Shown here: positions 1-64,000 of the stretch, piece after piece
Layout: each line of letters begins with the position of its first letter
Position numbering within the stretch: the stretch's first letter is position 1
Origin: Malacoraja senta
Lineage: Eukaryota
DNA length: 64,000 bases
Reading direction: 5' to 3'
Assembly (NCBI GenBank): GCA_038087875.1
Contig: CM075988.1
Coordinates: 19,284,001-19,348,000, forward strand
Program-made: the position numbers and the translations under genes
The notes under the pieces: generated by a model
Seen by the model: only the letters and a program-made list of their open reading frames with translations
Database searches by the model: none
Told to the model about the DNA's origin: nothing

Positions 1-81
1 TAGAAATGAGCAAAGTTGAGCAAATTTGACCTGAGGTCATCCCACCATATCCCACACATTATAAGAACGTATTACAGAAAT

Positions 82-306
82 TAGGCAATAGGCAATAGGC
101 AATAGGCAATAGACAATAGGTGCAGGAGTAGGCCATTCGGCCCTTTGGCCCTTGTGATCATGGCTGATCATCCCCAATCAGTACCCCGTTCCTGCCTTCT
201 CCCCATATCACCTGACTCCGCTATCTTTAAGAGCCCTATCTAGCTCTCTCTTGAAAGTACCCAGATAACCGGCCTCTGCTGCCCTCTGAGGCAGAGAATT
301 CCACAA
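82..306 (-). mobile_element. CR1 LINE 3' fragment
   Basis: Reverse complement of the CR1 3'UTR (GAATGGCCTACTCCTGCACCTATT) plus (GGCAATA)n tail; same 3' end as the CR1 at 58600-58710. Confidence 0.85.
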
Positions 307-977
307 ATTGACTGTGCATGGGCCTGTTCTTGAGACTATGTCTGTTTTTTCAATTGGAACTATTAGCTTTAATCAAATCACATTTCCCTTGATCCTTTCA
401 TAAAATAAATAAAAATGTATACAGAAAGCAATTGTTTTCAGGAGAAAGTTGGGCAAACTTCCATTTTTTTTGTTTACATCATGAGAGTCTTGACCTCTGT
501 AGGCTACTGTAAAAATGTTCTAAAAAACTTTCCTGTCTATTGAATGATATTTGTGGCTGAGCAATGGATCTAATTAACCTTCAATAACCTTGTCCACTGA
601 ACCGTTGCATGAAATCCTCTCCCCTGGCTTCTCATAAAATGGGGAATCCTAAATATATATCTTCATGTTGCTAATTCACCAGAGATCTAATCTTCGCTGA
701 AATTCTCTTTCAATCTTTTCCGCTCTTCTGGGCATAGCTTTAATGTTTCCAAGTGTCTCAGCATAACAGGATGGATTTTAATGTTTTTTTTGGTCTCTGA
801 GGATCGTCTTCTTGTCAAACAGCTAGCTCTGACAAAATGGCTCAGAGACCTGCTTGTCAGCATCTGTGGTACCTTGACATGGAAATGGGCAAGGGCATGG
901 GCCGAGTCAACAATTCGGAAGCAGAGCTGTGGCCCAACTCCACTTACATGCCTTTTCTCCATATTCGTTCATTCCTC

Positions 978-1272
978 GCACAGTGGCACATCAGTAGAGT
1001 TGCTGCCTTACGGCGCCAGGGACCCGGGATCGAACCAGAGTGCTGTCTGTGTGGAGTTTGTACGTTCTCCCCGTGACCGCGTGGGTTTTCTCCGAGTACT
1101 CAGGTTTCCTCCCACACTGCAAAGACGTGCAGGTTTGTTGGTTAATTTGGCTTCGGTAAAATTTGTTATAAATTGTCCCTAGTGGTAGTGTTAGGGTAGT
1201 GCTAATGTATGGGGATTGCTGGTCGGCCAAAGGCCCTTGTTTCCACACTCTATCTCTAAACTAAACTAAACT
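978..1272 (+). mobile_element. tRNA-derived V-SINE (HE1-like)
   Basis: tRNA-like head, V-domain GTGGAGTTTGTACGTTCTCCCCGTGACCGCGTGGG, CR1-like 3' end and (CTAAA)n tail. Confidence 0.85.
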
Positions 1273-1330
1273 CTGGATAAATCAGTTTCAAAACTCAAAT
1301 CAACAATTGATCCAGCACTGGTTGTTATTT

Positions 1331-1630
1331 AGAGTCATAGAGTGATACAGCATGGAAACATGTCCTTCAGCCCATCTTGCCCATGCCGACAAAACATGCA
1401 CCATTTACACTAGTCCCACCTGCCTGCATTTGGACAATCCTTCTAAACCTGTCCTATCCATGTATCTGTCCAAATGTATTTTAAATGTATGATATTACTT
1501 TCCTTAACTACCTCTTCTGACAGTTTGTTCCAAACACCCATCACTCTTTGTATTAAAAAGTTGCCCCTCAGGTTCATATTAAATCTTTCCCCTCTCACCT
1601 TAAACTTATGTTCTCTGTTACTCTGGGGAA
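1331..1630 (-). mobile_element. CR1 LINE 3' fragment
   Basis: Translates to FKVRGERFNMNLRGNFLIQRVMGVWNKL (CR1 ORF2 C-terminus); AGAGTCAT tail. Confidence 0.8.
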
Positions 1631-2853
1631 AATGTGATGGTGGAGTGATGAATCTGGAGATGCCCAGGAAGTCAGAATTGGAGGAGTACGGAGTTATCAA
1701 AGATACAAGGTGAAGATTAAAGGTGGGGAGGCATATGGCATAGCAGGATTTGAAAGGAACTTAGAATTAAGGTCAATGTATAACTAGAAGCCAATGTACA
1801 ATGAACCAAAAGAATTTCTAAACCATGATATTATTATTAGCTCCTTTAGACTGCCCATTCAGGGCTGAAGTTCGGTTTCTGGAGCCATTAACACTGTGCG
1901 ATGGTGACACATTTTCCTGGCCTCACTAACTGGAGCCAAGCTTTCAATCTGCTTACGCATTGTAAATCCAAATTAGACAAGGGTGTCAGAAGTGCCTTGT
2001 AAGATGAAGATATATAATGTAATAATTTCCTAATCTATGCACAGACAATTTAACAATATGAATCAGGATGTTATAATTGTCGCAGAGTTGGTTAAGATTG
2101 ATAGAAGGGAGGGGGTGGAGATTGGTTTAAAATGCAGGACTATGGGATGGAGGACTATGGGATGGAGGGAAGGAGGGATGGAGCAAAGGAGGGACGGAGG
2201 GATGCAATGCAATGAGAGGATTGATGAGAGCTTGCTTGACCAGCTTTATAATCATGCATATATTGTTACAACTAAAGATCTGGAGTGAAGGCACTTATGA
2301 GGTGTGAATGAATGGAAAATTAAGCATGACCAGTAGAGGAGGAGGGTTACAATATTTCACTCTGAATTTCACTGAGTTCACATCAACTCCATATCAACAA
2401 TACTAATACATGAACTCTTTGGGAACTAAGCTATCCATTCAGTTTTCGCGTTAGAATCCCAAGGGAACCCAGAGAAACAACCTTCCGGACTCTCAGTCAG
2501 AAGAAGTGTCTCAACACTGAAACGTCACCCATTCCTTCTCTTCCGAGATGCAACCTGTCCCGCTGAGTTACTGCAGCAATTTGTCTCTTACGTCATAATT
2601 ACATGTTGAAAGGATTTGTCTACATCTGCTTATCTCAACGCCCCAGGACTTTGTGGTCTGGGAACGCCTGAGGGTAGTGTCCTCAGACCAAACATCTTCA
2701 GCTGCTTTTCCAGTCATGCTCACTCCAAACCTCTCACTGCCTCTACAAAGTGGGAAGGGCAGCAGGGGCATCTGCTCCACCACCTGTCTCGCGACGTCTC
2801 CTGTTCTCTACTGGATGTCCTCCTGAGAGATAGGGTGTGGTCAGTCATCGAGT

Positions 2854-3598
2854 CATACAGTCATACAGTGTGGCCCTTCAGCCCAGCTTGCCCGCGTCGA
2901 CCAACATCCCCCATCTACACTAGTTCCACCTGCCCACGTTTGGCCCATATCCCTCTAAACCTGTCCTATCCATGTATCTGTTTAAATGTTTCTTAAACGT
3001 TGCGATAGTCCCTGCCTCAACTACATCCTCTGGTGGCTCGTTCATACACCCACCAACCTTTGTGTAAAAAAGTTACCCCTCAGGTTCATATTAAATCTTT
3101 CCCCCCATTACCTTTAAACCTTTGTGCTCTGGTTCTCGATGCCCCGACTATGGGCCAAAAGCTCTTTGCTTTCAAGATTTTGTACACCTATATAAGATCA
3201 TCACTCATCCTCCTGCCCTTCAGAGAGTGAAGTCCTAGCCTGCTCAAACTCCCCTCCTTGAATCCTGACAACATCCTCGTAAATCTTCTCTGCAACCTTT
3301 CCAGCTTGACAACATCTTTTCTTAATATAGTGCCCAAAACTGAACACAATATTCTAAATGCGGCCTCATCAATGTCTTATACTTCTGCAACATGACCTCC
3401 CAACTTCTATACTCAATGCTCTGACTGATGAAGGCTCATGTGACAAAAAGGCCTTTTTGACCACCTTATGAGAAGCCACTTTCAATGAACTAAGTACCCG
3501 TACTCCTAGATCCCTCTGGTCTACAACACTCCCCAGAGCCCTGCCATTCACTGTGTAGATTCTGCCCATGTTAGTGCTGCCAAAATGCAACACCTCAG
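2854..3598 (-). mobile_element. CR1 LINE 3' fragment
   Basis: Degraded RT C-terminus (DQRDLGVRVLSSLKVA...) and 3'UTR. Confidence 0.8.
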
Positions 3599-3687
3599 GA
3601 CTGAAAGTGTAGCGGGGAGGAAAGGAAGTGCGAGGGAGAGGTGGGACAAGAACTGGCAAGTGATAGGTGGATGCAAGTAAGGAGGAC

Positions 3688-3942
3688 TTTAGTTTAGTTT
3701 AGTTTAGTTTAGAGATACAGCGTGGAAACAGTCCCTTCGGTTCACCGAGTCCGTGCCAACCAACGATCACACCATACACTAACACTATCCTACACACACA
3801 CTAGGGACAATTGACAATTTTTACCGAAGCCAATTAACCTACAAACCTGTATGTCTTTGGAGTCTGGGAGGAAACCAGAGTGCCCGGAGAAAACCCACGC
3901 AGGTCACGGGGAGAATATATAAACTCTGTACAGACAGCACCT
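3688..3942 (-). mobile_element. V-SINE (HE1-like), 5' truncated
   Basis: (TTTAG)n tail on +, V-domain on -. Confidence 0.85.
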
Positions 3943-3945
3943 GTA

Positions 3946-4148
3946 AGATAGACTCAAAATGCTGGAGTAACTCAGCGGGACAGGCAGCATCTCTGGAGAG
4001 AAGGAATGGCTTACGTTTCGGGTCGAGACCCTTCAGACTGGTTAGGGATAAGGGAAACGAGAGATATAGATGGTGATGTAGAGAGATAAAGAACAATGAA
4101 TGAAGGATAAGCAAAAAAGTAACGATGATAAAGGAAACAGGCCATTGA
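3946..4148 (-). mobile_element. Penelope-derived segment
   Basis: Shared GCTGGAGTAACTCAGCGGGACAGGCAGCATCT block and partly deleted hammerhead motif. Confidence 0.65.
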
Positions 4149-4498
4149 ATAGGTTACTCCTCAGGACAGCGTGCTGAATGAAGCTCCCATGTTAACGATT
4201 CAACTCCGGTGTTTTGTGCGTTACAGTATCTCCAATGCCAACATGTCAGTCTAAACTTCTTAAATCTGTAATGTATTGAATAATCAACACGCTCTAAAGA
4301 TACTTCACTTTAAAACCTACTTGCATATTGGTAGCTGTATAGCCCGCAAATACATGAAATCCATTATTTATCATGAGCAATGTACTTAAACTGGTTAAGC
4401 TGGAATTCAGAGAATTTGCTGCTCATTTGAATTTGTTTGCTTGTATTTTATTTGGGGAACGCTTTTTCTTTTTCTTCGATTCTTATTGCATCTCGTAG

Positions 4499-4555
4499 CA
4501 GGACGACAGGACTGCAGCAAGCGGTGGCAGCGATAACGGTCGGTCCCACCAGGAG
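4499..4555 (+). CDS. Candidate 57-nt cassette exon of an unidentified host gene
   Basis: Pyrimidine tract + TAG/CAG (NAGNAG) acceptor, GAG|GTAGGG donor, open frame QDDRTAASGGSDNGRSHQE, non-repetitive context; no homology recognised. Confidence 0.35.
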
Positions 4556-5324
4556 GTAGGGGAGGGTTTGTACATCACCCGAGGTATTATCAGGATGAAG
4601 GGCTTTTGTAAACGCGGATGCTTTGGAAACCTCCCATTCAGGCAGCATAGCGACTGTTTGCACAACAGGAGATGGGGACTACAAGCTCCGTTTATACAAA
4701 GTAAACATGTGTACAACAAAGGCAGCAGGCAAGTGTGACTTGACAAGGCCTCGGCTATATAGAGACGGCGGTGAATGTAATTAATCATTTATGAAAAGTG
4801 TCACAATGCTTTATGAACCAGATCTCACTGAGATCCAATTAGGTTTCTGATTTCCCTCGGGTGCACTCACAGAAAAGACAATCCCATTTGATTCAACGCG
4901 GATAGCAATGCATTGTACAGTATTTATAACTGTAAGAAATATTACTTGGAACCTCACTTTGAGGATTACAGTTGTACGAGGCAGTTTGTTTCTTTTTCAT
5001 ATGAGCTCTGTCAACAGTAATGGGAGAGTAACCCATGACCGCTGAGTAACAAGAGCTTTAGGCAAAGTCCTGTGTGCAACTAATTTCACAACGGAAGGGG
5101 TTTAACTCCTCTGCAGGGAGTTTTTTTTGGCTGAGGCGCTTGCAGACATCATTTTTCAAAACAATCGCACTGAAGGGCAACACCAGTCTTTATCAAATGG
5201 ATAATGCCTTCGACAAGAACAAAACCAGAGAAAGCGAAAGCGGCTGACCCAGGGGCAAAACGCTGCTGTGGGAAGCTGTGTAAAACAGGTGCTCACAATG
5301 TAGTCTGCCATTGAAAGACCCCGA

Positions 5325-5660
5325 AGATAGACACAGAAAGCTGGAGTAACTCGTCGGGTTAGGCAGCATCATTGGAGAAAAGGAATAGGTGAAGTTTTGC
5401 GTTGAGACCCTCTTCAGACTGAGAGTCAGGGGAGAGGGAAATGAGAGATGTATAGAAGGCACATAGAACAAATGAATGAAATATATGCAAAAAGCAATGA
5501 ATTGTAAGGAAAGGTGGAGCCCACAATGGTCTATTGTTGGCTGTGTGGGAACGAGTTGTACAAACAGTGAAACTCAACAGGACGACAGTGAAACTAGTAC
5601 GACGACTTGGGTGGGGAAGGGACGGAGAGAGAGGGGATGCAAGGGATACTTGAAGTTAGA
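5325..5660 (-). mobile_element. Penelope-like element 3' portion
   Basis: Same terminal block with degenerate hammerhead motif and purine-rich UTR on +. Confidence 0.65.
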
Positions 5661-5839
5661 TCCAGGCGTGGACTACACAGTGAATGGTGGCAGTGGCGGG
5701 TACAGTGGCTCAATCTGATAACGTTCCACCTCTGCCACAGCTCAATACAAATTTCCATCCTAGAGGATTAGAGTAAAAGAGATTAGATCAAAAAGCATTG
5801 CCGTTCAATTACAAAACGAGGCTCAAAACTATATTTTAA

Positions 5840-6405
5840 TCATTTTAACTCCCCTTCCCATTCCTATACTGACCTTTTGGGTCCTGGGCTTCCTCCAATG
5901 CCAGAGTAAGGCATATGCAAACTGGAGGAACAGCACTTCATATGTTGCTTGGGAAGCTTACAACCCAGCGGCATGATCATTGAATTCTCCAATGTCATGC
6001 AATCTCTTAGAAACCTCCCCTCCCATCTATCTCACTTGTAAACACACCCCTCTTCATTCCGTACCCCTGATCCCCGCTAATTTCCCCCTTCCCCCTCCAC
6101 TCTCCACCTCCATTCATTCCTCTGGCTTCACAATTAATCCTTGTGCCTCACGCCTTTATTTTTCATTTGTCCAAGCCTCTGCATTATCACAAACTCATCT
6201 CGCCTGAGTTCGCCTACTACCTGTCACATTTTATCCTGCCCCTTTTCTCTTTCCAGCTGTCTTCCTCGCCCCTGCAATCAGTCTGAAAAAGAGTCCCAAC
6301 CTGAAACATCACCATATCCATGTCCTCCAGGGATGCTGCCTGACTTGCTGAATTGGTTTATGCCTTTTTCTTTGTAAACCAGCTTCTGCAGTTCCCTGAT
6401 TTCAA
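5840..6405 (+). mobile_element. Penelope-like element 3' end (GIY-YIG C-terminus, 3'UTR, hammerhead-like motif)
   Basis: 5841-5993 translates (with frameshifts) to HFNSPSHS...LEEQHFICCLGSLQPSGM.IEFSN; CTGAAAAAG...GAAACATC at ~6283-6310. Confidence 0.75.
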
Positions 6406-6410
6406 CATTT

Positions 6411-6769
6411 TAATAATAATAATAATAATGGATTGGATTTATATAGCACCTTTCTAATACCCAAGGCGCTTTACATCGCATTATTCATTCATTCCTCAGT
6501 CACACTCGGTGGTGGTGAGCTACTTCTGTAGCCACAGCTGCCCTGGGGCAGACTGACGGAAGCGTGGCTGCTAATCTGCGCCTACGGCCCCTCCGACCAC
6601 CACCAATCACTCACACACATTCACACACACACACATTCACACGCGGGCAAAGGTGGGTGAAGTGTCTTGCCCAAGGACACAACGACAGTATGCACTCCAA
6701 GCGGGATTCGAACCGGCTACCTTCCGGTTGCCAGCCGAACACTTAGCCCATTGCGCCATCTGTCGTCCC
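6411..6769 (-). mobile_element. tRNA-derived CORE-type SINE (AFC-like) with L2-type tail
   Basis: On -: A/B boxes (TGGCGCAATGG, GGTTCGAATCCC), CORE-like GTGTCCTTGGGCAAGACACTT, tail AAAGCGCCTTGGG...TATATAAAT(TTA)n. Confidence 0.8.
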
Positions 6770-6787
6770 TGATTTTTAAAATATAAG

Positions 6788-7025
6788 TTCATAAGTCATG
6801 TGATAGGAATTGAATTAGCCCATTCATAGACTTGAATTCAAGTCTACTCTGCCATTCAATCATGGCTGATCTATCTCTCCCTCCTAATCCCATTCTCCTG
6901 CCTTCTCCCCATAAACCCGTGACACCCATACTAATCAAGAATCTATCTATCTCTGCCTTAAAAATATCTATTGACTTGGCCTCCACAGCTTTCCGTGACA
7001 ATGAATTACACAGATTCACCACCCT
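6788..7025 (-). mobile_element. CR1 LINE 3' fragment
   Basis: RVVNLCNSLSRKAVEAKSIDIFKAEIDRFL plus 3'UTR. Confidence 0.8.
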
Positions 7026-7317
7026 GTATTTTGATGTTGTGCATTTATTTTCTCTTAATAAACATTTGATCTTATTTACGCAGAAATCATCCTTAGTTGA
7101 TAAAACTAAACTCACTATGCATTGGAGACACAAGAGACTTCAGGTGCTGCAACTCAGGAGGCCATGCAGCATCTGTGGAGGGATTGGACAGATGAGATTT
7201 CAGGTCAAGACCCTTCTTCAGATTAAATACTACTGGCTGCACACACGCATCTGTTTCCATAATTCAGTTGGAGGCAGAATATTGGTGCCTCACAGCGCCA
7301 GGCCCGGCTTCGATATA

Positions 7318-7798
7318 CAGTGCATTCAGAAAGTATTCAGACCCCTTCACTTTTTCCACATTTTGTTACGTTACAGCCTTATTTTAAAATGGATTAAATT
7401 CTTCTTTTTTTTAATCATCAATCTACACACAATACCCCAGGATGAAGAAGTGAAAACAGCTGTTTAGAAATGTTTGCAAAGTAGTTAAAAAGAAATAACT
7501 AAAATATCACATTTACATAAGTATTCAGACCCTTTGCCATGACACTCAAAATTTTGTCGGATTGTGTCGGACAGGATTGTGTCGAGACACAGATCTGGGG
7601 GTGGGGAAGGGTATAAAACAATTTCTGCAGCATTGTAGGTCCCGAAGAACACAGTGGCCTCCGACATTCTTAAATGGAAGAACTTTGGAACCACCAGGAC
7701 TCTTCATAGAGCTGAAACTGAGCAATCGTGGCAGAAGGGCCTTGGTCAGGGAGGTGACCAAGAATCCGATCGATGGTCACTCTGACAGAGCTCCAGAG
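7318..7798 (+). mobile_element. Tc1-family DNA transposon, left IR/DR plus internally deleted transposase N-terminus
   Basis: TA|CAGTG terminus; direct repeat AAGTATTCAGACCC at 7331 and 7519; fragments RIVSRHRSG..GYKTISAAL..KWKNFGTT..KLSNRGRRALVREVTKNP. Confidence 0.85.
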
Positions 7799-8659
7799 TC
7801 TGCCTCTTCCTTCTCTGTTGTTTGATAGTATGTGTTAAATGTATGTTTTTGTGTTCTGTGTATGTTGTTATATGTGGGGGGGGGGGTGGTGGGGGGTTTG
7901 GGGGAAACTTTTTTAAAATCCCTTACCTCGACGGAGAAGTATCTCCGTCTGCACTGCGGCCTATCATCGAGGAGTTGGTGGACTCTGCTGGAGAACGACC
8001 GGGTGCTCCAACCACGGGATCCAATGGTGGAATAAAACTGATTTTGAAATTCGAGGGGGGAACGGGTAGTTGGATGAGGTGCAATAGGGGAAATGATGGT
8101 TGTGTTATATGAGTTTCCATGAAGGGTTTTGTACCTTTTTTTAAATCATTTTGTTCTCTTAATGATGTCCTTTTAGTATTGAATGCAGTTGCCGCATCGA
8201 CAAATGAAATGCAAAATGAAGGCTGGCAACAGAAGGGAATTTTCAGCTACAATGGCAGACTTCTACCATATGAATTAATTTTGAAAACTCAATAAAGTTG
8301 GTCTCAGAGGACAAAAAATAATAAGATTCAAGATTTCCCCATGATAGAAGCTCTAATCTGCGCTATGAAAGGAACCGATTTGGGCAACTTGTGTTACAAG
8401 ATAGCTGCAAAATACAGCCAAAAAAAATCTCACAAAGATAAAATGAAGGCATTATGGTTGCACAGTGAGTGAACAGGAAATCTGATCAAAGCAGATAGAT
8501 TTACCAAGAGGCCAATCTGCTCATCCTGTCTGTGCTAACATTTGACATTACCTTTGATGATACGTGCAACTCAACAATGAAATGGAAAACTACAATTCTT
8601 TCAATATTATAATTCTGCTTTTATTTACTGTTTCTCTGTAGGTGAATGGATAATTTCCT

Positions 8660-8897
8660 TAGTCAGAGGGTGGTGAATCTGTGGAATTCTTTGCGACGGA
8701 AGGCTGTGGAGGCCAAGTCAGTGGATATATTTGGCAGAGATGGATAGATTCTCGATTAGTACGGGTATCAGAGGCTATGGGGAGAAGGCAGGAGAATGGG
8801 GTTAGGAGGGAGAGATAGATCAGCCATGATTGAATAGCGGAGTAGACTTGATGGGCCGAATGGCCTGTCTGCTCCTATCACTTATGAATTTATGACT
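8660..8897 (+). mobile_element. CR1 LINE 3' fragment
   Basis: QRVVNLWNSL motif and 3'UTR. Confidence 0.8.
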
Positions 8898-9107
8898 TTA
8901 TGATGAATCTGATGAATCTCTGCAGGGGAAACAAGAGAAATGTAGATGCTGGTATCTTGAGCAAAAATTGAGGTGCCGGAGGAACTCGGCAGGTCAGGCA
9001 GCATTTGTGGAGGGGATGGACGGGCAACATTTCGGGTCGGGACCCTTCTTCAGATTCTGCAAGATCTCTGCAAGATGTCCATTGAGAATTCGGACAAGAA
9101 TTTGCTG

Positions 9108-9626
9108 GAATGAATGAATGAATGAATGAAATAAGTTTATTGGCCAAGTATATTCACATACAAGGGATTTGCCTTGGTGCTCCGCTCGCAAGTGACAACA
9201 GTTAGGAATGACACATAAAACATTAAACATTAATAATAAAACATTATCGATTAAACATGTGAATTAAATAAAATACCAGAGCAAAGGGAGGCTACAGATT
9301 TTTGGTTATTGAGTAGTGCTACTACTCGTGGAAAAAAGCTGTTTTTATGTCTGGCTGTGGCAGCTTTGACAGTCCGGAGTCGCCTTCCAGAGGGAAGTAA
9401 TTCAAAGAGTTTGTGGCCAGGGTGAGAGGGGTCAGAGATGTTCTTGCCCGCTCGCTTCCTGGCCCTTGCAGTGTACAGTTCGTCGAATGAGGGAAGATTG
9501 CAGCCAATAACCTTCTCAGCTGATTGGACGATTCACTGCAGCCTCAGGATGTTGTGCTTGGTGGCTGAGCCAAACCAGACTATGATGGAGAAGGTGAGGA
9601 CAGACTCTACAATGGCCGTGTAGAAT
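9108..9626 (-). mobile_element. Rex1/Babar-type LINE 3' fragment
   Basis: Minus-strand ...SIIVWFGSA...DPSHPGHKLFELLPSGRRLR...NSFFP; (TTCA)n tail. Confidence 0.75.
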
Positions 9627-11044
9627 TGGACTGGAAATACCCGAACCATCTCTCCTGATGCTGGTCGTTAGCAATGTGGGTGATATGGAGTGACCAAAAT
9701 TACTTGAAATACAAATGTACATAAAACAATATTTTTTATTTTTATTTGATTCCTTGCTTAAAATAGTTGCCCAAACTGATCGAACTCGGGTCTCTGGCAT
9801 TGTAAGGCAGCAACTCTACCGCTGCGCCACCGTGCCACCTGGTGCAGTCCTCCAGCACTTTGTACTTTTATTCTTTTCATTGCCCTTGCACTCTCTCCTC
9901 CATTACCATCTCCTCTTAAACTCCTCTTTCTGTTTGATCTCTCTGAAAATCTTTTTAAAAGGCTCAGTGGCAACATTCATTTCACAATGTTTCTGCGAGG
10001 ACCCTTGAGGTGTTTCACTGTGTCATTAGTTCTCTATAAAAGCAAGCTGTTATCGAACAAAGTCCCGAGCACTTGGTCAAGTGAATAAAACGACATCTGT
10101 ACGCGGTGTGGGTGTGAATATGAACACAGGCCAGACTCCACATTTCCAATTGAATATGCTGGTCCCACTCACTAACTTATTGTCTTTTATTAAAGCTATT
10201 TAAAAAAAAATGTTTTATTTTGCCTTGACATCCGAAGCTTTGGCCTGGAAAATGAATGGTAAAATTATGCTGTTAGCTCAGCACTGCTGCCATCCCATGA
10301 CCCTGCTCTCTGCCTAGAGGTGGTTAATATTCAGCAGACTATGGCTAATAATCCTCCAGTATTGAATCAGAGTAGCTAATATTTCACTTTAACTCCACAA
10401 CTCCACTACCGCAGGCCAACTCTTCATGGATCATTTTCCTTCATTTTACCTAAACCATAAATAACCTTGCCCTGATTTGTATTACAATTATTCATAGATC
10501 AATCTTACAAATAAGATTCATAGAGCATTACAGCATGGAAACAGGCCCTTTGGCCAAACTCATCCATTTCAACCAAAATGGCCCATTTAAGTTAGTCCTA
10601 TTTGCCTGTATATCTATATAAATAAAAGTCTCATCTTGACCACTTCCTGTCTGCGCTGTATATTGATTTTAGAAAAAAAGCTCCAATATATCGCTATGAT
10701 TTTTGGCCATCTTACTCACAGTCCTCCTCCACTGAGGCAGCCCCAAGGATTTTTACGATCCATGAAAAATAAAAAAAGTAATGAGTGTTTAAAAAATCTT
10801 GAGATCAGCTGATTGGTCCTCTTGCCTGTCAATCACCTCGATGAAGGTAACGCCCCTTCCAGGAGGGGGGGGGGGGCAATAAAACCCCGGATGCCTGGAC
10901 GTGAGTCAGTCACTCTGGAAGATCGTGAGGCAGAGTCCACAAATGTGATTCTATGCTGTGAATCAACTGGAGTGTGAGTCTGCAATGTACTTGCAATAAA
11001 TGATTTGTTGGCCCTTAATGACAATGCAATGAGTTGGTTGGCAA

Positions 11045-11440
11045 TTTGGTGGCCTGCACTCTGCTTGAAATGCTGTGAAATTGAGTTTGGTGGCCTGCAC
11101 TCTGCCTGAAATGCTGTGAAATTTTAGTTTGGTGGCCTGGACTCTGCCTGAAATGCTGCGAAATTGATTTTCGTGGCCTGCCTTTGCCTGAAATGCTGTG
11201 AAATTGAGTTTGGTGGCCTGCATTCTGCCTGAAATGCTGTGAAATTGAGTTTGGTGTCCTGCACTCTGCCTGAAATGCTCTGAAATTGAGTTTGGTGGCC
11301 TGCACTCTGCCTGAAATGCTGTGAAATTGAGTTTGGTGGCCTGCACTCTGCCTGACATGCTCTGAAATTGAGTTTGGTGGCCTGCACTCTGCCTGAAATG
11401 CTGTGAAATTGAGTTTGGTGGCCTGCACTCTGCTTGAAAT
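11045..11440. repeat. 41-bp minisatellite (~10 units) inside Helitron copy 1
   Basis: Unit GCTGTGAAATTGAGTTTGGTGGCCTGCACTCTGCCTGAAAT. Confidence 0.95.
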
Positions 11441-11459
11441 GGAATTTCAACGAATAGCC

Positions 11460-11640
11460 ATGAGTGAACTGCCAGCCCACCAGCCCTGAGTGACTGATCT
11501 GCCAGCCCTCCAGCGCTGAGTGACTGAGCTGCCAGCACACCAGCCCTGAGTGACTGAGCTGCCGGCCCTGAGTGACTGAGCCGCCAGCCCACCAACCCTG
11601 AGTGACTGAGCTGCCAGCCCAACAGGCCTGAGTGACTGAA
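11460..11640. repeat. 30-bp minisatellite (~6 units) inside Helitron copy 1
   Basis: Unit CTGAGTGACTGAGCTGCCAGCCCACCAGCC. Confidence 0.9.
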
Positions 11641-12493
11641 CTAGCCCTCTGGAAACCAGTCCCTTTGGCCCACAACACCCATACTAGTAAGCCCCCCCCC
11701 CCACCACTGGTCACCAATATTGGAATTGGTGGAGAGGTGAAATATTGCGTTGGGGGACCAGCCCTCCCGTGTGAACATGGGTCCCACTTAGTCTAGTACC
11801 CCTCCAAACCTTTCCTGTCCCAGTAAGCATTTCTATATTGCACTACTACTACGGACTGACGCAAAACTGCATTTCGTTGTACCCATACTCAGTATTTGTG
11901 CAATGACATTAAAGTTGAATTGAATTGAATTGAATTGAATTGAATGTGCTGGAGTAACTCAGCAGGTCAGGCAGCATCTTTAGTCTAGTTTAGTTTATTG
12001 TCACGTGTACTGAGTTACAGTGAAAAGCTTTTATTTAGTGCTAACCAGTCAGCAGAAAGACTATACTTGATTACAATCAAGCTGTCCACAGCGCACAGAT
12101 ACATGATAAAGGGAATAATCTGTGGAGGGAATAGATAGGTGACCTTTCGGGTTGGGACCCTTCTTCAGACTTTTAAATGATATTATTTTACCTGCCTCCG
12201 CTACTTCCTTTAGCAGTTTGATCTAGACACCCACCACACACTGTGTTACAAAGTCACCCTCAGGTTCCTATTAAATCTTTCTCCCTGCATCTTAATAGAT
12301 ACATTCACCTGATCTATTTCTCTCATTCTTTAACCAAATGATTAGAGTTTGTTCTGAGGAAACTCTTCGGCAGTCTCTGAAGTCAATGGGAAATATTGCC
12401 CTGGATTCCACCTGTTAGCCAGGACTGTCCCAAACCTGCTCTGGATACAGACAGTGCCTCCAATGATGGATCCTCAGGTCCCCTTGGGATGCC

Positions 12494-12607
12494 CTGATAA
12501 CCTTGAATACAAATCAACAAAATCATTATTTGTCAAACATTAATGCAGTCCTGACAACATTGAATACAAATCAACAAAATCATTGTTTGCTAAACATTAA
12601 TGCAGCT
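12494..12607. repeat. 57-bp tandem duplication (2 copies)
   Basis: TTGAATACAAATCAACAAAATCATT...AAACATTAATGCAG repeated. Confidence 0.9.
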
Positions 12608-12616
12608 TTTATTAAA

Positions 12617-13074
12617 GTTATAGAGTTATACCGCATGGAAACAGGCCCTTCGGCCCAACTTGCCAGAAGGGCCAACATGTCCCATCTACACTAGTCCCAC
12701 ATGCCTGCGTTTGGCCCGTATCCTTCTAAACCTGTCCTATCCATGTACCTGTTTAAATGCTTCTTAAACATTGTGATAGTACCTGTCTCAACTACCTCCT
12801 CCAGCAGCTCGTTCCATACACCCGCCTCTTTGAAAAAGTTACCCCTCAGATTCCTATTAAATCTTTCCCTCACCTTAAACCTTTGTCCTCTGTTTCTCCA
12901 TTCCCCTACTCTGGGCAAGAGACTCTGTGCGCCCACCCGATCTATTCCTCTCATGATTTTATACACAGCTATAAGATCGCCCCTCATCCTCCAGCACTCC
13001 AAGGAATAAACTCCTAGCCTGCTCAACTCTATCCATATAACTCAGGCTCTCAAGTCCTGGCAACATCCTCATAA
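12617..13074 (-). mobile_element. CR1 LINE 3' fragment
   Basis: ORF 12691..13026 LGVYSLE..RMRGDLIAVYKI. Confidence 0.85.
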
Positions 13075-13207
13075 AAGCTGAATGAAATATAAATTAGAAA
13101 ATGCATTTAACTGATTAAATTGGTAATTTTGTTTGAAGTTTTCTATGAATTGCTCAACTTAATCTTATTGTTGGTACATAGCCAGACACAAACTTAAACA
13201 ATAGCTG

Positions 13208-14088
13208 AGTCTGTTCGTATTGGTGGAAATGTGTCAGCCTCAATAACAATCAGCACAGGAGCACCTCAAGGCTGCGTGCTCAGCCCCCTGCTGTACTCAA
13301 TCTGTACTCATGACTGCGTAGCCGGTCATATTGCGAACTCAATCATCAAGTTCGCTGACGACACCACTTTGTGGGACGTATCACTTATGGAGACGTCAGA
13401 GTATGGAAGTGAGATCGACCGATTGACCAAATGGTGCCAGCACAATAACCTGGCAAACCCAGCACAACACCAGCAAAACCAAGGAAGATTGTGGACTTTG
13501 GAAGGGGTAGGATGGGGACCCACAGTCCCGTTTATATCAACGGGTCGATGGTGGAAAGGGTCAAGAGCTTCAAATTCCTGGGCATGCATATCTCTGAAGA
13601 TCTCTCCTGGTCCCAGAACATTGATGCAATTATAAAGAAAGCACATCAGCGCCTCTACTTCCTGAGAAGATTACGGAGAGTCGGTGTGTCAAAGAGGACT
13701 CTCTCGAACTTCTACAGATGCACAGTAGAGAGAATGCTGACTGGTTGCATCGTGGCTTGTTTCGGCAACTTGAGCGTCCAGGAGCGGAAAAGACTGCAAA
13801 AGGTTGTAAACACTGCCCAGTCCATCATCGGCTCTAACCTCCCTACCATCGAGGCGATCTATCGCAGTCGCTGCCTCAAAGAGGCTGGCAGCTTCATCAA
13901 CGACGCACACCATCCTGGCCACACACTCGTCTCTCCGCTGCCTTCAGGTAGATGGTACAGGAACCTGAAATCTGCAACATCCAGGTTCAGGAATAGCTAC
14001 TTCCCCACAGCCATCAGACTATTAAACCCAACTCAAACAAAAATCTGAATTTTAATAGCCTATTGTACTTTATTTGCTTATTTATGTG

Positions 14089-14128
<40 letters not shown>

Positions 14129-14275
14129 GGTATATGGACACACTGATCTGTTCTGTATTTACTTATGCCTACAATATTCTGTTGTGCTGAAGCAAAGCAA
14201 GAATTTCATTGTCCTATCTGGGACACATGACAATAAACTCTCTTGAATCTCTTGTATCTTGAATCTTGAATCTTG
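13208..14275 (+). mobile_element. Rex1/Babar-type LINE, 5' truncated
   Basis: TGAPQGCVLSPLLYS..THDC..IIKFADDT..KFLG..KKAHQRLYFLRRL; (TCTTGAA)n tail. Confidence 0.85.
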
Positions 14276-14605
14276 GAATCAGTGTGGTGAATGTTCTGGT
14301 CCTGTGTGCTGTGTTATTATGAGAACACTTACTATCATCCAGCCATAAGACTATAAAGACTGAATGTGGATGGAAACATTATTTTACTGGTGATACTTCA
14401 AATATTTGACAAATGGAACCTTACACTGGAGTCATAGCTGATTATGAATCCAAGGTACCCTTGCATATCATAAATTGGAGGATACTGCACACATTGCTTC
14501 TGTAGTGTTAATCCATCCAGCTATATCGTATGCTAAAATACCAAAATATACAGATCTACTGAGAAACTTTTGCAAAATGATAACTTAATCTATTTCTGTC
14601 GGTAT

Positions 14606-14910
14606 AGTTTAGTTTAGTTTAGTTTAGAGATACAGTGCGGAAACAGGCCCTTCGGCCCACCGAGTCCGCACCGACCAGCGACCAGCGATCCCCATGCACT
14701 GACACTACCCTTCACACTAGGGACATTTTACAATTTTACCAGAGCCAATTAGTCTACAGACCTGTATGTCTTTGGAGTGTGGGAGGAAACTGGAGAAAAC
14801 CCACAGAGGCCACTGGAAGAACGTGCAAACTCCACACGGACAACATCCAGGATCAAACCTGGGTCTCTGGTGCTGGAAGGCGGCAACTCTACCTCTGTGG
14901 CACTGTGCCT
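14606..14910 (-). mobile_element. V-SINE (HE1-like)
   Basis: Head, V-domain and tail on -. Confidence 0.85.
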
Positions 14911-15865
14911 GCTGGTTGCGTTTGAAGGAGGTCTCATGTCCAATAAAGTGAGAATAATGCTGGGAAAATCAAAAAGTTTCAGATGCTGGATATCTGAAAT
15001 ACAAACAGAAAAAGCTCGGAACACTCAACTGGTCAGAGAACATCAGTGGAAGGAGAGTCAGGGTTCATATTTCAGGTCAAAAACCCTTTGTCGGAGCTGG
15101 GAAAGAGAGAAGATAAATTAGTGTTAACTTGTGAAGAGGATGGATAGGACAGAGGGAATATCTCTGAAAGGGTGAAACCAGGGTTGCCCTGGAGATAAGC
15201 TGTAGGTCAAGTAATGTGGTTGACATGTCAAGAGGAAAATTCAAGTAAGATAGATGGAGAAAGGGTCATAGTCATATAGCATGGAAACAGGCCCTTCGTC
15301 CCAACTCGCCGTGCTGACCAAGATCTAGTTTTGAGTTTAGTTTATTGTCACATTTACTGAGGTACGGAGTGCATACAGAGTATAGATTATTTGCAGAGCA
15401 GCCACCTCATCTACGAAAATGCCGTGCTCTTCACTATTGTAGCAACATGGATCTTTGTCAATTTATGGTTAAAATGAAATGATCCCCAGAGATGGCACTG
15501 CTCCCTGTCTGCTGCCCTGGTGTAACTGGTGTCCTGGTGTGCCAAGGGAGTGTGTTGGAACCCACACCCTCAGCTTTGTCAGAAGGAGTTGAGTGAATGA
15601 ATGAGTGGACAAGGTGAATGCAGGTCCAAGCAGAAAGTATTCTCTGAGGTGGGATTTCCAATTTAAACACAGTTCATACCCTTGCTCAGAATGATATGGC
15701 TGTCCCAGGTATAATTAAGGAACAAATTTGTGCTGTAGAGTAATGTCCATCGGGAATTTCCGTTTAAGTCTTTACAGATAGATTCCACATAAATTGTGTA
15801 ATCAGTAGAACGGACTGGTATCTTCCAACTGTGCTTGGAATGTGATTTTATTTTTGTATTGACAT

Positions 15866-16230
15866 AGAGTCAGAGTCATAGAGTGATACAGTGTGGAAAC
15901 AGGCCCTTCGGCCCAACTTGCCCACACCAGCCAACATGTCCCAGCTTCACTAGTCCCACCTGCCTGTGCTTGGTCCATATCCCTCCAACCCTGTCCTATC
16001 CATGTACCTGTCTATCTGTTTCTTAAACGATGGGATAGTCCCAGCCTCAACTACCTCCTCTGGCAGCTTGTTCCGTACACTCACCACCCTTTGTGTGAAA
16101 AGGTTACCCCTCAGATTCCTATTAAATCTTTTCTCCTTCACCTTGAACCTATGTCCTCTGGGCCTCGATTCCCCTACTCTGGGCAAGAGACTCTGCATCT
16201 ACCCGATCTATTCCTCTCATGATTTTGTAC
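15866..16230 (-). mobile_element. CR1 LINE 3' fragment
   Basis: ORF 15950..16198 RGHRFKV..RFNRNLRGNLFTQRVV. Confidence 0.85.
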
Positions 16231-16413
16231 ACATAACTCAGGACGACTCCTTTGCCCTGCTGGAATCCAATTATCTCCTTGGAGGCTGTGGAGAGTGATC
16301 ACCTCTACCCCCCCCCTCTCCAACTCTGATCATCGAGTCAGTGAACGTGTGAATAGGATTCTGTGGGTATTCATTGTCTTTGTTCGGGTCAGGGCTACAT
16401 CAGAGTGTAGAGC

Positions 16414-17184
16414 TGTAAATAGCTCGTGCTAAGCTTCCCCAGTCTAGTTTCAGTCAATAAAATACTGAGTCAAGCACTTGCGCATCTAAACTTTATTTTG
16501 GAAAAACACAATAACAGTTCCCCACTACTATACCTAACCACCGCGGGTTTGATCCTTGTACCTGCTTGATCAAGCCCTCCTAGCCTCGTGCAAGCAGGGA
16601 CACTACAGAAGGTCACGCAGTCCCAAGCGTTTTCCCAGAAGATCGACACAGGACCTCGTGGGAGCGGCCTTTTATAGGTCCCCGAACCTTGAGGGGCCGA
16701 ACCACATGGGGGTGGTCTCTATACAGTCCAATAACAGATATCGATTAACACAGTACATGATAGACATTTCCCTAACCCAATAAAACAGTGACTAATACAA
16801 TGTATCTGACAAAGTTTCTAGATGCGACTTAACAGAGATGAATTATGCAACATGTGCCTGGATATTCAAGAAACCCAGTCAAGGCTCAACACTTAACCCA
16901 ATCAACATCTAGCAAAATAAAGTTTTACAACAATATTTACAATGTGTATGTCTGGTTTGCATTCATCCAATCCGTTCCATGCAATTTACACCTAATTGTC
17001 AGAATCTGCAGATGTTCCATTCACTTCCTGCAACTCTTATCTAGGCTCTAGACAAACTGGCACCATTCTGCAGCTTGTCCCATTTCTGCAAAAAGCATAT
17101 TTAAATTGACCAAATGGCCTAGCAGCCCAGAAGCCTTGACTCAATTTTAGTGTCCTGGCATCTCCAATTTGGCCAGAATTAACA
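16414..17184 (-). mobile_element. Solo LTR (~770 bp)
   Basis: TG...CA ends; flanks GAGC/GGGC (4-bp TSD, 1 mismatch); homologous over its full length to 46530-47291. Confidence 0.85.
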
Positions 17185-17596
17185 GGGCAATCCATCAGCA
17201 TGCCAACAGGACAGAGGACACAAGGAACTGCAGATAGACACAAAGTGCTTCTGTAAATTGCACCTAGTGTGCACGATAGAACTAGTGTTTGGGTGATTGC
17301 TGGTCAGCATGGAATTGGTGGGCCTGTTTCCACGTTGCACCTCTAAATTAAAGGTCAGGCAGGTCTGGAGAAATGGAATGGGTGAAGTTTTGGGTCAGAA
17401 TCCTTCTTCAAACTGAAAGATGTAGGTGGGGACAGGGGGGTGGGGGAAGGGGGGGGGGTGCAAGATGATTGGAAACTGGAGGCAAGAAAAGGCCGGAACA
17501 AATCAGGGTCGGCAACACATAACCTCAGGAAGGGCGGAGTCCCTAATGACCCATTATATATATAGGAAAGAACTGCTGATGATGGTTTAAATTGAA

Positions 17597-17780
17597 GATA
17601 AACACAAAATGCTGGAGTAACTCAGCGGGATTGGTAGCATCTCTGGGAAGAAGGAATGGGTGATGTTTCAGGTCGAGTCTTTTCTTCAGACACGAAGGAT
17701 CTCGACCCAAAACTTCACCCATTCCTTCTCTCCAGAGATGCTTCCTGTCCCGCTGAGTTACTCCTGTACTTTGTGTCTGT
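17597..17780. mobile_element. Penelope-derived inverted (palindromic) unit
   Basis: Two head-to-head copies of the Penelope terminal block. Confidence 0.7.
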
Positions 17781-18004
17781 ATATGTATCGATACTAGACT
17801 AAGTGGGACCCGTTGGGTCCCATGTTCCCATGTTCAGGGCAGGTCCCCCAATGCAATATTCCACCTCTCCACCAATTCCAATATTGGTGGCCAGTGGGTG
17901 GGGGGGGGGGGGGGGGCTTTCTGGAGCGTTAGAATGGGTGTTGTGTGCCGAAGGGGCTGGTTTCTAGAGAGCTAGTGTGGACATTGTGGGCCAAATGGGT
18001 TATT

Positions 18005-18262
18005 GGGCTGGCAGCTCAGTCACTCAAGCCTGGTGCACTGGCAGCTCAATCACTCAGGCCTGGTGGGCTGGCAGCTCAGTCACTCTGGCCTAGTGGGCTG
18101 GCAGCTTAGTCACTCAGGCCTGGTGGGCTGGCAGCTCAGTCACTCTGGCCTAGTGGGCTGGCAGCTTAGTCACTCAGGCCTGGTGGGCTGGCAGCTCAGT
18201 CACTCAGGGCTGGCGGGCTGGCAGATCAGTCACTCAGGGCTGGTGGGCTTGCAGTTCACTCA
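18005..18262. repeat. 30-bp minisatellite (~8 units) inside Helitron copy 2
   Basis: GCTGGCAGCTCAGTCACTCAGGCCTGGTGG repeats. Confidence 0.9.
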
Positions 18263-18277
18263 CGGCTATTCCTTTCC

Positions 18278-18880
18278 ATTTCAAGCAGAGTGCAGGCCAC
18301 CAAAGACAATTTCATAGCATTTCAAGCAGAGTGCAGGCCGTCAAATTCAATTTCGTAGCATTTCAAGCAGAGTGCTGGCCGCCAAATTCAATTTCATAGC
18401 ATTTCAGGCAGAGTGCAGGCCGCCAAATTCAATTTCATAACATTTCAGGCAGAGTGCAGGCCGCCAAACTCAATTTCATAGCATTTCATGCAGAGTGCAG
18501 GCTGCCAAACTCAATTTCACAGCATTTCAGGCAGAGTGCAGGCCGCCAAACTCAATTTCATAGCATTTCAGGCAACGTACAGGCCACCATACTCAATTTC
18601 ACAGCATTTCAGGCAGAGTGCAGGCCACCAAACTCAATTTCACAGCATTTCAGGCAGAGTGCAGGTCACCAAATTCAATTTCACACCATTTCTGGCAGAG
18701 TGCAGGCCACCAAACTCAATTTCACGGCATTCCGGGCAGAGTGCAGGCCACCAAACTCAATTTCACGGCATTCTGGGCAGAGTGCAGGCAAGCAAATGCA
18801 ATTTCACAGCATTTCAAGCAGAGTGCAGGCCACCAAATTCAATTTCACAGCATTTCAAGCAGAGTGCAGGCCACCAAATT
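18278..18880. repeat. 41-bp minisatellite (~15 units) inside Helitron copy 2
   Basis: ATTTCAGGCAGAGTGCAGGCCACCAAACTCAATTTCACAGC repeats. Confidence 0.95.
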
Positions 18881-19011
18881 GCTAAACAACTCATTGCATT
18901 GTCATTAAGGGCTTACAAATAATTTATTGCAAGTACATTGCAGACTCACAGTTCAGTTGATTCACAGCTTAGAATCACAGTTGTGGACTCTCCCTCGTGA
19001 TCTTCCAGAGT

Positions 19012-19108
19012 GACTGACTCACGTCCAAGCATCCGGGGTTTTATAGTCCTGCCCCCCTCAGAAGGGGCGTTACCTTCATCGTGGTGATTGACAGGCGAGA
19101 GGACCAAT
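19012..19108 (-). promoter_or_regulatory. Putative Pol II promoter module within the Helitron
   Basis: CCAAT 19104-19108, TGATTGACAG 19085-19094, TATAAAA (-) 19039-19045, Inr-like TCAGTC with its A 30 nt downstream of the TATA start. Confidence 0.5.
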
Positions 19109-19895
19109 CAGCTGTTCTCAAGATTTTTTAAACACTCATAACTTTTTTATTTTTCATCGACCGGAAAAATCCTCGGGACTGCCTCAGCGGAGGAGGACTG
19201 TGAGTAAGATGGTCAAAAATCATAGCGATATATGTTAGCATTTTTCTAAAATCAATATACAGCGCAGACAGGAAGTGGTCAAGATGAGACTTTTAGTCAT
19301 ATAGATATATATATATATTCACACATATGTAGCCAGACGAAACACCAACAGCATTAATTTGGTTTTGCTGCTGCTGTTGACAATCAAGGGAAATGCTTAA
19401 ATGGCTGTGAGACAGTCCTTCAATGGTGCATGACCTACTATTTGAGAGAAGTTTAAACCAAAAGCTACATACATACTGCATGAGTTGTATTGCCACCTGC
19501 TGTTACATATGTATTCCCCACAGTCAAGGGAAATGTTCACCACTGTTTCCAAGTCAACTCAATGGAGTCATTTCTCAAAATAAAACTCGCCGTACAATGC
19601 ATAAAATATGTCTCCTGGACAGCGGCAAAATCAATACTGACAAACGCATTCCAGACTCGCTGGGGAAAAGCTGTGAGCCAGGTTTTACAGATAGGACCGT
19701 GGCGTTTAAATCTCTGCTCTTGCTTTCTTCAGTTCCTGTCATTGTGGAGATTCCTCCTTCGTCCCAGGGAAAACAAGCCCTTCCTGTCATAGAGTCATAG
19801 AGTCATAGTCGTAGACTGGGAGAATCTTTGCAAGGACAACCTCCTCTGCACTCTCTTCCTGCCAGTTACATCCCTCCTGTCATGTGGCAAATAGA

Positions 19896-20203
19896 GGGCG
19901 GCACGGTGGCACAGCGGTAGAGTTGCTGACTTACAGGGCTTGCAGCGCCAGGGACATTGGTTCGATCTTGCCTATACGTGCTCTCTGAACGGAATGTGTG
20001 CCTTCTCCCCGTGGGTTTTCTCCAAGATCTTCGGTTTCCTCCCACACTCCAAAGACATATAGGTTTGTAGGTTAATTGGCTTGGAACAGGTGTAAATTAT
20101 CCACAGTGTGTGTAGGATAGTGTTAATGTGCGGGGATCGCTGGTCGGAGCAGACTCGGTGAGCCAAAAGCCTGTTTCCTCGCAGTATCTCTAAACTAAAC
20201 TAA
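19896..20203 (+). mobile_element. V-SINE (HE1-like)
   Basis: Full tRNA head GGGCGGCACGGTGGCACAGCGGTAGAG, V-domain, (CTAAA)n tail. Confidence 0.85.
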
Positions 20204-20384
20204 ATGCGCACAATACTCCAAGTGCTGCTTAACCATCACTTTCCGAATTTACAACATTATGTCCCAGCTTTTATGTGCCCCAGCCTATGATGGTAAAGGT
20301 CCCATAATCACCACCCAATCAACCTGTGTTGTCTATGGACTTGAACCAAATCTTGAATCAAGGTGTTTCTGTTCACAACATTCC

Positions 20385-20950
20385 TTCCCAATTTCCTAAG
20401 AGCACATCAAGCTTTGCTCTCTCCCTTGTTGGACCCTCTACATATTGCACGAGGAAACTTTCCTGAATACATTTGACAAATTCCACTGTATCTGAGTTCT
20501 TTGCACTATGACAGCCCCAGTTTATATTGGGAAAGTTAAAAGCCCCCACTATGACAACCCTATTAGTATTGCAGCATGCAATGTCCTGGCATATTTGTTC
20601 TTCTAATTCCCATTAACTATTTGGGGGGCTGTAGTACATTCCCAACAAGGTGATCATCCCCTTTTTTTATTTCTCAGATCCATCCATATAGCCTCACTGG
20701 ATGAACCCACAGTAATGTAATCTTGGACTACTGCTGTGGCATTCTCCTTAATCAATAAAGCAACACACCCTGCTATCTCATCTATCTCTCTCAGTTGCAC
20801 TTGTATCCTGAAATATTGTACTGCCAGTCCTGCCCCTCCTTCAGCCAAGTATCTGTAAAGGCTATGACCTCCCAGAGGCCCAATCCTAACGATGCCCTGT
20901 GTTCATCCCCTTTACCAAGCCTTTGCATTGAAATAAATGCAACTTAAACC
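20385..20950 (-). mobile_element. Old CR1 ORF2 endonuclease fragment
   Basis: GCVALLIKE...SSEAIWMDLRNKK, FNFPNINW, QESFL..YVEGPTR on -. Confidence 0.7.
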
Positions 20951-21264
20951 AACTGTCCTGACTACCTATGTGCCTTGCCCCTGTCTATCCAGTCCACTGA
21001 ACTTTCTTTCATCATAATAGACCATAGACAATTGGACTTAGGACCAGAATTAGGCCATTCAGCCCATCAAGTCTATTCTTCCATTCTTCCATAGTTGATC
21101 GATTTTGTCCTCTCAACCCCATTCTCCTGCCCTCTCCCCATCACCTCCTATACTGAATTCCAGCCTTTCACCTGCCTCACTTCTGCATTGGATCCTGTCC
21201 CCCTGCCAATCTAGTTTAAACCCTCCTGAGTATCGCTTGCAAACCCACCTGCCAGGATACTGGT

Positions 21265-21775
21265 TCCACGAACTCTTTCTAACATTCACACAAACCAACC
21301 ACTCTTCCAATGACTCCATCCACACATCACGCTGCCTCGGCAAGGCCACCAGCAAAATCAAGAACCAGTCTCATCCCGGTCTCTCCCTCTTCACCCCTCT
21401 CCCATCAGACAAGAGGTACAGAAGTTTGAAAATGCACACCTGCAGATTCAGGGACAGTTCTTTACCAGCTGTTATCAGGCAACGGAACTGTCTTCTCACA
21501 AGCTAGAATGCAGTCCTGATCTCTTATCTACCCCATTTGAGACCTTTGAACATTCTTTAATTGGACTTTATTGGGCAAAACAATTGGACTATCTTTAATC
21601 AAACTTTACTGGACATTATCTTCCATTAAACGTTGTACCTTTTATCCTGCATCTGTACACTGTGGACGGCTTGATTATAATCATGTATAGTCTTTTCCTT
21701 GATGATAGCATGCAGCAAAAAGCTTTTCAACTGTACCTTGGTACACATGACAATAATAAATTAAACTAAACTAAC
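21265..21775 (+). mobile_element. Rex1/Babar-type LINE 3' fragment
   Basis: SRCLGKATSKIKNQSHPG..PLPSDKRYRSLK..RFRDS; GACAATAA-(AACTA)n end. Confidence 0.7.
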
Positions 21776-22131
21776 TGTTTCTTGAAAGACTCTAACTTGT
21801 CAGTTTGTCAAAGCCAAACAGTAGAGCCGGTGCTACTGCTAAAGACATGTTGGTCTTTGGGAGTTTTATCCTTCTCCAAGGTATGAGAGTCCCTGGTAGT
21901 AGCAAGCTCATTTAATCATCTCTCCTGAATGAGGGACTGCACGAAGCCAACATCAGCCTTGGATTCTCAGCAGTGTTTCACTCCACTGCATCCATCCTTA
22001 ATCCCCTATAAGTAGTTGCCTTGTAGAACAAGTTAAGTTTATATACCCGTCCTGAGTTTATCAGTAAGTTGCACACATCTGTGCAGAGTTGGATTGGAAC
22101 TCGAACGTCACCCGGACAATTTGTGATTATT

Positions 22132-22426
22132 TAGTTTTAATTTAGAGATACAGTGCGGGAACAGGCCCATCCACCCACCGAGCCGCTCCTACCAGCGATA
22201 CTTGCGCACTAACACTATCCAACAATTATACAATTATACCAAGCCAATTAATCTGCAAACCTGATCATCTTTGGAGTGTGGGAAGAAACCGGAGATCCCA
22301 GAGAAAACCCATGCAAGGGAGAACGTACAAATTCCGTACAGACAAGCACCCGTAGTCAGGATCGAACTCGGGTCCCTGGTGCTGTAAGGCAGCAACACTA
22401 CCACTGCTGCTACACCATCGTGCTGC
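22132..22426 (-). mobile_element. V-SINE (HE1-like)
   Basis: Head, V-domain and tail on -. Confidence 0.8.
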
Positions 22427-22997
22427 CCAATATTATCTCCAACCATATTTAAATAACTAGGGCAGACAGCAACAAATGATTCTATAAATTATCTAACCTG
22501 GTGCCATGAAAGAGTAATTGCTCTTACATCCTCACACTTGTTTCGATAATTAGAACGTGTGCGGGTTTTTCTCTGGTTGAGATACAGTTAGAATCTTAGG
22601 CTCAAAAGGTAGATGTAAAATATCTATGTAAACTCATGTGCGCTGTCATCCTCACTATCGATTCCATCGACACTTCACGCTGCCTTGAGAAAGCCGCGAT
22701 TATTATCAAGGACCACTCTCCCCCCACCCACCCACCCCCCCATTCAGTCATTCCCTTTTCTCCTCTCCCAATGGAAAAAGATACAAAAGCTTGAAAGTTC
22801 ATACCACCAGACTCAAGAACAGCTTTCTCCCCGCTGTTATTAGAGTCCATAATGGTCCTCCCATAAACAGAGGTTTAGTCCTGTTCTTCCAACTTTCCTC
22901 ATTGTGAACCTTGCACTTTTTAATATCTGCATTCTCTCCCTGTAACCATAATTCGACTACAATATAACACTATATTCTGCACTCTGTTATTCTTCTG

Positions 22998-23591
22998 GTT
23001 TAGAGATACTTCGGGAAACACAGAGTCCGCGCCGACCCGCGATCCCTGTGCACTAGCACTATCCTACACACCAGGGACAATTTACAATCTTTACTGAAGC
23101 CAATTAACCTACAAACCTGTACAGCACCCAGTGTCAGGATTGAACCTGGGTCTCTGGCACTGTAAAGCCCCTGTCCCACTTAGGAGACCTAAACAGCAAC
23201 CTCTGGTGACGTTGCCCACCACCCAAGGTTTCCATGAGGTCACCGGAGGTTTTAGTCACTCTCCCTAATGGTCGAAAGTGGTTTCCGCGTGGTCAAGGCT
23301 TCATCTAGGTTGCTGCTATTTTTTCATCATGTTTAAAACCGGCCTCGACTAAAAATAGGTTGCCGTTTTCAAAACTGATAATTTTTTAGTCGCAGGTCTA
23401 GTCGAAGCCGGTTTTCTTCGTAGTCGAGGAAGGTTTTCAACATATGGGTGGGAGGTGGTAGGAGGTTGCAGGTCCCCTCGACCTTGATTTTTTTTTGGGT
23501 GGCGGGCAAGGTAACCAGAGGTTGCTGTTTAGGTCTCCTAAGTGGGACAGGGGCTTAGGCAGCAAATCTATTGCTGTGCCACTGTGCCGCC
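22998..23591 (-). mobile_element. V-SINE interrupted by a MITE
   Basis: SINE sequence is contiguous across 23165/23556 (CTGTAA|GGCAGC). Confidence 0.8.
23166..23555. mobile_element. PIF/Harbinger-type MITE
   Basis: Perfect ~42-bp TIR AGCCCCTGTCCCACTTAGGAGACCTAAACAGCAACCTCTGGT; TAA / TA flanks. Confidence 0.85.
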
Positions 23592-24195
23592 CTTCGCACT
23601 GCCTGTTGTACATGTGTGTGGTTTGACGGTATTCATGTGTAGTATGATTTGACTGGATAGCATGCAAACAAAAACTTTACACTGTATCTTAATCCTCGTG
23701 ACAATAACATAACAATACCATCACTCTGTATTCTTCTAAAATCTCCCTCTTTGACTGCTGCATTTCATCAGCTACTCTAAAATCTCCTTGTGTGGTTTGC
23801 TGTCAAATTCTGATTGTTAAAATTCCTGCGTAACTCCTTGGAATGTTAATAGCGTTATTTAAATTCATAACTATGTAAAGAACTGCAGGAAAGCTAGTAA
23901 ACATTGGGGGTTTGTAGAATATAATGTTTTGCAGAGTTTAGACATCAGTCAAATCTAGCGCTGATTTCTTCCATTCTAATGCACCATTTGTTTCATATAG
24001 GACATAGAACATAGAACAGCACATCACAGGGACAGGGCCCTTCAGCCCACAATGTCTGTGCCAAACATGATGCCAAGATAAACTAATCTCACCTGCCGAC
24101 CCCTAATCCATACCCCTCCATTCCCAAGGTAAAACCCAATATTTCGGAAAAACTCAGAGCTACATTAGTGGAGAGAAAAAAATCAAAGCCAATAT

Positions 24196-24513
24196 TTAGT
24201 TTAGTTTAGTTTAGAGATACAGTGCGGGAAGATGCCCTTCAGCCCACCGAGTCAGTACTGACCAGCAATCCCCGCACATTAGCACTACCCTACACACGCT
24301 AGGTATATTTTTTTACATTTTATACCAAGCCAATTAACCTACAAACCTGTACATCTTTGAAGTGTGGGAGGAAACCGAAGATCTTGGAGAAAACCCACGC
24401 AGGTCACGGGGAGAACATACAAACACTATACAGACAAGCACCCGCAGTCAGGATCGAACTCGGGTCTCTGGCGCTGTAAGCCAGTAGCTCTACCTCTACG
24501 TCATTGTGCTGCC
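24196..24513 (-). mobile_element. V-SINE (HE1-like)
   Basis: Head, V-domain and tail on -. Confidence 0.85.
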
Positions 24514-24728
24514 CAATGTTTTGCGGTCAATTGTAATGAACGTCTTTGACCTGAAACTCTAACAATTTTTCTGACACTCCTGACCAATTGAATGTTTCCA
24601 GCATTTTCTATTTTTATTTCAGATTTTCTACATTTGTGGGGTTTTATTTTTAGTTTCCTGCATTGGTTTAATAGGCTTTGGTGAGAGAAGATTTCTCCAC
24701 AATGATGGGGAACACCCCAAAACATATC

Positions 24729-25044
24729 CACGGTGGTGCAGCGGTAGAGTTGCTGCCTTACAGCGCTTGCAGCGCTGGAGACCCGGGTTCGATCCCGACT
24801 ACGGGTGCTGTCTATACGGAGTTTGTACGTTCTCACCGTGACCTGCGTGGGCTTTCTCCAACATCTTTGGTTTTCTCCCACACTCCAAAGACGTACAGGT
24901 TTGTAGGTTAATTGGCTTGGTATAAATGTAAATTGTCCCTCGTGTATGTAGGATAGTGCTAATGTGCAGATATCGTGTCGGAGTGGACCCGGTGGGCCAA
25001 AGGGTCAGTTTCCGCGCTGTATTTCTAAACTAAACTAAATTAAA
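24729..25044 (+). mobile_element. V-SINE (HE1-like)
   Basis: Head with B box GGTTCGATCCC, V-domain, tail; inverted relative to the 24196 copy. Confidence 0.85.
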
Positions 25045-25932
25045 CAGCAGTGTCTATACTGGAGTGAACCAAGTGTCATGAATCAAGAGTTAAGAGAATC
25101 AAGAGTGTTCGATTGTCATACGTACCAGCAACTGAATAATGAAATTCTCACTTGAACCGGTTAAACTGCAGCAGGTAAGAATTTCATTGTTCTCTTGCTG
25201 GTACATATGACAATTAAACACTCTTGACTCTTGGAGGAGATGAGGTCTTAGGTGACTGTGTTGGAGAGCAGGGAACTCAGTGAAAGATTTGGGCCAGGAA
25301 TTCTTGTTATGAAATTCATGCTGCGTTTTATTTTATTCCATTTCGGTGAAGATATAGCAAATAATTGTGTTTTGTCGTGGCAAAAATGGAACTTTATGGG
25401 GTGTGCGTGCTTTGGCAGCTGGTGACTCTTGCAGGTCAAGTCAGTGAAGAAGGTCTTAAGTTCTGTCTAATAGAAAATGTGACCACACCAAACTGCATGG
25501 CTGTCAAGGGCACAATAACATTAGCCAGGGTTGAAGCTTCTGAATGCCGACATTTAGTCGAGTGATGTTGCACTTTTAAAAGAAGTACTTAGCACCTTTT
25601 GTACAGTTGAGGTGAAATCTTCCTCGGCAGTGTTTGTGTCCCTTGCCATTTCATTCTTTATTGATTGACGCAGAGGATTTATCTTGCTGATGGTGTGGAA
25701 GATATTTCTGAAGCCATAATTCATAGCTTGTCCGTGACCCATCGAAAGGTTTCATGAGTGATTGTATCCATGCTGGCAGGAGAATACTAAATGTGACAAA
25801 CTGCAATGTTTTTGGGGAGTTGCTTTGGGAGAATCTCTGGCTTGAGATCTGAGATGTTTAGAGTCTGCAGACCTGTTTAATGCAGTTTGCATTGTTTCAC
25901 TCCAAAGCGAAGAGCAAGGAATAAGAAACTGC

Positions 25933-26778
25933 TGAGAGGAATAGATCAGGAAGATGCCCAGAGTCTCTTGCCCAGCATAGGGGAATCGAGATTAGAGAGA
26001 GATTAGATATTCCTTTATTTGTCATTCAGACCTTTCGGCCTGAACGAAATGTCATTGCCTGCAGTCATACATATAATAATAAATAACAAAACACACAATA
26101 AACACAAATTAACATCCACCACAGTGAGTTCACCAGGCACCTCCTCACTGTGATGGAGGCAAAAGTCTTAAGGTGAGGGGGAAAAGATTTAATAGGAACC
26201 TGAGGGGTAGTTTTTTCACACAAAGGGTTGTGGGTGTATGGAACGAGCTGCTAGAGGAGGTAGTTGAGGCAGGTACAATCGCAACGTTTAAGAAACATTT
26301 AGACAGTTACATGGATAGGATAGAGTGGAGAGGGTGCATGTTGGTCAGTATAGATGAGTTGGGCCAAAGGGCCTGTTTCCACATTGTAAGACTAGATGAC
26401 TCTATTTGATAAAGTCCCCCACGGTAGGCTGATCCAGAAGTTTAAGATGCTGGATGTACCAGTGACTTAGTCATATGGATTCCCAACTGGCTTACTGATA
26501 AAAGACTGAGGGTTGTGCTGGAAGGACAATATCCAGGCTGAAGGTCTGTGACCAGTGGAGTTCTGCAGGGATCTGTGCTGGGACCAGATCTCTGCTATAT
26601 GTGATATTTATATAAATGACTTGGATGTAAATCTAGACGGATTGGTGAGTAAGTTTGCAGATGATGGCACAGTGGCGCAGCTGGTAGAGCTGCTGCCACA
26701 CAGCGCCAGAGACACGGTCACCATAGACGAGTTGGGCCGAAGGGCCTGTTTCCACGCTGTAAGACTCTATGACTCTAC
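25933..26778 (+). mobile_element. Nested CR1 fragments with an inserted LINE tail (~25990-26170) and SINE head
   Basis: RGKRFNRNLRGSFFTQRVV; IYINDLD..SKFADD. Confidence 0.7.
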
Positions 26779-26840
26779 GACTTCATGCTGCTTCGAGACC
26801 CTCTTCTTCACGGGAGATGCGCTTGCCAGGAACGGGACAT

Positions 26841-27163
26841 TTTAGTTTATTTTAGTTTAGTTTAGTTTAGAGATACAGCGTGAAAACAGGCCCTTCAGAC
26901 CACTGAGTCTGCGTTGACCAACGAACATCCATTCATACTAGTTCTGTTATCCAACTTTCACATTCTGCACAACATGGGCAATTATACAGAAGCCAATAAG
27001 CCTAAAACCCTGCATTTATTTGGAATGTGGGAGGAAACTGGAGCACCTGGAGAAAACCCACAGGGAGAACGTATAAACTCTGTACAGTCAGCGTCCGTAG
27101 TCAGGATCGAACCTGGGTATCTGGCGCTGTGAGTCAGCAACTCTACCACTGTGCCACTGTGCT
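26841..27163 (-). mobile_element. V-SINE (HE1-like)
   Basis: Tail, V-domain and head on -. Confidence 0.8.
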
Positions 27164-27415
27164 GCTCGGTGTTAATGTCCTCAACAAGACATAAACCTTT
27201 TAGTGCCCAGGGGAACAGGAAAGTGAGTACAGGCAAACACTATTCATTCCCTTACTCTTCATTTTTCATTTCTCTGCCTCATCTTCATTTTTTTCTTATT
27301 TTGAATAAAACATTAGTTTGCTTTAGATTTTTGTTAAGGCCATCACATGTATGTTGGTCTGTCTATCATTTGCTACGTACAATTCAGTTCAACTCTGCTC
27401 TAAATCATATGTTAG

Positions 27416-28035
27416 TGTCATAGAGTCATATGGCATGGAAACATGCCCTTCTGCCCAACTCATCCATGCCATTCAAATCGCCCCATCTAAGTTTGTCCCA
27501 TTTGCCCGAATTTGCTCCATATCCCTCCAAACTTTTCCTTTCCACGTACCTGTCCAAATATCTTTTAAATATTGTTATTGTACCTTCCTCAACTACCTCC
27601 TCTGGCAGCTCTTTCCATATACCCACTATCTTTGGAGTGGACAAAGATGCTTCACAGCTTCCATTTAAATCTTTCCTCCGTCACCTTAAACCTATGCCCT
27701 CTACGATATGATACGATTCGATATGATAGAACTTTATTTATCCCAGGAGGGAAACTGATCAGCAATAGTGATAAAAACATAAAGTACGCAACACATAAAA
27801 TACATGAAACGTGAAATTATAGTGACGAGTGGAAAGGCTGTGCATTCATTCACCCTATCTATTCCCCTCATGATTTTATACACCTCCATAAGATCACCCC
27901 TCACCCGCCTGCTTTCCAGAGAATACAACCCTAGCCTGCCCAACCTCTCCCTACAGCACAAACCCTCGAGTCCTGGCAACATTCTCGTAAATCTTCTCTG
28001 CACTCTTTCCAGCTTAATGGCATATTTTCTATAGC
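27416..28035 (-). mobile_element. CR1 3' fragment with a nested LINE tail
   Basis: LERVQRRFTRMLPGL..LGLYSLE..RGDLMEVYKI. Confidence 0.8.
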
Positions 28036-29245
28036 AGACAGCACATTTAATATAGCGTGATACTTTGAGTGAAAACAAATGTTGTCTGAAAGTAGTAAGG
28101 GGTTCACGTTTGATCACTATTAATCACATAATCTAATTATTACTGGAAGCTGGAGGCAATTGGTTTCAAATGTTTTACACTCGTCTATTCTCCAAAGTGG
28201 AATGAGCTCCTAAACTTCGGGAAATGATTATTCTGCCACAGTTTTCCTGAACACTAAATGTAGCCATTTGATTGAAAGTAATTCTGCGTGATATTTTACA
28301 TGAATTGGACTACCAGCACTGAAAAAGAGAGCTTTGCATAAAACACGTGCATTTTGTTTGGGAAATTAAGATGAATAATCTTTCAAAGTGCACTTAAGAA
28401 ATTAAATAAGGAATATTTGTATTGCCTTGAAAAATTGAGTATGATTTGGAAGATAAAATACCAAGATTTGTCCTGTTTGATAAGATGAAGCTTGAATTTG
28501 TCAACCATTTTGTAGAATTTATTCACATCTGATTGAAATAATCAATATTCTAAATAAACTAATTACCATAAACTATTCCTTTTATTCTGACCTGCAGTTG
28601 ACAGGTTAGTGTATAAAAGTAAACAGAAATGTTGCCTTAAGATGGCACAGTGGTGCAGCTGGAAGAGCTGCTGCCTCACAGCACCAGAGATCCAGGTTCA
28701 ATACTGACCTCAGGTGCTGTCTGTGTGGAGTTTGCACATTCTCTCTGTGACCACTTGGGTTTCCTCCGGTTCCTCCCACTTCCCAAAGGAGTGCCGGTTT
28801 GTAGGTTTGTTAGCCTCAATAATGGTCAATTGGTCATTACTGACCAATCCTTTTTATTTTTTATTTTTTTATTTTTATTTATTAGAAGTACATTACATTA
28901 CAACCAATTACATTAGTACTCATCACGTATATCTTATTACAATTAATGTACTCCGTCATTTTTTACACTGATAAAAAGGAAAGGTTGAGATTAAGAAAAA
29001 AGAGAAAGTGAAGGAAAATAGTGAAGGTGTAAAAACGCGACAACAAGAAAGAACAGAGACCCTGTAGAAAAGAAATTAAAAAGAAAGGATTAAGAGATAG
29101 ACCCTAAAGAAGAAAAAAAAAGAGAAAGAGGAAAAAAGAGAAAAACAAATACTTTGTTATAAGCATCACGCAAATGGGATATACCAACTCTCCAGCTTTC
29201 AACCCCCTTTACCTGACCTCATTTTTTTTAAAGTACTTTTGCACC

Positions 29246-32200
29246 CTATACTTGTAATAATTCTATAAATGCAGACCACGTCAGGTGGAAGTGATCTGGT
29301 TTACCTGCCAGGAGGAGTCTTATCTCTTCTAGGTGTAATGTTTCAAACATATTTGAAATCCACATGTTTATAGTTGGTATTGGAGCGTTTTTCCAGAATT
29401 TTAGGATTAACTTTTTTCCAGTTATTAACCCGTAATCTATTAATTTCTTTTGAAACACATTTAGTTCAGGACTATCTTCCGTTGTTCCGAAGATAATCCA
29501 TTCTGCTTTTGGTATCAGTTTTATTTTAAATAATTTTTTGTACAAAAAACAAATGAGTGTGCTATAGTAGCTTCTTGAGATTGACATTTATCACAAATGG
29601 ATGATATATTTGGGAAAATTTTATTAATTTTAGTTTTTGAATAATATAATCTATGTAAAATTTTAAATTGTATTAAAGTGTGTCTTACATTAATCGAACA
29701 TTTATGCACGTTTAATAAATGTTCATTCCACCTTTCCTTTGAGATTTTAATAGCTAATTCTTGTTCCCAGTCTCTTCTAATACCTTCCGTAGATGGTATT
29801 TCTACATTTAAGATAATATTATACAAATATGATATTAAGTTTGCTGATTCAGATTGTATCTGCATTGCTTCATCCAATACATCTGCTGGGATATTATAAT
29901 GATCTTTTGTATATTTTTTCAAATAGTCACATATTTGAAAATATTTAAAATATTGATTATTTCCCAGTTTATATTTTATTTGTAATTGTTGCAATGATAG
30001 TAATTTTCCAGTTTCATACAAGTCACCGAACGTTTTAATTCCTAGTCTATCCCATTGTATAAAAGATTTGTCTGTAATAGAGGGATTAAACAAAGGGTTA
30101 TTAACTATTGGAGATAAAAGCTATAGATTTCTTAATTTTAAATTTTGTTTTATTTGTTTCCAAGTTCTGATTGTACTATGTATAATTGGGTTTTTGTTAT
30201 AATTTATGTTATTCAGTTTCATTGGTGAGAGGAGGATCGCTCCAATGTTACCAGAGGAGCAGTCCTCTCTCTCCATTACAATCCAGTCCACTTGCTGGGC
30301 AGAGTTGTCCATCAGTTGGATCATATTTTTAATATTTACTGACCAATAATAATACATGAAGTTGGGGAGTGCTAAGCCCCCTAATACTTTAGCTTTGTTC
30401 AAGTGTGTTCTTTGTATTCTATGGGATTTATAGTCCCATATAAAATTAGTAATGTCTGAGTCCAATTTTTTTTTAAACTTCTTTGGTAGGTATATAGGAA
30501 TCGATTGAAATAGGTATAAAATTTGTGGTAAGAAGATCATTTTTATTGCATTTATTCGGCCTATTAAAGACATCGGAAGCGTTTTCCAAAATTTAATTAA
30601 TGTATTTAATTTATTAAGTAGATCATAATTTGCTTTGAACATGCCTTGATATGTTCTGGTGATTTCAATACCCAAGTATTTAAATTTTTCTGTAGCTATT
30701 TTGAAAGGGAATTTTAAAAGATGTGTTGAGTCTTTCGGTTTTATTGACATAATTTCACTTTTATTCCAATTTATTCTGTATCCAGAAAAGGATCCAAAGT
30801 CCTCAATTAGATTTAATATGTTTGGTATAGTAATTTGAGGTTTTGTAATGTACAATAATATATCATCCGCGTATAAAGATATTTTATTATTTGAGTATTT
30901 AGTATTATACCCATGGATATCTGGATGTGTTCTAATTTTTTCTGCTAAAGGTTCAATTATGAGAGCAAACAACTGTGGTGATAATGAGCACCCTTGTCTG
31001 TTTCCCCTTGATAGTTGAAATTTCGATGATAATAAATTATTAGTTAATATTCTAGATGTAGGTTTATTATATAATAATTTAATCCATAAAATAAAATTCC
31101 CACCAGTTGGAATTTTTGTAATACTTTATCCATATAATTCCATTCTACTTGGTCAAATGCTTTTTCAGCATCCAGCGAAATAATTGATAATTCTTGTTCT
31201 TCAATTTTGTGTGAGTGCATTATATTGAGTAGGCGTCTCATATTATTAGATGAATATCTCTTAGGGATAAACCCCGTCTGATCTGGGTTTATTAATTTAC
31301 TAATATATTTACTTAATCTTCTAGCTAATGTTTTCGCTAATATTTTTTTAACTGTATTTAACAATGCTATAGCTCTATATGAACCCGGTTCTTCTATATC
31401 TTTGTCTTTTTTAAGTATTAGTGTGATCGTTGATTCAGCTAATGTATCAGGTAATATTTGTTTTTTAAAAGCATATTGATACATTTTTTGTAACCGTGGT
31501 ATACTTTTGTCATAAAAACTTTTATAAAATTCATTAGTAAATCCATCAGGACCTGGAGTTTTTCCATTCTTTAATGAATTTATTGTGTCTTCTAATTCCT
31601 TGATTGAAATTTGTGCACCCAATTCCTCTTGTTCCTTCAACTCTAACTTTGGAAGATTACAATTATCCAAGAACTCTGTAATTTTATTGGAGTCCGTTGT
31701 CATTTTAGATGTGTACAAGTTCTCATAAAATTGCGCAAATCTTTTATTAATATCCTTCGGTATGGTTAGTAATTCCCCTCTATCTGATTTAATCTTTTGG
31801 ATCGTATGTTCTTTTTCTCGTTTTTTTAGCTGACAAGCTAAAAGTTTATGCGGTTTATCCCCAAATTCAAAGTGTTCCTGTTTTGTAATTTGGAAAAGTC
31901 TTATAAGTTTGGCTGATAATAGTTTATTTAATTTAAATTTCAAAATTATTATTTTATTATGTTTATCTATTGATGGATCTTTAGCATTATCTATATCCAT
32001 TTGTCTAATACGTTCTTCTAACTGTCTTTGTTTATTCTTATTCTTATTATTTTGAAAAGCTTGGTATGAGATTATAACACCTCTAATAAATGCTTTAAAA
32101 GATTCCCATAGTAAAGTAGGCGATATATCTGGAGTGTCATTTATTTCAAAAAAGACGTCCATTTGTTCTTTTAAATATATACTCGCTTGCGGATCTTTTA

Positions 32201-32979
32201 GGATTTGAGAATTGAATCTCCAAAACGATTTATTCTTAGACATTCCTTCCAGTTTTAAAAAGAAAGTTAGTGGTGAATGGTCTGAAATCGAATTTGTTGG
32301 GTTCACAGTGTGAGGGATTCATTTTGTATCCACCAGGAAATAATCTATACGTGAGTATGTTTTGTGTACCATTGAATAAAATGAGTATTCCCTGCCAGTC
32401 GGATTAGCAATTCTCCAAACATCTGTTATATTGGTATTGTTTATATACGTATTTAAAAGTTCACTAGTTTTAGATTTTGTATTCCCTCTCTGTTTTTGGC
32501 TTGATTTGTCTAAATACAGATCTAAAACACAGTTAAAGTCTCCTCCTATTATAACATTTTGATAATTAAATTCTGCGATTATGTTCAGAATTTTATTGAA
32601 AAAATGAGGATTGTCAAAGTTAGGCACGTATATATTTACCAAGGTAATTGGAGTATCATGAATTTCTCCGGTAACTATCAAATATCTCCCTTCAATGTCT
32701 GTTATGGTATTCTTTGCTTTGAATGGTATATCTTTTCTAATAATGATTGATGTACCTCTAGATTTCGAAGTATATGAAGAATGATATATTTGACCATTTC
32801 GCCCTCAACCTAGCTTGATCCTGGGATTTTAGATGAGTTTCTTGTAAGAAAATGATGTCAGAATTGTACAGTTTCAGCTGAGCTAATATCTTACCCCTTT
32901 TAATAGGTTCATTAATACCTCTTATATTCCAACTGCAGAATGAGACTCCTCCTAGGTTCTTTTGTTTAACATCTTGCAT
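29246..32979 (-). pseudogene. L1 ORF2 (APE endonuclease, RT, CCHC), multiple frameshifts
   Basis: SWNIRG..FLQETH, GGDFN, SRIDY, SDH; KTPGPDG, LDAEKAFD, RQGCSLSP, LYADD; CDKC..HSFVFC. Confidence 0.92.
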
Positions 32980-33873
32980 TTTGAATAATTATAATACCTT
33001 TAAATCTTGCGGTGCATCCATGTCCCAGGTCTTTGGGTATTGGGGGAACCTTTGCATTACTAAGTTTTGTTGGCATATCCCTTTTACGCTTATCACTAAA
33101 CACAAAACACAAACATGTGACTTTATGTGGTAATAATAATAATTTTTTAAAAATTGAAAAAGTGAAAATACAGTGTCTAAAATGGTCGACACTGTAACAA
33201 GTGGCCCACCTGTAGGTGGGAGAGAACCTTGTTTCGACTTCCATTGTTGATGTTAAACAAATAACACCGCACCCTTGGTTAATCATAACATAATAGGACG
33301 GGGCCTCACAATCAGATATATAATACAAATTTACCCTATATATTTCATTATAACATATCATATATATATCGCAATTTTAGCTAGTAATTATTAAACGAAT
33401 GATTTTACCTTCAATAATAATCAACTGTTGGTTGAAGGGGTTAATGAAACATGCTCCTGGACCTGAGCCAGGTGCTCGTTTCTCATCCCCTCCTCCCAGT
33501 TATAGATAAGGTTTAGATTTAGTAAAAATTTATGTTAGTTATGTTAGTTCGTTATTTTTTTTATTAGCGTCCGTTACTATTCTAGTTTAATATTGATAAC
33601 TTGTTAAATTGTTAAGTTGTTAATAGGATCAATTCTTACAATTGGATTTAATATTATAATCTATTAAACGATTAATGCTTCTGGTATAGTCCATTCTCTT
33701 CGGTTCGGCTGTTTACTTCGTTTGGAACACAGAATGTCCTTGAGTTAAAATTCCACAGATAACCAGTCTCGCCATCCTAAACAAAACACTACATGAAATG
33801 GTTCTGAGCTGCCGATCCTCCATTAACTGTGGAATTCTAATAAAAAAGAAGTTTGTTCATACCATTTAGTTCT

Positions 33874-34967
33874 CTACTTTTCAACGATGCTCTGGGCATA
33901 TTTGTACGCATCCTCCGGGTTTACAAATGAGCTTTCACGTCCATTATAAGAGATGCGCATTTTAGCTGGATAAAAGACACCGTATCTAACATCTTGTTTC
34001 CCTCTTAAAAGTTATTTTGCCTTTCCGAATTGATTTCTCTTTTGCACAATTTCATACGGATAGTCCCTGAATATTTTGATAATGTCGTTATCAAGCCTCA
34101 GTTGCACTCCATATTTGATTTTACTCATCACGTCTTCCAGTTCTGAAATGTCTCGAAATTTCACAATAATCTGTCGTGGGTGGTCTTGTCTAGCTTGAGA
34201 TCTCGGTTTAAATCTCGGTACACGGTGTGCCACTTCAATTTTCGGTTCTTTGGAGAGATTAAGCAGTTGTTTAAGTAAGCCCATGGCAAACTCACAAATG
34301 TCCCTTCCCTCAGTTCCCTCTGAGACTCCAAGAATTCTCAAATTCTGGCGTCTAGAATGAGCTTCCAGGTCCAGGCATTTATCTGAAACTTTCCCCAGTT
34401 GAGTCGTCATCTGTACTGAAGTTTGCTCATGTTCTTGCTTCATTTGATCATGTTCTCACCTTATTTTCACCATGTCTTCAGCCACTCGAGCCATATTTTT
34501 CTCCAATTCCGTGATTGTAGCCATACTTGCAGCTGCTGTTTCAAGCACAGCCGTGAACCTGTCCGTAGTAACTTTTTCCATCTTATCCATTCTCCCCGAT
34601 AGTCCATCTTTCACATCATCAATTCGTTTATTTATAGTGTCAAGTGAATCAATCACCTTCTGATTACCAGCATCAATAACCTTCTGATTACCAGCATTCG
34701 AATCCGTCATCATCTTTTCGATTTTTTCCATCATTTTTCCATCAGAGTTTTATTTTCATCCAGAATTTCATCTTTCATTTCTTTCACTGATTTCTTCAAA
34801 TCCTCAAATTCTTTATCCTTAGCCAGCTCTGTCTTAGATCTTGTATCCATTTCTGCAGCCACTTCAGGAACTTCAGAGGTAACTTCTCCTTCAGGATTCT
34901 TCAGGATTTTCAGCAGCTGTTTTTTAACTGTTCTCTGAGGACTCTGAGCTGGAGACAGTCTTTTCAT
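33874..34967 (-). pseudogene. L1 ORF1 (coiled-coil, RRM, CTD), frameshifted with a premature stop
   Basis: DLEAHSRRQNLRILGVSEG..PRQIIVKF..IFRDY..YGVFYPAKMRI. Confidence 0.9.
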
Positions 34968-35006
34968 TTAAAAGTCCTTAAGCCACCGTTTAAAACATCG
35001 CGCTTA

Positions 35007-35022
35007 CTGATGACGTCATCAG
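35007..35022. promoter_or_regulatory. 16-bp palindrome with CRE core in the L1 5'UTR
   Basis: CTGATGACGTCATCAG, 16 nt from the L1 5' end. Confidence 0.55.
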
Positions 35023-35071
35023 CACAGCGACCAGAAGCACTGACCAATCCTTTGACCAATAAAAATCAATA

Positions 35072-35378
35072 ATGGTGGCGCAGCAGTAGAGTTGCTGCCT
35101 TACAGCGCCAGAGACTTGAATTCCATCCCGACTACGGGTGCTGTCTGTACGGAGTTTGTATGTTCTCCCCGTGACTGCATGCGTTTTCTCCTAGATCTTC
35201 GGTTTCCTCCGACACTCCAAAGACATACAGGTATTTTGGTTAATTGGCTTGGTGTATGTGTAAATTGTCCCTAGTGTGTGTAGGATAGTGTTAATGTGCG
35301 GGGATCGCTGGTCGGCGCGGACATGGTGGGCCGAAGGGCCTTTTTCCGCGCTGTATCTCTAAACTAAACTAAACTAAA
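35072..35378 (+). mobile_element. V-SINE (HE1-like)
   Basis: Head, V-domain, (CTAAA)n tail. Confidence 0.85.
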
Positions 35379-35379
35379 C

Positions 35380-35537
35380 AGATTATCGAGCCATTACCAC
35401 ATTGCTGTGTGGGAGCCCACTGAGCAGAGATTTGCCATTACCTTTCAGCAGTATGCCCTCAAAGTAGTTTATTGACTGTAAACCTCTTTGGGATAGTCTG
35501 AAGAATGTGAACGTCTCCAGAACAAAATAAGTCTTTA
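35380..35537 (+). mobile_element. Degenerate Deu/SacSINE-like 3' half
   Basis: CATTACCACATTGCTGTGTGGGAGC...TTGACTGTAAACCTCTTTGGGA resembles the recalled DeuSINE 3' region. Confidence 0.5.
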
Positions 35538-35936
35538 ATCATCACTTGGCTGTAAGTCATAAAATATTTGCTCAATAAATTTAAGACTTGTTTTCTCACG
35601 GCAATTAATTGTAGCCGACTGTTTTTCCTTTTTTACCCACCAACATAACCAGCATATTCATCCATCACTAAACCATTGGGTGGTGTGGCGAATCATCGTC
35701 ATACAGCACTGAAAGAGGCCCTTTCGCCCAACTCATCCATGCTGTGAAAGATGCCCCATCTAACTCCCATTTGCCCATCTTTGGTCCATATCACTCCAAA
35801 CCTTACCTTCCCATGCATGTGTCCAAATGTCTTTTACATATTGTTATTGTACCTGTCTCAACTACTTTTTCTGGCATAGAACACAAAGTGCTGGAGTAAC
35901 TCGGCGGGTCAGGCGGCATCTCTGGACGACATGGAT

Positions 35937-37981
35937 TAGGAATGTTACAAAATGTTCAGATTTTAAAAATCAAGCCTGTAATTTATTCCATCAGATAAAG
36001 CATAAAAAGAACTTTAATTTGACACCTGATTCACTTTCATATCTTCAGTATTAAAAAAGTTATGGTCATTTTCATACTCGGAAATTAGCATCTTGTTCCC
36101 TATTGCTTTTCCATTAACTTAACACAAAAGCTGTGTTCGAGGACAGTCAAAACCCATAATTTTCTTTAAAAATAAGAGAACTGAATGAAATGTTCAGTTA
36201 TTATAGATTGAAGCATTCTGAAACAAATATGATACATCTTACTTGAATGACCTGAAATTAAAGCATATAATTAGTTAGTTATCTAATTGTAGTTAATTAC
36301 AAATTTGACCGTTGACGGAAATAGTAATTATACACCCAGACTGCCTTGAAAATTAAAAAATGTGATATTCTCAAGATCAGAACTTTAATATTATTGTATA
36401 GTTAAAACAAATAGTAAATACCCAACACAAAAATCATATTCATCAGTGTCATCAAATCAGTTAAATTCATCTAAATGTATTGGTGGAAATGTGTCATCCT
36501 CGATAAAAATCAGCATGGGAGCACCTCAAGGCTGCGTGCTCAGCCCTCTGCTTTACTCACTCTATATTCATGACTGCGTAGCCAGACATAGTGCGAACTC
36601 CATCATCAAGTTCGCCGACGACACCACTGTGGGACGAATCACTGATGGAGACGAGTCAGAGTACAGAAGTGAGATCGACCGATTAACCAAATTGTGCCAG
36701 TACAATAACCTGGCTCTCAACATCAGCAAAACCAAGGAACTGATTGTGGACTTTGGAAGGGGATAGGATAAGGACCCACAATCCCATTTCTATCAACAGG
36801 ACGATGGTGGAAAGATTCAAGAACTTCAAAATCCTGGGCGTGCATATTTCCGAAGATCTCTCCTGGTCCCAGCACACTGATGCAATCATAAAGTAAGCTC
36901 ATCAGCGCCTCTACTTCCTGAGAAGATTACGGAGAGTCGATATGTCAAAGAGGCCCCTCTCGAACTTCTACAGGTGCACAGTAAAGAGCATGCTGACTGG
37001 TTGCATCATGGCTTGGTTCGGCAACTTGAGCGCCCAGGAGCGGAAAAGAATGCAGAAAGTTGTGACCACTGCCCAGTCCACCTCCCCACCATCGAAGGGA
37101 TCTATCACAGTCGCTGCCTCAGAAATGGCAGTGGTCACAAGACTTCCCCACAGCCATCAGGCTATTAAACGCGCTAGCAAACTGACTCTGAACTGTAACA
37201 GCCTATCGCACTTTATCTGTTCATTTATGTGTATATTGAATTGAACTGATCTGTTCTGTATTTATGCTTACAATATTCTGTTGTGCTGCAGCAAGCAAAA
37301 ATTTCATTGTCCTATCTGGGACACATGACAATAGACTAAATACAATTACTAGATCTAAACATCTATCCCATTCTTCAGAAAAGGCTAAAAATAATCTTTT
37401 AAATTGCCAATTTTTAAAAATAGACAATAACACAAAATATAGATGAGTTAGGTGTTCTTATGACATGATTGTGCAAAAAAAAAAGAATTTGGTTATCTTG
37501 AGAGTGGATTGTTTATAGATCGGAATGTGGCCGCTGCCATGATAAGCCCCGCGATATAGGCAGGCAAGACACGGCCAATATCGGGGCCTAAATAACATAT
37601 TTTTATTCATCAGATTAAAATGAAACCACATCAAAAAGCATGGTTAAGATGTTAAATAAATGATATAACTTTTGTTTTGTCCTGGTGTGGAGGTTCTTGA
37701 TGTAGATTTTGATCCGTGATGTTGAAGGCGTCAGAAGTGGCGTTTAACTTCAATCCAGCGAAGCAATCGACAAGCAACTTTAAAAAAAAACGGGAACGGA
37801 AGGCAGATCGAATTTTCTTTATCAACTTGTAAGTCCGAGCAAATACCTCTCCGACAACCAATACAAACCTGAATTTTAATACAGTCCCCTACCCCCACAG
37901 ACTCCGGAATCGCCCCCCCACCCCAGCCTCCGGAATCGCACGCATAGGCAGTGGCAGATCTACATGGATGTAACAACACTA
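35937..37981. mobile_element. Non-autonomous TIR DNA transposon (hAT-like termini) with nested Rex LINE
   Basis: TIR TAGGAATGTTACA / TGTAACAACACTA; TSD CATGGAT at 35930-35936 and 37982-37988; splits a Penelope unit. Confidence 0.7.
36477..37336 (+). mobile_element. Rex1/Babar-type LINE, 5' truncated
   Basis: GAPQGCVLSPLLYSLYIHDC..KFADDTTVG..SKTKELIVDF; flanked by CTAAAT. Confidence 0.85.
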
Positions 37982-38166
37982 CATGGATAGGCAATCCTTC
38001 AGGTCAGGGCCTTTCTTCACACTGAACCTGAAGAAGATTGAGACTGAAGAATGGTCTCAACCCGACATATCACCAAAACATGTCCTCTAGAGATGCTGCC
38101 TGGTCACTGAATTACTCCAGCACCTTATATTCCATGCAATATTCCATGTAATTCCTCTCCCCACAG

Positions 38167-38253
38167 CTCAGACCAGTGGAGATAATCAGGAAAATGCACA
38201 GGAAGAGATTACAGCTCTTGTTGCAATTAACATTTGTTTGTACTTCCACCAAG
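38167..38253 (+). CDS. Candidate 87-nt exon of an unidentified host gene
   Basis: TTCCTCTCCCCACAG acceptor, consensus AAG|GTAAGT donor, two open frames. Confidence 0.3.
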
Positions 38254-38778
38254 GTAAGTTTCTTTAATGACCTTGAAGAATAGAATAGAACAGAACAGTA
38301 TTTTCTTTTTTCTTACCATATCAAAAATATTCAATGATGTTTAAGTTGTATTTTATTACACAATCAAAATTCCAACCTTTTGATTTGGCCTGTGTGTGGG
38401 TGAATTCGAGTCTTAAAGCCATAGCGCGTGAAAACAGACCCTTTGGCCCAACTTGCCAACAGTGACCAACATGTCCCATCTACACTAGAACCACCTGCCT
38501 GTGTTTGGCCCATATCCCTCTAAACCTATCCTATCCATGTATCTGTCTAAATTGTTGAAGGAACTCAGTGGGTCAGGCAGCATCTGTGAAGGAAGCCAGA
38601 AGAAAAGACCCAACCTGAAACATCATCTGTCCAGTCCCCAGATGCTGCTTGACCTGCTGAGTTCCTCCATCACTTGGTGCTTTGCCTGCAAATGAGTGAT
38701 TAATTTGTGCAAATTAACCTAGTGTGGGTGAGTGGTGGGATATGTGTAGGAAGGAACTACAGATACTGGTTTAAACCG

Positions 38779-38940
38779 AAGATAGACACAAAATGCTGGA
38801 GTAACTCAGCGGGACAAGCAGCATCTCTGGAGAGAAGGAATGAGTCTGAAGAAGGGTCTCAACCTGAAACATCACCCATTCCTTCTCTCCAGAGATGCTG
38901 GCCATCCCGCTGAGTTACGCCAGCATTTTGTGTCTATCTT
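38779..38940. mobile_element. Penelope-derived palindromic unit with a hammerhead motif in the loop
   Basis: ~64-bp inverted arms enclosing CTGAAGA-AGGGTCTCAACCT-GAAACATC. Confidence 0.75.
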
Positions 38941-39926
38941 GGGTGGTAGGACAATTAGGCTGGAGTTAATGGGTATGTAAGTGAGAAGAGTTTACTCGAA
39001 TATAACTGGAGAAATTAGCCTGTTTGGTTGGCTCAATAAATCCAGCATAGACTCAAAAGGCCAAATAGCCACCGACTGTGTCATATGAAAATATGAAAAA
39101 TAATGAAAAAGGTAAAAGTCCTCCCTCCTTTCATCTATTGTAAGGATAACTGATGCTCCTTCCTAATAAGTATCAGCTTTGCCAGCCTCTGGACTGAACA
39201 AAGAGCCATTCTCATTATTTTCTGCCATTACTAGGATATATGTTTCTCCATGTGATCTTTTTTTGTCTTGGCAAGTGGAAGATAAAACATTCTTTCATAG
39301 TGTGGCTTGGACTATAAACTTCAAGAGAGGCGTATTGAACTCTGTAATGGATTATGGGGTTTCTGTGCAGACATTACATATATATATTGATCACACACTT
39401 AAATATCCTCAATGAAAAAAGTAACAAAGACATGAATTTTCTGTATCAAGATGACCCTATCTGTTACTGGGATCCATTAGTAAGAAACTACTGATTAATG
39501 CTGTTCCCTTGGTAGCTTTAGACTAATGAGAGACTTTAAGCATGGATGGTGAAATATAAACTCTCATCTGGTCTCTTTGAGCGGCTGTAGTTCCATGGTG
39601 GAAGACGAAAGGATTCTCATCCCTTCTGAGGGGAACCTGCCTCAGATATTCATCTCTGGTGTGATTGCCATGTGTCCCCATTACTTTGAAAAATAATTTG
39701 CAGCATAAGCTACGTGAAGTGTCTGCTTATCAAAAGGAAGGCTCTGACATCCCGTGAAGCTCCAGAACCGTGCTTGCAGGAGGTAAATGTGTATTCCAGA
39801 TGGCTGTGCTAATATGAAAGGGGCTGTGTGGCACAAAGGATGGTGCGGGCGCTGGGAGATCAAATCATCTCAAACTGTGACTACCAGGTTCCTTGCAACC
39901 GTCAGGCTTTGAACACTACACTAGCC

Positions 39927-40563
39927 GGGCGACTCAGTGGTGCATCGCAGGAGTTGCTCCCTTACAGTGCCAGAGACCCGGGTTTGATTCTGATGATAGG
40001 TGCTGATTGTATGGAGTTTATAGGTTCTCCCTGTGACCGCGTGAGTTTTCTCCGGCTGCTCCTGTTTCCTCCCACACTCCAGAGACGTACAGGTTTGTAG
40101 GTTAATTTGCTTTGGTAAAATTGTAAATTGTCCCTAGTGTGTCGGATAGTGTTAAACCCCTGTCCCACGGTACGAGTTCATTCCAAGAGTTCTCCCGAGT
40201 TTGCCCTGATTCGAACTCAGAGATTTACAGTAATGGCCACTCGTCGGTACTCAGGGCTCTCGTGGACATTTTTCATCATGTTGAAAAATCTTCATGAGTC
40301 TTCCCGTGCTTACCTGCCATTAGCGAGTCTTCCCGAGTACCTGCCGTTAGCGTTAAGAGACGTCCCCGAGCTCCAACGTACCTGCTACGTTCATTCTCCG
40401 TGCTAACCACGAGTTTGATTTTTTTTTTTTACTCGGGAGAGCTCTTGGAATGAACTCGTACCGTGGGACAGGGCTATTAGTGTTAGTGATCTCTGATCAG
40501 CATGGACTTGTTGGGCTGAAGGGCTTGTTTCCACACTGTAACTCTAAAGTCTAAAAGTCTAAA
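39927..40563 (+). mobile_element. V-SINE interrupted by a MITE
   Basis: SINE resumes after 40476. Confidence 0.8.
40155..40476. mobile_element. PIF/Harbinger-type MITE
   Basis: ~43-bp TIR CCCTGTCCCACGGTACGAGTTCATTCCAAGAG...; TTA TSD. Confidence 0.85.
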
Positions 40564-41045
40564 TACCAACCACTACCTCAGCAACTATGATGTACTATTG
40601 ACTTTGTTTTGGTTGCACTGTGCTTCAGTTTCGTATTATTATGGTCTGTTTACCTAATATTAATGATGATTAATTTATTGTATTAATGTATATTTATTTA
40701 TTTGTTATTTCATTAATGGTCCTGTAAAACTGCAGCAATAGAATCATTCTCGTGAATCTCATCTGTATCATTTCTAAGGCCTTTGTGTTATGTCCGAAAC
40801 ATTGCCCAACTATTCCCTCCACAGATGCTGCCTGACCCGCTGAGTTCCTTCAGCACTTTGGGTTTTAATGTTATTCCTATGTTGTTGGCCTGAAATGAGC
40901 AGAAACCCTCATTTATAAAGTTTCATCATGACACCGCTGGGACTGGACCATTTCTGCTGCATAAAATGTGACATTGTTGACCAGTTGATACCAAGATTCA
41001 GACCAAGATTAAATCCCGAGTTGTGATTTAATTGACTCCCTGTAA

Positions 41046-41358
41046 AGGCCCTGTCCCACTTTCCCGAGTTACTCACGAACTCTCCCGAGTTTTCCCCTTG
41101 ATTCGAACTCGGGGAATGTCGGGGAATGTCGGTAGCGAGCTCGTAGGAGCCCGTAGGAGTCCGTAGATGTTTCGTAGCGGCTCGTAATGCCAGCCATAGG
41201 AACTCGGGGCATCAGGTAAGTCGGGACATTTTTTCAACATGTTGAAAAATGTCCACGAGTTTAAAAAAATAGCCCTGAGTACCCACGAACGGCTATTACC
41301 GTTCAAGGGGAAAACCTGGGAGAGTTCGTGAGTAACTCGGGAAAGTGGGACAGGGCCT
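41046..41358. mobile_element. PIF/Harbinger-type MITE
   Basis: TIR AGGCCCTGTCCCACTTTCCCGAGTTACTCACGAACTCTCCC; perfect TAA TSD. Confidence 0.9.
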
Positions 41359-42662
41359 TAATTTGCAAGCTGCCAACAATCACAAAAAAATAGCTGGCCT
41401 CTCTGCACTGTTTGGTCTTATTGGTGCCCCTTAGAACTGCAAACTTACCTTCGAGGATGCTTTCTCCACTCTGTCAGGCAAACTGCAATAGCCAGTATTT
41501 CAATGGTCCAATTCTATTTTATTGCCACATGTACCAAAGTGCAGTGCAAGTCTTTATATTTGAATACAGTTCAATGACAATCCTACTGTACTTTAGGCAC
41601 AATCATGCTAAGTATAAGTGTAAGGCAGTAGACCACAATGAGTCAAGAGTGGCCATGTTTTGGGCACTATCTTATACCCTTCAAGTCCAATTAAATTTTT
41701 TTTTTAAAATAGTTCCTCGAATACCACAATATTTGTTACCAAGCCACATATTAAGACAGATGCTCGGTGGAAAGAATAGGTTGTAAGGAGCTTTATCAAG
41801 ATGGAGAAAGAAGGAGAGGTAGATAAAATTGGAGAGATCACGGACCTTGGCAGCTGAGGGCACAGCTGTTAATGGGAGAGTAATTGAATTTTGGAATAAG
41901 CTTTTCCGCGTAATCTCTTTCCTACTGATCAGCAGTTTATCCAGAATCTGATCCGCCTGGCTAAAAGCCTCCAATTGGGAAACCCAATCCTCGGGAGCTC
42001 ACAAAGGGCTCACCGCACTGTCAAAGGATTGCACACTTGCTTGAACGGTGCATCTGTTAATGTAGGAATGAATCAATTGTTCACCCAGTTATGGCATGGC
42101 TTGCCAGTCAGTGATAACTTCTCTTTCCATTTTTCCTTGAACACAAATCGATCACCGTGCCTGAGTGTGCCTTTTGACCATTGCTTGTTTCATTTGCTAA
42201 TCGCAGCTCATTCATTAAACACATATAATAACATTGGAACAGAGCAGGCCCTTGCACGGAAATGATATCCGAGTCTGTGAGGTATTCTATATAATTTAGA
42301 GCAGGTAAGTGTCCGGTGTATAGGCTGTTCTTGAACCTGGAGGTCATGGTTTTCAGGTTTCTGCACCTTCTACTCCTTCAGTAGTGAGGTGGGAGTGTGG
42401 GCAGGGGGGTGTGGGCCTTTGATGACATTACCTGTCTTTTCGGGTAGCACCTCCTGTAGATTGTTTCCCAGGGACACTTTCGGAGATGAACACTGTCTGG
42501 TAGATCACCCACTTGGTGAAAGTTGCACCAGTCAGGTCAAAGCTCTTTGGTCTTACAGTGTAGGGGGATGTCCACAAGTGAATGCCTTCGAATGGCACAT
42601 TCAAGTCTGCTGGAGACCATGCTGAGGGATGCACTGAAGCTCGGTGCAGCCAATATGGCCTT

Positions 42663-42953
42663 GGTGGCATGGTGGTGCAGTGGTAGGGTTGCTGCCTTAC
42701 AATGCCAGAGACCCAGGGTGGATCCTGACTACGGGTGCTGCCTATGCAGAGTTTGTATGTTTTCCTGTGACCTGCGTCGGTTTTCTCCAGTAGCGGTTTC
42801 TTCCCATACTCCAAAGATGTGCAGGTTTGTAGGTTAATTGGCTTGGTAGAATTGTAAATGGTGTATAGGATAGTGTTAGTGTGCGGGGATCGCTGTTTGA
42901 CGTGGACTCGGTGTGTCGAAGTGCCTGTTTCCGCACTGTATCTCTAAACTAAA
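42663..42953 (+). mobile_element. V-SINE (HE1-like)
   Basis: Head, V-domain, tail. Confidence 0.8.
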
Positions 42954-42974
42954 CAATGCAAAGACTCTGTGGTC

Positions 42975-43506
42975 CTGTCACCACACCCTCTCAAACTCTT
43001 CAAGGGTGTGGCGCCTGGTTTGGCAATTCAAACGCCCGGTAATGAAAGAGACCACAGAGAGTGGCAGACTTTGCCCAGTCCATCACGGATACTGACCACC
43101 CCACCAACGAAGGGATCTACAGGAGGTTCTGCCAATATCAACAAAGACTCACACCATCCCGGCCACGCTGTCATCTCGCCCCTACCATAGGGAAGAAGGT
43201 ACGGAGCCTGAAAACCATGCCCACCAGGTTCAGGAGCAGCTTCTTCCCAGTAACCATCAGGCTCTTGAACACTGCACGACACTAACCTCAGCAACTATGA
43301 TCTTCGATGGACTGTATCTTTAATTGAACTACAATTTTGACCATTATGGTTACTTAGTATTACAGTTATTAATTTCTTGTATTATTGATTATTATATATT
43401 TATCTGTGGGTTGTGGTGTTAATGGGCTTGTTATGCTGCTGCAAGTAAGTATTTAATTGTTCCATTGTTGGTACATAAGACAATTAAACACTCTTGACAC
43501 TTGACA
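42975..43506 (+). mobile_element. Rex1/Babar-type LINE 3' fragment
   Basis: AQSIT..KDSHHPGHAVISPLP..RSLKTMPTRFRSSFFP. Confidence 0.7.
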
Positions 43507-44099
43507 TTGTAAGACTGTTTTGATGTAGTGATACAATAATTGTTGGGTGTATTTCCTGCATTTATTATTCTGAATAAAGTATATCTTTGAAATAAAACCC
43601 CCCACAAACGTTTGAAAAAAAAACGATTGGGTTTGCTGAAGAGTGGAGTTAGCAGAGATGATGATTCTATTAAGATGCTGTGAAATTCCTGATTAAGCCC
43701 TTACCAGACTTTTTTTGTGATGGTACACACTGGTATAATCTACTGGCAGTGCTAAAATGTTCAAAACTAGGTTTTACAATTTTTAGAATTTTTAATATTA
43801 GAAAAATATTACTAAAGATTAAAAAATAAAACGTGTTACTTACATTAGACGGATGAGTGTTTAAAAAGCTTGTACAGCTTGTGGGATGATGATCTGCCGT
43901 AGACACCAACAGAATGAGTTGCGTACTGGCACCATCTTTGTCTGAAAAATAATCACTGGAAATATGTCCAGTATACCAACTTAGTCGGCATGCCTAATGT
44001 GGGCTGAAGGGTCTGTTTCCATGATGTACAGCTCTATGACTATGTATCTTTTTCCAAACCAGTCTTTGAAACATTTGTCAAAAGCATTGTGCAATCAAT

Positions 44100-44852
44100 G
44101 CGGGATGAAACCAGAGCACCCAGGGAAAACCCACGCCGTCACAGGGAGAACGTAAAAACTCCGTACAGACAGCACTCGTAGTCTGGATCAAACCCAGGTC
44201 TCTGGCGCTGTAAAAGGCCTGTCTCACGAATCTGCGGTCATTGGCGGCGAAACGGGAAGAATCTGCCGCCATAGACCGCGCACTCGTGAGAAAGAACAAT
44301 TCCCGGGCCGTGCGACGGTGTTCCCAACACCGCGCGGTGCTAAAATAAAATCGACAATGTCGAAAACACTATACTCACCGCACAACCTCCACCAGTGATG
44401 CACAAGTGCGGCACGGCCGCTCGCACGGGCCGCCGCCAGTGTGGGTCGAGCGCCGTGCGTCAAACCTCCTCTACCACAGCCTCCGCCAGTGAGGCACGTG
44501 CCGCCGCCAGTGAGGCACGTGTGCTGCGCGGCCGCAGTCACAGCCACCGCTACAGCGCCGCGATCAGGATGGCCGCCGCCACAGCCGCCGCTGGTAAGTC
44601 ACGTGCGGCGGGCCGACGTCATCGCAGTCGGCCCGCCCTTTTTTACTTACCGCAAGCACGTGGGACCCGCCGTGTTTGAATTAACTCGGCCCCCGCGCAA
44701 CATCCGTGCGGCGCTCCGGTGGATAGGCTCGACGCTCTCGCCGTTGCCGCCCGGTCCTCGCTACCGGCGACGCCGCGCTTCACCGCCGATGACCGCAAAC
44801 AGGTAAGACAGAGCCTTTAGGCAGCAACTCTACCACTGCGCCACTGTGCTGC
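44100..44852 (-). mobile_element. V-SINE interrupted by a MITE
   Basis: SINE head is contiguous across CTGTAA|GGCAGC. Confidence 0.75.
44214..44816. mobile_element. GC/CpG-rich Harbinger-type MITE
   Basis: Imperfect 38-bp TIR (AAGGCCTGTCTCAC..TGCGGTCATTGGCGGCGAA); TAA / TTA flanks. Confidence 0.75.
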
Positions 44853-45745
44853 CCCAGTTTTGCACAATTTTCAAAATGTATCAAGGCTCTCTGGATACAA
44901 TAGATTGTGTAAGCCAGGCAGCTGCTGTGCAGTGTTATAGACCATTTAAGGTTCTGTTTGCAAAGGAATTCGCTTCTGCAAGACGCACACATAAAGATGT
45001 CTTCAACAAAAGGAATGGTCAATGGTTATTGATAATGCGAAAGTCCCTGTTCTGTTTAGAAACATAAACATATTTCTCTGTCTCTTAATAACCTTGAACC
45101 ATCCATTTTACAATCTGTTTCCACTGTCAATAGTTTGGGAGCCTGACTATTTCTAAATGAAGTTAATGTCCAAGTCTAATAAACAGGACAAAAAGCATTT
45201 GTCACAATGTTAATTTGATTGCAGCAGATCTCAAAGGACACATTTGTTCCATACTAATGAGTCAATTAGTACTTTGTGTGATGGATCTCCTAGACACTTA
45301 ATCTGATAAAACATGGGAATGAGTATCTATATGGCACTAGTGTAATGGAAGCCTGAATGACACATGGTATGATTAAGCCAAATTCAGGATATTGTATATC
45401 ATTTTTGCTTCCAATATGGGTCAGTTAATGTGATTAGATACTAGACTTCTGTGAATTTAAATTGAAATAAAAGCAACTCCTTCGACAATCTGATTACACT
45501 AATGGCACATTTAAAAAGCCATTAAAGCCATTGAGTTTTAAAAATGCTGTCTTATCAGGTAAGCCTCTGCCTTTGTGCATGTGTTTGCTCATAGGTCACG
45601 GTGATGGATTATACTGGTGAGGCAGGCTAGCCCGACAGAAATCCTAACTGGGTTCAAACACTGCACATTGATTGTCCCTGCAAATAGACACAAGATGCTG
45701 GAGTAACTCAGCGGGACAGGCAGCATCTCTGGAGGGAAGGAATGG

Positions 45746-45778
45746 GTGACGTTTCGAGTCGAGACCCTTCTTCAGACT
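45746..45778 (-). ncRNA. Minimal type I hammerhead ribozyme motif (Penelope-associated)
   Basis: On -: CUGAAGA-A-GGGU(CUCG)ACUC-GAAAC-GUC; best preserved of >20 related motifs; activity untested. Confidence 0.6.
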
Positions 45779-46529
45779 GTCCCTGCAAATCCACGCTCAG
45801 AAGAACATTGTGCAGAACGAAGGAAAGATGTGTGATTTCGTAGCGCCTTTCCTGTAACTGCAGATTGACCCAATTGACTGTCAATGAAGAACTTTTGAAT
45901 TGTGGTCCACCAGCATTTTGCCTTCACCGAGCTGCCTAAACATGGCAATGGCTTATGACCAGATTCTGTGCTTACACTATATCAAAAACAAAGTGCTGAA
46001 GGAACTCAGCGTGTCAGGCAGCATCTGTGGAGGGAATGGATAGACGATGTTTCGGGTTGGCACCTTTCTTCGGACTGATTGGAGTAGGGGAGAGAAAGCT
46101 GGAACAGAGTCAGATTTTTATCACATAAAACGTGATCACTAGAGACCTGAGATAACACTGTGCAGAACCTACTCATCGGGTCAGGCAGCATCTGTGGCGA
46201 GAGGAACTGCTAAACATTTTAGCTCCATGACTTTTCATCAGGCCTGGTAAACTTTCCCATCTCTCATCAATGATCATTGCACTGACATGTTAACTGAAGA
46301 AGGGTCCCAACCTAAACCTTGTCTGTCTATTCCCTCCACAGATTCTGACTTACCCATTGAGTTCCTCCAGCACTTTGTGTTTTGCTCATGATTCTAGCAT
46401 CTGTAGTCTCTTGTGCCACAGGGAGTGATAGAATCATACAGCAAGGAAACAGGCCCTTCGGTCCAACTTGTTCATGCCGGCCAAGACCAAGTTGATCACA
46501 CTGCCATTTATGCTACTCCCACCTGCCCA

Positions 46530-47291
46530 TGTTAATCCTGGTCAAATTGGAGAGGCTGGGACCCTAAAATTGAGTAAAGGCTTCTGGGCTGCTAGGCCAT
46601 TTGGTCAATTTAAAAGTGCTTTCTGTAGAAATGGGACAAGCTGCAGAATGGTGCTAGTTTGTCCAGAGCCTAGATCAGAGCTGCAGGAAGAGAATGGGAA
46701 CATCTGCAGACCCTGACAATTAGGTGCAAAATGCATAGAATGGATTGGATGAATGCAAACCAGACATACACATTGTAAATAATGTTGCAAAGCTTTACTT
46801 TGCTGAATGTTGATTGGATTAAGTATTGAGCCTTGTCTGGTTTTCTTGCATATCAGGGCAAATGTTGCGATGTTTGTTTCCTCTGAGAAACACTGTTTGA
46901 ATACAATGTATTAGCTACTGTATTATTGGGTTAGGGAAATGTCTGTCATGTATGGGGTTAATCAATATCTGTAATTGGATTATAAAGAGACCACCCCAAT
47001 GTGGTTCGGCCCCTTGAGGTCCCAGGACATATAAAAGTCCGCTACCACGAGGTCCTGTGTCGACCATCTGGGAGACCGCTTGGGACTGCGTGACCTTCTG
47101 TGGTGTCTCTGTTTGAGCGAGGCCAAGAGGGCTTGATCAGGCAGATACGAGGATCGAACCCACGGTGGTTAGGTACAGTAGTGGGAACTGTAATTGTGTT
47201 TTGTCAAAATAAAGTTTGATGCGCAAGTGCTTGACTCAGTGATTTTTGACTGAAACTAGACTGGGGGGAAGCTTAGAACGAGCAATTTACA
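46530..47291 (+). mobile_element. Solo LTR (762 bp)
   Basis: TGTTAA...TTTACA; perfect 4-bp TSD CCCA; CCAAT 46996, TATAAAA 47030, AATAAA 47208; splits a CR1 fragment. Confidence 0.9.
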
Positions 47292-47613
47292 CCCACATTT
47301 GGCTTATATGTCTCTAAACATTTTTTATCCAGGTATCTGTCCAAATGTCTTTTAGATGTTGTTATAGTATCTGCCTCAACTACTTCCTCTGGCAGCTTGT
47401 TCCATTTACCCATCACTCTCTATATGCAAAATTTTCCCTTCAGGTTCCTATCAAATCTTTTCCCTCTCACCTCAATCCAATGTCTTACCTCACCTCACCC
47501 TCTCACCTCAATCCCTATTCTGTGCATTTACTCTATCTACTCCCCTCATGATTTTATACACCTCTTTAAGGTCATCCCTCAGCCTCTTGTACTCCAAGGA
47601 ATAAAATCATAGC

Positions 47614-47813
47614 NNNNNNNNNNNNNNNNNNNNNNNNNNNNNNNNNNNNNNNNNNNNNNNNNNNNNNNNNNNNNNNNNNNNNNNNNNNNNNNNNNNNNNN
47701 NNNNNNNNNNNNNNNNNNNNNNNNNNNNNNNNNNNNNNNNNNNNNNNNNNNNNNNNNNNNNNNNNNNNNNNNNNNNNNNNNNNNNNNNNNNNNNNNNNNN
47801 NNNNNNNNNNNNN
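47614..47813. other. Assembly gap (200 N)
   Basis: Run of N. Confidence 1.
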
Positions 47814-48025
47814 CTGTATCTCAGTACTTGTGCCAATAATAAAGCAATACCAATACCAAGTGGACGTAAGCACCAATCAGTTCAATAACATCTGCCTGTA
47901 GAACATATCTGCCCAGTTTTACCTCCTGAATCCAGTCCAAAGCAATGTTAAGAATGGGTAATGAGTTGATATTTTAATTAGTTCATGAGTTAATGGGCTA
48001 ATACGTTAATCATTGAGTTAATGGG

Positions 48026-48602
48026 TGTAGATTAGTGTCACTCATCTTATGAGTCATGCTTTTGTAGTTACGCCCACTAGCTTTACAGTAACCCTCCCTG
48101 CCTGGTTCCCGCATTATTAGAAAAACGTGCTAGCATGAAGTTACCTGTGCTATGTCGTTAATAAAGTCTTGGACCTTTATCATGGTGTAAGGCTTCAGTT
48201 ATTTGGACAGCCGCAACACAACATGGTGTCAGAAGTGGGATATGAACCCACGCCTCCAATTGGTCTCTATTGCACACGTGCTGGTCGTGTTTGTAAGCCG
48301 GTTGTAAAGTACCCGGACTATGTTTGACTTTCCTCCAGTTTATTATCAATTGCTATGCATGCCTTACTTAGTTAATGGGTTGTTGATTCTTTAAGAGGGA
48401 GGATGTAGATCAGTGTCACTCATGTTATGAGTCATGCTTTTGTAGTTACGCCCATTAGATTTACAGTAACCCTCCCTGCCTGGTACCCGCATTATTAGAA
48501 AAACATGCTAGCATGAAGTTACCTGTGCTATGTCATTAATAAAGTATTTGGACCTTTATCATGGTGTGAGGCTTCAGTTATTTGGACAGCCGCAACACAA
48601 CA
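48026..48602 (+). mobile_element. TRIM-like miniature LTR retrotransposon
   Basis: LTRs 48026-48223 and 48404-48602 (TG...CA, ~10 differences), PBS 48224-48241, PPT AAGAGGGAGGA 48393-48403, TSD ATGGG/ATGAG. Confidence 0.92.
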
Positions 48603-48832
48603 ATGAGGAAAGGTATTGAGTTAATGTTAATTAATGGCAATGGGTTAATTAGTTATTGGGTTATTAAGTTAATAAGTTAATGATCAATGAGTTAATGAGA
48701 AATGTGTTAATGAGAAATGAGTTAGGAATATAAACTGTTACATTACCACTGCAGTTGAAGAATGTGGCTCTCCACCCACTACAAGGGCAGTTAAGGATGG
48801 CAAACAATATCAGGTCTTGTCAGCACAATCCT

Positions 48833-48970
48833 GGGTTGGGAGATTGCAACCTTCACGTGGTCCACCCTGTTTCGACTAATGCAATCAACCCGACGTGCAC
48901 AAAGAAATAGATCAAATAGAACAAGTTGACCTACAACTTTCAGCTGTGCACGCCATACGCAAGAAGAAGA
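48833..48970 (+). mobile_element. Short 5'-truncated non-LTR retroposon with (AAG)n tail
   Basis: 11-bp TSD AGCACAATCCT at 48822 and 48971. Confidence 0.75.
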
Positions 48971-49324
48971 AGCACAATCCTACACGTAGAAAAATAGTCA
49001 AATTATATAATATGGATTGACTGGAGAATTAAGCAGGTAAATGGTAGATATTCAGCTGGCTTTCTGAGGTCAAGCGTTCTCCTGGATGAAACTACGATTC
49101 TGTTTCACAAAAGCTAACAAGACCCAAGAGAAGTGGTAGAAATCTTCTCTCTTTCAATCCCACTAAATTAAATGATTTTACGCAGATAGTTGCAATGGAA
49201 ACTGAAGCATGGGTACTAACTAATTCTGCAAGTGCAGATATTGTTTCTGCAGTCAGGTTCAAAGGAAGGTTTAATTCACAAAGTAAATTTAATTCAAGAG
49301 CTTATGTTGTGTTTTGAGCACCAA

Positions 49325-50160
49325 ATGATTGATGTATTCAAGAAAGAGTTACATATGGCTCTTAGGACTAACGGAATCAAGGATAAGGGGAGAAATCAGA
49401 ACGGGGTACTGATTTGGATGATCAGCCATGATCATATTGAACATATTGAACAGCCATGATCATATTCATAACAAGAGGAGTTGAGTACAGGAGCAACGAG
49501 GTTCTGCAGTTGTGCAGGATTCAAGTGAGACCACACCTCACTAGAACCTTGTGTGCAGTTTTGGTCTCCAAATTTGAGGAAGGACATTCTTGCTATTGAG
49601 GGAGTGCAGCGTAGGTTCACAAGGTTAATTCCCGGGATGGTGGGACTGTCATGTGCTGAGAGAATGGAGCGGCTGGGCTTGTATACTCTGGAATTTAGAA
49701 GGATGAGAGGGCATCTTATTGAAACATATAAGATTATTAAGGGTCTGGACACGCTAGAGGCAGGAAACATGTTCCCGATGTTGGGGAGTCCAGAGCCAGA
49801 GGCCACAGTATAAGATTAAGGGGTAAGCCATTTAGAACGGAGATGAGGAAACACTTTTTCACACAGAGAGTTGTGAGTCTGTGGAATTCTCTGCGTCAGA
49901 GGGCGGTGGAGGCTGGTTCTCTGGATACTTTCAAGAGAGAGCTAGCTAGGGCTCTTAAAATAGTGGTCAGGGGATATGGGGAGAAGGCAGGAACAGGGTA
50001 CTGATTGTGGATGATCAGCTATGATCACATTGAATGCGGTGCTGGCTTGAAGGGCCAAATTGCCTACTCCTGCACCTATTGTCTATTGTCTATTGAAAGG
50101 CAATGCTGGCTCAAAGGGCCGAATGCACCTATTTTCTATGCTTCTATATTTCTATGTATG
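49325..50160 (+). mobile_element. CR1 LINE 3' fragments
   Basis: QFWSPNLRKDILAIEGVQRRFTRLIPG; 3'UTR and tails. Confidence 0.85.
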
Positions 50161-50381
50161 TGAAAATCCATTGCTAAGTGTAAGGGCTTTAACATATTCT
50201 ATGGGTGGGGAACTAGCTTATTTTCAAGAGTGCAACTAATGGATAATCAGCCCTATCACAAACTATGCTCAAATACCAGATGTCCCAGGTTCTATGCTTC
50301 CTTAGAAAACCCAATCCTTTAACTTAATAAACATAGTACTGGAAAAACTCAGCGGGTCAGGCAGCATTACTGGAGGACATA

Positions 50382-50715
50382 GAGTCACAGAGTGATACAG
50401 TGTGCAAACAGGCCCTTTGGCCCAATTTGCCCACGCCTGCCAACATGTCCCAGCTACACTAGTCCCACCTGCCTGCATTTGGTCCATATCCCTCCAAACC
50501 TGTCCAATCCATGTCCCTGTCTAACGGTTTCTTAAATATTGGGATAGTCCCTGCCTCAACTACCTCCTCTCGCAGCTTGTTTCATACATCCACCACCCTT
50601 TGTGTGAAAAAGGAACCCCTCAGATCCCTATTAAATATGTTCCCCTTCTCCTTAACCCTATGGAACGCTGGTCCTCGATTCACCTACTTTGGGCAAGATA
50701 TTCTGTGCATCTACC
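50382..50715 (-). mobile_element. CR1 3' fragment inserted in a Penelope unit
   Basis: CR1 3'UTR/C-terminus on -. Confidence 0.75.
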
Positions 50716-50915
50716 TGGACATGGATGGGCGACAATTCAGCTTGGGAAGCTGAGGAAGGGACTCAACCTGAAACGTCACGTATCCATGTCCTCCAGAGAT
50801 GTTGCCTTACCAGCTGAGTTACTCCTGCACATCGTGTCTTATTTATGTAAACCAGCATCTGCAATTATTGTGTCTTCTTTTGCTGGTGATAACTGTTGTT
50901 AGAACATAGAACAAA

Positions 50916-51585
50916 GCAGAATGGATTATCTTCGGAATAACGGAAGATGATCCAGAACTAAATGTGTTTCAAAAGAAATTAATGGACTATGGGTTAATAA
51001 CTGGAAAAAAGCTAATTCTAAAATTTTGGAAGAAGGCTCCAATACCAACTATAAATATGTGGATTTCAAATATGTTTGAAACATTACACCTTGAAGAGAT
51101 AAGACTCCTCCTAGCAGGTAAACCAAATCACTTCCACCTGACGTGGTCTGCATTTATAGAATTATTACAAACATAGGGTGCAAAAGTACTTTAAAAAAAA
51201 TAAAAAATTGAGGTCAGGTAAGGGGGGGTGATAGTTGAAGAGTTGGTATGTCCTATTTACGTGATGCTCAAAAAAAAAAAACATTTGTTTCTCTTTTTTT
51301 CTCTTTCTCTTTTCTTTTCTTAGGGCCTATTTCGTAACTCTTTTTCTTTTTGTTTTTAATTTCGCTCTTATAGGGTCTTCGTCCTTTTTTGTTGTTACAT
51401 TTTCTACACTTTTCTACACTTGCACTTTTTCCTTCACTTTCTTCTCTCTTTCAATCTTTTCTTTTTCTAGTGTAAAAAAATAAATAAAGGGAGTACATTA
51501 ATTGTAAGAAGATATAAATGATGAGTATTAATGTATGTGGTTGTAATGTAATGTACTTCTAATAAATAAAAATTAAAAAAAAAAA
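50916..51585 (+). mobile_element. 5'-truncated copy of the same L1 family
   Basis: Matches L1 29246-29510 C-terminus (TLHLEEIRLLLAGKP..WSAFIELLQ) and 3'UTR; TSD AGAACATAGAACAAA; poly(A). Confidence 0.9.
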
Positions 51586-52309
51586 AGAACATAGAACAAA
51601 AAACAACACAAGAACAGGCCCTTCGACCCACAATGTCTGTACCTAACGTTATGCCATTTTAAGCTAACCCCTTCTCTAAATGGATCTGTTAAACTGCAGC
51701 AAGTAAGAATTTCAATGTTCCAATGCAGATACGTATGACAATTAAACATTTCTAACTCTTGACTCTTGACTTGTTTACACACATGTGGCTGGTTTATACT
51801 GGGGGGACAATGGAATGAGGAGGTGAAGACGTTTACTTACTTTAATTCCAAAGAAAAACTAAAAACACTTGAAAGCAATTCCATTTTAAATTACCTCTCT
51901 GCCACCTCATCATTCTCACAGTTGAATGTGATTTGTACAACATGATTCCCTGCACTAAAGATGAAAATACATTAGCTGAGTAATATTAAGATTTGTGAAC
52001 ATTACTATAATGGCACGAAAACTCATGTAGATATTCTGCATTATGCCTTGTTGGAGCTTTCTATCTACTGACCGAATATTTCCCTTCACATCACACTGTG
52101 CTGAAAATAATTCCATGTTCCAGACATTTACCAATCTATATAAACATTATTAAAATTATATATTTATATCTATAGACACAAAAAGCTGGAGTAATTCAGC
52201 GGGACAGGCAGCATCTCTGGAGAGAAGGAATGCGTGATGTTTCAGATCGAGACCCTTCTTCAGACTGGTTAGGGATAAGGGAAACAAAAGATATAGATGG
52301 TGATATGCA

Positions 52310-52722
<413 letters not shown>

Positions 52723-53204
52723 ATGTTTAGGAGGGAACTGCAGATGCTCGTTAACACCAAAGATAGACACAAAAAGCTGGTGTAACTCACATGGTCAGAC
52801 AGCATCCCTGGAAAAAAGGAATAGAAGAAGGGTCTTGACCCGAAACATCACCTAATCCTTTTCTCCAGAGATGCTGTCTGACCCGCTGAGTTACTCCAGC
52901 TTTTTGTGGTTTTCTGTATGTTATTCTATTAATGGGCCTGTAAAGCTGCAACAAATTAGAATTTAATTCTTCAGTTGCCAGTACATACAACAATTAAATA
53001 CTCGTGACCCCTGACGCTTGAATTCTAAAGTCTTCATCTCGAACTGTATACTTTTCAGAAGGAAGAGATCGCCTGATTCTACTTAAATGGGAACTTTTGC
53101 TCCCAGTTTGTACATGAAGATCAATTGTGGCACCCTACATTGTTTGTGCTTAGCATGGTTACTGCTCAAAGCAAGCTCACAAGTGTGGACCATCAATCAC
53201 CAAA

Positions 53205-53425
53205 TGTCAGCTTGTCTTGGTTGGTAGACTCCTGCCTTTGATTCAGAAGTCTGTTGCTTTAAATGACATTCTTGTACTAAAGTAATATAAAACTTAGTGA
53301 TATAGAAATTGCTACATGGTTTGTTCCACTAAAGCCAGCTTTGCCTATTCAGGTGGGAACAACAAACTCCATGGCACTTTTCAAAGAGCAGAAATTGTAC
53401 ATGAATCGTAGGCAACGTTTCTTTC
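53205..53425 (+). mobile_element. Highly degenerate DeuSINE-like relic
   Basis: TCAGGTGGGAACAACAAACTCCATGGCACTTTTCAAAGAGCAG resembles the recalled Deu domain. Confidence 0.4.
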
Positions 53426-55719
53426 ATGACCACCAATGGAAGATGGAATGATTTACTGTTTGTTTGGAGCAGGTGATCCTAGAACCTCTGGTCCTAGACT
53501 CTCCACCAACGGAAACATCCTTTCCACATCCACTCTATCTATGCCTTTCATTATTCTGTAAGTTTCAATGAGGTTCCCCCTCAACCTTCTAAACTCCAGC
53601 GAGTAGAGGCCCAGTGCCATCAAATGTTCATCATATGCTAACCCACACGTTCCTGGAATCATTCTTGTAAACCTCCTCTGGACCCTCTTGAACCTGGTGA
53701 TCACAGTTTTCAGGCTCCTGTGACATATTTCTGAGAACATGGGTCTTTGATATATTGGCGGCCTTTTTGAGGCAGCGCCTCCTGTAGATCCCATCGATGG
53801 TGGGGAGGACAATACCTGTGATGGACATTTTGGTCAGTGTGGATGAGTGGGGCAAAGGGCTTATTTCCGTGCTGTGTACTGTAATTTTATGGCACTATAA
53901 CCACTTTTGTCAAATGCAGCTGAAGAAAGAGTGATAGAGAACACTTATACATTTGCTTTTCAGAATTGGGTTTGCTATAGATCATTTTCAATGTCTCAGT
54001 TAGTGTTTCAATGGATCATGATTTACTCGTCAAATCAGTAACATTTAGCCTTATGCTGGGGGAATGTCAACTCGATCATTTTTAATGGATAACGCGACCA
54101 ATAATGGCAACATTTAGGCGTGTTAAATTGAAACGTAGAATTGGTGGTGTGCAGAATCTGCCCATTCAACTCGTTTCCGGCAGGGTAAAGATTCCACTGC
54201 CCCCACCCCCTGTAAATTATTTCCACAGTACCCATTTGAAATCACTGATGGACACCGTTTCCGACACTCAGTTGCAGAGAAGGGGAGGAGGGCAGGGAGT
54301 TCACTGGAGGAGGGTCCATGAGGTGCAGGAGAGCAGAAGGGCGACGGTTCATGGGATGACCGGATGCAGACCACGACGGCAACCGGGATTGATGGCCAGC
54401 TGCAGCTGGGGCTGTGATGTGGCACCAAAACCTGGTGACTATTGCATATTGACTCAGTGGGCTATTTATTTGCATTATGTGCTAACCTGGTATTATACTT
54501 ATTTAGATTAGTTTAGAGGTACAGCATGGAAATAGGCCCTTCGGCCCACCTTGTCCGTGCTGACCAGCGATCCCCGCGCACGAATGCTATCCTACACACA
54601 CTAGGGTCAATTTACAATTATACCAAGCCAATTAGCAGACAAACCTGTACGTCTTTGCGGTGTGGAGTATGGAGAACTTATGTACGGCAGTGATGTCACT
54701 GAACTGTATGCAAAAAAAAAGAATCCCATTGGTACACGTGATAATAAAGAACCCATTCAACTATTGAGATTGTCAAGTTCCAAGTCCTTACTACTTCCTG
54801 CATCAAAAATCCTTCCCCTAACTTCACCCTTGAATCATTCCACATCGATTCCAAAGCCATTCTAGAATTTACAGTAAGTTAATTCCACAACATATCAGAT
54901 TTTTTATGCTGCAGATTCTAGTCTCATGAGATCAAACCCATAGTTTTGTTGGTCACTACGAATATTTACAAGTGACTCTTGGATGGGATCTTCATTAACA
55001 TTCACCAAGTAGAATTCAAATCCAGTGGAGAATAATGTTGATCGACTTAAAATGCGGGAGTAACTCAGTGGGGCAAGCAGCATCTCGGGAGAGAAGGAAT
55101 GGGTGACGTTTTGGGTCGAGACCCTCCTTCAGAATTAATGTTGGGCAGTTCCCAGGCCAAGTCAGATCAAACATCAGTGTAATCAAAGGCAATCATTAAT
55201 GATGAATGGCCCAAATTTCAGCCGAGTTAATGCTGCTCAATAATTCCTGAGTTGGGCATATGTTCTATTGACGTTATTGGATTTCTTGGATACGTGTATT
55301 TCTTGGATACGTGTTACGCAGGTTAATTAAGTTATCAATTACAAGCTGCCTGTACATTACCCCAATAATATTTCAACTAAGACACCAGGAACTGATTATG
55401 CTGAATTCTTGAGCAAATATGAAAGCACTAGAGGAACTCAGCAGGTGAGGCAGCATCTGTGGAGATAAATTAAGCTGAACAGGGTCCCGACCCGAAATGT
55501 CGTTTGTCCATTTCCCGCCTCAAATGCTGCCTGACCCGTTGAGTTCATCCAGCACTTTATGGTTTGCTCAATATTTCAATTAGGTCTTGAATTCCTGGTA
55601 AGCGCAATGTATGGTATAATGATCTCCGAGACACCAGGAGCTTGTGTGTGCACTGTATTGCAAACAAACCACAATCAACATATGTGCTTATGTCACACAT
55701 ATGAGGAAACCATTGTCAT

Positions 55720-58710
55720 AGACAAATCCAGGGCAAAAATCAAAAAGGGCCACTTTTCAACATAATTGTATAAGGGGTAAGAGTGTTGTAAAAACAAGCC
55801 TGAAGGCTTTGTGTCTCAATGCAAGGAGCATTCGTAATAAGGTGGATGAGTTCAATGTGCTGATAGCTATTAATGACTATGATATAGTTGGGATCACGGA
55901 GACATGGCTCCAGGGTAACCAAGGCTGGGAGCTGAACATCCAGGGATATTCAATATTCAGGAGGGATAGACAGAAAGGGAAAGGAGGTGGGGTAGCGTTG
56001 CTGGTTAGAGAGCAGATTAACGCAATAGAAAGGAAGGACATTAGCTTGGAGGATGTGGAATCGATATGGGTAGAGCTGCGAAACACTAAGGGGCAGAAAA
56101 CGCTACTGGGAGTTGTGTACAGGCCACCTAACAGTAGTAGTGGAGTTGGGGATGGCATCAAACAGGAAATTGGAAATGCGTGCAACAAAGGTAAAACAGT
56201 TATAATGGGTGACTTCAATCTACTTATAGATTGGGTGAATCAAATTGGCAAGGGTGCTGAGGAAGAGGATTTCTTGGAATGTATGCGGGATAGTTTTCTA
56301 AACCACCATGTAGAGGAACCAACAAGAGAGCAGGCTATTCTAGATTGGGTATTGAGTAATGAGGAAGGGTTAGTTAGCAGTCTTGTTGTGCGTGGCCCCT
56401 TGGGCAAGAGTGACCATAATATGGTTGAGTTCTTCATTAGGATGGAGAGTGACATTGTTAATTCAGAAACAAGGGTCCTGAACTTAAAGAAAGGTAACTT
56501 TGAGGGTATGAGAAGTGAATTGGCCAAGATAGACTAGCAATTGATTCTTAATGGGTTGACGGTAGATATGCAATGGAAGGCATTTAAAGACTGCATGGAT
56601 GAACTACAACAATTGTTCATCCCAGTTTGCGAAAAAAATAAATCAAGAAAAGTAGTGCATCCATGGATAACAAGGAAAATCAGGGATAGTATCAAAACAA
56701 AAGATGAAGCGTAGAAATTAGCCAGATAAAGCAGCCTACCAGAGGACTGGGAGAAATTCAGTCCTGCAGAGGAGAACAAAGGGCTTAATTAGGAAAGGGA
56801 AAATAGATTATGAAAGAAAACTGGCAGGGAACATAAAAACTGACTGCAAAAGCTTTTATAGATATGTGAAGAGAAAAAGATCAATTAAAACAAATGTAGG
56901 TCCCTTGCAGTCAGAAACAGGTGAATTGATCATGGGGAACAAGGACATGGCAGACCAATTGAAAAACTACTTTGGTTCTGTCTTCACTGAGGAAGACATA
57001 AATAATCTGCCGGAAATAGCAGGGGACCGGGGGTCAAATGAGATGGAGGAACAGAGTGCAATCCAGGTTAGCCGGGAAGTGGTGTTAGGTAAATTGAATA
57101 GATTAAAGGCCGATAAATCCCCAGGGCCAGATAGGCTGCGTCCCAGAGTACTTAAGGAAGTAGCCCAGAAATTGTGGATGCATTGGTGATAATTTTTCAA
57201 AACTCTTTAGATTCTGGAGTAGTTCCTGAGGATTGGAGGGTAGCTAATGTAACTCCACTTTTTAAAAAGGGAGGGAGAGAGAAAACGGGGAATTACTGAC
57301 CAGTTAGTCTAACGTCGGTAGTGGGGAAACTGCTAGAATCAGTTATTAAAGATGGCATAGCAGCACATTTGGAAATTGGTGAAATCAATCGACAAAGTCA
57401 GCATGCATTTATGAAAGGTAAATCATGTCTGACGAATCTTATAAAAATTTTCGAGGATGTAACTAGTAGAGTGGATAAGGGAGAACCAGTGGATGTGTTA
57501 TATCTGGGCTTTCAAAAGGCTTTCGACAACGTCCCACATAAGAGATTAGTATACAAACTTAAAGCACACGGTATTGGGGATTCAGTATTGATGTGGATAG
57601 AGAACTGGCTGGCAGACAGGAAGCAAAGAGTAGGAGTAAACGGGTCCTTTTCACAATGGCAGGCAGTGACTAGTGGGGTACCGCAAGGCTCAGTGCTGGG
57701 ACCCCAGCTATTTACGATATATATTAATGATTTGGACGAGGGAATTGAATGCAACATCTCCAAGTTTGCGGATGACACGAAGCTGGGGGGCAGTGTTAGC
57801 TGTGAGGAGGATGCTCAGAGGCTGCAAGGTGACTTGGATAGGCTGGGTGAGTGGGCAAATGCATGGCAGATGCAGTATAATGTGGATAAATGTGAGGTTA
57901 TCCACTTTGGTGCCAAAAACAGGAAAGTAGACTATTATCTGAATGGTGGCCGATTAGGAAAAGGGGAGATGCAACGAGACCTGGGTGTCATGGTACACCA
58001 GTCATTAAAAGTAGGCATGCAGGTGCAGCAGGCAGTGAAGAAGGCGAATGGTATGTTAGCATTCATAGCAAAAGGATTTGAGTATAGGAGCAGGGAGGTT
58101 CTACTGCAGTTGTACAGGGTCTTGGTGAGACCACACCTGGAGTATTGCGTACAGTTTTGGTCTCCTAATCTGAGGAAAGACATTCTTGCCATGGAGGGAG
58201 TACAGAGAAGATTCACCAGACTGATTCCTGGGATGTCAGGACTTTCATAAGAAGAAAGACTGGATAGACTCGGTTTGTACTCGCTAGAATTTAGAAGATT
58301 GAGGGGGGATCTTATAGAAACGTACAAAATTCTTAAGGGGTTGGACAGGCTAGATGCAGGAAGATTGTTCCTGATGTTGGGGAAGTCCAGAACAAGGGGT
58401 CACAGTTTAAGGATAAGGGGGAAATCTTTTAGGACCGAGATGAGGAAAACATTTTTCACACAGAGAGTGGTGAATCTCTGGAATTCTCTCCCACAGAAGG
58501 TAGTTGAGGCCAGTTCATTGGCTATATTTAAGAGGGAGTTAGATGTGGCCCTTGTGGCTAAAGGGATCAGGGGGTATGGAGAGAAAGCAGGTACAGGATA
58601 CTGAGTTGGATGATCAGCCATGATCATATCGAATGGCGGTGCAGGCTCGAAGGGTCGAATGGCCTACTCCTGCACCTATTTTCTATGTTTCTATCTTTCT
58701 ATGTTTCTAT
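55720..58710 (+). mobile_element. CR1 LINE with near-complete ORF2, 5' truncated (start approximate)
   Basis: EN + RT, 3'UTR and (TTTCTATG)n tail. Confidence 0.92.
55800..58604 (+). pseudogene. CR1 ORF2 (APE endonuclease + RT) with stops and frameshifts
   Basis: CLNARSIRNK, GITETW, MGDFN, SDHN; KSPGPD, SGVPQGSVLGP, KFADD. Confidence 0.92.
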
Positions 58711-59580
58711 AGGTAGACATACTTACATGCAAATATACCATATGATTTTGACAGTTTCTACTGTCACAAATGTCCAATAAGGAGGATTTTTTAAAATCCT
58801 TATTCATTCCAGCTTACATGTGACTTCAGATCCACATCAATGTGGTTAACTATTAACTGCCCTCTGAAAGCCACATTAGGAGTAAAAAGACAAAATGGCA
58901 TAAGGTGAGAGGGGCAAAGTTTAAAGGAGATGTGCAGAGCAAATTGTTTTCACACGCAGGGTGATGAGTTTCTGGAACAAGCTGCAGGAGGAGGTAGTTG
59001 AGGCAGGTACTATAACAACATTTAAAATACATTTGGACAGGTACATGGATAGGAAAAAGGTTCAGAGTGATATGGGCCCTGGAAACTAGACTAGCTTAAA
59101 TGAGGCATCTTGGACAAGTTGGGCCAAAGGGCCTTTTACCGTGCTGTGTGACTCCATTAGTCACTTAAACATTGAGCTGCAGGCTGACAAATCCTGCCAA
59201 CTAAAGAGGCAGAAAATTAAACAGGCAAAAAATGTAATATTGTTTTTTCTTAAATTAAAGGAGTAAATTAAAACAGTGAGAAACAAAGAATATTTATTGC
59301 GACATCCTGAGAACACAAGGAAAATAATTGGTTGCTAAAGTAACAGCGTGTTCTATTATTAATCAAAATATCTATCTAATTCCCACTTATCCGCAGAATT
59401 CTTTGTAGATGGGTTTCAATCTGAAGTGTCATTTTCTCAGTTGCTGGAAACAAGCTCCCCTGCATTACACTAAGTGATGTTGGCAGTTTGCCCATCATCT
59501 GGTTGAGAAGCCCATTCTTTAATCTATTTTGTGACCTCCACGTATTCAAATGCCATTCTCATTCCAGTCTGACATTTGGA

Positions 59581-59795
59581 TGTTAAAGTGGTGTGGAAGT
59601 GAGGGCTCAACGTTGCTTTATAAGCGCGAGATAGGCAGGTGTAATCTGCGACTCAGTCACCAGTTGGATCGCACACACTAGCATTACATCTGATCACATT
59701 GTAGGCTGACGCAGAAATGTGCACCTTAAGTCTGAGTCGAGTATGCAATAAAGCTCGAGAAAATCCGACTGAATGTGGTGTTGTACACATCAACA
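59581..59795 (+). mobile_element. Possible short solo LTR
   Basis: TGTT...AACA ends with TTTATAA and AATAAA inside, but no TSD found. Confidence 0.3.
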
Positions 59796-59837
59796 TCTCG
59801 AGCTAAACATCCTGTCGGGAAGACCTGTGGCATGCCC

Positions 59838-60157
59838 AGAGTGGGGGAATCGAGAACCAGAAGGGTATCGGTTTAAGGTGAAGGGGGAAAGATTTTCTAG
59901 GACTCTGAGTAACTTTTTCATGCAAAGGTATGATGGGCAACTGGAAAGAGCTGCCGGAGGAGGTAGTTGAGGCAGGGACTATCGCAATGTTTAAGAAGCA
60001 ATTAGATATGTACATGGATAGGGCAGGTTTAGAGGGATATGGGACAAACACAGGCAAGTGGGACTAGTGTACATGGGACGTTGGTGAGTTGGGCATGTTT
60101 GGCTGAAGGGCATGTTTCCACACTGTATTGCTCTATGACTCTATGAATCTCTATGAC
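59838..60157 (+). mobile_element. CR1 LINE 3' fragment
   Basis: RFKVKGERF..; (CTATGACT) tail. Confidence 0.75.
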
Positions 60158-60512
60158 TATGTGTGCACAGATGGCAGGAGGGGGTGAGATGCCCGCTAAT
60201 AGAAAATACAGAAAGCACAAAGCAAGGAGGTTACGGTGATTCATTCTAAAAAAAAAATTTAAAGAATAATTTGAATATTCCGGTCACCAGCCTGAAGGAA
60301 GTGTGTAAAAGCACTCGGAAAATATAGAAATGATATTGTGAAAAGGTGGCACACAAAACTGAAATCTTGATCAATAATCGATCGCTGGAGGAACTCAATG
60401 GGTCAGGCAGCATCTGTGGAGGGAATGGACAGACTGAAGAAGGAGTTTGTACGTTCTCCCTGTGACCGCGTGGGTTTTTTCCAAGATCTTCGGTTTCCTC
60501 CCACACTCCAAA

Positions 60513-61296
60513 GAAACGTAGAAACATAGAAACATAGAAAGGTGCAGGAGGAGGCCATTCGGCCCTTCGAGCCAGCACCGCCATTCATTGTTATCATGGC
60601 TGATCGTCCCCAATCAATAAGCCGTGCCTGCCTTCTCCCCATATCCCTTGATTCAACTAGCCCCTAGAGCTCTATCTAACTCTCTCTTAAATCCATCCAG
60701 TGATTTGGCCTCCACTGCCCTCTGTGGCAGGGAATTCCACAAATTCACAACTCTCTGGGTGAAAACGTTTTTTCTCACCTCAGTCTTAAATGGCCTACCC
60801 TTTATTCTAAGACTGTGGTCCCTGGTTCTGGACTTGCCCAACATTGGGAACATTTTTCCTGCAGCTAGCTTGTCCAGTCCTTTTATAATTTTAGATGTTT
60901 CTATAAGATTCCCCCTCATCCTTCTAAACTCCAGTGAATACAAGCCTAGTCTTTTCAATCTTTCCTCGTATGACAGTCCCGCCATCCCAGGGATCAATCT
61001 CGTGAACCTACGCTGCACTGCCTCAATCACAAGGATGTCCTTCCTCAAATTAGACCAAAACTGTACACAATACGCCAGATGTGGTCTTACCAGAGTCCTA
61101 TAGAACTGCAGAAGAACCTCTTTACTCCTATACTGAAATCCTCTTGTTATGAAGGCCAACATTCCATTAGCTTTCTTCACTGCCTGTTGTACCTGCACGC
61201 CAACTTTCAGTGACCGGTGTACAAGGACACCCAGGTCTCGCTGCACCTTCCCCTTACCTAACCTAACCCCATTGAGATAATAATCTGCCCCCTTGA
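60513..61296 (-). mobile_element. CR1 3' fragment inserted in a V-SINE (60443-61444)
   Basis: ORF 60653..61246, RT C-terminal region; (CATAGAAA)n tail on +. Confidence 0.88.
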
Positions 61297-62034
61297 GATA
61301 ATAAGGTTTGTAGGTTAATTGGCTTGGTAAATGTAAAAATTGTCCCTAGAGTGTGTAGGATAAAGTTAACATGCGGGCAATGGTGGTCGGTGCGGAAGGG
61401 CCCGTTTCTGCACTGTATCTCTAAACTAAACTAAACTAAACTAATACATTAAGACATTTGGAGAGATTTATGGATCGGAAGGGTTTAAAGAGCTATAGCC
61501 CACATGCAGACAAAAGAGACTAGCCTAGTAATCCAATTTGGTTGGCATGGACTGTGTGGGCCAAAGGGCTTGTTTCCATTCTGTGCAGTTCTATGACTCT
61601 AAATGCCATATAATTCCACACTTCCAGAGGACTGGCAGTCAAATTGTATTTGTATCTCCACAGAGAGCATTGTATAAACTCTGGAGGCATTTCCTTTTTA
61701 ATGTTGGCAACAGATGATGGTCTAATTCTCACCTCTACCCCATGATCAATTTTCACTGTACCTTAATTGGTACATGTGACAATAAACTGACCTTGACCTT
61801 GATCTGCACAATCCAGTCAAGATCAATATAAGAGTTCAGTTCAGATGGAGATAAGATCTGAGATGGCAATTTCTGGGATCATTTCACTCGTCATCATTCT
61901 GTACAGGAGGCCTTCGCAAAAATCAATGATGAATTGGGCTGTCATTTTTATTCACAGCTGAGTTGGACTGCTACAAGGGGAAGGTCCGTGATGGGGGCTG
62001 AAAATCTACAGTGATGTTTTCACATCGGGAACTA

Positions 62035-62590
62035 GTGCCTGAGGTAGAGCTGCTGCCTCACAGCACCAGAGACCCAGGTTCGATCCTGACCTCTGGTGTT
62101 GTCTATGTGGAGTTTGCAATTTTTCACTGTGGCCACGTAGGTTTATTCCTTGTGCTTCGGTTTCCTCCCACATCCCAAAGTCGTACGGGTTTGTAGGAAA
62201 CTAGAGAGCTACTGAGCTACTACCTACCTCGTTGTAGACCCTCAGACTCTGATTGGACTTTACTGGACTTTATCTTGCACCAATCATCATCATTCACGTT
62301 ATTCCCTTTATCATGTATCTGTACACTGTGGATGGGCTGATTACAATTATATATTGTCTTTCCACTGACTGGTTAGCACGCAACAAAAGGTTTGCACTGT
62401 ACCTCGGTATATGTAACAATAAATTAAATAAACTAAACTAAACTGGGTTAATTGGCCTCTTAAAAAATGTCCCCTAGTGTGTAGTGAGTGGATAACATAG
62501 AACTAGTGTGAACGGGTGATCAATGGTCAGCGTGGCTCTCGATGGGCCGAAGTGTGTATTTCCATGTTGTGAATTTCAATCAATCAATCT
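62035..62590 (+). mobile_element. V-SINE with a nested LINE tail (~62198-62443)
   Basis: Head and V-domain, resuming at GGTTAATTGGC. Confidence 0.7.
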
Positions 62591-63017
62591 GTTAGAATAT
62601 TCCTTTCTCTTTGACTAAAAATGTTTCCCAATTTTGGATAATAACCAACTCGTTCAAATCCGGACATCACAGGTAGAAGTTGAACATTGCTCCCCTGCTA
62701 CACATATTCAAACTTTGTGAAATAATGTTTTGTTTTTGGAAGTTTGAAGATCTGGGTGGCAGGCTTTTCAAATGCAAGGCTGTGTTGAAGAACATAATTA
62801 ATTTACGGGCTTTGAAGGAAGATTATCTGATATGTAGTGTTGTGCCATCTGCTGTACAAAGGAGTGTAAGGTTTGGAAGAAACAGATTTCTCTGCCAGGG
62901 AGTGCTAATGAAAGTCTGTTTGAGAAAGGAAGCAGGTATCCGTCAGCCTATTTACCGAAGCATCAGGATTTCTCGGGCTACGTGCTGAGAATTCTGATCA
63001 TAACTTTTCTTCTGTAG

Positions 63018-63081
63018 TTGAGAAGAGAAAATCTCTTGGCAGAGATCAAAAACAATTGTCTAGTCCTGATAAAAAAAAAAG
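63018..63081 (+). CDS. Candidate 64-nt exon of an unidentified host gene
   Basis: CTTTTCTTCTGTAG acceptor, AAG|GTAAAG donor, frame EKRKSLGRDQKQLSSPDKKK. Confidence 0.25.
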
Positions 63082-63439
63082 GTAAAGCAGTATCGATGCT
63101 GGAAATCTGCAATGGGGTCAAAAAGGGTTGGAAGCACTGTGAAGACCAGGCACCATCTGTGGAGAGAGGAGCAGGGTCAAGGGTATACTGGCAATGGAAC
63201 AATGTCATTCTTATTTGCTTCAGATACATATATAAAGATCAAAAATACAATGAATTCATAACCGTAACACTAGGTAAGCATAATAAAGCAGAACTGAAGT
63301 CTGTAGTGCAATCAAAGACTCAGTACACAGTACATAGTTGCGGAGGTTAGTGTTGTGCAGTGTTCAAGAGCCTGATCTTTGCTGGGAAGAAGCTGTGCTT
63401 CAACCTGCTGGTCTGGACTGTTTATAAAATTGTGCCATT

Positions 63440-63760
63440 GACACCTTGCATTTGGAAAAAATAAGATTTGTCTTAATTGACAAACCAGAATTATTTGTTA
63501 GAATGTGGTCTCCATTTATTGAATTCTTAAAAAAGTGAATTGGTTTAACACAAAATCAGGGTTGAAACTTGAGTTTGGGATTGGATGAATAATTATACTC
63601 AACATCTCCTGGATCTATCTCCACAATCTTGTTATATGTAATTTCTTTTTTCATCTTCTTTTTCTCTCTTAGTTTATAGTTTCTCTTTTTTTTTTTTTAA
63701 GAAATCTGTAATTAAATTGTCGATTACTATTATTGTATACATGCCTCTCATCTTAAATCT
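63440..63760 (+). mobile_element. Divergent L1 ORF2 C-terminus / 3'UTR fragment
   Basis: TLHLEKIRFVLIDKPELFVRMWSPFIEFLKK* parallels the end of the L1 ORF2. Confidence 0.7.
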
Positions 63761-64000
63761 ATGCCGTCTCATTGTGGAATCCGCTATCCTGGAAAAAAGA
63801 ACTGTATCCACCTTCTCCCCATAACCCCTGATCAGGTGTCAGGGGTTATGGGGAGAAGGGAGGAGAATGGGGTTAGGGGGGGAAAGATAGATTAGCCATG
63901 ATTGAATGGCGGAGTAGACTTGATGGGCCGAATGGCCTAATTCTGCTCCCATACCTGATGACCTTATGGCCTTATCCATGCTTCTCAAAAGATCACCCTT

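Follow-up and report, generated by a model that had tools for sequence, protein, structure and literature searches.

In the stretch of Malacoraja senta DNA analysed here (64,000 nucleotides; the window), a short LTR element carries, directly behind its 5' LTR, a complement of tRNA-Leu which runs past the usual 18 nt of a PBS. The question is whether this complement is a primer contact that the element inherited or a copy of the primer itself, and what its mismatches record. The element was found to span 48026-48602 (577 bp) and to contain no coding sequence; it is a Gypsy derivative of which an internal region of about 4 kb is gone. Its features are the following.

48021..48025, + strand: left target-site duplication, 5 bp, 1 mismatch against the right one
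48026..48223, + strand: 5' LTR, 198 bp, TG...CA; differs from the 3' LTR by 9 substitutions and 1 gap
48224..48241, + strand: 18-nt perfect complement of the tRNA-Leu 3' end including CCA; probable tRNA cDNA
48242..48263, + strand: tRNA-Leu(CAA) read-through, nt 19-40; mismatches at 48242 (A58) and 48259 (variable-loop C)
48261..48263, + strand: TGG overlap (3 nt) of the tRNA copy and the parent 3' region, the deletion join; TGG in 28/28 family copies (L003-L030)
48261..48403, + strand: final ~150 nt of the parent's 4.0-4.25-kb internal region, equal to 4087-4240 of 4240 in L121
48393..48403, + strand: polypurine tract, seen in the letters
48404..48602, + strand: 3' LTR, 199 bp, TG...CA
48603..48607, + strand: right target-site duplication, 5 bp

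The two TG...CA LTRs, the polypurine tract and the 5-bp duplication (1 mismatch) are features of Ty3/Gypsy LTR elements. The length below 1 kb, the short LTRs, the presence of a PBS and a polypurine tract and the absence of coding sequence also fit the anatomy of a TRIM. Amplification as like copies was not found in a genome search for the exact pattern only, where the window's join occurred once; an amplified TRIM was rejected because the join is single-copy and no two of the 8 extended copies in this LTR family share a join. ARAGORN called no tRNA at 48224-48263, and the sole tRNA hit in Rfam was weak (19.7 bits, E 0.34) and antisense, located on the minus strand behind the LTR, so the site is neither a tRNA gene nor a SINE, and both candidates were rejected. 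The tRNA-like sequence within the LTRs that marks Helenus and TRIMp3 was not found, the sole Rfam tRNA-like match lying behind the LTR. Descent from a copy with the same nt 19-20 and end point (L169) was rejected, as its LTR is less than 78% like that of the window.

An LTR-like stretch with AATAAA was also seen at 46790-47290, 750 bp upstream of the element and separated from it by an assembly gap (47614-47813); a short T-loop-like complement lies inside it, near 47153-47164. Elsewhere in the window, ARAGORN called a tRNA-Ala on the minus strand (6692-6766) with the anticodon GGC, unusual in a eukaryote and probably SINE-derived. A series of long open frames (136-424 aa) of low GC at 29521-33376, also on the minus strand, is probably a single decayed mobile element.

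The letters described in the sequence-only reading stand at 48224-48263, flush with the CA end of the 198-bp LTR. That reading had put the extension at about 35 nt into tRNA-Leu(CAA); the complement does continue past 18 nt, and its true length is 40 nt. Five Leu-CAA/CAG genes were found in the assembly, all without CCA: L138, L139 and L140 for Leu-CAA, each with an intron, and L053 and L054 for Leu-CAG. Alignment to these host genes gave matches well beyond 18 nt, with nt 1-40 differing from the Leu-CAA gene L139 at nt 19 and 36 only (2 differences), from L138, likewise Leu-CAA, at nt 19, 20, 36, and 38, and from the Leu-CAG gene L053 at nt 19, 20, 36, 38, and 40. The chance of at least 19/22 matches beyond the PBS was 2.5e-9. 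The mismatch proposed at nt 19 (48242), opposite A58, was borne out against L139, and a further one, absent from the earlier reading, was found at nt 36 (48259), opposite the variable-loop C. A mismatch at nt 20 had been ascribed to CpG deamination, which is tenable, but L139 and L140 bear T there themselves; the T at nt 20, present in 7/100 first-listed extended copies, may thus be either CpG decay or a gene letter. The identity as Leu(CAA) finds its support in nt 37-40, while over the first 35 nt the CAA and CAG genes match equally well.

Extended copies, parent elements and the native PBS

In the genome, 1,281 places were found to contain CA followed by a perfect 18-nt PBS, and 459 of these LTR ends continue into the tRNA. 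A copy was counted as extended when nt 21-27 were exact after the perfect 18-nt PBS. The first 80 perfect-PBS loci of the 1,281 served as a consecutive sample; they fell into 34 LTR clusters and comprised 30 extended and 50 plain 18-nt copies. In a generic search for extension of other primers there were 17 hits against 6 control hits. Five of the 17 were variants of the same Leu site, three presumably resemble another Leu type and one Pro, and the remaining hits look like SINE ends or chance. At L299:1503-1600 there is a complement of about 40 nt to what we take to be a tRNA-Pro-like 3' end, directly abutting telomere-type repeats. Primers other than this one are almost never extended, and the process appears to recur across many LTR families of one Leu-primed clade.

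Parent copies of the window's family have an internal region of 4.0-4.25 kb in which RT, RNase H and integrase follow each other in the Gypsy order (open frames of L121; also L192), and the window copy retains only its last 150 nt. TGG forms the last letters of the tRNA match and also stands at the corresponding place of the parent in 28/28 copies, so that the tRNA copy and the 4-kb deletion have one join. A two-step origin, with read-through in an ancestor and the deletion later, would be another conceivable history of these letters. The family set, defined by LTRs at least 85% like that of the window, contained 13 copies: 4 with a short PBS of 10-13 nt followed by leader, 1 with 18 nt only and 8 extended. 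Among the 8 extended copies nt 19 was A in 4 and T in 4, and each join was different. In the gag-keeping copies of the family perfect pairing is limited to 10-13 nt, and 48224..48241 is therefore itself probably tRNA cDNA. Contigs from four organisms had 26-46 loose ends at 48263, which continue as tRNA and then diverge; in the contig of one further organism the 3' LTR is bridged into the same flank. The window copy's own join was spanned by none among the contigs listed.

A gag-start search returned many young copies, of which 30 were fetched and 21 scored. Perfect pairing covered 8 nt in 16 copies, 7 nt in 1, 13 nt in 3 and 18 nt in 1, so that 20/21 had a perfect PBS pairing of 7-13 nt. The 13- and 18-nt forms look like partial in-register overwriting by a tRNA copy. 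In one young Gypsy family with many long open frames the PBS is bulged, with 8 perfect pairs and one extra A; such a bulge may also lessen targeting by tRNA fragments. In 7/16 short-PBS LTR clusters, which are related to one another, the next 30 nt behind the PBS showed better pairing with the T-stem and variable arm of the tRNA than shuffled sequences did (p<0.05); for the following 30 nt, taken as a control, this was so in 0/16. The p values in the three clusters of the window's own family were 0.06-0.10. This putative second box may be a selected contact, a remnant of read-through that has eroded and can be renewed, or a combination of the two.

The second box bears on the proposal that the extension is a selected and inherited long primer contact, by which a non-autonomous TRIM would out-compete its helper for tRNA-Leu. 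We consider this highly improbable for the window copy. The element has the TRIM anatomy, the putative second box of gag-keeping elements pairs with the T-stem and variable arm in 7/16 LTR clusters, and shared extended joins do exist: in one LTR family (L149, L152, L214) a 35-nt complement was inherited through several insertions with differing flanks. However, the window's join was found once, and the one other copy at the same acceptor differs in its LTR (83%), its duplication and its end point. Furthermore, 106 extended copies, compared by the sequence behind the end point, had 100 distinct joins, and errors cluster at bases that are likely modified, which is unexpected under selection for pairing. 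The earlier suggestion that an extended contact helps a parasite element is thus not supported for this copy, the join being single-copy and all 8 extended family copies having different joins, although an imperfect extended contact seems to exist in the gag-keeping parents. Nor is an extension with T at nt 19 the standard state of related Gypsy elements; T is frequent there among extended copies (62/100), yet the extension is not standard in gag-keeping ones.

Joins, landing sites and integration

A partner copy was available for 53/106 extended copies and absent for 53/106; among the joins with a partner, 41/53 were clean and 12/53 unclean. Microhomology of at least 3 nt was found in 15/41 clean joins against 5.9% in a random-join control, with a mean of 2.5 against 0.7 nt. 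When the unclean joins were scored as misses, the proportion was 15/53 (p 3e-7). An overlap of 0-1 nt was present in 16/41 clean joins. The window copy was without a partner in the 106-copy survey, and its 3-nt overlap rests on the family comparison.

In the 80-locus sample, the 30 extended copies landed in sense coding sequence in 20 cases and in antisense coding sequence in 4, with leader and gag start kept in 2 and 4 unassigned. The 50 plain 18-nt copies landed in sense coding sequence in 15 cases and antisense in 28, with gag kept in 4 and 3 unassigned; the gag-kept counts are lower bounds, as scoring used one gag. Altogether 67/80 perfect-PBS insertions go straight into coding sequence. 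A second LTR was present within 7.7 kb in 19/30 extended copies and none within that distance in 11/30. Among the extended copies with clean TG..CA edges, 12/12 had a 5-bp duplication, which argues for placement by integrase.

Several further forms of join were seen. Plain 18-nt copies of several LTR families (L144, L148, L163, L174, L178, L199, and others) reach the same RT stretch antisense, apparently by a switch through the final five or six letters of the PBS. Separate insertions (L063, L302, L303, L326, L072, L309) stop before G37 and land antisense at the RT active-site region, which is likely a hot spot of jumping. Three copies (L079, L318, L320) stop before G37 and then fold back, copying their own tRNA complement into tRNA-sense sequence. 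In very small forms (L327, L052, L056, L201) the jump from the tRNA copy returns to the end of the LTR; L327 contains the LTR end, PBS and extension twice, 84 bp apart.

It might be supposed that break repair or gene conversion, acting after insertion, brought free tRNA cDNA or LTR-tRNA strong-stop DNA into an element already in place. End joining would also account for the microhomology, inversions and fold-backs, and in some copies the join leads to LTR fragments or a second LTR is missing within 7.7 kb. Against this, the CCA start always lies exactly at the LTR end, the two LTRs, polypurine tract and 5-bp duplication are retained, and primers other than Leu are almost never extended. We therefore give patching after insertion very little credence and hold to an origin during reverse transcription.

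Template, errors and stops along the tRNA copy

The long-extension pattern was found at 57 places, all of which were examined: 3 were genes and 54 were copies. The tRNA copies begin with CCA, which the host genes do not contain, flush with the LTR end, and the intron present in the three host Leu-CAA genes was absent from all 54 long copies; the template was the mature, spliced, CCA-bearing tRNA. The window copy itself ends before the exon join. At L142:1449-1535 (contig C4936) a complete spliced tRNA-Leu(CAA) with CCA stands behind an LTR end; it has zero errors at four likely modified sites, and ARAGORN calls it a tRNA gene.

The letter at nt 19 was tallied by hand in the first 100 of the 459 extended copies listed. 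It was T in 62, A in 25, C in 12 and G in 1, that is, non-T in 38/100, against non-A in 3/462 (0.6%) at the control position nt 23. The plain T in 62/100 copies indicates that many primers were unmodified there or correctly read. In the 80-locus sample nt 19 was wrong in 10/30 extended copies and nt 36 in 10/14 (two of these being one duplicated Leu-CAG copy), and the background at non-CpG, non-modified positions was 9/436. In the 54 long copies nt 36 was A in 34, G in 12, C in 6 and T in 2, so that the variable-loop C was misread in 42/54, in both gene backgrounds, and nt 37 of the complement was invariant. At or just before G37, 48/54 long copies end; the other 6/54 pass the exon join, and 4/6 of them misread G37. 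Misreading near G26 as well was found in L083, and in Leu-CAG copies (L045) both the variable loop and G37 were misread. In a set of 27 end points, from which three repeated joins were left out, nt 33-35 accounted for 10/27 and nt 47-50 for 8/27, in windows picked after data inspection. A deletion-type error, with two letters missing at A58-G57 within the read-through, was seen in L160 (= L058, L105) and L194.

A zebrafish tRNA sequencing study places m1A58, m3C e2, m1G37, and m2,2G26 at these sites and names m3C e2 for Leu-CAG and Ser only, not for Leu-CAA (bioRxiv 2024.01.30.575011). Such modified bases lead to RT stops and typical errors, according to PMC8062790. By analogy with other vertebrates, the errors and stops would fall at bases modified on the Watson-Crick face, the variable-loop C being likely m3C e2 and G37 likely m1G.

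The least probable of the readings accepts the read-through and takes the mismatches as ordinary mutation or as variants of unassembled tRNA genes, without modification marks; the CpG positions do decay (nt 21 in 3/30, nt 28 in 3/28), the assembly yielded no more than five Leu-CAA/CAG genes and a host gene carries the nt 20 T, but nt 19 lies outside any CpG and most of its changes are transversions, and nt 36 shows all four letters in both gene backgrounds. It is hardly tenable for nt 19. Restricted to nt 36 it is unlikely, although the dominant A there could come from Leu-CAA genes missing in the assembly, in which three were found.

Proposed route, known systems and meaning

The 40-nt complement very probably arose when RT overran its primer in plus-strand synthesis, misread two likely methylated bases and jumped through a 3-nt overlap, and the product was then integrated. 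The evidence consists of the anatomy, the tRNA match, the position-specific errors, the spliced template, the clustered stops, the independent microhomologous joins and the short native PBS. Among these, the errors, the spliced CCA-bearing template and the independent joins uphold the proposal, already made from the letters alone, of plus-strand read-through across m1A58 with misincorporation. The window copy is a one-off, an ordinary member of an unusual population.

The following route may be proposed. The first plus strand would copy the tRNA up to m1A58; with a native PBS of 8-13 perfectly paired nt it would have no matching acceptor and would normally be discarded, as in Ty3. The stalled RT would often pass m1A58, to be held up a second time at G37 (likely m1G) or, before it, at the variable-loop C (likely m3C e2). 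A few bases of pairing could then join the free 3' end to minus-strand DNA, to plus-strand nucleic acid, giving inversions, or to a stretch of its own, giving fold-backs. The acceptor might be a minus strand still in synthesis or an internal site of a completed one, and the sequence fits either. Once both LTR ends were completed, integrase would insert the product. A jump in or near the second box would keep the leader, as may have happened in the one family with several such insertions (L149, L152, L214).

Parts of this chemistry are known from retroviruses. In HIV-1, over-extended plus-strand strong-stop DNAs (P1-P5) arise when RT does not halt at m1A58; their ends lie at modified bases farther along the primer, position 37 among them, or at the tRNA 5' terminus (PMC13191261, PMC8599865). 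The long over-extended products are said not to complete or integrate (PMC13191261, PMC8599865, PMC11251516). In both systems RT passes position 58 and stops at later bases, modified in HIV-1 and likely so here, but the HIV-1 DNAs are minor reaction products, and the present genome contains at least 459 such DNAs as integrated germline copies in which the misincorporation is preserved. Large deletions from the PBS by faulty second strand transfer were reportedly found in retroviral vectors by Pulsinelli and Temin in 1991. Those were rare single-round mutants, whereas the comparable state is here the commonest one of perfect-PBS insertions (67/80). In lentiviruses and spumaviruses a primer over-extension sequence behind the PBS, complementary beyond A58, could accept over-extended DNA (Muthuswami 2002, as described in PMC13191261). 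It comprises a few bases, up to position 55, in that account (PMC13191261); the putative Gypsy box lies opposite the T-stem 5' strand and the variable arm and has a non-pairing spacer before it.

Shared with Ty1 and Ty3 are the short PBS, a second segment (putative here) that pairs with the tRNA, and the element itself, rather than the tRNA, as the normal source of the PBS; the first plus strand of Ty3, which contains a partial copy of the primer, is a dead end (PMC5371799, PMC7472051). Unlike in Ty1/Ty3, the tRNA-copying strand is often captured and integrated here, mostly with deletion or inversion, and the short PBS becomes a tRNA copy of 13, 18 or up to 87 nt. Drosophila Gypsy has an 11-nt PBS and a second tRNA-Lys2 site for the anticodon and T stems; by PMC1635307 that site lies near the 3' end and is dispensable for cDNA synthesis, whereas the present putative box adjoins the PBS. 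TRIMs and Helenus are similar as short non-coding LTR elements with a PBS, a polypurine tract and a tRNA-derived piece, and the tRNA-like sequence of Helenus, in the LTR, is a proposed promoter (PMC10886601). The tRNA piece of the present copy differs from that of Helenus in its internal position, its antisense orientation and its direct continuation of the PBS, and this copy has not been amplified. In the literature searched, whose coverage left out most subscription papers, no account was found of Gypsy families with integrated copies of tRNA read-through. The read-through chemistry is known from retroviruses; integrated copies at genome scale, with a modification record and a short native PBS behind them, did not appear in that literature.

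A wider claim stands at even balance in our judgement: that integration of the dead-end tRNA-copying strand is routine in a whole clade of Leu-primed Gypsy elements whose PBS is short and in two parts. The hundreds of copies per genome would then form a datable library of germline tRNA modification (m1A58, an unreported Leu-CAA m3C, m1G37, m2,2G26), along with one-step non-autonomous elements, spliced tRNA retrocopies and an occasional rewriting of the element's own second box. Reviews hold that read-through past m1A58 blocks completion and integration and that the Ty3/Gypsy PBS is not inherited from the tRNA; against this, at least one third of perfect-PBS insertions here contain read-through DNA. 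A perfect PBS is here mainly a mark of dead copies. For annotation, the 18-nt PBS of a family model may differ from the working PBS, and such copies are called genes by tRNA finders. From the copies one can also count the sites at which a retrotransposon RT halts or errs in vivo on its native primer, and compare germline tRNA modification across time and species from genome sequence alone. TRIM-like elements and spliced tRNA retrocopies gain an origin in one step, and the second primer box, if the wider claim is true, would be a self-renewing relic of read-through.

Follow-up and report, generated by a model that had tools for sequence, protein, structure and literature searches.

A 577-bp mini-element with two LTRs, a PBS and a PPT occupies positions 48026..48602 on the plus strand of the window, the 64,000-nt stretch of the Malacoraja senta genome analysed here. 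Its internal region is a join of two pieces, a copy of the primer tRNA and a Gypsy pol tail that runs on into 3′ untranslated sequence and the PPT, and not a neutral TRIM spacer. In our best reading, the element records, as a fossil in the germline, an event of delayed second-strand transfer and is not an amplified TRIM family. It is probably essentially a one-off that arose when a member of a multicopy Gypsy family was reverse-transcribed wrongly, was integrated in the germline and has been essentially inert since. This reading is supported by a tRNA match that includes the CCA, extends 22 nt past the PBS and ends exactly at the deletion junction, as well as by the rarity of the join, the identity of the tail as a Gypsy pol C-terminus, and the long tRNA copies at 16 metagenome loci. 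Such primer read-through has so far been described mainly in defective HIV.

The 5′ LTR (48026..48223, 198 bp) and the 3′ LTR (48404..48602, 199 bp), both on the plus strand like all parts of the element given below, begin with TG, end with CA, and carry AATAAA at 48160 and 48538, respectively. They agree in 189 of 199 columns (95.0%), with six transitions, three transversions and one gap, and their K2P divergence is 4.7%. Between them lie 180 bp (48224–48403), which start with the 18-nt PBS (48224..48241) and end with a PPT of 11 purines (48393..48403) adjoining the 3′ LTR; contigs join 48398–48403 to the LTR start in all three DNA-type runs from related organisms (X1, X2 and X9). An earlier sequence-only reading had described just this layout, with two TG..CA LTRs of about 198 bp and about 95% identity around 180 bp holding a PBS and a PPT, and it is confirmed. 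The 5-bp TSD with one mismatch reported there is likewise present, as the flanking 5-mers ATGGG (48021..48025) and ATGAG (48603..48607) match at 4/5 positions and form a probable TSD. Because the insertion is hosted by a degenerate 8-bp repeat (unstranded; left half 47958..48021, right half 48639–48724), in which a 4/5 match arises by chance in 7.4% of cases (430/5776 pairs) compared with 1.8% window-wide, the TSD is weak evidence by itself. The 64-kb window holds one copy of the element.

The 18-nt PBS exactly complements the 3′ terminus of tRNA-Leu(CAA) plus CCA, as judged by eye against the table in PMC10359600, and it is the single exact match in the window. The PBS of the sequence-only reading is therefore exact over these 18 nt, but the tRNA match behind the 5′ LTR is truly 40 nt long. 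The 22 nt beyond the canonical site (48242..48263) comprise the T loop, T stem and variable arm of the primer, as delimited by tRNA identity and contig ends. Read as minus strand, the 35 bases that end at 48224 match human tRNA-Leu-CAA-2-1 at 33 of 35 positions (by eye, same table of PMC10359600), the two mismatches lying opposite A58 (48242) and G57 (48243). Five further bases span the variable arm, and over the 40 nt the identity with one metagenome locus, L021, is 37/40. The Rfam tRNA model aligns the T arm below threshold (19.7 bits, E=0.37); at gathering scores Rfam gave no matches in the window, and a scan to E=10 placed a tRNA match only at 48227–48318, outside both LTRs. The CCA points to a mature tRNA as the template. 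In the related runs, loose contig ends behind 48263 go on as the same tRNA (29 contigs in X1 and 36 in X9). Coral RNA runs (share 0.03) were considered as carriers of the element and rejected, as the one examined matches the 35-nt tRNA part only: a contig of run X17 is identical to 48224–48258, including AT at positions 19–20 of the copy, with unrelated sequence on either side. Since only the tRNA part matches, the contig, which was selected for that match, does not represent the element.

At 48261..48263, two to three bases are common to the tRNA copy and the following piece, a junction placed by contig ends and starts. The frame from 48261 runs for 21 codons to a stop at 48325–48327, and the segment 48261..48327 is assigned to Gypsy pol as its final 21 codons plus stop, the basic C-terminal tail of integrase. 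An HMM trained on the last 30 residues of 120 of 303 Gypsy proteins ranks this frame first (E=0.001, with the next at 0.81) when the window is divided into 2750 six-frame fragments, and its score was reached by none of 2000 shuffles (1908 scored). A [TS]RxGR motif was found in 43 of the 120 Gypsy pol proteins, within the last 45 residues and 12–30 residues from the end; here, TRxGR stands 17 residues from the end. Among the ten tail variants listed, six are synonymous third-position changes (P=0.08), a weak sign of past coding constraint. Pfam gave no match for the 33-aa internal frame. A profile-free protein search with the tail gave four matches, among which P0001 and P0003 cover the translated tRNA part only and P0002 is a repeat; a further protein search returned one candidate and no matches, and tblastn against the 29 metagenome loci found none. 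The earlier statement that the element has no ORF overlooked these 21 codons and stop. Nothing but the C-terminal tail is left of pol, the gag, protease, RT, RNase H and integrase core being missing. A 3′ untranslated remnant (48328..48392) leads to the PPT, and several related contigs have about nine additional bases near 48378.

The proposed course of events starts from a parent in a multicopy Gypsy family of the K02A2.6/Mag-like type. Starting from the PPT, plus-strand synthesis would have proceeded through the LTR and into the tRNA-Leu(CAA) still attached, copying its 18 PBS bases; instead of stopping at m1A58, RT would have placed an A there and gone on, so that about 40 nt of the primer were copied. 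The extended end, its PBS match lost, may then have annealed through a match of two to three bases to the minus strand, at a point some 140 nt short of the 3′ LTR. Completion would have yielded LTR, tRNA copy, pol tail, PPT and LTR in this order, with correct ends, and the parent's integrase would have inserted the product. Plus-strand strong-stop DNA normally terminates at m1A58 (PMC8599865), and misincorporation occurs when RT goes past m1A (PMC4787781). We infer the sequence in which these steps occurred, that the A is owed to m1A, and that there was no later spread; the T at position 20 may derive from CpG decay or from a second RT error.

A close counterpart is found in HIV-1, where 44 sequences attributed to delayed second-strand transfer contain tRNA inserts of 7–54 nt at the deletion junction, and 5/44 are changed at position 58 (PMC12657518). 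This proportion is close to that of A at position 19 in the metagenome loci (3/16). Like those defective proviruses, the skate element has intact LTRs and a PBS followed by primer tRNA that sets the deletion junction: more than 18 nt of the primer copy, with CCA, stand directly behind the 5′ LTR (40 nt), and the end of the copy at 48263 defines the junction into the pol tail at 48261. Unlike HIV-1, it is a Gypsy derivative that uses tRNA-Leu(CAA) and is fixed in a fish germline, apparently common to related species; it has 22 extra nt and has lost almost the whole inside.

How common the short form is in related genomes was judged by comparing the left flank, the 5′ LTR and the inside with 4 of 23 listed runs. 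Each of 14 runs from eight organisms contains 40–43% of the element's words, and no run reaches half. The LTR is multicopy in X1, X2 and X9, where 1082, 1101 and 1282 contigs aligned, respectively, and its family is therefore large. Summed contig depth at 48261 is 112.6, 180 and 208 in these three runs, against 1964, 11571 and 22264 at 48273, twelve bases downstream, such that the junction reaches 5.7%, 1.6% and 0.9% of the downstream depth, contig depth being a rough proxy and not equal to copy number. The tRNA-like contigs stop at 48263 and the pol-tail contigs start at 48261, among them 26 contigs of X9 with other, shared upstream letters, and records X1-7, X9-24 and X9-25 likewise begin at 48261 with differing upstream letters. 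A normal parent should give many departures at 48241, the end of a normal 18-nt PBS; one record among those listed (X1 record 5) leaves the window sequence exactly there, and none does so among the loose-end rows listed. No full-length parent element was retrieved among the related-run contigs. As separate observations on the LTR, several X9 contigs skip 61–135 bases within window positions 48060–48221, i.e., they are internally deleted or related LTR subfamilies, and a variant LTR end (48204–48214) is present in all three runs.

These depths speak against the dispersed family of ~580-bp copies that had been proposed, as the LTR is abundant and the junction stays at 0.9–5.7% of pol-tail depth in 3/3 DNA-type runs. 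The outcome that the sequence-only reading had itself named as overturning it, a unique copy whose relatives all carry full gag-pol internals, is largely matched: the LTR family is large, junction depth is low, and most pol tails carry other upstream sequence. A few further copies with the junction may exist. On the other hand, that reading was right to describe the element as non-autonomous, Gypsy-related, primed by tRNA-Leu, and TRIM-like in shape and size.

A related hypothesis, which we consider possible but rather unlikely, is that the birth by read-through was followed by slight spread in trans, giving a low-copy TRIM subfamily. The element has kept both LTRs, a perfect PBS and the PPT, and could accordingly be transcribed, co-packaged and copied, and the summed depth over 48261 amounts, in each run, to about 4–5 single-copy contigs. 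X1 record 6 spans the junction and extends beyond it by more than 31 letters in both directions; it has 19 differences in 119 (84% identical) and comes from a run in which the orthologous flank was not seen, while a C at 48261 occurs in two contigs of X1 and one of X2. Taken with X2 records 15 and 16, in which other LTRs are followed by a 40-nt copy, X1 record 6 and the two differing X1 contigs indicate that there is more than one instance of the join or of the long copy. The junction nevertheless amounts to at most 1–6% of pol-tail depth, part of which may come from contigs that merely end at 48263, and a recurrent hotspot would look alike. In addition, the leader and gag, in which packaging signals usually lie, are gone.

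The insertion itself can be followed outside this genome. One X2 contig (record 10) and one X9 contig (record 18) extend from the left flank into the LTR, with 14 differences, 11 gap letters, and 24–25 letters on the LTR side, fewer than the 31 otherwise applied as a rule; in X1, no such contig was seen. This suggests that the same insertion is present in two other species. Many LTR ends with other flanks occur in the related runs, where their TSDs are unreadable. The two flank contigs also bear on the idea, which we regard as very improbable, that reads from a tRNA gene, an LTR and a pol gene were joined by the assembler near a scaffold gap. Such an artefact would fit the 200-N gap located 212 bp upstream and the fact that no run has more than 43% of the element's words, but it is opposed by two other organisms' contigs that run from the flank into the LTR, by contigs of other organisms that cross the junction, by LTRs that are 5% apart, and by the CCA, which tRNA genes generally lack. 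The gap lies at 47614–47813, and the ~45 bp that follow (47814–47859) are the end of a high-copy repeat in X1, X2 and X9.

Primer read-through copies recur at other loci. Metagenomes were scanned with a 34-nt motif in which positions 19–20 were free, a design biased to long copies that speaks to recurrence and not to frequency. The scan retrieved 29 loci, none with a tRNA gene, which collapse to 16 independent insertions with tRNA-Leu(CAA) copies of 34–57 nt. In 14 of these 16 the copy directly follows CA; L007 (after AG) and L026 (after AT) have no preceding CA and were left out of the LTR-linked count. Positions 19–20 read TC in 13 loci, AC in two and AT in one, position 19 being only T (13) or A (3) and never G or C. 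As no TT was found beside the 13 TC loci, CpG decay is unsupported for position 20. The upstream LTR-like blocks of ~180–260 bp form three families, each at different sites, and within each family the copy length and the downstream sequence differ per insertion. Gypsy gag/pol is joined to a long tRNA copy in two loci, namely L021, where RT, RNase H and integrase follow, and L006, where integrase follows. Within 3 kb, none of the 29 loci showed a second LTR, short LTR-end pieces being present in L010, L014 and L016. The window LTR has no match in them past its last bases and the PBS, and viral contigs gave 0 matches for the long PBS and 0 for the LTR end. In L010 and L014, the sequence jumps to the final LTR bases and then closes with a 4/5 duplication. 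These two are minimal insertions, with one LTR, a tRNA copy of 50 or 36 nt, and the last 14–17 LTR bases, and both flank duplications differ at the fifth base only; L016 has no TSD. A tandem pair of tRNA-Leu copies stands behind one LTR at L005:444-540.

The loci also bear on a reading that we consider quite improbable, in which the parent had a naturally long tRNA-complementary leader and the skate copy is an ordinary internal deletion, by minus-strand template switch or DNA-level loss, that starts there by chance. At L017, a 34-nt tRNA-Leu(CAA) match that follows CA is succeeded, 62 bp further on, by a 990-aa open Copia-type frame (L017:3-2972, minus strand; gag, protease-like, integrase, SH3 and RVT_2), and the locus may represent a Copia element whose leucine PBS is long by nature; the same PBS thus occurs both there and in L021, with its RT–RNase H–integrase order. 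The 40 nt behind other LTRs in X2 records 15 and 16 and the lack of loose ends at 48241 among the rows listed would also agree with a long leader. However, X1 record 5 stops at 18 nt, copy length and downstream sequence vary per insertion in the three metagenome LTR families, the breakpoint falls where the tRNA copy ends, and the passage of RT over a modified base is marked by the A at position 19.

In its architecture, the element is like the TRIMs of Gao et al. (2016; PMC4717578), which are shorter than 1.5 kb and have two LTRs, a PBS, a PPT and a 5-bp TSD. It is 577 bp long (<1,500 bp) and free of gaps, with LTRs, PBS and PPT, and, measured against the BLASTX threshold of E<1e-5 for protein content, it has no Pfam match and a 21-codon tail at E=0.001 only. 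It also resembles OsajRetroS10, which arose from OsajLTRA10 by an internal deletion whose breakpoint closely follows the PBS, and an origin of TRIMs from internal deletions was already proposed by Gao et al. (PMC4717578). The TRIMs of that study are amplified families, whereas the skate short form is a small minority; moreover, the breakpoint described there uses a duplicated 25-bp sequence, and the accessible portion of the paper notes no tRNA read-through. The earlier view that TRIMs are known mostly from plants and some invertebrates is outdated, as they are present in zebrafish, coelacanth, sterlet and paddlefish (PMC10886601). Helenus, Ajax and Cassandra TRIMp3 (Kojima, 2024; PMC10886601) are similarly short and non-autonomous, contain tRNA-derived sequence and occur in fishes; they too are Gypsy-dependent, and some are tRNA-Leu-primed. 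In TRIMp3, both LTRs contain the small-RNA sequence, which serves there as a Pol III promoter, and animal TSDs are 4 bp (PMC10886601), whereas the skate element has a single antisense tRNA piece at the PBS and no tRNA-like match in the LTRs. Membership in Helenus or TRIMp3 was rejected on the ground that the Rfam scan to E=10 gave no tRNA match within either LTR. With the K02A2.6-like Gypsy elements of aquatic animals, which we take to be of the Mag type, the element shares the PBS, short TG..CA LTRs and a basic TRxGR..P..DY/FV pol tail; unlike them, it is without gag, protease, RT, RNase H and integrase core.

As a TRIM, the element would be a modest find, since fish TRIMs are already in print. 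As a product of primer read-through, it shows an HIV-1 error class in an endogenous Gypsy element, offers for some mini-LTR elements a concrete origin that can be tested by looking for tRNA sequence longer than 18 nt behind the LTR, and provides natural evidence on the stopping points of RT on a modified primer. It also calls for caution, in that a lone short two-LTR element should not be called a TRIM family until junction-bearing copies have been counted. Older work with retrovirus vectors recorded deletions with insertions. In the openly accessible texts searched, PMC7472051 among them, no earlier description was found of retrotransposon products of primer read-through, nor of such elements in sharks or skates. 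A bolder and at present doubtful proposal is that read-through is a recurrent route to TRIM-sized Gypsy derivatives in animal germlines and founded a small skate TRIM subfamily. If this were true, such elements would constitute a genomic fossil record of tRNA modification, in which the base at position 19 and the stops of the copies record m1A58 and other primer marks in ancient germ cells.

Several other repeats were found in the window. A CR1-type LINE with endonuclease and RT lies at 55722–58250 (plus strand); the nearest named relatives of its RT are from Leucoraja (89–90%) and Mobula (88%), over 59–69% of the query, and these skates and rays bear out the earlier assignment of the DNA to a cartilaginous fish. 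A degraded LINE with endonuclease, RT and zf-RVT occupies 29521–32804 (minus strand) within a low-GC (29–33%) block, and a non-LTR remnant at 13198–14048 (plus strand) has RT followed by an ALKBH8_N match. Finally, 10609–11798 and 17792–19309 form an inverted duplication, ~77–91% identical by segment, with 41-bp and 30-bp minisatellite arrays.
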